Below are positions 1-52,826 of a stretch of 52,826 nucleotides of DNA, in pieces. The position numbers were made by a program, and so were the translations under genes. Numbering within the stretch: the first letter of the stretch is position 1; each line of letters begins with the position of its first letter. The notes beneath the pieces are model-generated. The model was not told where the DNA came from and ran no database searches. It worked only from the letters and a program-made list of their open reading frames with translations. Location: NCBI GenBank assembly GCA_964450845.1, contig CAYVGZ010000003.1, positions 1 to 52,826 of the forward strand, written 5' to 3'. The DNA is from an uncultured Candidatus Bathyarchaeia archaeon (GTDB taxonomy: Archaea > Thermoproteota > Bathyarchaeia > Bathyarchaeales > Bathycorpusculaceae).

Positions 1-86
1 TTTAATGTTGATTTTGATGTTTGTTTAAGCTAACGCTAATAAGTCTGAACCATCCAATTTTTATTTCTCAATAGAAGGGGGATGCA

Positions 87-644
87 GTGCTTAAGGAGAT
101 TAGAATTCATGGTCGTGGTGGCCAAGGTAGCGTCACTGCTGCAGACTTATTGGCTCATGCTGCCTTCATTGAAGGCAAGTGGGTTCAAGCTTTTCCATAC
201 TTTGGGGCTGAACGACGAGGCGCTCCAGTTAAGGCATTCGCAAGGATAAGCGACGAATCCATACTTGTGCACAGCCAAATTTATACTCCTGATTACGTGA
301 TAGTGCTTGATCACGCAATTTACAAGGTTGTAGACGTAACTGAGGGTTTGAAAAAAGATGGAATAATTATTGTAAATACGATGAAGAGGCCTGAAGAAAT
401 AGGTTTGAAAGGTTGGCGGGTCGCAACTGTTGATGCAACTGGAATAGCCCTTGAACTTAACTTGCTTGTTGCTGGATTGCCTGTTGTTAACACTGCAATT
501 GCAGGAGCATTTGCAAAGGCAACGAATGAAGTTAAGTTAGCAAGCGTCTTAAAAGTCATAAAAGAAACGTGGACAGGCAGTGCTGGTGAGAAAAACGCAA
601 GGGCGGCGGAACTAGCCTATGAACGTTTAATAAAAGGATGGTGA
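87..644 (+). CDS. porC: 2-oxoacid (pyruvate/ketoisovalerate):ferredoxin oxidoreductase gamma subunit
   Basis: N-terminal [11 protein letters not shown] and [11 protein letters not shown] motifs; first gene of a gamma-delta-alpha-beta cluster. Substrate specificity cannot be read from sequence. Confidence 0.93.
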
Positions 645-650
645 AATTAA

Positions 651-935
651 ATGGGTTCTGTTCCTAAAACTCGTAAAGAAATGCCCCTTACGCCAATATC
701 GTATCCAACAATTGGCAGCATGGGAAAAACAGGGTCTTGGAGAACTTTCCGCCCAGAGATTGACTATTCCAAATGTACACGATGTACGCTCTGCTGGATT
801 TACTGTCCAGACGCAGCCATCACGCGTCAAGAAGACGACTCTCCGAAAATAGATTATGATTACTGTAAGGGCTGCGGAATATGCGCCAACGAGTGCCCAG
901 TTAAAGCAATAACAATGCATCGGGAGGAAGAATGA
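651..935 (+). CDS. porD: 2-oxoacid:ferredoxin oxidoreductase delta subunit (2x[4Fe-4S])
   Basis: GSWRTFRP motif plus two CxxCxxCxxxCP ferredoxin motifs (CTRCTLCWIYCP, CKGCGICANECP). Confidence 0.95.
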   Translation: MGSVPKTRKEMPLTPISYPTIGSMGKTGSWRTFRPEIDYSKCTRCTLCWIYCPDAAITRQEDDSPKIDYDYCKGCGICANECPVKAITMHREEE

Positions 936-2114
936 ATGGCACAGGTGATTATTGATACAGCAAATCACATTGCAGGATACGCCGCGAAAGCAGCGAGAGT
1001 TAAGGTTGTTGCGGCATATCCCATAACTCCTCAGACAACGATAGTTGAAAAGATAGCTGAATTTGTTGAAACTGGAAAGATGGATAGCGAATACGTTCGC
1101 GTAGAATCCGAGCACAGTGCTATGGTAGCTTGTATAGGCGCTGCTGCAACTGGCGTCAGAACTTTTACGGCAACTTCTGCTCATGGATTAGCCCTTATGC
1201 ATGAAGCTTTGCATTGGGCTTCAGGTTCACGTTTGCCGATTGTAATGGCTGTTGTTAACCGTGCCATGGGCGCTCCTTGGAGTATATGGCCAGATTTCAG
1301 CGATTCTCTTTCTCAAAGAGACACTGGGTGGCTTCAGTTTTACTGTGCTGACAACCAAGAGGTTTTTGACACCATAATTCAAGCCTACAAACTTTGCGAA
1401 GATGAGCGAGTCTTCCTGCCAGCTATGATTTGCCTTGAAGGCTTTATTCTGTCACATACCTATATGCCCGTGAAAATTCCTGAACAAAAGAAAGTTGATG
1501 ACTTTCTGCCACCATATAAATATGGATGGATCTTAGACATTAACCATCCTTTCTCGCATTCAAATCTTGTTGCACCTGAATGGTACATGGAGTTTCGTTA
1601 TATGATTCAAGAGGCCATGGAAAATGCAAAACGCCTCATTCCAGTGATCGATAAAGAATACGGCGAAACTTTCGGGGTCGAACACGGCGGATTAGTTGAG
1701 AAGTACAAGTGTGAAGATGCAGATTTAATACTACTCACCATGGGGACCATGGGTAGCGAAGCAAAAATAGCGGTAGAGAACCTTCGCAAAGATGGGTTAA
1801 AAGTTGGATCCGCAAGAGTTCGAGTTTTCCGTCCATTTCCAACAGAAGAAATTGGAAAGCTTGGACAGCAAGCGCAGATGTTTGCAGCCATAGACCGCCA
1901 CATATCATTTGGGATGGAGGGTTTTCTTGCGACAGAAATCAAGGCGGGTCTTTCCAATCAAAAAGACCGTCCTTTAGTTGCGGGGTTTATTGCTGGCTTA
2001 GGGGGAAGAGATGTAACTTCTGAAACGATTGAAAAGATTGCTAAAAAATCGCTAAAATGGATGCGTGGTGGCAAGGTAGAGAGAGAAACCGAATGGGTTG
2101 ATTTGAGGGAGTAA
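936..2114 (+). CDS. porA: 2-oxoacid:ferredoxin oxidoreductase alpha subunit
   Basis: AAYPITPQT, ESEHSA, TATSAHGL and GLGGRD motifs; starts directly after the porD stop. Confidence 0.95.
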   Translation: MAQVIIDTANHIAGYAAKAARVKVVAAYPITPQTTIVEKIAEFVETGKMDSEYVRVESEHSAMVACIGAAATGVRTFTATSAHGLALMHEALHWASGSRLPIVMAVVNRAMGAPWSIWPDFSDSLSQRDTGWLQFYCADNQEVFDTIIQAYKLCEDERVFLPAMICLEGFILSHTYMPVKIPEQKKVDDFLPPYKYGWILDINHPFSHSNLVAPEWYMEFRYMIQEAMENAKRLIPVIDKEYGETFGVEHGGLVEKYKCEDADLILLTMGTMGSEAKIAVENLRKDGLKVGSARVRVFRPFPTEEIGKLGQQAQMFAAIDRHISFGMEGFLATEIKAGLSNQKDRPLVAGFIAGLGGRDVTSETIEKIAKKSLKWMRGGKVERETEWVDLRE

Positions 2115-2119
2115 AATTA

Positions 2120-3046
2120 ATGGTGACAATAAAAGAGCTTCCAAAAGACGAATATTTACTTAAGGGTCATGCAGCTTGTGCTGGCTGCGGTCCTGCCATT
2201 TCACTTCGCCTGCTTTTCAAAGCATTAGGAAACAAGCTTGTCTTAGTTGTTCCTGCTTGCTGCACAACAGTGATTCAAGGACCTTATCCCTACACTTCTT
2301 TTGAGGTTCCGCTCCAAAACATATTGTTCGAATCAACTGCTGCTGCAGCGTCGGGAATTGTCGCCGCTTTGCATCAAAGAAATCTTGAAGGCATAACTGT
2401 TGTCGGTTGGGCTGGAGACGGTGGAACCGTTGACATTGGGATTCAAGCGTTGTCTGGGGCGGCTGAGAGAGAAACAGACTTCATTTATATTTGCTACGAT
2501 AACGAAGCTTATGGCAATACAGGAATGCAGCGGAGTGGGGCAACACCTTACGGTGCATGGACCACGACGACGCCTTCTGGGAAGAGAGAACGTAAAAAAG
2601 ATATGGCCTTAATTATGGCTGCCCATCGAATACCCTACGTTGCAACAGCCTGTCCATCATACCCCCTTGACTTGGTGAACAAGCTTAGAAAGGCTAAGGA
2701 TATTAAAGGTACAAAATACATTCACATTTTGGCACCATGTCCAACAGGATGGCGCTATGATACAAGCAAAACCGTTGAATTGGGAAGACTTGCTGTTCAA
2801 ACGGGTTTGTGGGCTCTCTTTGAAATTGAGTATGGAAAGTTTAAACTTAATTCTCCCAGCGATAGGTTGATTGATAAGGCTAAACGTAAACCGGTTAAGG
2901 AATATTTGAGTTTGCAGGGTAGATTTCGCAGCTTAACTGATGATGATATTGAAAGAATTCAGAAATGGGTGGATGAGGACTGGGATAAATATCATATGCT
3001 AGCGTCAAATAGTGCATCTGATTTTGCATCGTATGGAAAAGCATGA
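2120..3046 (+). CDS. porB: 2-oxoacid:ferredoxin oxidoreductase beta subunit (TPP-binding)
   Basis: GHAACAGCG, GDGG...DNEAYGNTG TPP motif and PCPTGW. Confidence 0.95.
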   Translation: MVTIKELPKDEYLLKGHAACAGCGPAISLRLLFKALGNKLVLVVPACCTTVIQGPYPYTSFEVPLQNILFESTAAAASGIVAALHQRNLEGITVVGWAGDGGTVDIGIQALSGAAERETDFIYICYDNEAYGNTGMQRSGATPYGAWTTTTPSGKRERKKDMALIMAAHRIPYVATACPSYPLDLVNKLRKAKDIKGTKYIHILAPCPTGWRYDTSKTVELGRLAVQTGLWALFEIEYGKFKLNSPSDRLIDKAKRKPVKEYLSLQGRFRSLTDDDIERIQKWVDEDWDKYHMLASNSASDFASYGKA

Positions 3047-3286
3047 GAAGGGCTTGAAAGTTTATTGTATAGAAGTTGCGAGGAGCGAAGGTAAAAAGGC
3101 AAATGTTTCAGCCATCGAAATCACGGTGACTAAGTCGTAATGCGGTTCTCTTTCCCTTAAAGTGCAAATAATATATTGATGCACTGTTCCGTAGTATTAA
3201 ACTGTTTTTTTACGTTCTTTTTTGAGAAAGGGCATAGGTAATTATATATAAAACTGTTTTTTCTAATCGTTAACCCCGCTGGTGAT

Positions 3287-4630
3287 GTGAAGATGAGTGC
3301 TTACCCGAAAATAGTTGTTGCCCCCCCGGGACCCAAAGCCAGAGAGTTAGTCAAAAAAGATGAAAACCTAATTTCGCCTTCTTACGTGCGGTTCTATCCG
3401 CTTGTAGTTGAACATGGCAAAGGTTGTATAGTGAGGGACGTTGATGGAAACGAATACATAGACTTCAATTCTGGTTTAGTATGCTTAAACGTTGGTCATA
3501 ACCATCCTAAAGTGGTTGCGGCGATAAAGAATCAATGTGACCGATTTTTACATTATTCTAACACAGATTTCTACTATAATGAAGTCGTTGACCTTGCTGA
3601 AAAACTAGCAGGAATCGCTCCTGGAAACTTTGATAAAAAGGTTTATTTTGGCAACAGTGGAGCTGAAGCAATTGAGGCAGCGGTCAAACTTGCGAAATGG
3701 CACACTCGAAAGCAACTATTTATTGGATTCATAAGTGCCTTCCACGGGCGCACAATAGGAGCCCTATCTTTTACAGCTAGTAAGCCCACTCAACGGCGCT
3801 ACTTCTCCCCGTTAATGCCAGGTGTCACTCATGTGCCATATCCATATTGTTACCGTTGCCCTTTCAAACTGACTTATCCTGAATGCCATTATTGGTGTAT
3901 AGATTTCATTGACGAATTTGTCTTACAGAAGTATGCGCCTCCAGAGGATGTCGCTGCGATACTCTTGGAGCCGATTCAAGGTGAGGGCGGATACGTTGTT
4001 CCGCCGCCAGAATATTTCCAGCGGTTAAAGAAGCTTGCTGACAAGTATGGCATATTGCTTATAGATGATGAAGTTCAGGCAGGCATGGGCAGAACTGGAA
4101 AATGGTTTGCAATTGAACACTGGGACGTTGAACCAGACATCATATGTAGCGCAAAAGCACTAGCTTCTGGGCTTCCGTTAGGCGCAACAGTCGCTAAAGC
4201 AAAAATAATGGACTGGGTTGGCGGTTCACATGCAAGCACTTTCGGCGGTAACCCCCTTTCATGCGTTGCAGCAAACGCAGTTATTGACGTTATTAAAGAG
4301 GAAAAATTACTGGAAAACGCAACCAAACAAGGCACCTACATCCTAAAGAGACTTGAAGAATTGAAAGACAAAAGTGAAATAGTCGGCGATGTGAGGGGCA
4401 AAGGCTTAATGATAGGCATGGAAATTGTAGAAAACAAAGAATTCCAAAAGCCATCACCTAAAAAATCCTCGGAGATTATGATGCGTTCATGGAAACGTGG
4501 AGTTGCCGTTATCACCTGTGGAGTTTCAACCATAAGGATTGCACCGCCACTTAGCATTACGAGAGAACTAGTAGACGCAGCATTAGAAATAACTGATGAC
4601 ACTGTAAAAGAAGTTGAGAAGGAAGCTTAA
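3287..4630 (+). CDS. Class-III PLP-dependent aminotransferase (4-aminobutyrate/(acetyl)ornithine aminotransferase family)
   Basis: GNSGAEAIE, FHGRT, EPIQGEGG, DDEVQAGMGRTG, PLP lysine in SAKALASG, and STFGGNP. Confidence 0.9.
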   Translation: MKMSAYPKIVVAPPGPKARELVKKDENLISPSYVRFYPLVVEHGKGCIVRDVDGNEYIDFNSGLVCLNVGHNHPKVVAAIKNQCDRFLHYSNTDFYYNEVVDLAEKLAGIAPGNFDKKVYFGNSGAEAIEAAVKLAKWHTRKQLFIGFISAFHGRTIGALSFTASKPTQRRYFSPLMPGVTHVPYPYCYRCPFKLTYPECHYWCIDFIDEFVLQKYAPPEDVAAILLEPIQGEGGYVVPPPEYFQRLKKLADKYGILLIDDEVQAGMGRTGKWFAIEHWDVEPDIICSAKALASGLPLGATVAKAKIMDWVGGSHASTFGGNPLSCVAANAVIDVIKEEKLLENATKQGTYILKRLEELKDKSEIVGDVRGKGLMIGMEIVENKEFQKPSPKKSSEIMMRSWKRGVAVITCGVSTIRIAPPLSITRELVDAALEITDDTVKEVEKEA

Positions 4631-4647
4631 CCCATTAGCGTGTTTAA

Positions 4648-5076
4648 ATGGAAATTCGAAAACTAACGATAAACGACTACGAAGAAATCATTAAACTTTG
4701 GTCAAAGGCAAGATTACCCTATAAGCCAAGGGGAAGAGACAGTAAAGAAGCAATAGCAGTAGAAATGAAGGCAAACCCAGAATTTTTTCTAGGCGCTTTT
4801 GGTGATAGCCGTCTTGTTGGTATGGTCATCATAAGTTGCGACATGCGAAAGGGCTGGATTAATCGTCTAGCAGTTGATCCAGATTATAGGAACCGCGGTA
4901 TTGCCAAGGCTTTGATTGCTGAATCTGAAAAGACATTAAGAAAACGTGGGGTCAGAATTTTCTGTGCCTTAGTTGAGGATTACAATGCTGTATCAAAAAA
5001 ACTCTTTAAGGAATGCGGTTACGTGGAACATCGTGACATAATATACTTTAGTAAACGGGATAGCAATGAGGTCTAA
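4648..5076 (+). CDS. GNAT family N-acetyltransferase
   Basis: LAVDPDYRNRGIAKAL acetyl-CoA motif A; 142 aa. Confidence 0.88.
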   Translation: MEIRKLTINDYEEIIKLWSKARLPYKPRGRDSKEAIAVEMKANPEFFLGAFGDSRLVGMVIISCDMRKGWINRLAVDPDYRNRGIAKALIAESEKTLRKRGVRIFCALVEDYNAVSKKLFKECGYVEHRDIIYFSKRDSNEV

Positions 5077-5087
5077 CCATTTTTCAT

Positions 5088-5690
5088 TTAGAAGTTATGT
5101 GGCTTTGCTATAACCTCTTTTATTTTTAGATCGAAGAATCTTGCGGCGTTTGCGGGACGTATTCGAAGCGCCGTATCTGCGCCTTTACCCGTCCCAGCGA
5201 TAGCAACAACATCGCTGTCAACTGGAATCAAACCTGCGTCAGCTGCCATCAATGTAATTTCTACACATACTTTTGTTCCTTCTCCCATCAGTCTGAGCAC
5301 ATTGGCAATGAGCTCCAGAGGCTGTATTGTCCCGAAATCTTTACGAATTGCCCGTTCTGCGCTGCTTAAAGCATGAACTCCAGTAAAAATTTTCGCTTCA
5401 TTCGCCAATATTTCTTTTCTATGCTCTTCTAGCAACTGGGTTTTTCCGGGTTCTTGAAAACCGAAGCAATGTGTAACTATGATGATGTTATGTCCTTTGA
5501 AGGTTTTAGATGCTTTGGCTCCTGTTTCTCCAGTTGTTGAAGCAATTACTATGTCTTTTATTTCTTGTTTTTCTACATACTCTTTAACAGACTCCAATAA
5601 GGCGTCAGTGTTCTGCCCGCCCGCTTCTTTAAAATAGGTCACTTTTCTCTCAACTAAACTCACGAGTTTTCCCTCACTAAATTTAATCAA
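5088..5690 (-). CDS. Stand-alone pyruvate-kinase C-terminal-like domain protein (COG1751/MTH1675-like)
   Basis: IVIASTTGETG, GTKVCVEITLMAADAG and AIAGTGKGADTA are typical of this family. Confidence 0.8.
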   Translation of the reverse strand: MIKFSEGKLVSLVERKVTYFKEAGGQNTDALLESVKEYVEKQEIKDIVIASTTGETGAKASKTFKGHNIIIVTHCFGFQEPGKTQLLEEHRKEILANEAKIFTGVHALSSAERAIRKDFGTIQPLELIANVLRLMGEGTKVCVEITLMAADAGLIPVDSDVVAIAGTGKGADTALRIRPANAARFFDLKIKEVIAKPHNF

Positions 5691-5733
5691 TAAAGCCTAA
5701 TCTTTTTTTATATTTTTGGAAAGGTGTCAAGGA

Positions 5734-6276
5734 TTAAGTAGTTTTTTTCTTAAGGGGTTTTCTTTTTAATTCCGTACCGCATACTTCACATTTTCTAGAC
5801 TTGTAATCCGCTGGGTATCTTCTATGGCATGCTGGGCAATATCTTATCCATTGCAGGCGGAAACGGATGCCAAAAGTAGCCAGTGAAGCAAATTCTATGC
5901 TCAATTGATCCGCAACATTCTGTATAGAGTAATCATCAGTAGCAATTAATGGAGAATAACCATGCATCTTAAGCTCTAGGGCTAATGCTAAAATTTGAAA
6001 GTCTGTTTCTGACAGAAAAAAAGCGTCTCCGATAATTTTTGCTGACTTTTTAACCTCGTCTAAAAAGGTTTCATCTGGCGTTTTTACTTTCAACTTCCCG
6101 CTCTCCACTGCTGTTTTAAACCTAACCCAAGACATGGAGCCTTTCATTATTTCATCTTTGACCATGGGAATAGTGTATTGTTCTTCGCCTATTGAAAATG
6201 GGTCAAAGCCGGCTAAAAAGGCGGACGTATCCAAAACTATGACTCTTTTACCAGTCTTAACAGTTAGATTTTTCAT
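5734..6276 (-). CDS. nob1: Nob1 rRNA-processing endonuclease (PIN domain + Zn ribbon)
   Basis: VLDTSAF, LSETD and TDDYSIQNVA PIN motifs; C-terminal CPAC...CEVCG. Confidence 0.92.
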   Translation of the reverse strand: MKNLTVKTGKRVIVLDTSAFLAGFDPFSIGEEQYTIPMVKDEIMKGSMSWVRFKTAVESGKLKVKTPDETFLDEVKKSAKIIGDAFFLSETDFQILALALELKMHGYSPLIATDDYSIQNVADQLSIEFASLATFGIRFRLQWIRYCPACHRRYPADYKSRKCEVCGTELKRKPLKKKTT

Positions 6277-7121
6277 TACGTTCCCTTAAAAAGAAGTCTG
6301 CTTCTTAAACGATCGTAAAAGTTTTCCTTAAACCTTATGAAAGATGTTTCGTGTTTGGAACGCGTTACTGTTAGATTTGGAATTTTGGAACTTATGATTT
6401 GACGGTGATGCCCATCAACTACTATAAGCACTTTTCTCGGTCTAATAACATCAACTGTGAGGCTTGAATCCGCTGGGAAAACAATTGAACGGAAAACGCT
6501 CAGAGCACATACTGGTGTCAAAACAAAAGCATTTACGTCCGGGTCTAAAACGGGTCCTCCAGCCGAGAGCGAATAACCAGTGGAGCCGGTGTGTGTAGCT
6601 ACCATTAAACCGTCTGCCTGGCAGTTTAAAATTGGCTCATTATTCTTCAAGATTCGAGCGTAAAGCAACTTCGCTGGCTCACCGGCTGAGACTAATACCT
6701 CATTTAAGGCGTCTGGAAACTTTGTCTTGTCTGCAGTTATGGAAAGCTTCATGCACTTTTCAATTGTGATTTGTCCTTTCAAGCATTTGTCTACTGCTGC
6801 AAAAGCCTGTTTGGGCTCTACTTCAGTTAGGAAACCTCGAACACCCATGTTTATTGCGAGTATTGGGGGTTCCGGTTTCTGAATAGAAACGCAGGTTCTT
6901 AGTATTGTTCCATCGCCGCCAATTGTGATTATAAAATCTGTTTTCATCTTCTCTAATTGAGCGCTCTTTTGTTTTATGCTCATTTTCTCCGCTAACGTGT
7001 CCTCCACATATACTTCTAACCCCTTGGTCCTCAAAAATTTAGCCAAATCATCTGCCAGTTTTATGGCTTTTCTCTTGTCAAAACGGGCGACTATTCCAAC
7101 GCTTTTAAACAACTGTTTCAC
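6276..7121 (-). CDS. nadK: NAD kinase
   Basis: GGDGT, ALNE, DGLMVAT and GSTGYSLSAGGP signatures. Confidence 0.95.
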   Translation of the reverse strand: MKQLFKSVGIVARFDKRKAIKLADDLAKFLRTKGLEVYVEDTLAEKMSIKQKSAQLEKMKTDFIITIGGDGTILRTCVSIQKPEPPILAINMGVRGFLTEVEPKQAFAAVDKCLKGQITIEKCMKLSITADKTKFPDALNEVLVSAGEPAKLLYARILKNNEPILNCQADGLMVATHTGSTGYSLSAGGPVLDPDVNAFVLTPVCALSVFRSIVFPADSSLTVDVIRPRKVLIVVDGHHRQIISSKIPNLTVTRSKHETSFIRFKENFYDRLRSRLLFKGT

Positions 7122-7201
7122 CCATCATTAGTTAACACACTTCTTTTTCAATTATATATGGTTAGAGGTTAAAGTTTTTAGAAACGCAGAGCATAATTGT
7201 T

Positions 7202-8086
7202 TTGTTTTCCAGCTTTATCTCTAGCATGTTTTTTAATCTGTTTCAACGCATTTTAGATGTGGTGCCTCGGAACGTGAGCGTCTGGGAAAAAATCTACAAA
7301 GCGATTGCTGACAGAATAGTGGAAGAAGACAGAGCCTTTGAACTTGCTTATCTGAGATTTGGTGAAGCTAGAAAATGGGTAGTTAAGCAAGCTGGTCTGA
7401 AACCTGATTCGTTGGTTTTAGAAATCGGGTATGGTCAGGGTTACCTATCTATGGAGTTGGCTTCCGTCTTGACGTATGGAAGAGTGATAGGCGTCGACCT
7501 TCTTCACGAAAACTGCACGATTGGAGTTAGTCGCTGGATTGTCAAACAACTTGGGATGCAAGAAAGAATGGCTTTAGTCTCTTCAGATTCGACAAAACTT
7601 CCCTTCACGAAAGAAACCTTTGACGCAGTTGTCAGTTTTCTGGCTCTGCAAAACATAAAGAACACTAGAGGAAGTGAGGGTGTTCTAGCCACAGTAGATG
7701 AAGCATGCCGAGTTGTGAAGAAAGGCGGCATTGTCGCCCTAGCTGACGATTCATTTCCCCTTTGCAGACCAAAAGCAGATCAGGGAAGACTCTTCGATGC
7801 CATTAAACATCATTGGGACATCCTTTTGCCATCTGCAAAAGAACTCATTGAACGGATGAAAAGGAATGAAATCTCTGAAGCTAAGGCTTTGTCCTACGAT
7901 CCAAAGGAAAGCTTGCTTCCTAAAGACGCAGAAAGAGAACTACAATTGAGTGCCAAATGGGCAGAGCCATTTGGAGTGAAAGTAGATTTTGGCAATTTTT
8001 GGAAGGAAGTAGGCGAAATAATCAGAAGGAGCGGTCGAACTTATAGTAAAGTGGTTCTTTTGCTCGGAAGAAAAACAAGCTCTTAA
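7202..8086 (+). CDS. Class I SAM-dependent methyltransferase, substrate unknown (start uncertain)
   Basis: VLEIGYGQG motif I, GVD, LPFTKETFDAV and VVKKGG motifs. Confidence 0.8.
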   Translation: MFSSFISSMFFNLFQRILDVVPRNVSVWEKIYKAIADRIVEEDRAFELAYLRFGEARKWVVKQAGLKPDSLVLEIGYGQGYLSMELASVLTYGRVIGVDLLHENCTIGVSRWIVKQLGMQERMALVSSDSTKLPFTKETFDAVVSFLALQNIKNTRGSEGVLATVDEACRVVKKGGIVALADDSFPLCRPKADQGRLFDAIKHHWDILLPSAKELIERMKRNEISEAKALSYDPKESLLPKDAERELQLSAKWAEPFGVKVDFGNFWKEVGEIIRRSGRTYSKVVLLLGRKTSS

Positions 8087-8197
8087 CACAAAAAAATATT
8101 CGGCAAGCAAAAAATTGGCTCTTTTTCAAAACTTAACTTATATATGGGTGTTGTTTAGAATTGCGGTGAATGAAGGCTGCTGTAAGTTGGTGGGCGT

Positions 8198-8590
8198 ATG
8201 AGTAAGCCAGTTGATGTTGGAAGTTTACGTGTGGGCGGCTACATGATTATCGATAACGAACCATGCCATATAGTTGACATAACGAAGTCAAAACCAGGAA
8301 AGCACGGTTCAGCCAAAGCAAGAATAGTCGCCATAGGCGTTTTTGACGGTGTAAAGAGAAGTTTTGTGAAACCTGTGGACTTAAACGCTGAAGTTCCGAT
8401 AATTGATAAGAGAATGGGCCAAGTCTTTGCGGTTAACCCTTCTGGCATTCAAATAATGGACTTGGAAACATACGAATATTTCGATGCTCCTTATCCTGAA
8501 GATGAGAGTTTGAAAGCGAAACTTGCTCCTGGCGTTGAGATTGAATATTGGCGGATACTTGGCAGAGTAAAAATCATGAGAGCAAAGTAG
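8198..8590 (+). CDS. eif5a: Translation factor aIF-5A
   Basis: Hypusination motif SKPGKHGSAK; 130 aa. Confidence 0.97.
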   Translation: MSKPVDVGSLRVGGYMIIDNEPCHIVDITKSKPGKHGSAKARIVAIGVFDGVKRSFVKPVDLNAEVPIIDKRMGQVFAVNPSGIQIMDLETYEYFDAPYPEDESLKAKLAPGVEIEYWRILGRVKIMRAK

Positions 8591-8606
8591 AACTAAAGGC
8601 TGAACT

Positions 8607-8653
8607 TAGGCGAAATCTTTCGAGATCACTTAGTGTCCCGTCGCCTATCTTTT
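8607..8653 (+). terminator. Branched stem-loop followed by a T-rich tract downstream of aIF-5A
   Basis: TAGGCGA(8607-13) pairs with TCGCCTA(8641-47), enclosing ATCT-TTCG-AGAT; followed by TCTTTT. Confidence 0.45.
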
Positions 8654-8669
8654 GAGGAGGCAGCATCTT

Positions 8670-8984
8670 TTGGATGTTAAAGTCAAATTGAAGGATGAAA
8701 GAACCGTTCTAATAAGAGAATTTCAAGTCGAAGATAAAGAGAAATTCATTGAAATGTACGAGAGTCTTTTGGCTGAAGCGGTTCGATGGGAGATGCCGCC
8801 TTATACTAGAGAAAGTCTCGAAAAAGGATGGTTGAGCAATCTACAGAACCTGATTTGCATAGTAGCCTTTTACAACGACAAAATTGTGGGGGCATGCTCA
8901 AATCTTCAAATCTCCTCATCCAATATTGAAAGAATAATGGGTTTAATATTGGCTAGCTCCACCAGTCCCAATCAAGGTATTTGA
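8670..8984 (+). pseudogene. Truncated/frameshifted GNAT (RimJ/RimL-like) acetyltransferase remnant
   Basis: GAGGAGG SD before TTG 8670; GNAT-like N-terminus (LIREFQVEDKEKF...KIVG). Removing one G from the G5 run (8888-92) gives HAQIFKSPHP, but this stops at 8937; acetyl-CoA motif A is absent. Confidence 0.6.
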
Positions 8985-9153
8985 AGCTCAAGTAAAGGAT
9001 TAAGAGGATTACTCCCCAACTTAATGCGATGCCTGCAATCCCTAATACAAAGTTTTCACTCAGGTAGGTGTAGCTTGCCCAAGCACTTACCCCACATAAA
9101 CCCATTAATATGAGACTGAACATGATGAATTGAATTGCCCGCTCCACAGCCAA
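8953..9153 (-). CDS. Small 66-aa membrane protein with two hydrophobic helices
   Basis: AAAGGAGG SD before a TTG start; two ~20-aa hydrophobic stretches. Confidence 0.65.
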   Translation of the reverse strand: MAVERAIQFIMFSLILMGLCGVSAWASYTYLSENFVLGIAGIALSWGVILLILYLSFKYLDWDWWS

Positions 9154-9312
9154 TTATGTTTCCTCCTTTGAACTGTTAGAAGTAGTGCTTTGTGTTGTTA
9201 AGATTTTCTATGAAAGCTTATTTTGTTGTTTTTTGTGATATGTTTTGAAGCCAATGATGCAAGAAGAGCCGTCTGATTTGTGACGACATTTATGGGCTGA
9301 GGCTTCGATCAC

Positions 9313-9756
9313 CTATTCTATCGGAATCCTAAATTCGTGTGTGCGTGGTAGACGAATCTCGAGTATTCCTTTCTTGAAGCGGAGTCCCATTTTGTCCATA
9401 TATACTGGTACTGGAACACGTAGGTGGCAGTGTAATTTCTGGAATTCTCCTTTGTGATGGGTTATGCCGAAGTCGGTGAACTGTATTTTCCGTTTCATGG
9501 TTGCCAATATTTCGATAGTGTTTTTGTCTACTGGTTTAACTTGTATGGAGTTTTCTTTCGTGAGAGGTAAATCGACAGTCACTATCACCTCTGTCGGGGT
9601 CACTCTCATATTGCGAAGCGGCTCCATCGTGCAAGCCTTCTGATTCCAGCTCGGCCTTTCTATCAGCGTCTCTCTCCATCTTTCAAACTCTTCTTCTAAT
9701 TCTTCAAAGTAATTGTCAAGTATATCCATGATTGAGCGTTTTCTTTTGGTTGACAT
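9313..9756 (-). CDS. hsp20: Hsp20/alpha-crystallin small heat-shock protein
   Basis: Start re-called at ATG 9756 (AAGGAGG SD); VTVDLP and FKKGILEIRLP alpha-crystallin motifs; 147 aa. Confidence 0.85.
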   Translation of the reverse strand: MSTKRKRSIMDILDNYFEELEEEFERWRETLIERPSWNQKACTMEPLRNMRVTPTEVIVTVDLPLTKENSIQVKPVDKNTIEILATMKRKIQFTDFGITHHKGEFQKLHCHLRVPVPVYMDKMGLRFKKGILEIRLPRTHEFRIPIE

Positions 9757-9770
9757 TGCCGTTTTCCTCC

Positions 9771-10517
9771 TTATGATACGTATACTGGGATGTCGTACTC
9801 CTGACCTTTCTTCATGCTGGGCATCTCTTGCTGTGTTCGCTTCATCACATCTCTCGCCTTCAAGCGAATTTCTTCGCCCTTTTCCAGAAGTTTTGCAGTA
9901 TCCACTTTTACTCCAGTCATAGTAGCCAAACCCTTTAGCACCTCTGCTGCTGCTTCTGGGTCTGGGTAGTTGAGGAAACACTGTGCTAGTAATGTTATGG
10001 CAGGCAATCCTATTTGAGCGCAACGCAACAGCATAATCGCTTGAGGACCAACCATGTATCCTTCCATCAATGCTTCGATACCCTTGTCTTGAACTTTTTT
10101 CAACATTTCTGGATTTGATGCGGCGGCAAACACTTTCAATTCTTTTGCATCTTGCCTGTCTTCAATTGGAATGCCGCTCATCGAAATCATCATTTTAGCC
10201 TTTTTGTTTTTTCCCCAATCGATTAAGGCATTCATTATTTGGTAGATGGCATCCGCAGATATCGGCGTTTCAGAAACGGCTAGGAGAATGTTATGGTTAC
10301 CAAAAATTCTTATCGAAGAATGAGGCAGCCCTTCATGCAAAACGATGAGCGGTTGTAGCAATCTTGAATCAATGTACGCCACTTCAGCAAGGTTAAGTTC
10401 TTCAACCAAATGTGAAGCAGCTATCACGCCTACTAACCCAACATCTGGAAAGCCGAAGAGCATGATGGCATCAGATGGAATTTCCTTCTTCTCTATAATT
10501 TTTATTTCTTCACTCAA
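9771..10517 (-). CDS. Proteasome assembly chaperone family (PAC2/Pba) protein
   Basis: GFPDVGLVGVIAA N-terminal motif and YPDPEAA; start re-called at TTG 10517. Confidence 0.88.
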   Translation of the reverse strand: MSEEIKIIEKKEIPSDAIMLFGFPDVGLVGVIAASHLVEELNLAEVAYIDSRLLQPLIVLHEGLPHSSIRIFGNHNILLAVSETPISADAIYQIMNALIDWGKNKKAKMMISMSGIPIEDRQDAKELKVFAAASNPEMLKKVQDKGIEALMEGYMVGPQAIMLLRCAQIGLPAITLLAQCFLNYPDPEAAAEVLKGLATMTGVKVDTAKLLEKGEEIRLKARDVMKRTQQEMPSMKKGQEYDIPVYVS

Positions 10518-10590
10518 ATTTAATTTCCTCAACCATCTCTTAAAAAGCGTGCAGTGTAAAAACTTTATGGAACGCAAACGTTGAAAACGG

Positions 10591-10610
10591 AATATCTATT
10601 TAAAGGGGGG
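10591..10610 (-). promoter_or_regulatory. C6-TATA-like recurrent motif, copy 1 (divergent PAC2/srp54 intergenic)
   Basis: Minus strand CCCCCCTTTAAATAGATATT; resembles the copies at 17085, 27069 and 52002. Confidence 0.5.
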
Positions 10611-10636
10611 TATATTTTTTAAATCTGGAGAAAGCT

Positions 10637-11971
10637 ATGGCTTTAGAACGTTTAGGTTCCTCACTTCACGATGCCCTAAAAAAGCTCTTCAAAGCCTCTA
10701 TCGTAGATGAGGCTGCTGTTAAAGAACTTGCTCGCGACGTGCAAAGAGCTCTCCTACAAGCGGATGTGAACGTTAAACTTGTACTTGACATTTCAAAACG
10801 AATAGAAGAAAGAGCATTAAAAGAAAAAGTTCCCCCAGGCGTTTCAAGACGTGAACACGTAATAAAAGTTGTTTACGAAGAATTAACACGTTTCCTCGGA
10901 GAAAAGCCCGTTCCAATAAGAATAGAAACTGGAAAAAGAAAGGTGATGATGCTTATTGGCATACAAGGCTCTGGAAAAACAACAGCCGCAGCCAAACTAG
11001 CAAGATACTTCCAAAAAAGAGGTCTAAAACCAGCTTTAATTTGTGCAGACACTTATCGACCAGGCGCTTATGCACAACTCCAGCAACTGGCAAATAGAAT
11101 TAACGTATCATTGTATGGCGAACTGAAAGCAAAGGATCCTACTAAAATAGCCCTTAATGGCTTAAAACAGTTCAATGACAAAGACGTAATAATCATCGAT
11201 ACTGCTGGTCGCCACAAAGAAGAGCAGGAACTAATCAAAGAGATGATGATGCTTGAGAAAAACATCAAACCAGACGAAGTTATGCTAGTAATTGACGGAA
11301 CAATTGGTCAACAAGCAATGGTTCAAGCAAAAGCCTTCAACGAGGCAACACCTATAGGCTCTATCCTTGTAACAAAACTAGACGGTTCAGCCAGAGGTGG
11401 AGGAGCCCTCTCGGCAGTTGCGACCACAGGTGCTCCGATAAAATTCATCAGCACTGGCGAAAAAATTGAAGATATAGAGCCTTTCATTCCTTCTCGTTTC
11501 GTTGGCAGGCTTCTGGGCATGGGCGACCTAGAAACTTTAATTGACAAAGTGCGTGAGGCAGAAGTAAGAGTTCCCGAGAAGAAAGCCAAAGCTATCTTGA
11601 GCGGCAAGTTCACTTTAACAGACATGTACGAACAGTTCGAAGCCATGAAGGGAATGGGACCCTTCAGAAAACTTTTGAAAATGCTCCCTGGCATGTCCTA
11701 CGATATACCTGAAGACATGCTGAACACAGCTGAAGACCGCTTAGAAAAATGGCGCGTCCTGATTCAGTCTATGACACCTGAAGAAAAGAATGACCCAAAA
11801 ATTTTCAACTCTTCGAGGATAAAACGTGTCGCTAGAGGTTCAGGAACAAGCGAAAAGGAAGTCAAGGAACTTCTCAAACAGTATTCGATGATGCGCCGTG
11901 TGCTAAAAACACTGCGGAGAAAGAAGAAACTGCCTTTCTTCGGCAAAGGATTGCCAGTCGATTTTAAGTAA
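10637..11971 (+). CDS. srp54: Signal recognition particle protein SRP54
   Basis: GIQGSGKTT, DTAGRH and TKLDG GTPase motifs; M domain with RVARGSG. Confidence 0.97.
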   Translation: MALERLGSSLHDALKKLFKASIVDEAAVKELARDVQRALLQADVNVKLVLDISKRIEERALKEKVPPGVSRREHVIKVVYEELTRFLGEKPVPIRIETGKRKVMMLIGIQGSGKTTAAAKLARYFQKRGLKPALICADTYRPGAYAQLQQLANRINVSLYGELKAKDPTKIALNGLKQFNDKDVIIIDTAGRHKEEQELIKEMMMLEKNIKPDEVMLVIDGTIGQQAMVQAKAFNEATPIGSILVTKLDGSARGGGALSAVATTGAPIKFISTGEKIEDIEPFIPSRFVGRLLGMGDLETLIDKVREAEVRVPEKKAKAILSGKFTLTDMYEQFEAMKGMGPFRKLLKMLPGMSYDIPEDMLNTAEDRLEKWRVLIQSMTPEEKNDPKIFNSSRIKRVARGSGTSEKEVKELLKQYSMMRRVLKTLRRKKKLPFFGKGLPVDFK

Positions 11972-12000
11972 ATTTAAACAATGTTGAAAAGGACTGCCTC

Positions 12001-13335
12001 ATGGACATTTTAGAAAAAGCACAGAGAATGCTTGAAGAATACCCCTTATGCGACCACTGTCTAGGAAGACAATTTGCCCTTCTCGGTCATAGCATAGAAA
12101 ATGATGAGAGAGGAAAGGCGATAAAACTAGCTTTGACGCTTAAGGCTCATGAACTGGCTCTTTCAAAAAGCAGGGAAGGCGTAAAAATTCTCAAAATCCT
12201 TGCGACGAACGGTTTCTCTAAAACAACACAAGAAATACTGCAAAAAATGAAAAAGCGCATTCCAAGTAAAAACTTTCCAAAAACATGCTTTTTGTGCGAA
12301 TATAAATTCAAGACCACTGGGAATCTGGCGGAGAAAGCCCTCAAAGAGCTTGAAGGTTATGAATACAACAGTTTTTTGGTGGGAACAGAGTTGTCAGTTG
12401 CAGTTGAGGAACGTGAAGACGAATTTAAAGCCAGGTTTGATGCAGGCTATGGAGAAAACATGAGGAACGAGTTTGGAAGAGTAATAGGGAAGAAAATTGC
12501 TGAACAAAACGGAAAAATTGTGGATTATAGGAAACCTGAAATTGTTGTGCTTGTTAACCCCTTCTCCGAAGAAATAAATCTTCAAATAAATCCGCTTTAT
12601 GTTGCGGGTCATTACACGAAACTTGTTAGGGGTATACCACAGTCAAAATGGTTCTGTTCAAACTGCCGAGGGAAAGGCTGCGAAAAATGCAATTGGACTG
12701 GAAAAATGTATCCAGAATCGGTGGAAGAATTAATTGCAAAACCGTTCTTAGACTCAACGGGCGGCGTGAAAGCCTCTTTTCATGCTTCGGGCAGAGAAGA
12801 TATAGACGCTCGCATGCTAGGCAAAGGCAGACCTTTCGTAATAGAGATGACAAAACCCAAAAGGCGGTTTTTAGACCTTAAAAAAGTAGAAGAGGTCGTT
12901 AATACTTATGCTAAAGGTAAAGTTGAAATTTCCAACTTGCGGTTTGCAGACAAAGATGTTGTTAGAAGGTTGAAAAAGGCAGAATCTGCACAAAAGGAAT
13001 ACCATTTAATAATGGAATTCGAAAATAAAATAGCCACGAAGGACTTGCGCCTCTTAGAAGAGAAATTGACAAATGTTATGATTATGCAGAAAACGCCACT
13101 CCGTGTTTTGCATAGACGGGCGGATTTAACGCGAGAAAAGTACATATACGAGGTGAAAGTAAACAAATTGTCGCCTAAAAAGGCTGAAATGAAGGTACGA
13201 TGCCAAGGAGGACTTTACGTTAAAGAATTGGTGACTGGAGATGAAGGGAGAACAACACCAAGCGTTTCAGAAATTCTCAAAAACAGAGCGAAGCCTATCA
13301 AGCTTGATGTTTTAAACGTGATTATGGGAGATTAA
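12001..13335 (+). CDS. pus10: tRNA pseudouridine(54/55) synthase Pus10
   Basis: N-terminal LCDHCLGR Zn motif, catalytic GREDIDARM, and CQGGLYVKELV. Confidence 0.95.
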   Translation: MDILEKAQRMLEEYPLCDHCLGRQFALLGHSIENDERGKAIKLALTLKAHELALSKSREGVKILKILATNGFSKTTQEILQKMKKRIPSKNFPKTCFLCEYKFKTTGNLAEKALKELEGYEYNSFLVGTELSVAVEEREDEFKARFDAGYGENMRNEFGRVIGKKIAEQNGKIVDYRKPEIVVLVNPFSEEINLQINPLYVAGHYTKLVRGIPQSKWFCSNCRGKGCEKCNWTGKMYPESVEELIAKPFLDSTGGVKASFHASGREDIDARMLGKGRPFVIEMTKPKRRFLDLKKVEEVVNTYAKGKVEISNLRFADKDVVRRLKKAESAQKEYHLIMEFENKIATKDLRLLEEKLTNVMIMQKTPLRVLHRRADLTREKYIYEVKVNKLSPKKAEMKVRCQGGLYVKELVTGDEGRTTPSVSEILKNRAKPIKLDVLNVIMGD

Positions 13336-13347
13336 AGGTGTGGAAAA

Positions 13348-13647
13348 ATGAGGAAATCTAGGGGATACCGTGCGGGAACACGCCGCCTTCTAAAAAAGGA
13401 ACCTAGGGAGCGAGGTAAAACGACAATAAGCAAACTACTCTACGAATACCAGCCCGGATGGCGAGTAGTCATCAAAATAGACTCAAGCATTCAAAAAGGG
13501 ATGCCTCACAAACGTTATCACGGTAGAGTCGGAACAATAATCGACAAACGCGGTCGAAGTTACATTGTAAGTGTTCAACAAGGAGACGCCATAAAAAATA
13601 TAATTGTTAGACCAGAACATTTAGAACCCTATGCGGGGTTATCATAA
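13348..13647 (+). CDS. rpl21e: 50S ribosomal protein L21e
   Basis: GMPHKRYHGRVG and VRPEHL motifs. Confidence 0.96.
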   Translation: MRKSRGYRAGTRRLLKKEPRERGKTTISKLLYEYQPGWRVVIKIDSSIQKGMPHKRYHGRVGTIIDKRGRSYIVSVQQGDAIKNIIVRPEHLEPYAGLS

Positions 13648-13986
13648 ATGTCTGAAAAGGATGTAAAAGAAAAGGAACTTACTCTTCCACAAGTTAAAAA
13701 GTTGTTAGAATCGATGGGTGAAGAGAATCTTGACCAGTTTCAACGCCGCACGCTTGATTATATTGCCAAGTTTTCCAAGGCGGATGCTGAGGTAGCTGAA
13801 AAGCTTGTAGAAAAGCTTGTGACAGAATTTGGCGTGGAAAAAGATGAGGCTGTTCAAATTGTTAATTGTATGCCAAAAACCGTTGAAGAGTTGAGGGTTT
13901 TTCTAGCTGGTGGCCGTAAGATTATTGAAACGTCAAAATTGGAGGCCATAGTTGCCCTTTTAAATGAACATCGAAAACTGAAATAG
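13648..13986 (+). CDS. rpoF: RNA polymerase subunit Rpo4 (F)
   Basis: QIVNCMPKTVEELR HRDC-like motif; canonical position after rpl21e. Confidence 0.9.
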   Translation: MSEKDVKEKELTLPQVKKLLESMGEENLDQFQRRTLDYIAKFSKADAEVAEKLVEKLVTEFGVEKDEAVQIVNCMPKTVEELRVFLAGGRKIIETSKLEAIVALLNEHRKLK

Positions 13987-14037
13987 GCAAATCAGCTACT
14001 ATTTTTATGCAACAAAAAGGGTAGAACAAAGGCGGAT

Positions 14038-14607
14038 ATGATGGAAAAGCGATACGAAGAGTACGGTTACGTTCTAGATTTCTTGCAGCATGGTCGCCCA
14101 GGAGTGCGTCCTTCTGGGAGGGCTGGCTATCGAGCGGGAGCCTTGGTTCAGTTGATAGGTGAAGAGTTTTTCACACTTTTAGAAGCATTGGTGAAGGAAG
14201 GTGTCATTCTTAAGCCTTACGACCGCGTTTATGTTGGCAAGGAGAACCGTGAGGAAATCACGTATATAATTGGGCGGATAGGCTATGAGGAGTTGACTGC
14301 CGCTGCGAAGATGGAGCTTTCAACTGTTATCAGTAAAGTCGTATTGAATCGGGAAAAGTGGTTCGTCGACTTTTTCAATACTGCAAGGGCTATAACGCCG
14401 AGGATGCATGCGCTGGAACTGCTTCCGGGGATAGGGAAAAAGTACATGTGGCAAGTTGTTAATGAGCGTGAGAAAAAACCGTTCGAGAGTTTTGATGATT
14501 TGCAGAAGCGTACAGAATTGCCTAATCCTGTGAAGCTTATTACTAAGAGGGTTTTAGAGGAGTTGGCTGGCGATAGCAAGTACCGACTGTTTACTAGGGC
14601 GTACTAG
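14038..14607 (+). CDS. DUF655 family protein (HhH nucleic-acid binding)
   Basis: YVLDFL and RMHALELLPGIGKK; conserved archaeal neighbour of rpoF and ksgA. Confidence 0.9.
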   Translation: MMEKRYEEYGYVLDFLQHGRPGVRPSGRAGYRAGALVQLIGEEFFTLLEALVKEGVILKPYDRVYVGKENREEITYIIGRIGYEELTAAAKMELSTVISKVVLNREKWFVDFFNTARAITPRMHALELLPGIGKKYMWQVVNEREKKPFESFDDLQKRTELPNPVKLITKRVLEELAGDSKYRLFTRAY

Positions 14608-14634
14608 CATGTTTTAGTTGGTTAGCGGGGTAAT

Positions 14635-15456
14635 ATGAGTCTTTTAGAGAGAACGAAGTTTCTTCTTCGAAAGTATCGAATTTTTCCGAACAAATTTTTA
14701 GGGCAAAACTTCTTGGTTGAGCCTTCAATTTTGCAAAGTATGGCTAATTATGCTTCGCTGGACGAGAACGATGTGGTGTTGGATATTGGTGCTGGTTTAG
14801 GTTTTTTGACGCGTTTTCTGTCGAATAGATGTGGAAGCGTTTTGGCTGTCGAATCTGATGTGCATCTTGTGAAAATTTTGTGTGAGGAGCTAAAGGATTT
14901 GCCAAATGTCAAAGTAATCGAGGGCGATGTGCTCAAAGCACGTATTCCACAATTTAGCAAAGTGGTTTCAATTCCTCCATATAATATTTCTTCTCGTTTG
15001 CTTTTGTGGCTTTTTGCCAAAAATTTTGAGTGTGCAGTGTTGATTTTTCAAAAAGAATTTGTGGATCGGCTTGTGGCTTCTGTTGGAAGTGAAGACTATG
15101 GATGGTTGACAGTTTTTGCCTATTATCATGTAGAAGTTGAACTTTTAGACGATGTTCCTAAGTGGATGTTTTATCCGCAGCCAGAAGTGGATTCGATTAT
15201 TATACGTTTAAAACCGTGGAAGGTGTCGCCTTTCAAGTTGAAGAATGAAGTGTTATTTAGGCAATTGGTTCGATCACTTTTCACGCAACGCAACAGGAAA
15301 GTTAGAAATGCCATATTGCCTTTCGTGAAAGGTATGTCTGCTATTGTAACAGAAAATGCTGTCAAGTTGAGTGAGGCTTTTCCGTTTGCTGATAAAAGGG
15401 TGAGGGAATTAGCCCCTGAAGATTTTGGAGCGTTAGCAAATGCCTTCTCCGATTAA
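14635..15456 (+). CDS. rsmA: 16S rRNA m6,2A dimethyltransferase RsmA/KsgA
   Basis: LGQNFL, DIGAGLG, SIPPYNIS (NxPY-like) and FYPQPEVDS. Confidence 0.93.
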   Translation: MSLLERTKFLLRKYRIFPNKFLGQNFLVEPSILQSMANYASLDENDVVLDIGAGLGFLTRFLSNRCGSVLAVESDVHLVKILCEELKDLPNVKVIEGDVLKARIPQFSKVVSIPPYNISSRLLLWLFAKNFECAVLIFQKEFVDRLVASVGSEDYGWLTVFAYYHVEVELLDDVPKWMFYPQPEVDSIIIRLKPWKVSPFKLKNEVLFRQLVRSLFTQRNRKVRNAILPFVKGMSAIVTENAVKLSEAFPFADKRVRELAPEDFGALANAFSD

Positions 15457-16054
15457 AAAGGTGTTTTTTGAGGATTACGTCTTTGGGGTTTCGGAAAATG
15501 TTTATGAGCCTGCTGAAGATTCGTTTCTTTTTGCTGAGAATCTGGTGGTTAGAGAGGGCGATGTTGTTCTTGACATGGGAGCTGGGTGTGGCATATTAGG
15601 TGTAGTTGCAGCGAAGAAAGCGGGGAAGGTTGTTGCTGTTGATGTGAATCCTTATGCTATTCGGTGTGCAAAGAAAAATGCGAAGTTGAACGGTGTTTTG
15701 GATAAAATGTTCTTTGTGCAAGGAGACCTGTTCACAGCAATAAGGTCTGGAGAGAGATTTGATTTGGTTCTCTTTAATGCTCCGTACTTGTCTTCAGAAA
15801 GTGTTGAGGATTTGTCTTGGCTTGAGCGTGCTTGGTCTGGTGGGATTGCTGGTAGGCAAGTTGTTGACTGCTTTATTTGTGAGGTGCCGAAATATTTGAA
15901 GCGGGATGGGCGTGTCTTTTTGACGCAGTCCACATTGTCTGGTTTTGATGAAACTTTGCGGAAATTTGGGGAAAATGGCTTAAAAGCGAGTGTTGTTGCA
16001 GAACAGGATTTGCCGTTTTTTGAAACGATAGCGCTTGTGAAGGCGGAACGGTGA
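15440..16054 (+). CDS. HemK2/PrmC-like protein-glutamine methyltransferase
   Basis: VYEPAEDSFL, DMGAGCG and FNAPY (NPPY-like) motifs. Confidence 0.88.
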   Translation: MPSPIKKVFFEDYVFGVSENVYEPAEDSFLFAENLVVREGDVVLDMGAGCGILGVVAAKKAGKVVAVDVNPYAIRCAKKNAKLNGVLDKMFFVQGDLFTAIRSGERFDLVLFNAPYLSSESVEDLSWLERAWSGGIAGRQVVDCFICEVPKYLKRDGRVFLTQSTLSGFDETLRKFGENGLKASVVAEQDLPFFETIALVKAER

Positions 16055-16108
16055 ATTTTTGGGAAGTTAAATAAGTGTATTCGTATAATTTGGTGTGGAT
16101 GGTTTAAG

Positions 16109-16462
16109 ATGGAGAAGATGGTTGGGTGTTGTGGAATAATCTGTTCTGATTGTCCAGTTTTGATAGCTACACGAAAGAATGATGATGCAGAGAGGCAGCG
16201 AGTTGCTGAAATATTTACTAAGCAATATGGGAAAGAGTATAAGCCAGAGGACATTAACTGTGACGGTTGTTTGAGTGATAGTCAACGAATTTTCAGCTAC
16301 TGCAATGCTTGTGAAATACGGAAGTGTGCGAAGGAGAAAAACGTTGCGAACTGCGGTTCCTGCGCGGATTATCCGTGTGAAAAGCTTTCTAAATTGTTTG
16401 CTGAATATTCGAAGGCTAAAGAGACGCTGGATGAGATAAGGCGTGAGTACGGCATCATTTAA
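16109..16462 (+). CDS. DUF3795-like Cys-rich protein
   Basis: GCCGIICSDCP, CDGC, CEIRKCA and CGSCADYPCEKL pattern. Confidence 0.8.
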   Translation: MEKMVGCCGIICSDCPVLIATRKNDDAERQRVAEIFTKQYGKEYKPEDINCDGCLSDSQRIFSYCNACEIRKCAKEKNVANCGSCADYPCEKLSKLFAEYSKAKETLDEIRREYGII

Positions 16463-17051
16463 GTTTCTGCAGTCTTAGCTCGTCTCTTACTGGTAGTCCA
16501 CCTATTCCTTTCAAAACCTTGCCGTGTTTTTCTGCAATAACGTTAGGTTTTACTTCGTAAATCTGAAACCCGAGGGACTGGTAAAATGCTAAGGCTGGCA
16601 AATCGTCATTTGAGGTTGAAACTAGTAACTTTTTCTTTCTAAGCCTTTTAGCTTCTGCTTCAACTTTTTTGATTAAGCTTTTGCCTACTCCGGCATTTTG
16701 ATGTTTGGGTAATATGCCTAAAGCCACGATTATAATGGCATCGTCGACTTCTGCAAAAGAAACAAATCCAATAACGTTGCTTCCAGACTTTGCTACGTAC
16801 GCAGGAAGCTCTGCTACGGTGAATTTTCTGTCAAAAGTGAGTTGCTCTTCCTCTCCCCAAAAACGTTGAACAATCTCCCGAATTTTTTTTCCTTTCTTTG
16901 TCTAATGCTACTTTTTTAATTGTGTAGTTCACGGTGGTTTTCTTTGTGCATGAGGTGCATACGGTTCGCAATTTAGCATGTTCTCCGCATATCGATTTTC
17001 CGCAGATGTTGCATCTGTAGATTGCGTCTTTTTTGCATATTTGCAGCTCAT
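16455..17051 (-). pseudogene. Zinc-finger-GNAT acetyltransferase fusion carrying two compensating frameshifts
   Basis: AGAGGT SD + ATG 17051. One base is missing near 17041-43, then a frame encodes ICKKDAIYRCNICGKSICGEH..CTSC..NYTIKK; one extra base in the A8 run (16883-90); then IREIVQRFWGE...HQNAGVGKSLI GNAT. ATG to stop is 597 nt (in frame). Confidence 0.75.
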
Positions 17052-17084
17052 GGGTTTGACCTCTCTGCGTGTGCTTAGCCTAGA

Positions 17085-17106
17085 CCCCCTTATATATAGA
17101 TTGAAC
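17085..17106 (+). promoter_or_regulatory. C5-TATA-like recurrent motif, copy 2 (divergent ZnF-GNAT/MTase intergenic)
   Basis: CCCCCTTATATATAGATTGAAC; 21/22 identical to the minus-strand copy at 27069-27090. Confidence 0.55.
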
Positions 17107-17239
17107 TTCTAATACACTTAGGTAGAGATTTAAGATTCCCAATATAAACCTCAAAGGTCAAGAACGAGCTTAGGAGGCAGAATGCAGAGAGCTTTTATAA
17201 AAATTTTAATAGGGAGGAAACAGGTAATTTATAAATGGA

Positions 17240-18091
17240 ATGCCGTTGGAATTAGATAAGATATACCTTGGAGACTGCGGGGAGATACTTAAGACTTTTC
17301 CAGACGATTCAATCGACCTGATCGTAACATCTCCACCATACGCCTACAATCGGAAATCAACCTATGGCGGTATCCCTGTTGAGAAGTATGTTGGCTGGTT
17401 TCTTCCAATTTCCTTTGAACTGAAAAGGGTTCTAAAGCCAACTGGTTCTTTCGTTCTGAACATTAAAGAACGAGTTGTAAATGGTGAGCGACATACTTAT
17501 GTTATTGAACTGATTCTTGAAATGAGGAAACAAGGTTGGCTTTGGGCTGAGGAGTATATTTGGCATAAGAAGAATTGCTACCCTGGAAAGTGGACTAATC
17601 GTTTCCGTGACGCTTGGGAACGTTGTTTGCATTTCACTAAAGAAAAGAAGTTCAAGATATTCCAAGATGCTGTGAAAGTCCCAATAGGAGAGTGGGCAAG
17701 TACAAGGCTGACGAGACTGAGCGAGACTGATAAGAAGCGTGACAAATCGAAGTCTGGAAGCCCCTTCGGGAAAAACGTATCTCATTGGTTAGGGAAGACA
17801 ACTGTATATCCAACTAATGTTCTACACCTTGCAACTGAATGTTCAAATCGTAATCACAGTGCAGCATTCCCGATAGCTCTGCCTAGCTGGTTCATCAAGC
17901 TTTTCACACAGGAGGGAGATGTGGTTCTAGACCCATTTATAGGTGTAGGTACAACTGCTGTAGCATGTGTTAACTTGAAGAGGAGATATGTTGGAATTGA
18001 CATTATGAAGAACTATTATGACCTAGCGATTAAGGCTGTAGAGGAAGCCAGAGGCATCAAACGAAATGGTAGACAGGTTGTTTTGGCATGA
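17240..18091 (+). CDS. Site-specific DNA methyltransferase, beta class (probably N4-cytosine)
   Basis: N-terminal catalytic TSPPY precedes the C-terminal DPFIGVGTT (FxGxG); HSAAFP. Confidence 0.92.
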   Translation: MPLELDKIYLGDCGEILKTFPDDSIDLIVTSPPYAYNRKSTYGGIPVEKYVGWFLPISFELKRVLKPTGSFVLNIKERVVNGERHTYVIELILEMRKQGWLWAEEYIWHKKNCYPGKWTNRFRDAWERCLHFTKEKKFKIFQDAVKVPIGEWASTRLTRLSETDKKRDKSKSGSPFGKNVSHWLGKTTVYPTNVLHLATECSNRNHSAAFPIALPSWFIKLFTQEGDVVLDPFIGVGTTAVACVNLKRRYVGIDIMKNYYDLAIKAVEEARGIKRNGRQVVLA

Positions 18092-18840
18092 ATACTAATC
18101 AGCTTGAGAGACTTATAGCGAAGTGTCTTCGCGATTTCTATAGTAGACGTATCAAGCGGATTCAGGAACTTAAACTGAGGGATTTTCTGAGCAAGAAGAA
18201 TCCTTACCTTTTTCGTGCAATAGGTACTGAGAAGGCTTCAGAGATTGTGGAGGATGTTCTAAAAGCCTTCATAAGTTCCTCAGATGAGGGCATGTTTGGT
18301 GATGCCTTCTTTGAGCCTATTGCAAAACTAGCCTCTGGGGGTGTTGTCTCTCCATCAGAAGGTGTAGATGTCGCTATAGAAACGAAAAACCGATACATGG
18401 CAATCGCAGTAAAGTCGGGTCCAAATTGGGGAAATGCAAGTCAATTGAGAAAGCAAAACCAAGATTTCATTGCACTAGAGAGTCGCTTATACAAGCTTCA
18501 TAAGCAATTTGATGCTATAATTGGACATGGATATGGGCGGAAGAAGGGAAAGCCTAAAGGCAAGATTTACCGTAATGTTTCTGGACAGGCTTTTTGGACA
18601 GAGATAACAGGAGACCATGATTTCTATCTCAAGCTCATTCGGCTAATGAAGGATGAGCCACAGAAGCATAAACCAAAATATAAGAAAGCTTGGGATGCTG
18701 CAGTTAATCGTTTCACTGGAGAATTTATTAAGGATTTTTGTTTTCCAGATGGGCATATAGACTGGGAGAAGCTGGTCTGTTTTGTTAGTGAGGACTGGAG
18801 CAAAGGCAAAGACAATTGCGCACAAATCAAGCTTGCCTAG
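18088..18840 (+). CDS. Type II restriction endonuclease, EcoO109I/PmeII-like
   Basis: KNPYLFRA, FGDAFFE, GVD..IAVKSG (PD-(D/E)xK-like) and GQAFW; ATGA overlap with the MTase. Confidence 0.8.
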   Translation: MNTNQLERLIAKCLRDFYSRRIKRIQELKLRDFLSKKNPYLFRAIGTEKASEIVEDVLKAFISSSDEGMFGDAFFEPIAKLASGGVVSPSEGVDVAIETKNRYMAIAVKSGPNWGNASQLRKQNQDFIALESRLYKLHKQFDAIIGHGYGRKKGKPKGKIYRNVSGQAFWTEITGDHDFYLKLIRLMKDEPQKHKPKYKKAWDAAVNRFTGEFIKDFCFPDGHIDWEKLVCFVSEDWSKGKDNCAQIKLA

Positions 18841-19103
18841 TATCATACCCTCACTTATTCTCTTTGAACAGTTTTTTGGTGATTCTTTTGGGTTGAGATC
18901 AAAGAGAGGCAACCTTCTCCCATAAGCAGTAAATCTAGCGACACTCAAATTCAACAGCATAACACTTCAAACCATGCAACAAATCATATTTGGCTCCTAA
19001 TAGAGGGGTCTAGCAGCTTTGCACGCACACACATAATTGTGTCAAAAAACTATATAACACAAAAGCCTCAGTAATGCTAGAAAAGCGCTTAGAGGCTTCA
19101 ACC

Positions 19104-19625
19104 ATGTGTATCTTAGGCAAAGACAAGTTAAAGGAACTCATCGACAATTACAAATCCATATACCCCCACGACTATAACTTGCTCGACGGAGACGGCTACG
19201 TCCTAACAGTCAAGGAAGAAACCACCCTCAACTACCTAGAACACAAAAACATCATAACCTACGAAATAATCTTCGCACCACCAAACCTCGTAGCCCACCT
19301 AACAGCCAAAAGCAAGTATGGAAGAATGGGTTTATCCTTCCTAAACGCAGCCAAAGTCCACAGCGGCTTCGTCGGACGCCTAGCCCTAGAACTCGTAAAC
19401 CTAAGCAACGACCGCTGCCCCATCACAATCAAACGCGGAGACCCCTTCATGCACATAGAATTCGTGACACGCGAAGGCCAACCCTCACCATACGTGGGAG
19501 AATACCAATTCCAATACCTAACCGACGACGAAATGCAAATGTACATCCCAATACTAAAAAAAGTCTTCCCAAACTACGACGAACTCGCCGAAACATGGTT
19601 CAAAAACAAACGCCTGCAACCATGA
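19104..19625 (+). CDS. dcd: dCTP deaminase/trimeric dUTPase-fold protein
   Basis: SKYGRMGL, VHSGFVGRLALELVN and YVGEYQFQ; start re-called at ATG 19104. Confidence 0.7.
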   Translation: MCILGKDKLKELIDNYKSIYPHDYNLLDGDGYVLTVKEETTLNYLEHKNIITYEIIFAPPNLVAHLTAKSKYGRMGLSFLNAAKVHSGFVGRLALELVNLSNDRCPITIKRGDPFMHIEFVTREGQPSPYVGEYQFQYLTDDEMQMYIPILKKVFPNYDELAETWFKNKRLQP

Positions 19626-19747
19626 AGCACAACTGGATAACACATTCTTATTTTAAAACTTGATTCAAAATTCATAACTTTAATCAAAACAGGCCGTCAA
19701 CAAATCGTTTAAATATAACGCTCATGGTATGCAAAAGGGGATACAAA

Positions 19748-20266
19748 ATGCGCGCGAAAAATTACAGAGCCGTTAAAGGCCAGTCTTATACTAGAACAGA
19801 GTTTGTAAAGGGTTTTCCACCCCCGAAAATAAACAAATTCACCATGGGCGATACCAAGGCAAAATTCGAATATGAGGCTAGGCTCATAGCCCTAGAAGGG
19901 GCTCAAATCCGCCACAGCGCCCTAGAAGCATCGCGTGTGGCAGCAAACCATGAATTAATGGGAAAACTCACAAACAATTACCTTTTGCGTGTTCAACCCT
20001 ATCCGCACACTATCCTCAGAGAAAATAAGATGATTTTTGGCGCCCATGCGGACCGCCTTTCAGATGGCATGCGAAGATCTTTCGGAAAACCCGTCGGAAC
20101 TGCAGCACGTGTAAAACCTAACCAAACAATCATCGCCATCAACGTTAATGAAAACGGCGTCGAAATCGCCAAAAGAGCCCTAAAACTTGGAAGCACCAAA
20201 CTTCCTATCCCATGCAGAATAGTCATTGAAAAAATACAAACAGAAGAGGCGAAAACTGTTGACTGA
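19748..20266 (+). CDS. rpl10e: 50S ribosomal protein L10e (uL16)
   Basis: ALEASR, LRENKM and DGMRRSFGKP; start re-called at ATG 19748. Confidence 0.95.
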   Translation: MRAKNYRAVKGQSYTRTEFVKGFPPPKINKFTMGDTKAKFEYEARLIALEGAQIRHSALEASRVAANHELMGKLTNNYLLRVQPYPHTILRENKMIFGAHADRLSDGMRRSFGKPVGTAARVKPNQTIIAINVNENGVEIAKRALKLGSTKLPIPCRIVIEKIQTEEAKTVD

Positions 20267-20267
20267 A

Positions 20268-22736
20268 ATGAAAGAAGACCTAGTAATCTGGTTTGAAAAC
20301 CTAAGAAAAACAGACATTCCTTCAGTCGGCGGCAAAAATGCCAACCTAGGCGAAATGGCAAACGCAAAAATACCAGTTCCACCAGGATTTGCCATAACCG
20401 CCTATTCATACAAAAAATTTATCGAAGAAACAAGCATATCCTCAAAAATCTACGAGATCATAAAAGAAACAGTAACAAACTCAAACGACCCAAATCAATA
20501 CGAAATAGCCTCCAAGAAAATTCGTGAACTAATAGAAGCCACACCCATGCCTAAGGAAATTGAAGACGCCATAAGATCCGCATATGAAGAACTATGCAAA
20601 AAGCTTAACGCAAACGATGTTTTCGTTGCAGTACGGTCAAGCGCAACAGCCGAAGACCTACCAGACGCATCTTTTGCTGGCCAGCAAGAAACATATCTGA
20701 ATGTCAGAGGCGTTGACGAAGTGCTTGGAAATACTATTAAGTGTTGGTCTAGTCTCTTCACTCCACGTGCAATCTTTTATCGCTCTGAGAAGGGTTTTGC
20801 TCATGAAAAAGTTTTCATAAGCGTTGGGGTTCAAAAAATGGTAAACTCGAAAGCTGCAGGCGTCATATTCACGATAAACCCTGTAACGGGTGACCAGACC
20901 CAAATAGTTATTGAGGGCAATTACGGTTTAGGCGAATCTGTTGTTTCTGGCGCTGTTACCCCAGACGATTTTGTTGTTGACAAAAACACGCTGAAAATAA
21001 TCGAGAGGCGCGTAGCCAAAAAAACAGTGCAATATCTCCGCGACCCAAACACTGGCAAAACAGTTCATGTTGACGTGCCCATCAAAAAGCAAGAGCAGCC
21101 ATGTCTAAGCGATGAGGAAATAATCAAACTTGCAGAACTAGCTAAACGCATTGAGCAGCATTATGGAAACGCCCAAGACATTGAATGGGCAATCGACAGT
21201 GACATACCCTATCCAGATGACATTTTCATAGTGCAATCAAGACCTGAAACAGTTTGGAGCACAAGACTTGCACAAGTGCCAGCGAAAGCTGAAGCTGAAG
21301 GAATCAAATCCACTGAAATGTTAAAGGTTGTTGTCAAAGGAATTGCGGCTGGCAAGAGAAGCTTCGGCATAGGCGTGGCAAAAGTTGTTTCAAATCCTCA
21401 GGAAGCTGCTAAAATCATGCAGAAAGGCGACATTCTCGTGACAGACATGACCAATCCAGATTATGTACCTTTCATGAAACTCGCAGGCGCCATAGTAACA
21501 GACAAGGGCGGAGTAACATGCCACGCGGCTATTGTAAGCCGTGAACTTGGCATACCATGCGTTGTTGGCGCAGAAAACGCCACAAAACTCATGGTTAGCG
21601 GTAAAGAATACACCGTGGATTCAAAAAGCGGCGTTGTCTACGAAGGAATAATGTCAGCATTAACAGAGCAACTCTCATCATCATCCAGAGCTACCACACC
21701 GCTAAATACGATGGCTGGAGGCGTGTTTCAATCAGTGCCCGTGACAGCGACAAAAATCTACATGAATCTGGGGGTTCCAGAGAAAATAGAGGATTATAAG
21801 GACTTACCGTTCGAAGGCATTGGGCTTATGCGCATAGAATTTATTTTAGCCAGCTACATAGGAGAGCACCCATTATACCTTATAGAAACTGGCCAATCCC
21901 AGAAGTTCGTGGACAAACTTGCAGAAGGGATATCAACAGTGGCAAGAGCTATACAGCCACGGCCAGTTGTTGTTCGCTTCAGCGACTTCAAAACCAACGA
22001 ATACAGAGAATTAAAAGGCGGCGAAAAATATGAAATTGTTGAAGCCAATCCTATGCTCGGATGGAGAGGATGCAGCCGTTACATAAGCTCGTGGTATGAA
22101 AAAGCCTTTAGACTTGAATGTCAAGCTATTAAGAAATGCCGTGAAGAATGGGGGCTCAAAAACGTGTGGATCATGCTTCCTGTTGTGCGAACGGTGTGGG
22201 AAGTCAAACGATGCCTTGAGATTATGCGAGAAGAAGGCTTAGAAAGATCTAGGGACTTTAAAGTATGGTTCATGGCTGAAACGCCTTCAATTGCTATACT
22301 TGCAGATGAGTTTTCAAAATTATGTGATGGTTTCTCTATAGGCTCAAACGATATGACCCAAGGCATACTTATGATTGACAGGGATTCTGAGCGCTTAGGG
22401 CAGATGGGATACTTCGACGAAAGAGATCCAGCAGTAAAAAGAATAATTGCTCATCTGATTAAAGTGGCGCACGAGAACGGATGCACAGTCTCTATCTGCG
22501 GAGAAGGTCCATCAAACCTACCAGACTTTGCAGAATTTCTCGTAAGAGTTGGAATAGATAGCATATCTGTGAACAATGATGCGGTAATTGCCACCAAGAA
22601 GCTTGTTGCAAGCGTAGAACAGAAAATAATCCTAGAGCAACTCGCCGAACAGCATGAAAGAGCCCTTGGGCGTTCAACCCTAAAGCCCAAAGAAGACTGG
22701 GAATGGGCGTCTCGATGGGGCGGGACTGAAGAATAG
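20268..22736 (+). CDS. ppsA: Phosphoenolpyruvate synthase
   Basis: VGGKNANLGE, AVRSSATAED, QSRPET, phospho-His motif GGVTCHAAIVSRE and DGFSIGSND. Confidence 0.96.
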   Translation: MKEDLVIWFENLRKTDIPSVGGKNANLGEMANAKIPVPPGFAITAYSYKKFIEETSISSKIYEIIKETVTNSNDPNQYEIASKKIRELIEATPMPKEIEDAIRSAYEELCKKLNANDVFVAVRSSATAEDLPDASFAGQQETYLNVRGVDEVLGNTIKCWSSLFTPRAIFYRSEKGFAHEKVFISVGVQKMVNSKAAGVIFTINPVTGDQTQIVIEGNYGLGESVVSGAVTPDDFVVDKNTLKIIERRVAKKTVQYLRDPNTGKTVHVDVPIKKQEQPCLSDEEIIKLAELAKRIEQHYGNAQDIEWAIDSDIPYPDDIFIVQSRPETVWSTRLAQVPAKAEAEGIKSTEMLKVVVKGIAAGKRSFGIGVAKVVSNPQEAAKIMQKGDILVTDMTNPDYVPFMKLAGAIVTDKGGVTCHAAIVSRELGIPCVVGAENATKLMVSGKEYTVDSKSGVVYEGIMSALTEQLSSSSRATTPLNTMAGGVFQSVPVTATKIYMNLGVPEKIEDYKDLPFEGIGLMRIEFILASYIGEHPLYLIETGQSQKFVDKLAEGISTVARAIQPRPVVVRFSDFKTNEYRELKGGEKYEIVEANPMLGWRGCSRYISSWYEKAFRLECQAIKKCREEWGLKNVWIMLPVVRTVWEVKRCLEIMREEGLERSRDFKVWFMAETPSIAILADEFSKLCDGFSIGSNDMTQGILMIDRDSERLGQMGYFDERDPAVKRIIAHLIKVAHENGCTVSICGEGPSNLPDFAEFLVRVGIDSISVNNDAVIATKKLVASVEQKIILEQLAEQHERALGRSTLKPKEDWEWASRWGGTEE

Positions 22737-22804
22737 CAATCTATCTGCCTCTTTCTCTCCTTCTACACATGCCTATATTCTTGTGACTCTCTGGATGTGA
22801 TGCC

Positions 22805-23806
22805 ATGAAACAATTCGATTTTGAAGAAGAGAAAGTGAAGCAAGAAATACTTAAACTAAAAGCAAAACGCGTTTTAATCCAGCTCCCAGAAGGTTTAAAG
22901 CCTGAGGCAACACGGCTAGCGAAGATTATTGAAAAACTTGGCGCTCTACCTGTGGTTTCTGCAGATCCATGTTATGGTGCATGTGATTTGGCAACAGTAG
23001 AGGCTGAGAGTCTGGGTGTAGACTCAATAATTCATTATGGGCATTCAAAACTGTTGAAGTATGAGCGGGTTCCCACAATCTATATTGAAGCCAGAGCAAC
23101 CGTAAATGTGAATGAGACTGTTGAGAAAGCATTACCTATGCTAGAAGACTGGCAAAAAATAGGTTTAACCACAACAGTTCAGCATGTACAAACTCTTGAT
23201 GATGTGAGAGAAATTCTGCTTCGTGCAGGAAAAACAGTTGTGATAGGTGATGCTGGACGCGTAAACTATCCTGGGCAAGTGATCGGGTGCGATTACAGCA
23301 ATGCTAAATCGGTGGCAAAAGACGTTGAAGTATTCCTTTTTGTCGGTGGCGGACGGTTTCACGCCTTAGGCGTTGCCCTTTCGACTTCGAAACCTACAAT
23401 AGTTGCAGACCCATATGAAGAAAGAGCGTATTCAATTAATAAAGAGGCAGAACGGGTCATTAAACAAAGATGGGCAAGCATAGAAAAAGCCATGACAGCG
23501 AAAAATTTTGCAGTTTTAGTCGGATTGAAGCCAGGACAGAAAAAGTTTGAAGAAGCTTTAGATGTGAAGAAGAAACTTGAAGAAAGCGGAAAGACTGCTT
23601 ACCTCTTTGTTGCTAAAGAAATCACTCCAGAGGTGCTTATGGAGTTTCCAACAGTGGATGCCTATGTAAACACTGCTTGTCCCAGAGTATCGCTCGATGA
23701 TGCTTCAAAATTCCAAAAACCAGTGTTAACGATTAACGAGGCTTTAGTAGTTATTGGAGAGTTATCTTGGGAAAAATTATGCAGAGAAGGCTTGTTCGGA
23801 AACTAG
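22805..23806 (+). CDS. dph2: Diphthamide biosynthesis enzyme Dph2 (Dph1/2 family)
   Basis: QLPEGLK; Fe-S cysteines in YGACD, GQVIGCD and TACPR. Confidence 0.94.
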   Translation: MKQFDFEEEKVKQEILKLKAKRVLIQLPEGLKPEATRLAKIIEKLGALPVVSADPCYGACDLATVEAESLGVDSIIHYGHSKLLKYERVPTIYIEARATVNVNETVEKALPMLEDWQKIGLTTTVQHVQTLDDVREILLRAGKTVVIGDAGRVNYPGQVIGCDYSNAKSVAKDVEVFLFVGGGRFHALGVALSTSKPTIVADPYEERAYSINKEAERVIKQRWASIEKAMTAKNFAVLVGLKPGQKKFEEALDVKKKLEESGKTAYLFVAKEITPEVLMEFPTVDAYVNTACPRVSLDDASKFQKPVLTINEALVVIGELSWEKLCREGLFGN

Positions 23807-24465
23807 AATTGGAAATTCTACTTTCACAAATTGAATCACATCCATCGCCTAAACCAAGCCTTGAACAGTACACAATTCCAGTTGATGTTGCCGCAACAAT
23901 GCTCTATGTAGCAGCTTATACGCATGGCGGCATCGTTGGTAAAACAGTTTTGGATTTAGGGTGCGGTACTGGTAGGCTTGCTTTGGGTGCAGCTTTCTTG
24001 GGTGCGAAACAAGTTGTGGGCATTGATATTGATAGGGACGCGGTTAAAGTGGCTTTTGAAAATGCGGTTAGGACAAACTTGAAAGAGAAAGCGCAGTGGA
24101 TCATTGGCGACATAGATGCTATTCATGGAAGCTTTGATGCTGTTTTGCAAAATCCGCCCTTTGGCGTGCAAAGACGAAAGGCTGACCGAAAGTTTCTGGA
24201 AAAAGCCTTAGAAACAGGCAAAATTATCTATTCACTTCACAAATGCCCAGAGCAAGATAAAGCCCTTATCAAAAGACTAAAAGCAAACAAAACTGGGATT
24301 GCGCCAGTTGCTCCCTCTCCTTTCCTGAAAAATTTTATTGAAGAGCGTGGTGGAAAAATTAAAGCCGTTTATGCCATGATTATGACGGTTCCGCACATGT
24401 TTAGCTTTCACACGAAGAGAAAATACGAGTTTGTAGTTGATCTGTTTATTATAGAACGGAGATGA
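23779..24465 (+). CDS. METTL5-like predicted RNA N6-adenine methyltransferase
   Basis: LEQYTIP, DLGCGTG and QNPPFG motifs. Confidence 0.88.
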   Translation: MQRRLVRKLELEILLSQIESHPSPKPSLEQYTIPVDVAATMLYVAAYTHGGIVGKTVLDLGCGTGRLALGAAFLGAKQVVGIDIDRDAVKVAFENAVRTNLKEKAQWIIGDIDAIHGSFDAVLQNPPFGVQRRKADRKFLEKALETGKIIYSLHKCPEQDKALIKRLKANKTGIAPVAPSPFLKNFIEERGGKIKAVYAMIMTVPHMFSFHTKRKYEFVVDLFIIERR

Positions 24466-24635
24466 AAGTGTATGATGACTAGAATATTTTGCTTGCTCAA
24501 AAAAGGTCAACAAATAAAAAGGTTTATTGCGGAGCATAGAAAACTACAGATATACCCATTTAGCAAATGTTTACGTTCAATGATGCGCAAGCATTTGACT
24601 CGTGGACTTACATGATAATAAAAAAGGGAATTTAA

Positions 24636-25217
24636 ATGAGTTCGCAATCCTCTGAACGGAAAAACAGCCAATTCGTGTTGCCAGGCGAACGTCTAGGCGT
24701 AATCGAAGAGTTCACTCCAGACACAGGAACATACGTTAAAGACGGAATAATTCATGCTGGGGTTGTTGGTCGCGCCTTAGTTGACCTTGCAAATAAACGT
24801 GTCTCGGTTCATCCGTTAATTCATGGGGCAAGGGTTCCTAAAGTTGGAAACATAGTTGTGGGGCAAGTTTCAAATGTTCAAACTGAAAATGCCAGTGTAC
24901 GAATCTTCAAAATAGACAATAAACCCCTTTCTGGCTTCTTCTCGGGGGCTCTCCATGTTTCTGATGTGCAACTAAGTTACGTTGAGTCAATGTTTAACGT
25001 TTGTAAACCCGGTGACATCATAAGAGCCAAAGTAATCAGCGAAAAGAACCAAGTTTCTCACTTGTCTACTGAAGACAAGAGTTTAGGCGTGGTTTACGCG
25101 TTTTGTTCGAAGTGCGGCTTCGCATTAGAGCTAAAGCGGCAAACCATGTATTGTCCAAGATGTGGAAACACTGAGAAGCGCAAGACTGCATTCGATTATG
25201 GAAAAGGAACACTATAG
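24636..25217 (+). CDS. csl4: Exosome complex component Csl4
   Basis: VLPGERLG, S1 domain (KPGDIIRAKV) and C-terminal CSKC..CPRCG Zn ribbon. Confidence 0.93.
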   Translation: MSSQSSERKNSQFVLPGERLGVIEEFTPDTGTYVKDGIIHAGVVGRALVDLANKRVSVHPLIHGARVPKVGNIVVGQVSNVQTENASVRIFKIDNKPLSGFFSGALHVSDVQLSYVESMFNVCKPGDIIRAKVISEKNQVSHLSTEDKSLGVVYAFCSKCGFALELKRQTMYCPRCGNTEKRKTAFDYGKGTL

Positions 25218-25231
25218 AGTAAAAGGGGTAA

Positions 25232-25522
25232 TTGAAAATGAAAGTGAAAACATTGAAGAGAACTTCAAATGAACTTAAAATAGACGTAGATGGTTTTGGG
25301 CATGCTCTTTGTAATCTGCTGCAAAAGAGGCTTTTAGAAGATCCGCATGTGGATTTAGCGGGCTACGACGTACCGCACCCGTTAGCCTCAAACTCCATAA
25401 TTTATGCTCGCACAAAAGGCAATGTTAAACCTGAGGAAGCCTTACGGAAAGCCGTGGAAAATGTACGTGAGACAAACAAAGAGTTCAGCAAAGAGCTTCA
25501 AAAAGCCCTTAAGAAAACTTAG
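25232..25522 (+). CDS. rpoL: RNA polymerase subunit Rpo11 (L)
   Basis: GHALCNLL and AGYDVPHPL motifs; follows csl4. Confidence 0.92.
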   Translation: MKMKVKTLKRTSNELKIDVDGFGHALCNLLQKRLLEDPHVDLAGYDVPHPLASNSIIYARTKGNVKPEEALRKAVENVRETNKEFSKELQKALKKT

Positions 25523-25922
25523 CTCTGTTCTTTATTGTTACAAGCAATTGGCTAAAACCATCGAGAGGGTCATCAGTTTTTTCTAGTGTTGCAACGCTTT
25601 CTTCTAGTGTGATGCAGTTGCGAAGCCAAGCATAAACTATCAATGCTTCAGCAGCGTCAGCCAGCATATGGCGTGTCATTCTTGATGGCAAATACTCTCT
25701 TAACCCTGCTTTTTTAAGGGCTTCAGCGAGCACACTTCCTTTAACTTTTGCGCCTGAAGGTTCTTCCTTTCTGTTCGATAAGGCTAGTGAATAGACAAAG
25801 TTTATGTATGCATCTCCAAGAGATGCCAGTTTATGGTTCGTCAATACTTCGGTTATGTTTCCATGAATTTTTATGAAGGAAAATGTTCCAACGCGTTTCT
25901 TCAAGGATGAACGCCTCTGCAT
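25509..25922 (-). CDS. Archaeal minimal ribonuclease III-like domain protein (start uncertain)
   Basis: LASLGDAYINF and ADAAEALI match the two RNase III-type acidic motifs; no dsRBD. Confidence 0.75.
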   Translation of the reverse strand: MQRRSSLKKRVGTFSFIKIHGNITEVLTNHKLASLGDAYINFVYSLALSNRKEEPSGAKVKGSVLAEALKKAGLREYLPSRMTRHMLADAAEALIVYAWLRNCITLEESVATLEKTDDPLDGFSQLLVTIKNRAKFS

Positions 25923-25991
25923 TAACGTTGTTCTTCGCTAAACTTATAACATCTGTTTCCTCATATTTGTTGATGTCGTTGAGGAATTGTT

Positions 25992-26579
25992 TTGGCTTGC
26001 AAAAAATTTCGTGTGATTAAGCCTGAAATTCGTGTTCTCGGGATCGATGATGGAGTATTTACCCCTCACGTAAAAGGTTTTGTGCCAGTTGTCGGCGTTG
26101 TTTTTCGCGGTGGATATTGGCTTGACGGCGTAATGCACACGAAAATAAAAGTGGATGGATTTGACGCCACACTTAAGATAGCTTCTATGATACTTAACTC
26201 GCCGCATTACAAGCAATTAAGAGTCATAATGCTTAATGGAGTAACATTTGCAGGTTTCAATGTCGCTGACATCAAAAAGCTTACAGCGAAAACAAAACTT
26301 CCAGTAATATCAGTTACACGTGAAAAGCCCAACCCTGCAGAAATCCGCGAAGCCCTGAAGAATTTGCCAAAAAGTGAAGAACGTTGGAAGGCTATGCTAA
26401 ACGCTGGAGAAACATTTGAATTTCGTGCTAGAAGTGGAAGCGAGAAAATTTATGTGCAATTTTCAGGAATCCTTGAAGAAGATGTAGAAAAAATATTGCA
26501 GATAACCTCAACTCGAAGCAATATTCCTGAAGCATTACGCGTAGCGCATCTTGTCGCTTCTGGAGTAAGCACCGCTTAG
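25992..26579 (+). CDS. DUF99 family (endonuclease V-like/endonuclease dU) protein
   Basis: VLGIDDG, DGFDAT, MLNGVTFAGFNV and PEALRVAHLVA. Confidence 0.87.
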   Translation: MACKKFRVIKPEIRVLGIDDGVFTPHVKGFVPVVGVVFRGGYWLDGVMHTKIKVDGFDATLKIASMILNSPHYKQLRVIMLNGVTFAGFNVADIKKLTAKTKLPVISVTREKPNPAEIREALKNLPKSEERWKAMLNAGETFEFRARSGSEKIYVQFSGILEEDVEKILQITSTRSNIPEALRVAHLVASGVSTA

Positions 26580-26659
26580 CCCCAATCTTTATTGTTGTAT
26601 GAAAAGGTTTAAAAGAGACAACGTTAAGGAAAAACAAACGGACATCGGAGTAAAAAGCT

Positions 26660-27010
26660 ATGGAATTTTGTCCGAAATGTGGCTCACGACTTGTGCCTAA
26701 AAAGGCGAAATCTGCAAAGGCATCAATAATGCTGGTTTGTCCGAAATGCGGTTATAAAAAGCGGGAATCGAGTAAGAAGGTAGAGCCCAAGATTGCAAAA
26801 GTTATACAGCACAAGCCGCAGCAACTTGTGGCGGTGATAGGTAAGGAAGAGCAGAAACTGCGTACATTGCCCACTGTTAGAATTGAATGTCCCAAATGCG
26901 GAAACAATTTGGCGTACGTTTGGCAAGTGCAAACCAGAGGCGCTGATGAATCTTCAACACAGTTTTTGCGTTGCACGAAATGTAACTACACGTTCAGAGA
27001 ATACAGCTAA
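26660..27010 (+). CDS. tfs: Transcription factor S (TFS)
   Basis: Two Zn ribbons; QTRGADESST acidic hairpin. Confidence 0.95.
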   Translation: MEFCPKCGSRLVPKKAKSAKASIMLVCPKCGYKKRESSKKVEPKIAKVIQHKPQQLVAVIGKEEQKLRTLPTVRIECPKCGNNLAYVWQVQTRGADESSTQFLRCTKCNYTFREYS

Positions 27011-27068
27011 CACACTTTTACATATTAGTTTTTAAGGATTCTTTTTTTCATTGATAAGTGTATTAACA

Positions 27069-27091
27069 GTTGAATCTATATATAAGGGGGG
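27069..27091 (-). promoter_or_regulatory. C6-TATA-like recurrent motif, copy 3 (between tfs and pcn)
   Basis: Minus strand CCCCCCTTATATATAGATTCAAC. Confidence 0.55.
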
Positions 27092-27215
27092 TAGGTCTCA
27101 ACCGAGAACACAAACTACCCCACAAATAATAAAATGGATCGTTTGAAGCTGAAAGGTTAATATGTAAAATCTTTTATTAACAACCAAACATATCCAATAG
27201 AAAGGTGACCATTTC

Positions 27216-27971
27216 ATGTTCAAACTCAAAGTAGCCGACGCCAAACTCCTAAGAGACATGATCACATCCATATCCATCCTCGTAGACGAAGCCACATTCA
27301 AACTCGACCCAGAAGGCGTAAAACTTCGAGCAATGGACCCGTCACGCGTTGCCATGATTGATTTTGAGTGGCCCAAAACAGTTTTTGAAGAATACCAATG
27401 CACAGAACCGACAAAAATGTGCATAAACATAAGTGAACTATTAAAACTGCTTAAAAGAGCCGGCAAAGATGAAGTCGTGGAGCTTTCTCTTGACGAGAAA
27501 ACAGGGCGTTTACAAGTGAAAATATCTGGAAAATACTCGCGAAACTTCACAATGCCAACGCTTGAAGCCTCAGAAGAAGAAGTGCCAACACCAAAAATCA
27601 CCTTCAACATTAGAGCCAAAGCCACGACCCAAGGCTTAAGCCAAGCAATTGAAGACGCTCAACTCGTAAGCGATCACGTCAAAGTCGAAGCAGATACAGA
27701 AAAGCTAGTTTTCAATGCTGCTGGCGACCTCATGGGTGCAACAATAACACTTCAAAAAGGAAGCGACACTCTCCTAGACTTGGAAGCCAAAGAACCTGCA
27801 AAAGCAACATTCAGCCTAAGCTATCTGTTAGAAATTGTAAAAGCAGCATCTGCAACATCCGACATAGCAACGATGGAATTTTCATCAGACATGCCCATAA
27901 AACTGGACTTCCAACAAACAAAAGAAGGAAAACTAACGTTTTATCTAGCACCAAGAATCGAAACAGAATAA
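27216..27971 (+). CDS. pcn: Proliferating cell nuclear antigen (PCNA)
   Basis: AMDPSRVAMIDF and FYLAPRIE motifs. Confidence 0.97.
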   Translation: MFKLKVADAKLLRDMITSISILVDEATFKLDPEGVKLRAMDPSRVAMIDFEWPKTVFEEYQCTEPTKMCINISELLKLLKRAGKDEVVELSLDEKTGRLQVKISGKYSRNFTMPTLEASEEEVPTPKITFNIRAKATTQGLSQAIEDAQLVSDHVKVEADTEKLVFNAAGDLMGATITLQKGSDTLLDLEAKEPAKATFSLSYLLEIVKAASATSDIATMEFSSDMPIKLDFQQTKEGKLTFYLAPRIETE

Positions 27972-27972
27972 C

Positions 27973-29028
27973 GTGAAAAACAAAATGCAAAGCACAACGA
28001 CCAAATTCGCCAAAAACGACCTAGCAAAATATCCTTTTCTCAAAGAAACCACAGAATACGTGAAAAAACTCGATTTAAAAATTGAAGATATGGCAAATCC
28101 GGAATTCGCAAGCATTCTTGAACGCGCCAAAGAAAGAGTTGAAGAAGCAGTATTATACGCTTTAGTTAGCAGAAAATCGCACAACGAGGATATCGAGATT
28201 CCATCCTTCCCAGTGGCAATCATGTTAACCGTCGCAACTGAAAACTCGTTCATCAAAAAAAGATACGCCCTCGCCGAAGCAAAACAAACATTCGAAGACC
28301 TAAAACTCGAACCAAAAGAAAAACTCCAAGCAATCGCACAAAACTTCGCATGGAAACTCGAACCAATCGAAAACCCACAACCACCCTTCGAATTTACATT
28401 AAATTTCGTTAATTACCTGAGAAACACTGGCAATCTACACGAGAAAAAATGGAAACTCGTAAACCGCCTCCTATCAAACGGAAACGTATATCTGTCAAGA
28501 AATGAAACCGCAAGATTACTCAGCGAAGAAGTCCGCAAATACATTGAAAAAAGACAAGAAATAAAAGACACTCCTAAACTGCCACCAAAAATAATGGAAA
28601 TAGCCGAACAAATAAAAACACTCTCAAAAGAAAAAATTGGCGAAAAAGAGATGGAAGGATTTCCCAAAACCATAATCCAAGAAGCATTCCCACCATGTAT
28701 ACAAGCACTATACCAATCATTCACTTCCGGACACCACCTATCACACATAGGACGCTTCACACTAACCTCATTCCTCATAAACATTGGAATGCCAACAGAA
28801 ACCGTCATCGAACTGTTCAAAAACTTCTCCGACTTCAACGAAAGAATGACCCGCTACCAAGTTGAACACATCGCAGGAACGAAAGGATCAAGAACCCTGT
28901 ACACCCCCCCCAAATGCGACACATTGAAAACTCACGGTGTCTGTACAAACCCCGATGAGTTGTGTAAAAGGACGTACTATCCATTAAATTACTATCGAAG
29001 GAAAATCAGAAAAACTCAGACAGCTTAA
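27973..29028 (+). CDS. priL: DNA primase large subunit PriL
   Basis: FPPCI, RYQVEHIAG and PPKCDTLKTHGVC..LC Fe-S domain. Confidence 0.93.
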   Translation: MKNKMQSTTTKFAKNDLAKYPFLKETTEYVKKLDLKIEDMANPEFASILERAKERVEEAVLYALVSRKSHNEDIEIPSFPVAIMLTVATENSFIKKRYALAEAKQTFEDLKLEPKEKLQAIAQNFAWKLEPIENPQPPFEFTLNFVNYLRNTGNLHEKKWKLVNRLLSNGNVYLSRNETARLLSEEVRKYIEKRQEIKDTPKLPPKIMEIAEQIKTLSKEKIGEKEMEGFPKTIIQEAFPPCIQALYQSFTSGHHLSHIGRFTLTSFLINIGMPTETVIELFKNFSDFNERMTRYQVEHIAGTKGSRTLYTPPKCDTLKTHGVCTNPDELCKRTYYPLNYYRRKIRKTQTA

Positions 29029-29158
29029 ATTTTTGGTGAAAATGGGTTAAATAACAATAGAGTTTATATAGTAAGTTAAGGATAACTGAACACTACTTAA
29101 GGCGGTAAGCACTACGACAAACACTCACGCTCCTTGCATAACAGATCCAGATACTGAA

Positions 29159-29947
29159 GTGAAACTAGGGAATTTACGTCTAAGTTTTACAAACGATTTT
29201 TATGGTCTCGTAGAAGGAAACCTAAACATCACGTCTGAAGTCGGCGTGATTCTTCCAACCTATTGCGAAGCCGCAAACATCGAAAAACTAATCACCGAAA
29301 TTGAAAGCCTAAATCTCCGTTTATCCATTTTGGTTATAGACGATTCTAGCTCTGACGCTACAATTGATATTGTACGAAAGCTCCAGATGAAATTCCCAAA
29401 TATTCTTCTCTTGGTAAGGCCTCAAAAATTGGGACTTGGAACAGCAATAACAGATGGTTTCAAAATCTTTTTGTCCTTAAAAAAACCACCCGAATATATA
29501 ATTACGATGGATGCTGATTATTCCCATAACCCTAAAGACCTCCCACGTCTTATAACGCCCTTGAAAAACGGCTTCGACCTGATTATTGGAAGCAGATATT
29601 GCGAAGATGGCGGAACTTTAAATTGGGGTGTTGTGCGTCTGGCAATTAGCAAAGTAGCAAATTTTATGGCTTCCAGCCTTATAGGGGAAAAGATACATGA
29701 CTACACGAGTGGATTGCGTTGTTACTCGTCAAGGCTTGTTCGAAACATCATTACCGACTTGCACAGCGAAACCTACGAAATACAAATAGAAACAATTAGA
29801 CAAGCACATTTACGTAGACGCAAGATAGGGGAAGTTCCGATAACCTTTGCAAATAGGAAAAAAGGAAAATCCAAGCTTAGCTTCAACGAAATAACGCAAT
29901 TTCTTTCATACATATTCTTCAAGGCAATATTAGAATACCAACATTGA
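29159..29947 (+). CDS. Polyprenol/dolichol-phosphate glycosyltransferase (Dpm1-like GT2)
   Basis: LPTYCE, IDDSSSD, GLGTA, MDADYSHNP, IGSRY, DYTSGLR and EVPITFANRKKGKSK. Confidence 0.88.
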   Translation: MKLGNLRLSFTNDFYGLVEGNLNITSEVGVILPTYCEAANIEKLITEIESLNLRLSILVIDDSSSDATIDIVRKLQMKFPNILLLVRPQKLGLGTAITDGFKIFLSLKKPPEYIITMDADYSHNPKDLPRLITPLKNGFDLIIGSRYCEDGGTLNWGVVRLAISKVANFMASSLIGEKIHDYTSGLRCYSSRLVRNIITDLHSETYEIQIETIRQAHLRRRKIGEVPITFANRKKGKSKLSFNEITQFLSYIFFKAILEYQH

Positions 29948-30017
29948 GTTTGCAGAAAGCCACTGCAAAAAGCTTAGACAAATCTTGTGACAATAATTTC
30001 ACTAAAAATGTTTTCCG

Positions 30018-31121
30018 CTACGTGCAAACATTACTTAACAGATCAAACCATTCATTACCAATTTTGTCAACATCAAATCTCAAAGCACTAGGCCTGCAGG
30101 CTCGTCGGAAATTTTTTGGATATTTCTTCCTCCAGATTTTGGATGCAAGTTTTATGAGTTCAGCAGCATCATTTGCAAGCCATCCTGTCTCTCCATTAGC
30201 TATTGTTTCTTTTGGTCCCTGCTTGTTGAAAGTTAACACAGGCGTTCCACAAGCCAAGCTTTCGATGGGGATGTAGCCAAATGGCTCGTCTGTGAAAGGG
30301 TATAAAGTGAAGAGGGCATCAGAATAAAGCTCTATTAATTTTTCATTTTCTATTCTTCCTAAGAACTCAAGATTCTTGTGCACACGTATTCTCTTGGGAA
30401 TCATCGAGAGTTTGCCACCAAATGCCTTAATCTTTACACCTTTATCTAAAATCTGCTCTACCAGCTCAAAAATGGTTTCTTTGCCAAAATATGTTAGAAC
30501 AAAATCCTCTGATGGAGTGGTCGACGTTGGTCTGAATTGCTTGCAGTCCAGAGGCGGATAAATCACGTGCTCGGCTCGCACAGCGAATCTCCTGTAGACT
30601 GAAGCTAAGTATCTGGAGTTAGCCACAACGCAAGTAGAGCAATAGGCCATTTTCCTTGTGAAGCGCATGTCAAGCGTCTTAAGGATACGCGAAAGGAACT
30701 TGTAAACCACTTTATATTGCAATGGAAGGTTGCTTTTCATGTTGTCCAAAGTGACAGTTGGCGGTCCTTGCGCATACCAAACACTTGCTGGAAAAGCTAA
30801 AGTGTTAGAGAAATTCAATATGACACCGTCTAAGGTTGATACGCCCTTAGAGTTAATTGAGAATGAAGCTTCTCTAAGCCACTCTTCCATCCAAGCTATG
30901 GATTCATCCTTTTTCAAAATCGGCCCCTTCTCGAGGTTGACTGTTTGAATTCCCATTGAACCCAGTTTTCTTTGTAGTTCTGGTGAAATGATAGTAGAAA
31001 CCATTGTTACCCTCTTGCCGCTTTCTATAAACTTGTTTGCAAGGAGAATTGCTGGTCGGAGAGGACCGTATTCGCTTAGTAATGGGTCACAAATGATTGT
31101 AATGTCTTGGTCGTCCAGCAT
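30018..31121 (-). CDS. GT4 family glycosyltransferase
   Basis: VANSRY, IYPPLD and EPFGYIPIESLACGTPV (EX7E) motif. Confidence 0.9.
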   Translation of the reverse strand: MLDDQDITIICDPLLSEYGPLRPAILLANKFIESGKRVTMVSTIISPELQRKLGSMGIQTVNLEKGPILKKDESIAWMEEWLREASFSINSKGVSTLDGVILNFSNTLAFPASVWYAQGPPTVTLDNMKSNLPLQYKVVYKFLSRILKTLDMRFTRKMAYCSTCVVANSRYLASVYRRFAVRAEHVIYPPLDCKQFRPTSTTPSEDFVLTYFGKETIFELVEQILDKGVKIKAFGGKLSMIPKRIRVHKNLEFLGRIENEKLIELYSDALFTLYPFTDEPFGYIPIESLACGTPVLTFNKQGPKETIANGETGWLANDAAELIKLASKIWRKKYPKNFRRACRPSALRFDVDKIGNEWFDLLSNVCT

Positions 31122-31194
31122 TATGGTTCATCTCTACTCAATTCTCAGGTAAGCTTTTAATTCTTTCTTATTTCTATAACTACGGAGGATCAAC

Positions 31195-32784
31195 ATGGGG
31201 ATGAGTGTAATAAGCAAATTGAGGCGGCATCCATTCCTTTTCTTATGTGTGAGTATTCTGGTGTACATAGCAGTCTTTTCATACGTGAGTGTTTTGAAGC
31301 ATCGTGCTTTCGAGTCTTCAGCTTGGGATTTAGGGATTTACGAACAGGTAATTTGGTCGACCACAAATACGGGAAGAATCTTCTGGTATACTGCTGAGAT
31401 CTTGATAGTCCCCTCATGTAATTTTTTCGGGGTACATTTCTCCCCAATTCTCTTTCTAGTTGTTCCCATATATGCATTCTATCAATCAACTGAGACGCTG
31501 CTGATCCTGCAGTCTTTAGTTCTGGCCCTGGCGGCGATTCCTCTCTACAGACTTGTCCTTCTTGAGAGCGAGAGTGCTAAACAAGCCCTAGCGTTTAGCT
31601 TAATCTACCTTGCATATCCCCCAATCTCTAGTATGAACATAAACGATTTTCATGTTCAAGCGTTTTTGCCCCTTTTCTTCTTCTTTGCATTTTACTATTT
31701 TAGAAAAGGGGAATGGGTCAAATACTTCTTGTTTGTTGTTCTTGCATTGATGGTAATAGAAATTGTTCCGTTGATAGTCGTCTTCTTCGGCCTTTATGGT
31801 CTATGGATAAATAGGAAAAAACTCTCACACATATCTGATGCTTTTTATCTCAAGCGGCTTTCAGCCAGCAAGAGTATGATCTGTTCGATTGTCACTATAG
31901 CTCTAGGCGTTGCTTGGTTCGTGCTTGCAAAAACAGTAATTTCTGCCGTAAACCCTGCTGCCCAGCCGAATCTGAATTGGGCGAGTTTTGGTGATCCAGT
32001 CCATGATCTTCCAGGCCTTTTGTTCAATGTATTAACCAACCCCATCAAAACCATAAATACTATTGTCACCCCGGTGGAACCAAAAGCGATATTTCTCTTT
32101 GGTTTGTTCGCACCGTTGGCTTTTCTATCGTTTCTGTCTCCACCATCACTCCTCATTGGTGCTCCATGGTTTATAATTGCCTTCTTATCCAATTATTCGA
32201 CATATTACTATGCGCTTGCTCATCAATACGTAGCCTTTGTTGCACCGTTCATATTTATATCTGCAATTTATGGTTTTAAACGTCTAGGGGTTATCACGAA
32301 TTATCTTGTTTCCAGTGGACGATTCCAAAGTGTTTTCAGCAAGATCACCAAATTTCAGTACGGGAAAGCAATGCTGATAATATGCCTCTTCTTTGTCATT
32401 GCGTCCTCATACATTGTAATCTTAGACATTCACGCAAGTCTTCCTGTTGTCACAAAACATGATGAGGCTCTGGAAGTTTTCGTCAGCCTCATTCCTTCAA
32501 ACGCTTCTGTTTTAACTCAGAATGACCTTCTCCCACACGTAAGCAGAAGACTGTATGTTTATGCTCCTTCCTGCAACTCGACAGGGAATCTTCCTGCTGA
32601 TATTACATTCGAATACATCTTTGTGGATGTCACATCAGGGTGGTATACGTCTTCTCTTGACAACTTGGTCAGTAATGTGATATTGGAAGGTTCCTTCGGA
32701 ATTCAATATGCTTCTGACGGTATTTTGCTCCTTAAGAAAGGTTATATAGGTGAGACTATTGACCCAACCGGAAAGGGCTATTAG
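31195..32784 (+). CDS. DUF2079-like multi-pass membrane protein (predicted GT-C-type glycosyltransferase)
   Basis: AWDLGIYEQ, FFGVHFSPI, DFHVQAF and HQY motifs; ~10-12 hydrophobic segments; C-terminal soluble domain. Confidence 0.75.
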   Translation: MGMSVISKLRRHPFLFLCVSILVYIAVFSYVSVLKHRAFESSAWDLGIYEQVIWSTTNTGRIFWYTAEILIVPSCNFFGVHFSPILFLVVPIYAFYQSTETLLILQSLVLALAAIPLYRLVLLESESAKQALAFSLIYLAYPPISSMNINDFHVQAFLPLFFFFAFYYFRKGEWVKYFLFVVLALMVIEIVPLIVVFFGLYGLWINRKKLSHISDAFYLKRLSASKSMICSIVTIALGVAWFVLAKTVISAVNPAAQPNLNWASFGDPVHDLPGLLFNVLTNPIKTINTIVTPVEPKAIFLFGLFAPLAFLSFLSPPSLLIGAPWFIIAFLSNYSTYYYALAHQYVAFVAPFIFISAIYGFKRLGVITNYLVSSGRFQSVFSKITKFQYGKAMLIICLFFVIASSYIVILDIHASLPVVTKHDEALEVFVSLIPSNASVLTQNDLLPHVSRRLYVYAPSCNSTGNLPADITFEYIFVDVTSGWYTSSLDNLVSNVILEGSFGIQYASDGILLLKKGYIGETIDPTGKGY

Positions 32785-32865
32785 CTTACATCGTCGAACA
32801 ATAATAATGCGACCTAGCATTGAGAAGGAGTGTGACTATAAAAAAACTATTGAGGTAATTGTAGA

Positions 32866-33750
32866 TTGAATTTAAAAGTTTCCTTGGTAATACCCACCTA
32901 CAAACGCCAAGCGGACCTGCATGAATGTCTGCGTTCAGTTTTTGATCTACACTTTCCCCCTGATGAAGTGATAGTTGTAGATAGCAACTCAATGGACGGA
33001 ACAGAGGAACTTAAGAATTCTTTCCCCATAAAATTTTTTTCGATTAAGGAAAGATCGCGCGAGCGCGCGCTAAACCTCGGCATCTCCTCCGCGAGCGGTG
33101 AAATAGTGGCCTTTTTGGATGATGATGTTGTTGTCTGCAAGGAATGGCTAGATGAGATTGTGGAACCATACGCAAATGGTAATGTTGGTGGAGTTGGTGG
33201 ACGAGTAATTCCGTATGGTAGATCAAAGGGCTTTCATGTGCCAATAGGGAGAAGTGATGTAGGCAAAGTATTCCCCAATGGACTTGTCATAGGAAACTTT
33301 GACCTCCCCTTACAGCGCCAGATTAAGGTTGATTCTTTCATTGGCTGTAATATGTCTTTTAGAAGAGAATTGTTGTCGAAAATCGGTGGATTTGATGAAA
33401 ACTATACTGAATATTGTTATAGAGACGAGACGGATCTTTGCATTCGTATCCGCAGACTTGGATACATGCTAATATATAATCCGAAAGCAATAGTTTGGCA
33501 TAAGTACAAAGGCAAGGACTTTAATCAATGGTCATATTGGTACGTTCGAAACAATGTCTATTTCTACTTCAAAAATCTTTTTGCTCAGAATAGACTCGGT
33601 TTTCCCATGTTTCTATATTCCATGTTCATGCCTCCCAGAGAATACGTCTTGAAATCTGGCATAAAGATTAAGGTTGAACCCACACTACTGTTAAACATAA
33701 TAAAAGGATTTTATGATGGCTATGAAACTTGGAAGTCATATGCAAATTGA
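32866..33750 (+). CDS. GT2 family glycosyltransferase
   Basis: VIPTYKR, VVDSNS, AFLDDD, GCNMSFRR, GGFDE and ETDLC. Confidence 0.92.
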   Translation: MNLKVSLVIPTYKRQADLHECLRSVFDLHFPPDEVIVVDSNSMDGTEELKNSFPIKFFSIKERSRERALNLGISSASGEIVAFLDDDVVVCKEWLDEIVEPYANGNVGGVGGRVIPYGRSKGFHVPIGRSDVGKVFPNGLVIGNFDLPLQRQIKVDSFIGCNMSFRRELLSKIGGFDENYTEYCYRDETDLCIRIRRLGYMLIYNPKAIVWHKYKGKDFNQWSYWYVRNNVYFYFKNLFAQNRLGFPMFLYSMFMPPREYVLKSGIKIKVEPTLLLNIIKGFYDGYETWKSYAN

Positions 33751-34158
33751 ATAATCAAATGTCTATGCATCGCCTAAATGTCTAAGAATGTGAACGCCAA
33801 TGAATTTACGGCAATTTTTCGGAGGCTTTCTACTGAATATTCTCGCGAACCTGATGGTGTGTCTGCCTAATCGTGCATAGAAAGAAGATAGTTCTGATTC
33901 AGATTCTAAAGAAGAGAACATGTGACACGCACACAAGTGGTTGCGTTTTGGTCCACAAATGAACTGGCTATCCTGTTGAAAAACAGCTTCGACTAGCGTA
34001 CATCTGCGTTCCCAATCGCTGAATTGTACACACTAACCTCAGGACGTAACTCTTGAACGGGTACAATCCGGCAACCTCAATCATTACTTATTCGAGAAAT
34101 TAACAGAAAACATTCAAGGGACTGTCGCGTTTAACTTTCTCACAGTCAAGATCCGAAC

Positions 34159-35136
34159 TTACGATCCGACGATTCCCTCATTTTTTGTAATGTGTCGATG
34201 CGACTCGCACTCTAATGTCCATCTGATCGTGCGTCTAATCGCTTCTTCTGAGGATATCTTCTGTCTCCAGCCTAGTTTCTTTATTTTGTCTAACGAAAGT
34301 TCGACAACAGGAATGTCTCCGACCCAGCCTCTTGGACCACCAGCGTAATTCCTCTTCACGTTTTTCAAGCCCATTTCTTCAATTACCATGTCAGCAATTT
34401 TGTCCACTGATGTTTGCTCTTCAGCACTTAGGTTGAAGATGTTGACCTTCGATGAGGCTTTTTTGTATCCAATCATCATTCCGTTAACGCAATCTTCGAC
34501 ATGTAGATATTCCTTGTTTTGCTTGCCGTCTCCCAGAATCTCTAGTTCTGATGGATTCTCAAGTAATTTATGTACTAAATCCCAAATGACGCCGTTTCTC
34601 CGTCTCTCTCCGACAACATTTCCGAGCCTGAACGCCCAGAATTTGATTAGAGTGAATTGTGTAAAAGCCTCAGCGTAGGCTTCGCAAGCCAGTTTTGAGG
34701 CGCCGTACAGAGATGTCTGGGAGGAGAAAAAGTCTTCAGGCGTCGGCTTAACCGTTGCTTCACCGTACACTGCTGACGTAGAGGCGAACACCAAGTCTTG
34801 AATCCCATTTCTACACATAGCCTCTAAGACGTTAAGCGTTCCGATCAGATTATTATCCAAATCAACTCTGTGATCGGCGAAGCTTTCTCTAATGTTTGCG
34901 TGGGCAGCTATATGAAATGCAACATCATGCCCAGCGAAGATGCGGTTAAGCTTGTCCCCGTCTCTGATGTCAGCTTTTTTAACAGTGAGACAAGAGTTAT
35001 TGGAATGTTGTTTGAGGTTCTCCAAATAACCACGCGACATGTTATCAACAACAGTTACAACGTATCCTTCTCCAAGTAATAGGTCAACTAGGTAGCTTCC
35101 GATAAAGCCCGCCCCACCTGTTACTACTGCCCTCAC
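34159..35136 (-). CDS. NAD-dependent nucleotide-sugar epimerase/dehydratase (extended SDR)
   Basis: TGGAGFIG, ASTSAVYG and YGASK catalytic motif. Confidence 0.92.
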   Translation of the reverse strand: MRAVVTGGAGFIGSYLVDLLLGEGYVVTVVDNMSRGYLENLKQHSNNSCLTVKKADIRDGDKLNRIFAGHDVAFHIAAHANIRESFADHRVDLDNNLIGTLNVLEAMCRNGIQDLVFASTSAVYGEATVKPTPEDFFSSQTSLYGASKLACEAYAEAFTQFTLIKFWAFRLGNVVGERRRNGVIWDLVHKLLENPSELEILGDGKQNKEYLHVEDCVNGMMIGYKKASSKVNIFNLSAEEQTSVDKIADMVIEEMGLKNVKRNYAGGPRGWVGDIPVVELSLDKIKKLGWRQKISSEEAIRRTIRWTLECESHRHITKNEGIVGS

Positions 35137-35225
35137 ACGTTGTCAGCCTCTTTCTAAGCTACATGTTTTTCTTTCATTCGTCCTATGGCTCTTTTGGTCT
35201 TCTTAACTCTTTAGGGAAAGGTGTC

Positions 35226-35984
35226 TCACTTTGCTGATTGATGTGTGCGAAAGAATTCGTTGGTAGTCCTGTACGAGTCTATTGTTCCTATGTCCCATAA
35301 ATATTCTTTGAGCATGAAGCCAAACACGGGCTCCTGTTTATAGAGCCATTCGATAAATCTTCCAGGCTCATCAGTCGCTAGTTCCAATTGTAAGTATTCA
35401 CCAAGTCTTCTGTTTATTCCCGCAGGAAAAGCGTAGAGACAGGCACCTACGAGGGTTGTTTTTGGGTGTAGAGGCTTTTCTTTGAATTCAAGTATTCTTC
35501 CATCTTTATCCACCTTGACCATGGAACCCTTTCTTGTTTCGGCCAGACTCCTAGCATGGTATAAGGCTACAGTTGGTGCGTACTTTTCACAGAAGAAATG
35601 GATGAAACTTCCAAGCTTGTCAGTGAATAGATTGTCGCCAGCGAGAACCAAAACATCCTCCAGGGCTGCCTTATCGACTATATTGGCCAAGGCTCTGACG
35701 GCCCCAAGCTTTTCCTGTTCAGAGGAAGACTTCTCAGGAATGAGTTCAATGTTACAGTGTTTGCTAGTTTTCAGCCACTTTTGAAACTGCAATTGAAATC
35801 TCTGGTTTGTCGACAATATAATTCTATGCATGGGGGGCTCCAGTGAAATAAGCTTCTCAACAACATAGTCAATTATGGGCCTCCCAGCTATAGGTAGCAG
35901 GGCCTTAGGCCTATCTATTGTCAGTGGCCAGAGTCTCTTGGCATACCCACCTGCAAGAACGACAGCAATCATCTGAGACTTCAC
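35226..35984 (-). CDS. Sugar-1-phosphate nucleotidyltransferase (putative HddC-like heptose-1-P guanylyltransferase)
   Basis: LAGGYAKRL..PKALLP, GDN, EKP and WDIGT; GTGA overlap with transaldolase. The HddC role is inferred from context. Confidence 0.85.
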   Translation of the reverse strand: MKSQMIAVVLAGGYAKRLWPLTIDRPKALLPIAGRPIIDYVVEKLISLEPPMHRIILSTNQRFQLQFQKWLKTSKHCNIELIPEKSSSEQEKLGAVRALANIVDKAALEDVLVLAGDNLFTDKLGSFIHFFCEKYAPTVALYHARSLAETRKGSMVKVDKDGRILEFKEKPLHPKTTLVGACLYAFPAGINRRLGEYLQLELATDEPGRFIEWLYKQEPVFGFMLKEYLWDIGTIDSYRTTNEFFRTHQSAK

Positions 35985-36664
35985 TTTTGAGATTCAGCTT
36001 TCTTGAACTCTATCCAAGCCTCATCGAATTCTCTGATCGTGTCCTCTGTTTTCTGGTGAAAAGCCATTTGCATTAAAATCTTGTAAGGTATTGTTATAAT
36101 GTGGGCTCCCGCAGCAGCTGCCTCGTTGATGTCTTCAGGTTTTCTGATGCTGCCTACGATGATCCGCGTGGAAAGGCGGTCTTCTTCTATTATACGCTTT
36201 GACTCTTGTATAACCTTTACTGGGTTGAGGCCTGAATCTCGTACGCGGTTAAAGAATATGCTGGCATATGTGGCTCCGACTTTGGCTGCCAATATGACTT
36301 GATTCGTGGTTATCAGGCAAGTCATATTTGTCTTAATTTTCTCCTTTTTTAGCATAGAGACAACTCGAAGCCCGCGGCCATCGCCAAACATCGGAACTTT
36401 AATGACGATGTTCTTTGGGTTCCAACTTGAGTACTCCTTCGCTTCTTTGACTAACTCGTCGTCGCCTTCGCGAGTTCTGGTAAGCTCAACGCTTATTGGT
36501 CCGTCTACGAGAGATAGGATTTTGTGGACTGTGTCTTTGAAGTCGACGCCTTTTTCAGCCAAAAAGATTTTCTGGTTTGTTGTGACGCCGCTGATGATGC
36601 CCCAAGGCAGTATATCCTTTATTTCTTTCACACTTGCCGTATCAAGGAATATTTCCACTATCAT
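35981..36664 (-). CDS. tal: Short (class MipB/TalC-like) transaldolase
   Basis: FLDTA, GVTTNQ, SVE, Schiff-base Lys in VIKVP, SIFFNR and GSIR. Confidence 0.85.
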   Translation of the reverse strand: MIVEIFLDTASVKEIKDILPWGIISGVTTNQKIFLAEKGVDFKDTVHKILSLVDGPISVELTRTREGDDELVKEAKEYSSWNPKNIVIKVPMFGDGRGLRVVSMLKKEKIKTNMTCLITTNQVILAAKVGATYASIFFNRVRDSGLNPVKVIQESKRIIEEDRLSTRIIVGSIRKPEDINEAAAAGAHIITIPYKILMQMAFHQKTEDTIREFDEAWIEFKKAESQK

Positions 36665-36680
36665 TCACCTCTTAGTGACT

Positions 36681-37319
36681 CTAGACGTTCGAAACGTTTT
36701 TGACATTTATCAAATCTGGTTTGACGCGGCCATTGATTTCCTTTTCGATGATTCTCGATGCGCTATACAGGTCAGCAACGATGTGGTTGGGTTTAGCACC
36801 CTCAACTTCCATGAGTCTGCAAAGATCACATTTCAGAGTGCCAATAAGGAAGGTTTGGCAGCCAACAGCCCTGCCTGCCTTAACATCTACAAGGCTGTCA
36901 CCAACCACAAAGCAGTTTTTCAGGTCCAACGCGAAATCTTTTCCAGCCCTCAAAAAAAGACCCGGCATAGGTTTCCTACAATCACAGCTAGCTCTATATT
37001 TGGCGACTTTTGCCGATGGATGATGAAAACAGTAATACTCTCCGTCTAGGTGGGCGCCCCTCTTCTCCAGTTCCCTTTTCATTTTTAGTCTTATTTCTTC
37101 AAAGGCATCGATTGTCATTTTTCCCTTTGCAATAGCAGGCTGATTCGACACAACTATTACCTTGAGATTCAAATGGTTAAAGACCATTATTGCCTCTGCC
37201 ACTCTGGGTAGTAGCTTGAATTGGTCAACGTTCAGAGGCGAGTCCAGCAACCCCAACTCCGGAAAGTAGGCAATCTCGTTTATGACCCCGTCCCTATCGA
37301 GAAAGACTGCTCTGTTCAT
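36681..37319 (-). CDS. gmhB: D,D-heptose-1,7-bisphosphate phosphatase (HAD IIIA)
   Basis: FLDRDGVIN, SNQ, CFHHP..CDCRKPMPG and GDS..D; start re-called at ATG 37319. Confidence 0.87.
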   Translation of the reverse strand: MNRAVFLDRDGVINEIAYFPELGLLDSPLNVDQFKLLPRVAEAIMVFNHLNLKVIVVSNQPAIAKGKMTIDAFEEIRLKMKRELEKRGAHLDGEYYCFHHPSAKVAKYRASCDCRKPMPGLFLRAGKDFALDLKNCFVVGDSLVDVKAGRAVGCQTFLIGTLKCDLCRLMEVEGAKPNHIVADLYSASRIIEKEINGRVKPDLINVKNVSNV

Positions 37320-37462
37320 TTGCTGTCTCCTAGTTCTGCAACTTCGCAAACATCTACAATATTGTACTTGAGTCCTTCTGAACTCAGAAATCTCTTGATA
37401 TTCTCAATAGTTTGACCAACTTTTCTGTTTTTGGTGTCCACCCATATGATGATGCGTTTCAT
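37316..37462 (-). CDS. Unannotated 48-aa protein inside the heptose operon
   Basis: MKRIIIWVDTKNRKVGQTIENIKRFLSSEGLKYNIVDVCEVAELGDSK. ATG lies 1 nt after the gmhA stop; its TGA overlaps the gmhB ATG (ATGA). Confidence 0.65.
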   Translation of the reverse strand: MKRIIIWVDTKNRKVGQTIENIKRFLSSEGLKYNIVDVCEVAELGDSK

Positions 37463-37463
37463 T

Positions 37464-38063
37464 TCATGACTCCTCTATCAACTCGCGCAGTCTAGCGCAT
37501 ATGAGATGTGATAACACGGAGTGGAAGCCTTCTACCTGTGGTGTGGAGTCAACGGGCACCACTATGCAAGCATCGGCTATCTGTTTGAGGGCTCCTCCGT
37601 CGAAACCAGTCAAACCAATAACCTTGCCGCCATTTTCTTTCACAAACTTGGCCGCCTTCATAAGGTTCTGAGACCACAGACCAGCCGCGTCCGCTCCGGA
37701 GCCTCCATGAACACTTATAACCACGAAAACATCTCCTTCTTGCATTAGATTTTTGAGTTGTTCTACGTAAACATTTTCCCAGCCTAAATCATTTGTGAGC
37801 GCCGAAACCAAGGGCCAATTATCCACCAGAGAAATGGCTCTGAATCTTTTCTTGCCTTCAATAGACGTGAACTTTGCTAAGTCGCAGGCAAAATGGGTTG
37901 CCGTTGGGGCAGAGCCTCCGTTTCCTGCAAGAAAAACTTGTCTTCTTTTCTTCCAAGCCTTGTATAGAAGTTCTATTACGTTGTCGATGTCTTCTATGGA
38001 TGTACATCTAGTTATTGATTCCAATTCTTGGAGGTATTCGTTTATGAAGTCTTTGTTTTTCAT
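37464..38063 (-). CDS. gmhA: Phosphoheptose isomerase (SIS domain)
   Basis: AGNGGSA..ATHFACDL, ALTND..ENVYVEQL and PQVEGFH motifs. Confidence 0.88.
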   Translation of the reverse strand: MKNKDFINEYLQELESITRCTSIEDIDNVIELLYKAWKKRRQVFLAGNGGSAPTATHFACDLAKFTSIEGKKRFRAISLVDNWPLVSALTNDLGWENVYVEQLKNLMQEGDVFVVISVHGGSGADAAGLWSQNLMKAAKFVKENGGKVIGLTGFDGGALKQIADACIVVPVDSTPQVEGFHSVLSHLICARLRELIEES

Positions 38064-38071
38064 GAGATCAC

Positions 38072-39055
38072 TTAAATGTTGATGATTATCTTTGAACCTG
38101 ACGGTTCAAAGCTGAACCTGACTTCTGTCAAGCCTTCCTTGGACATGGTTTTTCTCAACTTATCCTTGTCATTCTCGCAATAGAACATAAGGAAGCCTCC
38201 ACCGCCAGCACCTACTAGCTTGCCGCCTAAGGCTCCGTTCTTCAATGCTTTTTGATAGTACCTATCTACTGGATCGCTTGAAATCTTTGAAGATGTACCC
38301 TTCTTTGCTAGCCAGTGCTCGTGCTGAAGTCTGCCAAACTGGGACAGGTTTCCGTTTTCAAGAGCATGCTTGACTTTGAAGCCTATCTCCTTGATGCGAT
38401 GCATTGAATCCAAAGCGTTCGAGCTGTCATCAAGGATCGATTTCCTCTGATCTTGAAGCACCATGACAGAACTCCTTTTAAGGCCTGTATAGAAGAAAAT
38501 CAGGTTATTACTAAGCTCATGAACAGTGTCATCTGCAATCTTCAACGGTGAAATCTTAACTTTTCCATCTTGGGCTATGTCTAAGCATATAAAACCTCCG
38601 AAAGCAGCTACGTAAGGATCTTGGACACCGCTCGGTTCTTTCAGTATGCCCATCTCTAAGAAACAAGCTTCTTCAGCAAGTTTTTGCCGTGAAGGATTTT
38701 CATCTTTAAATGCGTGAAGAGCGTGTAGGAGGCTGACGGTGAAGCTTCCAGAGGAACCTAAACCTGTCTCAGCAGGCAAATCAGCTATCGAAACTATCTC
38801 GATATGCTTCTCCAGTCCAAGAAGCCTCAATCCTTCTCTCACAACGGGATGTCTAATATCATCTATGGATTTCACAATTTCAGTTGATAAATAGCTTACC
38901 CTGATTTCTTCTTCAAATCTGCGGTTGACTATCAAATAGACGTACTTGTCCAAGGCGGCAGTAACGACAAATCCTCCATACATGGAGTAATATGGAGGCA
39001 AATCTGTCCCACCACCACCTAGAGTCAAACGAAGAGGAGTTTTGGTGATGATCAA
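38072..39055 (-). CDS. hddA: GHMP kinase, D-glycero-D-manno-heptose-7-phosphate kinase type
   Basis: TPLRLTLGGGGTD, GLGSSG, GVQDPY and GGKLVGAGGGGF. Confidence 0.85.
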   Translation of the reverse strand: MIITKTPLRLTLGGGGTDLPPYYSMYGGFVVTAALDKYVYLIVNRRFEEEIRVSYLSTEIVKSIDDIRHPVVREGLRLLGLEKHIEIVSIADLPAETGLGSSGSFTVSLLHALHAFKDENPSRQKLAEEACFLEMGILKEPSGVQDPYVAAFGGFICLDIAQDGKVKISPLKIADDTVHELSNNLIFFYTGLKRSSVMVLQDQRKSILDDSSNALDSMHRIKEIGFKVKHALENGNLSQFGRLQHEHWLAKKGTSSKISSDPVDRYYQKALKNGALGGKLVGAGGGGFLMFYCENDKDKLRKTMSKEGLTEVRFSFEPSGSKIIINI

Positions 39056-39537
39056 CTATGTTCATCTTTGTGATGTCAATTTCATTTCGTAACGTATTAA
39101 TTAAACATGCGTTGTTACGTCGTATATATGGATTACCATTGTAGCTATCTCGTTTCTTTTCAAGAACTCACCTTGTGAGCAAACCAAACTGCTATATGGT
39201 GACTGCATTCAAGCTTAGGTTAGTCAAATCCCTAACAAGCCTGGTTAAGCTGAATGTTTTTCGAGCATCAATGCTCTTCTCACTAATCGTGCCAAAGTGC
39301 AAACTTCGGAAGTGCTTCCAGAGTGGTTTTGCTATGTATTTTAGTGAATACCTGTTTAATGCGTATCATTTTATACCGCTATATTCCTCTTTCGTCCCTT
39401 AACTCAATGTTTCCTCTATTACAAAAAGAGGTTAATGCAATGCTCAAGAGGGCTCAATAGATCCCTAATTGCTTTGCTCTTTGCTTGCAACCGCTGAAGA
39501 GAAAGTTTAAAGCTAAATGGTGCTTTCTTAAAACTAG

Positions 39538-40779
39538 GTGGATGTGGACTCAGTTAATTTTATCCAGAGAAGGTTTCGCGATTACTACACCAGAAATTAT
39601 GTTCCAAAAAGTTCTATTTCAAAGATGGAACAACGTGAATTTGGCTTCGCAATGTTTGAGGGCTGGATGCAACGGCATAAGAGCATTAAGCAAATTGTTG
39701 AGCTAAAAGAGTTTTTGCAGAGTTCTGCCCCTTCAGACACATATTACTCCTCTGCCTATTATGAGTCTCCTGAAGCTGAGATGGATCGAAAAGGATGGAT
39801 TGGCGCCGATCTCATCTTCGACATCGATGCTGACCATATTCCAACGTCATGTGATAAAATTCATGATGAATGGGTTTGCGGCAGTTGTGGTTTTTCTGGC
39901 AAGGGAGTTACGCCTGAAAAATGCCCCGTATGCGATAGTGAAAAGTTTAATGTGAACACATGGCCTTGTGAAAAATGTTTGGCTTCTGCAAGAGCAGAAA
40001 CGCTGAAACTTTTGGACATGCTAACACAAGATTTCGGCTTTTCCGAAAACGAAATACACGTTTTCTATTCTGGACACCGTGGTTACCATGTCTCTGTTGA
40101 ACATGAAACTGTTAAGACGCTTGATTCCGTTGCACGCAAGGAGATCGTAGATTACCTTTCTAGCTTAGGTTTAGACGTTTCTCCATATAGCCTGAAGAGA
40201 AAAAATAGGAAAGAGCCACTTCTTTTTTTGGATGCGCTCGAAAACGATCTTGGCTGGTTTAAACGTCTAAATCAGGGAATACAAAATTTCATCGTTAATG
40301 CCAAAGATGAGGATTTCAGAAATATTGAACTTAAAAAGAATGTCATTAATGCTTTATTGCGCAACAGAGATTCCATTTCTAAAAGCTTACAGAACACTGG
40401 AAAACGGATTCCTTTTGTTAAAGGATTAGGCCCAGATTCTTTGGGGAAAATAGCCAAACATGTGGTTAAGTTGCAATCAGCCAAAGTAGACACTGTTGTG
40501 ACTACAGATATTCATCGTTTAATTAGGTTGGCTGATACCTTGCATGGCAAAACTGGCTTTTTAAAGGTCGAGTTTCCAGTTTCAACTATACATGATTTCG
40601 ATCCATTCAAGGACGCGATAGCCTTTAAAGAAGGCACTGCAACCGTTAATGTTTCTGGTGCACCCGAGTTCAGGTTGGGTGATGAAATGTTTGGTCCTTA
40701 CAGAAATCAAGAGGTTGAATTACCTACAGCTGCGGCTGTGCTACTTATTTGTAGGAATAGAGCACAGGTTGTGAATTAA
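39538..40779 (+). CDS. priS: DNA primase small (catalytic) subunit PriS
   Basis: QREFGF, DLIFDIDADH, SGHRGYH, DTVVTTDIHRLIR and LHGKTG. Confidence 0.95.
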   Translation: MDVDSVNFIQRRFRDYYTRNYVPKSSISKMEQREFGFAMFEGWMQRHKSIKQIVELKEFLQSSAPSDTYYSSAYYESPEAEMDRKGWIGADLIFDIDADHIPTSCDKIHDEWVCGSCGFSGKGVTPEKCPVCDSEKFNVNTWPCEKCLASARAETLKLLDMLTQDFGFSENEIHVFYSGHRGYHVSVEHETVKTLDSVARKEIVDYLSSLGLDVSPYSLKRKNRKEPLLFLDALENDLGWFKRLNQGIQNFIVNAKDEDFRNIELKKNVINALLRNRDSISKSLQNTGKRIPFVKGLGPDSLGKIAKHVVKLQSAKVDTVVTTDIHRLIRLADTLHGKTGFLKVEFPVSTIHDFDPFKDAIAFKEGTATVNVSGAPEFRLGDEMFGPYRNQEVELPTAAAVLLICRNRAQVVN

Positions 40780-41327
40780 TGTATAATGATTTATATGAAA
40801 AATGGAAAAAAGAGCTTGAAAACGTTGAACTAGAAGCATTGCATACAGACTTTTATTGCAACATCGTTGATTATCTAAAACACCTTAGAGAAGAGGGACG
40901 TATGATTGATAGAAGGACGGTTAAAGCCCGGCTTCTTAGATGTGAAATGCGCAACGCCAAACGCATGCTTTGCGAACTAATTCAAAAACGCTATAAAAAA
41001 CTAGTTAAAAAAGTGGTCGCAGGTGAAAAGATTCCATATGGGTTCTTAACCGTTGAGGAAGAGAAACTATGCACTGGGTGTCTGCCGATCTTTGAGGCTT
41101 ATCAAAGTCTTGTTAAAAACCTTCTTAGAGGGCAGATATCACATGTAGATATTGTAGTGCAACACAAAAACGACGCCTTACGTTTCTTGAAAGATGTTCC
41201 CGAAATAATTGGCGTGGACATGCAAACTTACGGACCTTACAAAGCTGAGGATATTGCGTCATTGCCAGTTGAAAATGCTCGGATTTTGGTTAAGCAAGGC
41301 TTGGCAGAAAAGATTGAAGTAAGCTAA
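40779..41327 (+). CDS. gins15: GINS subunit Gins15 (Gins51)
   Basis: Helical A domain then B domain LRFLKDVPEIIG..YGP..EDIASLP; follows priS. Confidence 0.85.
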   Translation: MYNDLYEKWKKELENVELEALHTDFYCNIVDYLKHLREEGRMIDRRTVKARLLRCEMRNAKRMLCELIQKRYKKLVKKVVAGEKIPYGFLTVEEEKLCTGCLPIFEAYQSLVKNLLRGQISHVDIVVQHKNDALRFLKDVPEIIGVDMQTYGPYKAEDIASLPVENARILVKQGLAEKIEVS

Positions 41328-41344
41328 GATGCGCTCGGGATGTT

Positions 41345-42436
41345 TTAAGAAGGCTTGTCTTGATTTGGTAAGTCTTGGTTTTCTGCTGCGATTGGTTTTT
41401 TGCTTCCAATTTTCGTCCATAGTGCTCTGCTTCCGATTATTATAAGAGGATAAGATACTATCCATGTAACTGAATATAGTTGACCGTAATAATTGTGAAA
41501 CAGCATCCAATCACCATCATTGACTGCAATAATAAAAATAGTTACAATTCTGAGTATATTGATAAAATAGGTTATTATGGCGCCTATTATAAAATAGCTT
41601 ATTTTCTGTTTCCAAGAGGGCACGGTTATTCGCAAGAACAGCAAAATTACGAGGGTGTAAATTATTAAGCTCTCAACTCCAGAGCATGGCCAAGCAATGG
41701 ACGCAACCCAACTGCTCCCACTTTGGTTGATTACGTACAATGTGGGCATACTTCCGCCCAAAATTAGCATTGTCCTGTATCCCATTAAGTTCAAAATTTT
41801 TTCTGCAAGCATTGCTGTGGTCGGAACAAAAATCTGAAAAGGAGTGAAGCTTCCATATCTGTAAGCATTGTCGATTGTATATATTGCCCCCATTGCAGCT
41901 AGGAAAACTGGTGCAATCACAAGTTTTTTTAAGCCGCTGCTGTCGTATTCCAACCAGATTATCAAGATAAAAAGTACTGAGAGAACTAGATACTCAACAT
42001 CAAGAGGTATCCAGTCGCTTTGGTCGACTCCACTTTGATACGCCCAATCCACAATTGCCTTTGATGGGAACGCATAGTAGTTGGAGGCAACAATGTATAT
42101 TGTAGGAAGTAGAAGTACTAGAATGAATGCAACAGTTCTCGCAGAACATAATTTGCTAACTTTTGGTTGAAGTTTCTCCCAGAACAGAATCAACTCTAAT
42201 GTGGCTATCCACAGAAAGAAAAGGTAGAACGTTCTGCCTTTCCATGTCATTTCAAAACTAAAATATAAGCCTGTAGTGTTATGAAAGAAATACAGTATCA
42301 TAAATGGTATAATAAACGCAAGAATCGGGAGAATTTTGATTAAATCGTTTTTTCTGTTATTTAGACATCGTACAACGTTTTGCATTAGCAAACGTATTCT
42401 AATTATGAGATATCGTGCAATGTTTTGCATTACCAA
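41345..42436 (-). CDS. Archaeosortase/exosortase family membrane transpeptidase (start uncertain)
   Basis: Multi-TM; candidate catalytic triad Cys (WPCSG), Arg (NILRI) and His (FHNYYG). Confidence 0.82.
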   Translation of the reverse strand: MVMQNIARYLIIRIRLLMQNVVRCLNNRKNDLIKILPILAFIIPFMILYFFHNTTGLYFSFEMTWKGRTFYLFFLWIATLELILFWEKLQPKVSKLCSARTVAFILVLLLPTIYIVASNYYAFPSKAIVDWAYQSGVDQSDWIPLDVEYLVLSVLFILIIWLEYDSSGLKKLVIAPVFLAAMGAIYTIDNAYRYGSFTPFQIFVPTTAMLAEKILNLMGYRTMLILGGSMPTLYVINQSGSSWVASIAWPCSGVESLIIYTLVILLFLRITVPSWKQKISYFIIGAIITYFINILRIVTIFIIAVNDGDWMLFHNYYGQLYSVTWIVSYPLIIIGSRALWTKIGSKKPIAAENQDLPNQDKPS

Positions 42437-42455
42437 ACGTAATTTTGGTTATGCA
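42363..42455. repeat. Imperfect 45-nt tandem duplication with a hairpin at the archaeosortase 5' end
   Basis: 42363-42407 vs 42408-42453, 30/34 identical over the first 34 nt; 42426-37 pairs with 42444-55 (11/12). Confidence 0.7.
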
Positions 42456-42605
42456 ATATAAGTGTTTGTCAGTTATTCCAACAAAGCTAACCTGTTTCTT
42501 CTTTTTACAGTAGAATGTACGTTCTATCTGTTGGTTTGAGAGGGAGTTATTGAAAAAGTATAAGAGTCTGTGTGTTTTCTTTAAGCAAAGCTGGTCGTGG
42601 TTGAA

Positions 42606-42881
42606 GTGAATGTTCCAAAGGAAATCAGAACGTATTGTCCTAAATGTAAGCAGCATCAAATTCACACCGTTACTCTTTACAAGGCTGGGAAACGGAGAGC
42701 CTTGGCTAAGGGCGAGCGTCGTCATGAACAGGAAAAGAAAGGTTATGGTGGGCAGAAGTATCCTCTTCAGAGAGAATTTGCAAAGACGACTAAAAAGCAG
42801 ACTTTGAAGTTGAAGTGCAAGGTTTGCGGTTACACAAGACATAAAGATGGTGTACGATTAAGAAAGTTGGTTATTGCATGA
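42606..42881 (+). CDS. rpl44e: 50S ribosomal protein L44e
   Basis: PKEIRTYCPKC, GYGGQKYP and KTTKK..LKCKVC. Confidence 0.95.
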   Translation: MNVPKEIRTYCPKCKQHQIHTVTLYKAGKRRALAKGERRHEQEKKGYGGQKYPLQREFAKTTKKQTLKLKCKVCGYTRHKDGVRLRKLVIA

Positions 42882-42897
42882 AGTTGGGGTTATTGTT

Positions 42898-43095
42898 ATG
42901 GCTGAATGGGAGAAACTGATTCCAAAACCGAGAAGCAGTTTCATTCGAGTGAAATGCCTAAAATGCGGCAATGAGCAAATAGTCTACAGTAGCGCTGTAA
43001 ACAAAGTCAATTGTAATGTTTGCGGAACTGAACTTGCTGAGCCTTCGGGTGGAAAAGCAATAATTAAGGGCGAAATAGTTGCAGTTTTTGAATAG
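42898..43095 (+). CDS. rps27e: 30S ribosomal protein S27e
   Basis: PRSSFIRVKCLKCGNEQ..CNVCG..PSGGKA; start re-called at ATG 42898. Confidence 0.96.
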   Translation: MAEWEKLIPKPRSSFIRVKCLKCGNEQIVYSSAVNKVNCNVCGTELAEPSGGKAIIKGEIVAVFE

Positions 43096-43097
43096 GG

Positions 43098-43892
43098 ATG
43101 AAAATGGCGTTTAAAAAACAGGAATGGCCAGAAGTCGGCGATTTAGTAATAGCCACGATACAGGATATTGCCGATTTTGGTGCTTATGTAAAGCTTGACG
43201 AATATGATAAAAGAGGTTTACTGCACATTTCTGAAATATCTTCTTCTTGGATTCGGAATATCCGTGATTTTATTCGTGAAGGACAAAAAGTTGTTTTGAA
43301 AGTTTTACGAGTGGATATAGAGAAAGGGCACATAGATGTGTCCCTTAGAAGGGTTACAAAAAGAGAAAAAATTGAAAAAATCATGTTTTGGAAAAGGGAG
43401 AGGAAAGCTGAAACTTTACTTCGAGGCGTCGCTGAAAAAACTGGTTTATCGCTGGACGAGGTTTATGAAAAAGCTGGTGCGCCTATGGAAAGGGAGTACG
43501 GGCTGTATGAAGGCTTCGAAAAAGTTGTCAAGGAAGGCGTAGTAGCTTTAACAAAAATAGGCATACCTGAGGAGCTTGCAGCTACTATTGCTGAGATTGG
43601 AAAAGAAAGAATGCATGTGCCAATGGTTAAGGTGAAAGGCATAGTTGAGCTGCGCTGTATGAAACCCAACGGGGTAAAAATTATCAAAGACGCATTTTTA
43701 AATGCTAAAAAAGCTGAAAAATCTCGAGAAGCGAAACTTCGCTTTTATGTTGTTGCCGCACCAAAATACTGTATTGAAGTTATGGCGGAAAATTATAAAC
43801 AAGCGGAAGCCGTTTTGCAAAAAGTCGCCGAAAATGTTGTTTCAAATGTTGCTAAGGCAGGTGGGCAAGGCGTTTTTAGGAGAGAAAAATGA
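43098..43892 (+). CDS. eif2a: Translation initiation factor aIF-2 alpha
   Basis: WPEVGDLV S1 domain, HISEISSSWIRNIRD and AAPKY. Confidence 0.96.
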   Translation: MKMAFKKQEWPEVGDLVIATIQDIADFGAYVKLDEYDKRGLLHISEISSSWIRNIRDFIREGQKVVLKVLRVDIEKGHIDVSLRRVTKREKIEKIMFWKRERKAETLLRGVAEKTGLSLDEVYEKAGAPMEREYGLYEGFEKVVKEGVVALTKIGIPEELAATIAEIGKERMHVPMVKVKGIVELRCMKPNGVKIIKDAFLNAKKAEKSREAKLRFYVVAAPKYCIEVMAENYKQAEAVLQKVAENVVSNVAKAGGQGVFRREK

Positions 43893-44077
43893 TGGTTTGG
43901 CTTTTAAGAAAATGTGAAAAATGTGGAAAATACACATTAAAAAAGGAACAATGTCCACACTGCGGTGGAAAAGTTCGAGTGCCACACCCGCCCAAATTTT
44001 CGCCTGATGATAAGTACCTCAGATATAGAGTGGCTTTAAAAAAGGAGGCTCAATTCAGTGAAGGAGACGTTCATTAA
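43889..44077 (+). CDS. nop10: H/ACA RNP protein Nop10
   Basis: CEKCGKYTLK..CPHCG..HPPKFSPDDKY. Confidence 0.95.
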   Translation: MMVWLLRKCEKCGKYTLKKEQCPHCGGKVRVPHPPKFSPDDKYLRYRVALKKEAQFSEGDVH

Positions 44078-44831
44078 AGAACTTGTAAAAGTTGATTTAA
44101 ACGATCCTATTTTGATTGGGGGGTTTCCTGGTTTAGGGCTTGTCGGCAAAATTGCTGCACGCCATCTAGTTAAACAGTTAAAGGCTGAAAGGTTCGCTTA
44201 TCTTTATTCCCCTCATTTTCCATATTTTGTACATGTTAACAAGAAAGGAAGTGTTAGGCTTCTACGTGGGACATTTTACTTCTGGAAGAACAAAAACGGA
44301 AAAAACGACTTCATATTTTTTACAGGTGACAGCCAAGCACAGACAATCGAGGGGCAGTATGAAATTTCTGACCGTATTCTGGATTTCGCTAAAAAATACA
44401 ATGTAAAATTAATCGTGACAATTGGCGGTTATCGAATGGAACCGAAGGATAAGCCCAAAGTAATCGCAGCTGCGACCAGCTCTGAACTTTTAAACAACGC
44501 ATTACGAGCCAAAGCTGTAATAAGCACCATGGAAAGTCCGATTGTTGGCACAGCAGGCTTAATTCTGGGTTTGGCTCGTTTCAAAAAAATCGGTGCTCTT
44601 TGTCTCTTAGGCGAAACTCGTGGATATTTACCAGACCCAAAGGCTGCTAAAAGTGTTCTAGAAATTTTGAGAGCAATGTTCAGTCTTGATGTGGACTTGA
44701 CTGGTTTAGACGAGGAAATTGCCAAGGCGGAGAATATAGTTTCACGTTTGCAGAAAATTGAGGAGAAAAGAACGTTGCAGGCTGAGGAGATGCGTAAAGA
44801 GGAAGATAAGAAAGTCACGTACATTTCTTGA
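44058..44831 (+). CDS. Proteasome assembly chaperone family (PAC2/Pba) protein
   Basis: GFPGLGLVGKIAA, GDSQA and GYLPDPKAA; conserved position after nop10. Confidence 0.9.
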   Translation: MKETFIKELVKVDLNDPILIGGFPGLGLVGKIAARHLVKQLKAERFAYLYSPHFPYFVHVNKKGSVRLLRGTFYFWKNKNGKNDFIFFTGDSQAQTIEGQYEISDRILDFAKKYNVKLIVTIGGYRMEPKDKPKVIAAATSSELLNNALRAKAVISTMESPIVGTAGLILGLARFKKIGALCLLGETRGYLPDPKAAKSVLEILRAMFSLDVDLTGLDEEIAKAENIVSRLQKIEEKRTLQAEEMRKEEDKKVTYIS

Positions 44832-44838
44832 AAAGGTG

Positions 44839-45930
44839 CTAAAGAACTGGTTCTTTCTCGATTACTTTAACGATCTTTTCGGCGGCTTTTCCATCTCCGT
44901 AAGGAGATTCCTCTGGCAATTCTTTCGGATTGTCTAACGTTCTTTCTATGGCTTTCATTATTTTATTTTTTTCCACACCAACAACTTCAGCGAAGCCAGC
45001 CTTGACGGCTTCTGGTCTCTCGGTGGAAAGGCGAATAACTAAGACAGGTTTTCGTATACATGGCGCTGTTGCCTCTTCCTGTACTCCACCAGAATCTGTT
45101 ACTATCATTTCGCATTTACCCATCAAAACCAAGAAGTCTAGATAACCAAGCGGCGGCAAAATTTCCACATTTCCAGATTTTTTCATTTTAGCGTATACTT
45201 TGTTTTGTTGTAGCCTCTTTTTTGTGCGTGGATGCATTGGATAAACAACTGGTAAAGGGGCTTCTGCAAAGGCTTCAATAAAATTTTTGAGAACTACGAA
45301 GTCATCTACGTTTTCTGCTCTATGAGCTGTTGCTAACGCGAATTTTTCAAAGCGAACTTTTTTCAGTATTTTTGATTTCTTCTCAGCTATTGGCAAGTGC
45401 TGAATTACAGCATCTATAACCGTGTTTCCAGTCACGTAAATTTTTCCCCAAACGTCCTCTTTTTTCAAGTTGTTTGCGGCTGTTTCGGTTGGTGCAAACA
45501 AGTAGGTGGATATGTGGTCTGTTAGGCGTCTATTATGCTCTTCTGGCATGCGCAGGTCAAAGCTTCTCAATCCAGCTTCAACGTGTCCTACAGGTATTCC
45601 AAGCTTGACTCCTGCTAAGGCTGTTGCCAATACGCCGTTTGTATCTCCTTCTACCAGAACAAGGGCAGGTAACGTCTTCTTTAATAGTTGTTCTATGCGA
45701 GTTATTATGCGTGCGGTTTGCGTTCCTTGAGAGTAGGCTTTGACTTTGTATCCGTAATCTGGTATTGGAAGGTTAAGTTCATCAATGAATTGTTGGGACA
45801 TATTGTAGTCGTAGTGTTGACCACAATGGGTGAAAATTAACGGAATTTTCCTTCTTTGCAAAGCTCTGATGACTGGAGCCATTTTTATTATTTCTGGGCG
45901 AGTGCCGACAACAACCATTACTGCTTTCAT
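44839..45930 (-). CDS. wecB: UDP-N-acetylglucosamine 2-epimerase (non-hydrolysing)
   Basis: GTRPEIIK, HVEAGLRS, PEEHNR, TGNT, HRAENVD, DSGGVQEEA and TERPE. Confidence 0.95.
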   Translation of the reverse strand: MKAVMVVVGTRPEIIKMAPVIRALQRRKIPLIFTHCGQHYDYNMSQQFIDELNLPIPDYGYKVKAYSQGTQTARIITRIEQLLKKTLPALVLVEGDTNGVLATALAGVKLGIPVGHVEAGLRSFDLRMPEEHNRRLTDHISTYLFAPTETAANNLKKEDVWGKIYVTGNTVIDAVIQHLPIAEKKSKILKKVRFEKFALATAHRAENVDDFVVLKNFIEAFAEAPLPVVYPMHPRTKKRLQQNKVYAKMKKSGNVEILPPLGYLDFLVLMGKCEMIVTDSGGVQEEATAPCIRKPVLVIRLSTERPEAVKAGFAEVVGVEKNKIMKAIERTLDNPKELPEESPYGDGKAAEKIVKVIEKEPVL

Positions 45931-45997
45931 TGAGCCTTCACTGTCTGAAATCTTGTGTCCTTGGCTGTATTTTTAACGTTTCTATGGGTTCATAATT

Positions 45998-48046
45998 TTA
46001 GGTCTTTTTTAGATAACCCTCTTTTGGCTCGTAAATGGTTCCTTCACGTAGTAATTGTCCGATGAGGCGCTCTGCTTCACCTATTGGGATTGTGTATTTT
46101 GTTTCAAGTTCGTTTAAAAGTGCTGTTTTTTCAACAATTCCCGTTTCTTTTTCCATTTCCATTAAGGTTGAAAGGACTGTTTGCAGTTTGTCTCTTACGC
46201 TTTTTGGTTTTCCAGTCATTATAAGGTCTATGTCTATTTTGTATGAGGACAGGTCTATTCCAACTTCTTCGAGAGATCTCTTCATTATAGTGACGGCTGC
46301 CTCTGCATCCTCGGCTAAAACTTCTTTTCTGAGGGACGCGCGGGCTCTTGCTTCAGCTATGCGGACGAGGGATTCAAGTTGACGTGCAGTTATCGCAACT
46401 GGTGAACCTTCAGATTCGCTTGCCAAACGCATTGCCAAATAGAAATCTTTGAGGCGTTGCAGTGCTTCTTGGGTTAAAACGGGCTTAATTCCTTTAGCAT
46501 AGCTTATGTATTTTCGTAGCATGTCCGAAGTTATTGGTGGCTCCACTGGACTTAGACCTTTTCTGTGCATTTCAAGGATATGCTCTGACATTTTACCATC
46601 CGCTTCTTTATTTGGCACATCCCTTAAAACGAAGATTAAGTCGAACCTCGAAAGTATTGTAACTGGCAATGAAATGTTTTCAGCCACTGTACGGTGCGGT
46701 TCGTACCTTCCCAACGCAGGGTTGGCGGCTGCAAGTATGGCTGTTCTTGCGTTAAGTGTTGCGACGATACCGCCTTTTGCAACTGAAACTGTGTGTTGTT
46801 CCATTGCTTCATGGATGGCAACTCTATCTTCTGGACGCATTTTATCCATTTCATCGATGCATGCAATTCCCTTGTCAGCTAATACTAAGGCTCCAGCTTC
46901 AAGGCTCATTCCACCGCCCTTCTCACGTAGTACGGCGGCAGTTAAACCAGCAGCAGTTGTGCCACGTCCAGACGTATACAATCCACGAGGTGCAATCCTT
47001 GCCACATACTGCAGCAGTTGAGATTTTGCTGTTCCAGGGTCTCCTATCAAAAGGGCATTCATTTCTCCTCTTATTGTTATGTCTGGAAGATTTTTAGGCA
47101 CGCCTCCGAAGAGAAGATACATTATTGACTCCTTAATGTGATCGTATCCATAAATTGATGGCGCAATCGAGGTCATGATTTTTCGGTGTATCCATGGGTC
47201 TTTTGCAAGCGCATGAATTTTCTCCTCTTCTTCTGGTGATGGAAGTGCTATCTCTGGTTCCTTGCCCAAAACTTCAATTGAGTTAGCTTCTACATGCAGA
47301 ATGAATGTGCGAAGCTTCCCCACCCTTGGAAGCGTGGGCGATACTGCGCGAACTGTTCCAACTATGGAAATGTGGTCTCCGGGTCTCGCAACATCAACTA
47401 TTTCGCTTCCGATAAGCTTGATGTGTAGCGTTCGGGGAAGCTGTCCAGGGGGAAGATCTTCAGGCCTTTCCTGCATACGAAGGTCTTGAGAGTCTATAAA
47501 TGTGGATTCTTCTTGAACAAAATCGAACAGGCCTTTCGCCATGCAAGAAGGATTACTGCACACAAAAGGTGCTTTAAGAAATTGGCCTGTTTGGTTTATG
47601 GGTGTTATTTCCCCGCATCTTTTGCATTTGAACGTTGCCCTCATGACCATGGGACGCATGGGTGTTGAGCGAACAACAATTCCTTCAACCATGACGAGCT
47701 TTCCGATGTGGTCTGAGCCGAGTTTCCTTAGTTGTTGAGCTTCTAATAAACGGACGAGTCTGACTGTTGCGGTTTCTTGTTTGTCAGCAATTTTCTCGGC
47801 ATATTCTGGGTCTTCTGTCTGAAGTTGTGCATAAGCCGCATTATTGGCGTGTTTCAAGTATTCGTCTGGTTTTTCCAGAAGTTCCTCAGCAAGCCTTTGG
47901 TCAAAAATCAAAACGTCTTCAAAGTCAACTATTAATGACGTTTTACCTGCCACTGCCATTTGCGAAATTCTTTGGCGGTATTTTTCCGTTTTGAAAAGCT
48001 CTTGAAAACGTTCTTGTGGGTCAATAGTTTCTAATTCCTCTGTCAT
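45998..48046 (-). CDS. mcm: Replicative helicase MCM (no intein)
   Basis: CKRC..C..C Zn finger, GDPGTAKS, IDEMDKM, AANP and SRFD; start re-called at ATG 48046 overlapping the gins23 stop. Confidence 0.97.
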   Translation of the reverse strand: MTEELETIDPQERFQELFKTEKYRQRISQMAVAGKTSLIVDFEDVLIFDQRLAEELLEKPDEYLKHANNAAYAQLQTEDPEYAEKIADKQETATVRLVRLLEAQQLRKLGSDHIGKLVMVEGIVVRSTPMRPMVMRATFKCKRCGEITPINQTGQFLKAPFVCSNPSCMAKGLFDFVQEESTFIDSQDLRMQERPEDLPPGQLPRTLHIKLIGSEIVDVARPGDHISIVGTVRAVSPTLPRVGKLRTFILHVEANSIEVLGKEPEIALPSPEEEEKIHALAKDPWIHRKIMTSIAPSIYGYDHIKESIMYLLFGGVPKNLPDITIRGEMNALLIGDPGTAKSQLLQYVARIAPRGLYTSGRGTTAAGLTAAVLREKGGGMSLEAGALVLADKGIACIDEMDKMRPEDRVAIHEAMEQHTVSVAKGGIVATLNARTAILAAANPALGRYEPHRTVAENISLPVTILSRFDLIFVLRDVPNKEADGKMSEHILEMHRKGLSPVEPPITSDMLRKYISYAKGIKPVLTQEALQRLKDFYLAMRLASESEGSPVAITARQLESLVRIAEARARASLRKEVLAEDAEAAVTIMKRSLEEVGIDLSSYKIDIDLIMTGKPKSVRDKLQTVLSTLMEMEKETGIVEKTALLNELETKYTIPIGEAERLIGQLLREGTIYEPKEGYLKKT

Positions 48047-48612
48047 TCTCCTGTCTCCTTGCATTCCAATATCTGTGTTTTCCATTCATGTATAAGTTTG
48101 TTGAGTTGCTCGTAAAGAAATCTTTCCTCACTTGTGAAATTTTTCAGTGTTTGTTCTGTTTGAGGTGGAGCCGACGCAAGTGAAACGATTTTCTTTAATC
48201 TCGAATTCACAATGTCTTGTGTTACGTGTCTACTTTTTTCATATTCCCGTAATTTTTCCGGGGCTTTTGAAGCCTCTTCCTTTAGCTCGGTGAGGCATCG
48301 CCGAAGTTTTGGATAGAAATTTTCTGGGAGTTTTGATATTTGCCCAGCAGTTTGAACGCGTTCTGTCCACTGGATTTTGTAAAATTTAGCTGTATCCAAC
48401 AGTTCTTCTTCACGAAAACGGGCAATTCCAGCCTTTTCAAGCTCTTGGGCTATCCAAAATGGGATTTCATATTCGTTTCCTTCTTCAAAAGGACCTATAT
48501 TAAGTCCAACAAGCGTAATTTCTGGGCAATTTCTATTTGCGATAATTTTTACAAGAGAATGTTCAAAGTTGAAATCAACACTTCCAATATTTATTGAAAC
48601 TGGTTTCGGCAT
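48043..48612 (-). CDS. gins23: GINS subunit Gins23
   Basis: N-terminal B domain (EIPFWIAQEL..G), LPENFY and RLKKIV..FTSEE; upstream of and coupled to mcm. Confidence 0.87.
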   Translation of the reverse strand: MPKPVSINIGSVDFNFEHSLVKIIANRNCPEITLVGLNIGPFEEGNEYEIPFWIAQELEKAGIARFREEELLDTAKFYKIQWTERVQTAGQISKLPENFYPKLRRCLTELKEEASKAPEKLREYEKSRHVTQDIVNSRLKKIVSLASAPPQTEQTLKNFTSEERFLYEQLNKLIHEWKTQILECKETGE

Positions 48613-48765
48613 CCTTACCCCTTTCTCGGCTTTAAACTTAACCTTTAGTTGCAGATATAAAAACAGTAGTTTAAAAACTTAGATTAAGAGTTTAAGAAAA
48701 TTCGAAAGCGTAATGAATCCTATGCTGTTTAGATAAAAATTAAGGCGAAAAGTGGTTTTATTTTG

Positions 48766-50016
48766 CTATGGCCATAAACCTAGCGTCTTTATTGCATCAC
48801 TTACTCTTCCAACGCCGAGCATCAACGCTGCTGTTCGCATGTCGCTTTCTTCTTGTTTCGCTACGTTGTGTGCGTCATTGAAAGCCTTAACCATTTTATT
48901 TTCCAGTTTCCTGTTTACCTCTTCCAGCGTCCAATGTTCTCGTGTTAGATTTTGAACCCATTCAAAATAGCTTGCTGTTACTCCTCCAGAGTTTGCCAAT
49001 ATGTCTGGAACGAGAACTGTTCCTTTTTCATGAAGCACTTTGTCTGCTTCTGGAGTTGTTGGTCCATTTGCACCTTCTGCCACTATTTTTGCTTTTATTT
49101 TGTCTGCGTTAGCCTTTGTTATCTGATTTTCTAAAGCTGCTGGTATGAGTATGTCACATTTTGTTTCAAGCAACTCTTCATTTGTTATGTTTCTGCATCC
49201 TTTACAATTAATCACAGAACCTGTCTTGGACTTGTGCTCGTATATATACCGAGGGTTTAGTCCCTTCGGGCAGTAGATTCCCCCAGATGTATCGCTTACT
49301 GCCACAATTTTGCAGCCCATGTCATGTGCTATTTTTGCAGCGTTCCAGCCCACATTACCGTAACCTTGCACAGCAACTGTGGCGCCTTTAAGCTTTAGAC
49401 CCAAATGTTTGGCTGCTTCTCTCACACAAACCACAACACCCAAGGACGTGGCTTCCGCCCTTCCTTCTGAACCACCTACGCTAAGGGGTTTTCCAGTGAC
49501 GCATTCCGGGACGCTGTAACCTTTGAATTGACTATAAGTATCCATTATCCACGCCATTGTTTGAGCATCTGTGTAAACGTCTGGCGCTGGCACATCACGA
49601 TATGGTCCGATAAAATCTAAAAGTAGGCTGGTGTATCGTCTTGTCATTCTCTCTAGTTCCCCTCTTGTCATCTCCTTCGGGTTGCAACACACTCCCCCTT
49701 TTGAGCCGCCGTAGGGAATATCTACAACCGCACATTTCCAAGTCATCCACATTGCTAACGCTGTTACCTCATCAAGTGTAACATTTGGATGGTATCGGAT
49801 GCCACCTTTGAATGGTCCTCTTGCATCCCAATGTTGTACACGACAGCCAGTGAAGGTGCACGTTTCACCATTATCCATTTTTATCGTGATAGAAACAATA
49901 AGTGACCTTTTCGGATGCCTTAGCATTTCATGTATTCCGGGTTCTAGTTTCAGTTTTTCAGCCGCTATTCTTAACTGTTCACACGCAACTGATAATGCTG
50001 TTTGTGTCTTTTCCAT
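48766..50016 (-). CDS. gdhA: Glutamate dehydrogenase (Glu/Leu/Phe/Val family)
   Basis: GPFKGGIRYHP, GGSKGG, VPAPD, VQGYGNVG, EGANGP and NSGGVTASYFEW. Confidence 0.95.
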   Translation of the reverse strand: MEKTQTALSVACEQLRIAAEKLKLEPGIHEMLRHPKRSLIVSITIKMDNGETCTFTGCRVQHWDARGPFKGGIRYHPNVTLDEVTALAMWMTWKCAVVDIPYGGSKGGVCCNPKEMTRGELERMTRRYTSLLLDFIGPYRDVPAPDVYTDAQTMAWIMDTYSQFKGYSVPECVTGKPLSVGGSEGRAEATSLGVVVCVREAAKHLGLKLKGATVAVQGYGNVGWNAAKIAHDMGCKIVAVSDTSGGIYCPKGLNPRYIYEHKSKTGSVINCKGCRNITNEELLETKCDILIPAALENQITKANADKIKAKIVAEGANGPTTPEADKVLHEKGTVLVPDILANSGGVTASYFEWVQNLTREHWTLEEVNRKLENKMVKAFNDAHNVAKQEESDMRTAALMLGVGRVSDAIKTLGLWP

Positions 50017-50107
50017 GAAATAGCCCCCTCTGCAACATATTATATCTGCTTAATGCTTTCTTAAAATTTAGGGTTAATTTGAAATTAGAAAAAAGAAGAA
50101 GGTGATG

Positions 50108-51715
50108 CTAGTCTAGAATCCTTTCTACAGCATCTTTTTCTACTTCGTGTGGCAATGGTATGCCAGTAACTTCAGCTGCCGTTTCATTTAAGCTCATCAG
50201 GTCGTTTCTGTTGATGAGTTCCAGCTTCCATTTTCTGTTACCAGCCAGAAGCTGTTTTAGTCCCACACCTATGCGGTCTGTAAGGTATGTGTAGAGCGCG
50301 ACGGCTTCCCATGGTATCTCTTTGAAGTCTTCTCCATGCTTTTCTTTAAGTTCTGGCGCGGCGATAAAGAATTTTTCTGGCGTTGCACCGTATCTGTCTG
50401 CAAAAGTTTTTGGCAGTTTTCCCTCTTCGGATAACTGTTTGAAATAGTTCGCCTTCATCACAGCCGTTAGTGGTGAGCGTCCCATCAAAACGGCTTTCAC
50501 AAATGGGCCGTCTCCAAAGTTGCTCATTGCAATTGCCTTGAAAATCTGTGTTTCGCTTATGAAACCTCCAGCCATGATTAAATCTGGCACATATCGCCCT
50601 TTCTTCTTCAATATTTGCGCACATTTGAGAACTATGGCCTCTAGGTACACTGTTGGGATGCTCATTTCATCCATCATCGGAACAGGACTCATACCTGTTC
50701 CACCGCCTGCGCCATCGAAATATACAGCGTCGATTTTTGCTTCTGAAGCTATTTTCATCGTGTATGCAACAGCTGAAGGTCTGTACGCACCAGTCTTTAG
50801 TGTCACGTGTTTTGCACCTTGTTTTCGCAGCCAGTCTATATCTTCTATCATATTCTTTTCTTTGGGTATTCCTACTCTGCTGTGTCTTTCAAAAGATTTG
50901 AAAACTCCCTCTTTGAATGCTTTTTGCACTGTTGGGTCTTCTGGATCTGGGATTACTATGTAGCCTCTTTTCTTTAGCATTATGGCTCTGTCTAGGTCTC
51001 TTACTCGAACTTCGCCTCCTATGGCTTTTGCGCCTTGTCCCCATTTTCTTTCGATTACGTTTACTTCTAGTTTTGAGAGAGCGTAGATGTCAACGCCTAG
51101 TCGTTGGTCTTCGACGTTTGTTTGAACAGCGATGTCTCCGTACTTTCCATCCCAGAATTTTCGGAATAAGTCAACTCTCCGTTTTAGCTCTTTTGAGTGT
51201 GTGATTTTACCATTTGTGAACTGTGCTTCGGGATCCATGCCGCAAACGTTTTCACCAACTATTATTATCGCGCCAGAGAGAGCTGTGCCTATTGACAAGC
51301 CTTCCCAGTTTAACCTCGCAACTTCCGTTGAGCCAAATGCGCCGGTTAAGATGGGAACTTTGAGTGATATTCCGCCAACTTTTGTCTCGGTGTTCGCGTT
51401 TGTAAAAAGGGCAATGTTCGAGTTTTCTTCAATTCCAAGTGCCTCAAATAATCCTGCTTGTATATTAAAGTGGGACCAGTCTAACCCAAAATCCTTGAGT
51501 GCTCCTGCTGTGCTGTATCCGAATTGAACTGGTTCTGGATAAAGGGCTTCTCTTCCTCTAAAGCTTGATAGACTAATTTCGCACATGATGGGGCAGTCGC
51601 GGATGCATATGGGGCACATTCCGCTCGTTGGGCTTGTGTCTTTAACGCGTGTCATTGTTCCAGTGGTTGATTTTCCGTTCAAATATGCACTATTTCTGTG
51701 CACACGTTCAGACAT
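50108..51715 (-). CDS. Stand-alone FMN-binding glutamate-synthase-family protein
   Basis: KWGQGAKAIGGE, LKTGAY, DGAGGGTG and MAGG FMN-barrel motifs; N-terminal CxxCxxxCxxxC; no amidotransferase domain. Confidence 0.85.
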   Translation of the reverse strand: MSERVHRNSAYLNGKSTTGTMTRVKDTSPTSGMCPICIRDCPIMCEISLSSFRGREALYPEPVQFGYSTAGALKDFGLDWSHFNIQAGLFEALGIEENSNIALFTNANTETKVGGISLKVPILTGAFGSTEVARLNWEGLSIGTALSGAIIIVGENVCGMDPEAQFTNGKITHSKELKRRVDLFRKFWDGKYGDIAVQTNVEDQRLGVDIYALSKLEVNVIERKWGQGAKAIGGEVRVRDLDRAIMLKKRGYIVIPDPEDPTVQKAFKEGVFKSFERHSRVGIPKEKNMIEDIDWLRKQGAKHVTLKTGAYRPSAVAYTMKIASEAKIDAVYFDGAGGGTGMSPVPMMDEMSIPTVYLEAIVLKCAQILKKKGRYVPDLIMAGGFISETQIFKAIAMSNFGDGPFVKAVLMGRSPLTAVMKANYFKQLSEEGKLPKTFADRYGATPEKFFIAAPELKEKHGEDFKEIPWEAVALYTYLTDRIGVGLKQLLAGNRKWKLELINRNDLMSLNETAAEVTGIPLPHEVEKDAVERILD

Positions 51716-52001
51716 TTTCTTCCACCTTTACATTTGCAAATGTTTTGGAGTATGATGGGTATTTTGCGTACGCATTTAAACATTACTTTAAAATAATGCA
51801 AAAATGGATGTCGCCGAGTATTAAAATATAATTTCCCAGCGAAATCGCTAAGGAGTGTGATTTGAAGACTCCAATAGACCAAAGTTTGGCATGCCTTGTA
51901 CTAAGGGTTACGCGAATTCTCTCTCAACTCTTCTAAAAAAGTGGAAAGGAGCAAAACTCTAATAGAAACTCGCGGCGTCTATACTAGAACAGATATTAAT
52001 T

Positions 52002-52020
52002 CCCCCCTTTATATAGGTAG
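52002..52020 (+). promoter_or_regulatory. C6-TATA-like recurrent motif, copy 4 (upstream of rfcS)
   Basis: CCCCCCTTTATATAGGTAG, ending 20 nt before the rfcS ATG. Confidence 0.55.
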
Positions 52021-52039
52021 AAATAGGAGACCATCGATT

Positions 52040-52826
52040 ATGAGCTTTGAAATGTGGGCTGAAAAATATCGACCAAAAACATTGGATGATATGGTGAACC
52101 AAAAAGAGATAGTTGAACGACTAAAAAGCTTCGTTAAATCAAGAAATGTGCCACACTGCATTTTTGCAGGGCCTCCAGGAACTGGAAAAACCACAGCCGC
52201 ACTTTGCTTAGCAAGAGACCTTTACGGTGACGCTTATCGAGAGCATCTGATGGAGTTAAACGCCAGTGATGAAAGAGGCATTAATGTTGTTCGGGAGACT
52301 GTGAAAACTTTTGCAAGGGTTCGATCTATTGGTGAAATCCCATTTAAAATAATGATTTTGGACGAGGCTGACAATATGACTTCTGACGCTCAGCAAGCTC
52401 TGAGGCGGACAATGGAACGTTACACAGAAACATGCCGATTCATTATGTGCGCCAACTACAGTGGAAAAATAATAGAGCCCATTCAATCTCGATGCGCGCC
52501 TTTCCGTTTCACTTTCCTGCCAAGAGAAGAACAAGATATGTATTTGAAACATATCACAGAAAACGAAAACGTTAAGCTCCTAAAGGACGGGTTAGATGCG
52601 ATTTTTGAGGTTTGCGGTGGAGATTTAAGAAGGGCGATAAATACTCTTCAAGCGGCAGCTTCGTTAAACAAGCCTGTGGATGCGAAGGTCGTTTATTCAA
52701 TTACTGGAAAGGCTAGCCCAGCGGATGTGCGAAAAATGATTGAAACCGTTATGGGTGGCAACTTTTTGGATGCGAGGAAACAATTGCGTGATATGATTCA
52801 AAAATATGGGGTGGCTGGAAGCGACA
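52040..52826 (+). CDS. rfcS: Replication factor C small subunit (3' end beyond the window)
   Basis: WAEKYRP, GPPGTGKTT, ELNASDERG, LDEAD, QQALRRTME and SRC. Confidence 0.96.
   Translation, partial: MSFEMWAEKYRPKTLDDMVNQKEIVERLKSFVKSRNVPHCIFAGPPGTGKTTAALCLARDLYGDAYREHLMELNASDERGINVVRETVKTFARVRSIGEIPFKIMILDEADNMTSDAQQALRRTMERYTETCRFIMCANYSGKIIEPIQSRCAPFRFTFLPREEQDMYLKHITENENVKLLKDGLDAIFEVCGGDLRRAINTLQAAASLNKPVDAKVVYSITGKASPADVRKMIETVMGGNFLDARKQLRDMIQKYGVAGSD

Follow-up and report, generated by a model that had tools for sequence, protein, structure and literature searches.

A transaldolase-containing gene cassette predicted to make a nucleotide-activated higher-carbon sugar in a Bathyarchaeia archaeon

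The minus strand of the window (the whole 52,826-nt stretch of DNA that was analysed) carries seven tightly packed genes in one run at 34159-39055, as read from the ORF listing. The first gene of the run, which uses a TTG start (38072..39055), encodes a 327-aa GHMP sugar-phosphate 1-kinase resembling HddA, WcbL and LmbP, and is followed by the genes for a 199-aa variant SIS ketose-phosphate isomerase that is GmhA/LmbN-like without being a canonical GmhA (37464..38063), a conserved 48-aa protein with no assigned role (37316..37462) and a 222-aa GmhB/LmbK-like HAD-IIIA sugar-bisphosphate phosphatase (36681..37349, with an alternative ATG start at 37319). The run continues with a short, non-canonical and dedicated transaldolase of 227 aa with a putative LmbR-like role (35981..36664), a 252-aa sugar-1-phosphate nucleotidyltransferase (35226..35984) and, 89 nt downstream, a 325-aa GalE-like NAD-dependent SDR epimerase with a putative LmbM-like role (34159..35136). 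From kinase to epimerase the spacings are 8 nt, 1 nt, an overlap, 16 nt, a 4-nt overlap and the 89 nt already mentioned. Coordinates and spacings thus bear out the tightly coupled seven-gene run described in the first-pass annotation. The identical gene set and order recur in seven further loci, indicating that the arrangement is not due to chance: content and order are kept in the Bathyarchaeia loci L016, L026 and L028, in L027 as judged by similarity, in L030 and L031 (metagenome-assembled genomes (MAGs) labelled 'Thermococci' and Hadarchaeota) and in the Chloroflexota genome G469.

Next to the cassette, genes encoding a GT2, a GT1, a DUF2079 membrane protein and a second GT2 by Pfam assignment (29159..33750) are the probable users of its product. 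With the cassette, these four genes make up an island of 10.5 kb that separates priL from priS, two genes that in other genomes of the same family are either adjacent (G006) or separated by the first GT2 gene only (G011, G004). The genes around the run are archaeal (PriL, PriS, GINS51, aIF2-alpha), and the closest homologues are labelled Bathyarchaeia or Bathyarchaeota. The best explanation for these observations is a horizontally mobile cassette whose product serves the adjoining glycosyltransferases.

The kinase contains the Pfam domains GHMP_kinases_N and GHMP_kinases_C, and its best NCBIfam model is HddA (NF049969; 174 bits, missing the cut-off of 600), followed by fucokinase with 98 bits; galactokinase scores less than 50 bits. 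Its best PDB matches are 3k85, 4usk (WcbL) and 4n3o (HddA), with E-values from 1e-44 to 2e-39, and it is 46-49% identical to the kinases of Chloroflexota cassettes and 31-37% identical to canonical HddA of Bathyarchaeia of the same class. The phosphatase contains the catalytic motif DRDG and scores above the cut-offs for HAD-SF-IIIA (TIGR01662; 92 bits, cut-off 44.6) and the histidinol-phosphatase-like subfamily (TIGR01656; 114.5 bits, cut-off 84). Against the GmhB equivalogs it reaches 139 of 178 bits (PRK08942), 112 of 150 bits (another model) and 75 of 250 bits (the alpha-type model).

The nucleotidyltransferase matches Pfam NTP_transferase with 120 bits, and its best NCBIfam models lie far under their cut-offs (mannose-1-phosphate guanylyltransferase, 89.5 of 440 bits; HddC NF049965, 52 of 300 bits), with ten other nucleotidyltransferase models outscoring HddC on this protein. 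Matches in the PDB are weak and comparable for RmlA (1e-11), GMPPB (2e-8) and GlgC (5e-8), and the loop GGYAKRLWPLT is unusual and common to the Bathyarchaeia cassettes. The assignment of the operon to a GDP type was consequently not upheld, given the low HddC score and the about equal distance of the enzyme to RmlA, GMPP and GlgC. For the epimerase, which belongs to the NAD-dependent epimerase family of Pfam (165 bits), the best PDB match is A. fulgidus GalE-1 (3ehe, E 2e-81), and an orthologue with 62-72% identity follows the cassette in five of the six other loci covering this position. A function as NDP-sugar 4,6-dehydratase of the DmhA/RmlB type was considered and rejected, as the protein, which also carries GGAGFIG, lacks a TDE or Glu-containing catalytic motif after the Ser/Thr and instead has STSAVYG with YGASK, the pattern of the GalE type. 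The 48-aa protein has no Pfam or NCBIfam match; its homologues in L016, L026, L027 and L028 occupy the same position, are 33-67% identical and share the motifs MKRI..W.D, LK..L and CE, and in L030 a counterpart was not found.

The SIS protein (Pfam SIS_2, 50 bits) is best matched by the GmhA model TIGR00441 with 95 bits, not reaching the cut-off of 209, and scores 63-86 bits with the other GmhA models, whose cut-offs are 265-320. In GmhA the zinc ligands His64, Glu68, Gln175 and His183 are reported to be completely conserved among orthologues (PMC5705639). Alignment of the cassette protein to GmhA structures in the PDB shows that both histidines are kept and that the other two ligands are replaced, Glu68 by Asp and Gln175 by Glu, accompanied by an exchange of Asp61 to Thr and a 9-residue insert within the STSGxS loop. 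All cassette copies display these substitutions and the insert, and the canonical residue set, without the insert, is found in GmhAs of Bathyarchaeia (f35/g93). With two of four reportedly invariant ligands replaced, the loop insert and the missed equivalog score, the initial designation of this protein as GmhA is not supported.

The transaldolase is a core enzyme of the cassette pathway. It scores 140 bits with Pfam TAL_FSA, enzymes of the cassette type reaching 130-140 bits versus 195-224 bits for housekeeping copies. Among enzymes with a Schiff-base Lys, Glu together with Phe denotes transaldolase (EC 2.2.1.2), and Gln together with Tyr denotes fructose-6-phosphate aldolase (FSA). Relative to the short (type 3B) transaldolase TacTal of Thermoplasma acidophilum (3s0c), the cassette enzyme has retained every catalytic residue (Asp, Glu, Lys, Thr, Phe and Arg, aligned with TacTal D6, E60, K86, T110, F132 and R135), so it is of the transaldolase type and not an FSA. 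With TacTal and the type 3B enzymes of B. subtilis (3r8r) and T. maritima (1vpx) it has in common a length of about 220 aa and the catalytic residues, including the Phe that distinguishes them from fructose-6-phosphate aldolase. It differs from them in a signature comprising TTNQK (TTNQKI in place of TTNP(S/T)L), a two-residue insert at GDGRGL and YASIFFNRVRD where the canonical sequence is YVSPFVGRLDD, so that SIFFNRVRD replaces SPFVGRLDD beside the phosphate-binding Arg. The cassette enzymes also form a clade of their own (support 100/100), apart from the housekeeping short enzymes of Bathyarchaeia and Chloroflexota. In the host genome this is the sole TAL_FSA gene, and within the host family cassette-type transaldolases occur in 2 of 49 genomes, exactly the two cassette carriers. 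Relatives of the enzyme are found as fusions with a GHMP kinase (P0124), with a HAD phosphatase (P0253) and with HAD and SIS domains (P0297).

One could suppose that these genes do not constitute one pathway, and that a housekeeping transaldolase lies in incidental neighbourhood to a kinase and a nucleotidyltransferase that salvage a hexose such as fucose, galactose or mannose. Such a reading could draw on the label 'galactokinase' that NCBI gives to homologues of the kinase, on fucokinase as the second-best kinase model and on the resemblance of the epimerase to ordinary GalE. However, the HddA model outscores both fucokinase and galactokinase, gene order is kept across phyla, fusions join the transaldolase to kinase, phosphatase and phosphatase-isomerase partners, and the transaldolase is restricted to cassette carriers within the host family. 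We therefore disfavour this explanation and regard it as very improbable.

The first-pass annotation had interpreted the genes as a GDP-heptose-type operon with its own transaldolase-made sedoheptulose-7-phosphate (S7P). The GDP-heptose pathway indeed shares with the cassette a GHMP-type kinase acting on the alpha-anomer, an SIS isomerase, a HAD-IIIA phosphatase and an NTP_transferase, and it provides the nearest solved structures and the best named models for kinase (HddA/WcbL), isomerase (GmhA) and phosphatase (GmhB). That the nearest characterised homologues of these three enzymes are heptose enzymes is an observation that speaks against an eight-carbon product. Transaldolase-type catalytic residues also fit S7P synthesis, and the host has no other transaldolase, transketolase or Rpe gene. 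On the other side, the cassette proteins miss all four heptose-pathway equivalog cut-offs, the SIS protein has lost two GmhA zinc ligands, and canonical versions of the proteins in other Bathyarchaeia are just 30-37% identical to those of the cassette. Classical GDP-heptose clusters lack a transaldolase. In genomes of the same class with a transketolase beside a housekeeping transaldolase, the canonical GmhB-HddA-GmhA clusters have no transaldolase within ~1.5 kb, and the literature searched yielded no mention of HddA, GmhA and a transaldolase together.

The supply of precursors bears further on the heptose reading. Ribose-5-phosphate is available in the host, since a Fae-HPS fusion, PHI (177 bits, cut-off 160) and RpiA (216 bits) are present. 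In the 93.5% complete draft genome of the host (G000), transketolase and Rpe were not found, the only matches being an E1 dehydrogenase and an HPS domain, respectively, and neither were phosphoketolase, DAHP synthase I, DHQS-II, chorismate synthase or a second transaldolase. With transketolase, Rpe, phosphoketolase and the shikimate pathway absent from the assembly, neither a source nor a consumer of erythrose-4-phosphate was found, although the transaldolase route to S7P needs this compound. Transketolase was likewise not found in seven of the nine closest carriers (draft or MAG assemblies), including G187 (99% complete) and G325 (a single 2.35-Mb record titled 'chromosome'). G129 combines the cassette with a true transketolase and has the cassette transaldolase as its only one, a case that counts against the eight-carbon reading. 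The Chloroflexota genomes G469, G567 and G328 encode a transketolase and a canonical transaldolase and yet retain the cassette-linked copy; G409, likewise from Chloroflexota, has it beside a transketolase and a second transaldolase. The cassettes of G409, G567 and G328 are distant (transaldolases 34-41% identical), and the redundancy argument carries over only partly. With no erythrose-4-phosphate source found and the dedicated enzyme kept by transketolase-bearing bacteria too, the notion of S7P self-supply is not supported, and the heptose reading as a whole is rather unlikely. What stands of the original proposal of a single module is its operon-like character, the NDP-activated higher-carbon sugar as its product and a GHMP kinase of the alpha-anomeric HddA/WcbL type rather than HldE; GDP, a canonical GmhA and the self-supply of S7P are not supported.

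Lincosamide producers are assumed to have a complete pentose phosphate pathway, which makes them a parallel to those Chloroflexota that carry the cassette and retain its own transaldolase. The GDP-octose pathway of Streptomyces lincolnensis and S. caelestis employs the transaldolase LmbR/CcbR (PMC4351081, PMC5854111, PMC12945683), which converts fructose-6-phosphate or S7P and ribose-5-phosphate to octulose-8-phosphate (PMC5854111), and the C8 roles are divided into phosphatase (LmbK), epimerase (LmbM), isomerase (LmbN), guanylyltransferase (LmbO), kinase (LmbP) and transaldolase (LmbR) (PMC4351081). All six enzyme types of the LmbR/N/P/K/O/M route occur in the one cassette run, matched by type rather than by demonstrated orthology (among ten high-GC relatives checked by name, none is an Lmb protein), and the acceptor ribose-5-phosphate is available in this host too. 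The two systems differ in that the Lmb genes belong to a secondary-metabolite cluster for antibiotic biosynthesis, whereas the cassette lies among glycosyltransferases in what looks like an archaeal surface-glycan island; LmbN has an extra carrier-protein domain, and the cassette lacks the tailoring enzymes LmbL, LmbZ and LmbS and adds the 48-aa gene. The cassette, which appears to be uncharacterised so far, resembles the lincomycin octose pathway more closely than the textbook GDP-heptose pathway.

Based on homology and genomic context, we propose that the transaldolase would shift a C3 dihydroxyacetone unit from fructose-6-phosphate to an aldose phosphate, whereupon the variant SIS enzyme would turn the resulting ketose phosphate into an aldose phosphate, the GHMP kinase would add a phosphate at O-1 (alpha), the HAD-IIIA phosphatase would strip the terminal phosphate, the nucleotidyltransferase would form the NDP-sugar and the GalE-like SDR would epimerise it. 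In this general form, as a transaldolase-primed route to an NDP-activated C7 or C8 sugar, the scheme is very probably correct as judged from the sequences. The acceptor would most likely be ribose-5-phosphate, giving octulose-8-phosphate and finally an NDP-octose as in the Lmb route; since the enzyme set equals LmbR/N/P/K/O/M, a C8 sugar has no lower likelihood than a heptose, and we rate this analogy-based version as an even call. The same cassette logic could also operate with another acceptor or product: arabinose-5-phosphate or a hexose-6-phosphate, for example, would lead to another octose or to a nonose, and the altered isomerase might yield an unusual C2-epimer heptose. The pocket motifs of the transaldolase and the metal-ligand set of the isomerase, unlike those of every characterised enzyme, would be in keeping with such variants, but nothing positive favours any particular one and ribose-5-phosphate is the sole acceptor with characterised precedent for this enzyme set, which leaves them a small probability. 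To our knowledge, an octose has not been reported in an archaeal glycan. The cassette would thus probably provide a nucleotide-activated C8 (or, less likely, C7) sugar for the cell surface of this archaeon.

Seven open reading frames, all on the minus strand, occupy 34159-39055, and the spacings between them, from the kinase to the epimerase, are 8 nt, 1 nt, an overlap, 16 nt, a 4-nt overlap and 89 nt. The ORF layout, family searches and structure matches agree on the operon-like run described in the first-pass annotation, and the gist of that description, an archaeal nucleotide-sugar operon for a higher-carbon sugar, holds; each of the four heptose enzyme names (HddA, GmhA, GmhB and HddC) falls under its curated threshold. 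The GHMP kinase (38072-39055) has the heptose kinase HddA as its top NCBIfam model at 174 bits, ahead of fucokinase (98 bits) and galactokinase (below 50 bits), with a score under the cut-off of 600; its structure matches are 3k85, WcbL (4usk) and Campylobacter jejuni HddA (4n3o), with E-values from 1e-44 to 2e-39. The SIS domain protein (37464-38063) is matched best by GmhA, the S7P (sedoheptulose-7-phosphate) isomerase, at 95 bits (cut-off 209), and finds only generic 'SIS domain' clusters in a protein-atlas search. A 48-residue ORF (37316-37462) has no family match, but its protein sequence is conserved in four of the recurring cassette loci, and it is therefore a genuine gene of the module. 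The HAD-IIIA phosphatase (36681-37349) passes subfamily cut-offs and reaches 139 bits against GmhB (cut-off 178), and the short-type transaldolase (35981-36664) belongs to TAL_FSA, with 179 bits against TIGR00875 (cut-off 246). As the NTP_transferase-family nucleotidyltransferase (35226-35984) is far under the cut-off of all specific models (HddC, 52 bits against 300) and is about equally distant from RmlA (1e-11), GMPPB (2e-8) and GlgC in the structure search, the proposal of a GDP-type sugar is unsupported. The last gene (34159-35136) encodes an NAD-dependent epimerase family member whose structure match is Archaeoglobus fulgidus GalE-1 (E 2e-81); its STSAVYG and YGASK motifs follow the epimerase pattern and, with the dehydratase pattern absent, rule out a 4,6-dehydratase.

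The isomerase departs from GmhA at the active site. In Burkholderia pseudomallei GmhA the zinc ligands H64, E68, Q175 and H183 are fully conserved in orthologues, and mutation of any of them lowers activity (PMC5705639). Aligned to the B. pseudomallei and C. jejuni enzymes, the SIS protein of the window has both histidines, with Asp in place of E68, Glu in place of Q175 and Thr in place of D61. The same alignment places nine additional residues within the STSGxS loop, the one that binds the substrate phosphate. The three changes and the loop insert are common to all cassette copies, including that of the Chloroflexota genome G469, and they make the GmhA label doubtful; judged by these residues, the cassette isomerase is not a canonical GmhA. 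Loci of the order GmhB-HddA-GmhA in one Bathyarchaeia genus (f35/g93) encode a GmhA with the canonical residues, and the roughly 1.5 kb flanking them on each side was found to hold no transaldolase. In a further Bathyarchaeia genome, two hddA-like loci adjoin (L009 and L015; G104:C32:91174-99201): one is a canonical GmhA-HddA-GmhB set, and the other encodes HddA and a SIS protein with the Asp and Glu substitutions and without the loop insert, followed by GT2, so that by its residues the latter looks like an intermediate form.

Four lines of evidence from sequence and gene content indicate that the transaldolase is a pathway enzyme of the cassette. The host genome has no TAL_FSA gene besides the cassette copy, and within the host family such genes occur in precisely the two cassette carriers (2 of 49 genomes, host included). 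Against the Pfam model, short housekeeping transaldolases from other Bathyarchaeia reach 195-224 bits and cassette copies 130-140 bits; the latter carry TTNQK(I) rather than TTNP(S/T)L, a two-residue insert (GDGRGL), and Y(A/V)S(I/L)FF(N/R/C)R..D rather than YVSPF(V/I)GRLDD. Because it retains Asp, Glu, Lys, Thr, Phe and Arg at the catalytic positions, the enzyme can be assigned as a transaldolase and not a fructose-6-phosphate aldolase, an identity ruled out by the Glu and Phe. Maximum-likelihood analysis of 25 sequences, from which the long-type enzyme of L041 was left out, gave a tree with a long branch for G469; in it a 100/100 branch splits ten cassette copies (nine archaeal, one from Chloroflexota) from 15 housekeeping copies drawn from both phyla. 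An exhaustive HMMER search returned 4,673 transaldolase relatives; among the 150 best-scoring cluster representatives, many lack the canonical Pro-Phe-x-Gly-Arg motif. Non-canonical transaldolases are also found fused to GHMP kinase (P0124, 562 aa), to HAD phosphatase (P0253, 410 aa) and to HAD and SIS domains together (P0297, 620 aa). Salvage of a hexose such as fucose or galactose is rejected on the strength of these fusions and of the kinase's higher score against HddA (174 bits) than against fucokinase (98 bits) and galactokinase (below 50 bits).

What the transaldolase could act on was considered from the metabolic gene content of the host. The genome encodes a fused Fae-HPS protein, PHI (177 bits, above its cut-off) and RpiA (216 bits), a set that suffices to make ribose-5-phosphate and indicates pentose synthesis by the RuMP route. 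The fusion (L021:346-1911; G000:C17) is 521 residues long, about 128 of which precede the Fae domain and have no family match. The sole candidate for a transketolase proved to be the alpha subunit of an E1 dehydrogenase (E1_dh, 321 bits), and the sole candidate for Rpe was the HPS domain of Fae-HPS; searches of the host genome for phosphoketolase, DAHP synthase I and DHQS-II found none. None of the genus's three genomes (G000, G001 and G002) yielded a chorismate synthase, and the genus may rely on aromatic amino acids from outside. With transketolase, Rpe, phosphoketolase and shikimate searches all negative, neither a producer nor a consumer of erythrose-4-phosphate was found in the host, and since a transaldolase needs erythrose-4-phosphate to make S7P, the self-supply of S7P proposed in the first-pass annotation lacks a found substrate. 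Transketolase was also not found in the cassette-carrying genomes G187 (99% complete), G325, G326, G327, G329 and G331. Other carriers do encode it: G129 combines transketolase with the cassette, and Chloroflexota G469 has transketolase and a canonical long transaldolase (272 bits) beside a cassette run on a 64% GC contig (GFO/IDH/MocA, HddA, variant SIS, GmhB, cassette transaldolase and NTP_transferase). G567 and G328 each carry a more distant cassette-linked transaldolase alongside transketolase and a canonical transaldolase; G409 pairs its distant cassette-linked enzyme with transketolase and one further transaldolase. G370 and G559, flagged as unpublished, were counted in a tally only, and none of the conclusions depends on them. 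In the f35/g93 genomes with canonical heptose genes, transketolase adjoins a housekeeping transaldolase. Where S7P should already be at hand, the keeping of a dedicated transaldolase points to a product that the housekeeping enzyme does not form. Self-supply of S7P is doubtful, as is the D,D-heptose label. Were ribose-5-phosphate the acceptor, the product would be octulose-8-phosphate.

Such a reaction has a precedent in antibiotic biosynthesis. LmbR converts fructose-6-phosphate or S7P with ribose-5-phosphate to D-glycero-D-altro-octulose-8-phosphate (PMC5854111), and LmbN (isomerase), LmbP (kinase), LmbK (phosphatase), LmbO (guanylyltransferase) and LmbM (epimerase) all act on C8 substrates (PMC4351081, PMC12945683). 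The lincomycin and celesticetin sugar pathway thus comprises exactly the enzyme set of the cassette, a likeness of enzyme type and not one drawn from Lmb sequences; LmbR, sought by name among ten high-GC transaldolase relatives, did not appear, the records being Dehalococcoidia or unnamed transaldolases. None of the papers searched mentions transaldolase along with HddA and GmhA. The genes are best read as a transaldolase-primed, Lmb-like cassette, in which every catalytic step, the alpha anomer and the nucleotide are predicted; we infer the acceptor, and with it the chain length, and regard a C8 product as somewhat more likely than a C7 one. The full proposal, an NDP-octose pathway of primary metabolism in archaea (Bathyarchaeia, Hadarchaeota and others) and bacteria (e.g., Chloroflexota) that builds a C8 aldose from fructose-6-phosphate and ribose-5-phosphate by a specialised transaldolase and delivers it to cell-surface glycans, is put forward tentatively, with the odds leaning slightly against it.

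The genomic setting is archaeal: flanking genes encode PriL, PriS, GINS51, aIF2-alpha and an exosortase-like protein, nearest homologues carry Bathyarchaeia or Bathyarchaeota labels, and the host assembly is 1.64 Mb (completeness 93.5%). The interval between priL and priS (window 27973-40779; compared across loci L055-L066) holds 10.5 kb here, made up of the cassette and of GT2, GT1, DUF2079 and GT2 genes, to which a putative functional link can be drawn. Nothing lies between the two primase genes in G006, and only the first GT2 in G011 and G004; in G010 a DUF2079 gene is upstream of priS and a GT2 sits between priS and the GINS gene, and in some same-family genomes other glycosylation genes surround priL and priS. 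Since priL and priS adjoin in one relative and have other content between or around them elsewhere, the site is a hot-spot of variable glycosylation genes, into which the cassette has been inserted. Just past priS and the GINS gene, an exosortase/archaeosortase-like membrane protein (41345-42436, minus strand; Exosortase_EpsH, 35 bits), whose homologue adjoins the GINS gene in several relatives, may process glycan-bearing surface proteins.

No close kinase homologue was found among the 40 nearest genomes searched. Across 301 sampled genomes of the class, 11 have a kinase homologue, only three of them of the close type (the host, G187 and G129), and the remaining eight, 31-37% identical, all belong to f35/g93; on these counts (0 of 40, and 3 of 301 in close form) the idea that the cassette is ancestral to the lineage is rejected. 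The full module, in the order HddA-SIS-(48 aa)-GmhB-Tal-NTase-SDR, is repeated in G187 (L016), in a Bathyarchaeota 'chromosome' record (L026; OY970176, kinase 87% identical), in the DATHCB01 locus L028 and in L027, a contig from an 'Acidoferrum' bin (85% identical), where the SDR at the end is a different one. In L027 (DASPTR010000160.1, 'Candidatus Acidoferrum', Acidobacteriota), five proteins are 77-85% identical to those of the window and the nucleotidyltransferase 60%; its genome (G329, 1.7 Mb) lacks both transketolase and a further transaldolase, and the contig has either been mis-binned or received the cassette by recent transfer. The MAGs labelled 'Thermococci' and Hadarchaeota (L030 and L031) have the transaldolase gene upstream of that for the kinase; their sizes, 3.2 and 4.0 Mb, suggest that they are mixed bins, and the former (G326) has two cassette-type transaldolases on separate contigs (L069 and L068). 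The cassette genes of G129 (L017) are rearranged, and their kinase is a 729-residue open frame (L017:9887-12073; G129:C5) whose GHMP C-terminal domain is interrupted near residue 280 by an intein (Hint, Intein_splicing and LAGLIDADG_3 matches) that carries a homing endonuclease domain of the LAGLIDADG type; sugar kinases are unusual hosts for inteins.

Existing automated labels name these genes as GDP-heptose enzymes (JGI) or as galactokinase and transaldolase (NCBI), and a distinct, widespread cassette has thereby been hidden from view. If its product is an octose, it would be the first C8 sugar nucleotide serving ordinary surface glycans and would give non-canonical short transaldolases a defined role. 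The lincosamide sugar pathway would then, it is suggested, have relatives in envelope biosynthesis, and the lincomycin octose route would appear akin to a widespread envelope pathway. For the abundant, uncultured Bathyarchaeia, the prediction is of a surface sugar that varies among strains and whose genes occupy a hot-spot flanked by the two primase genes.
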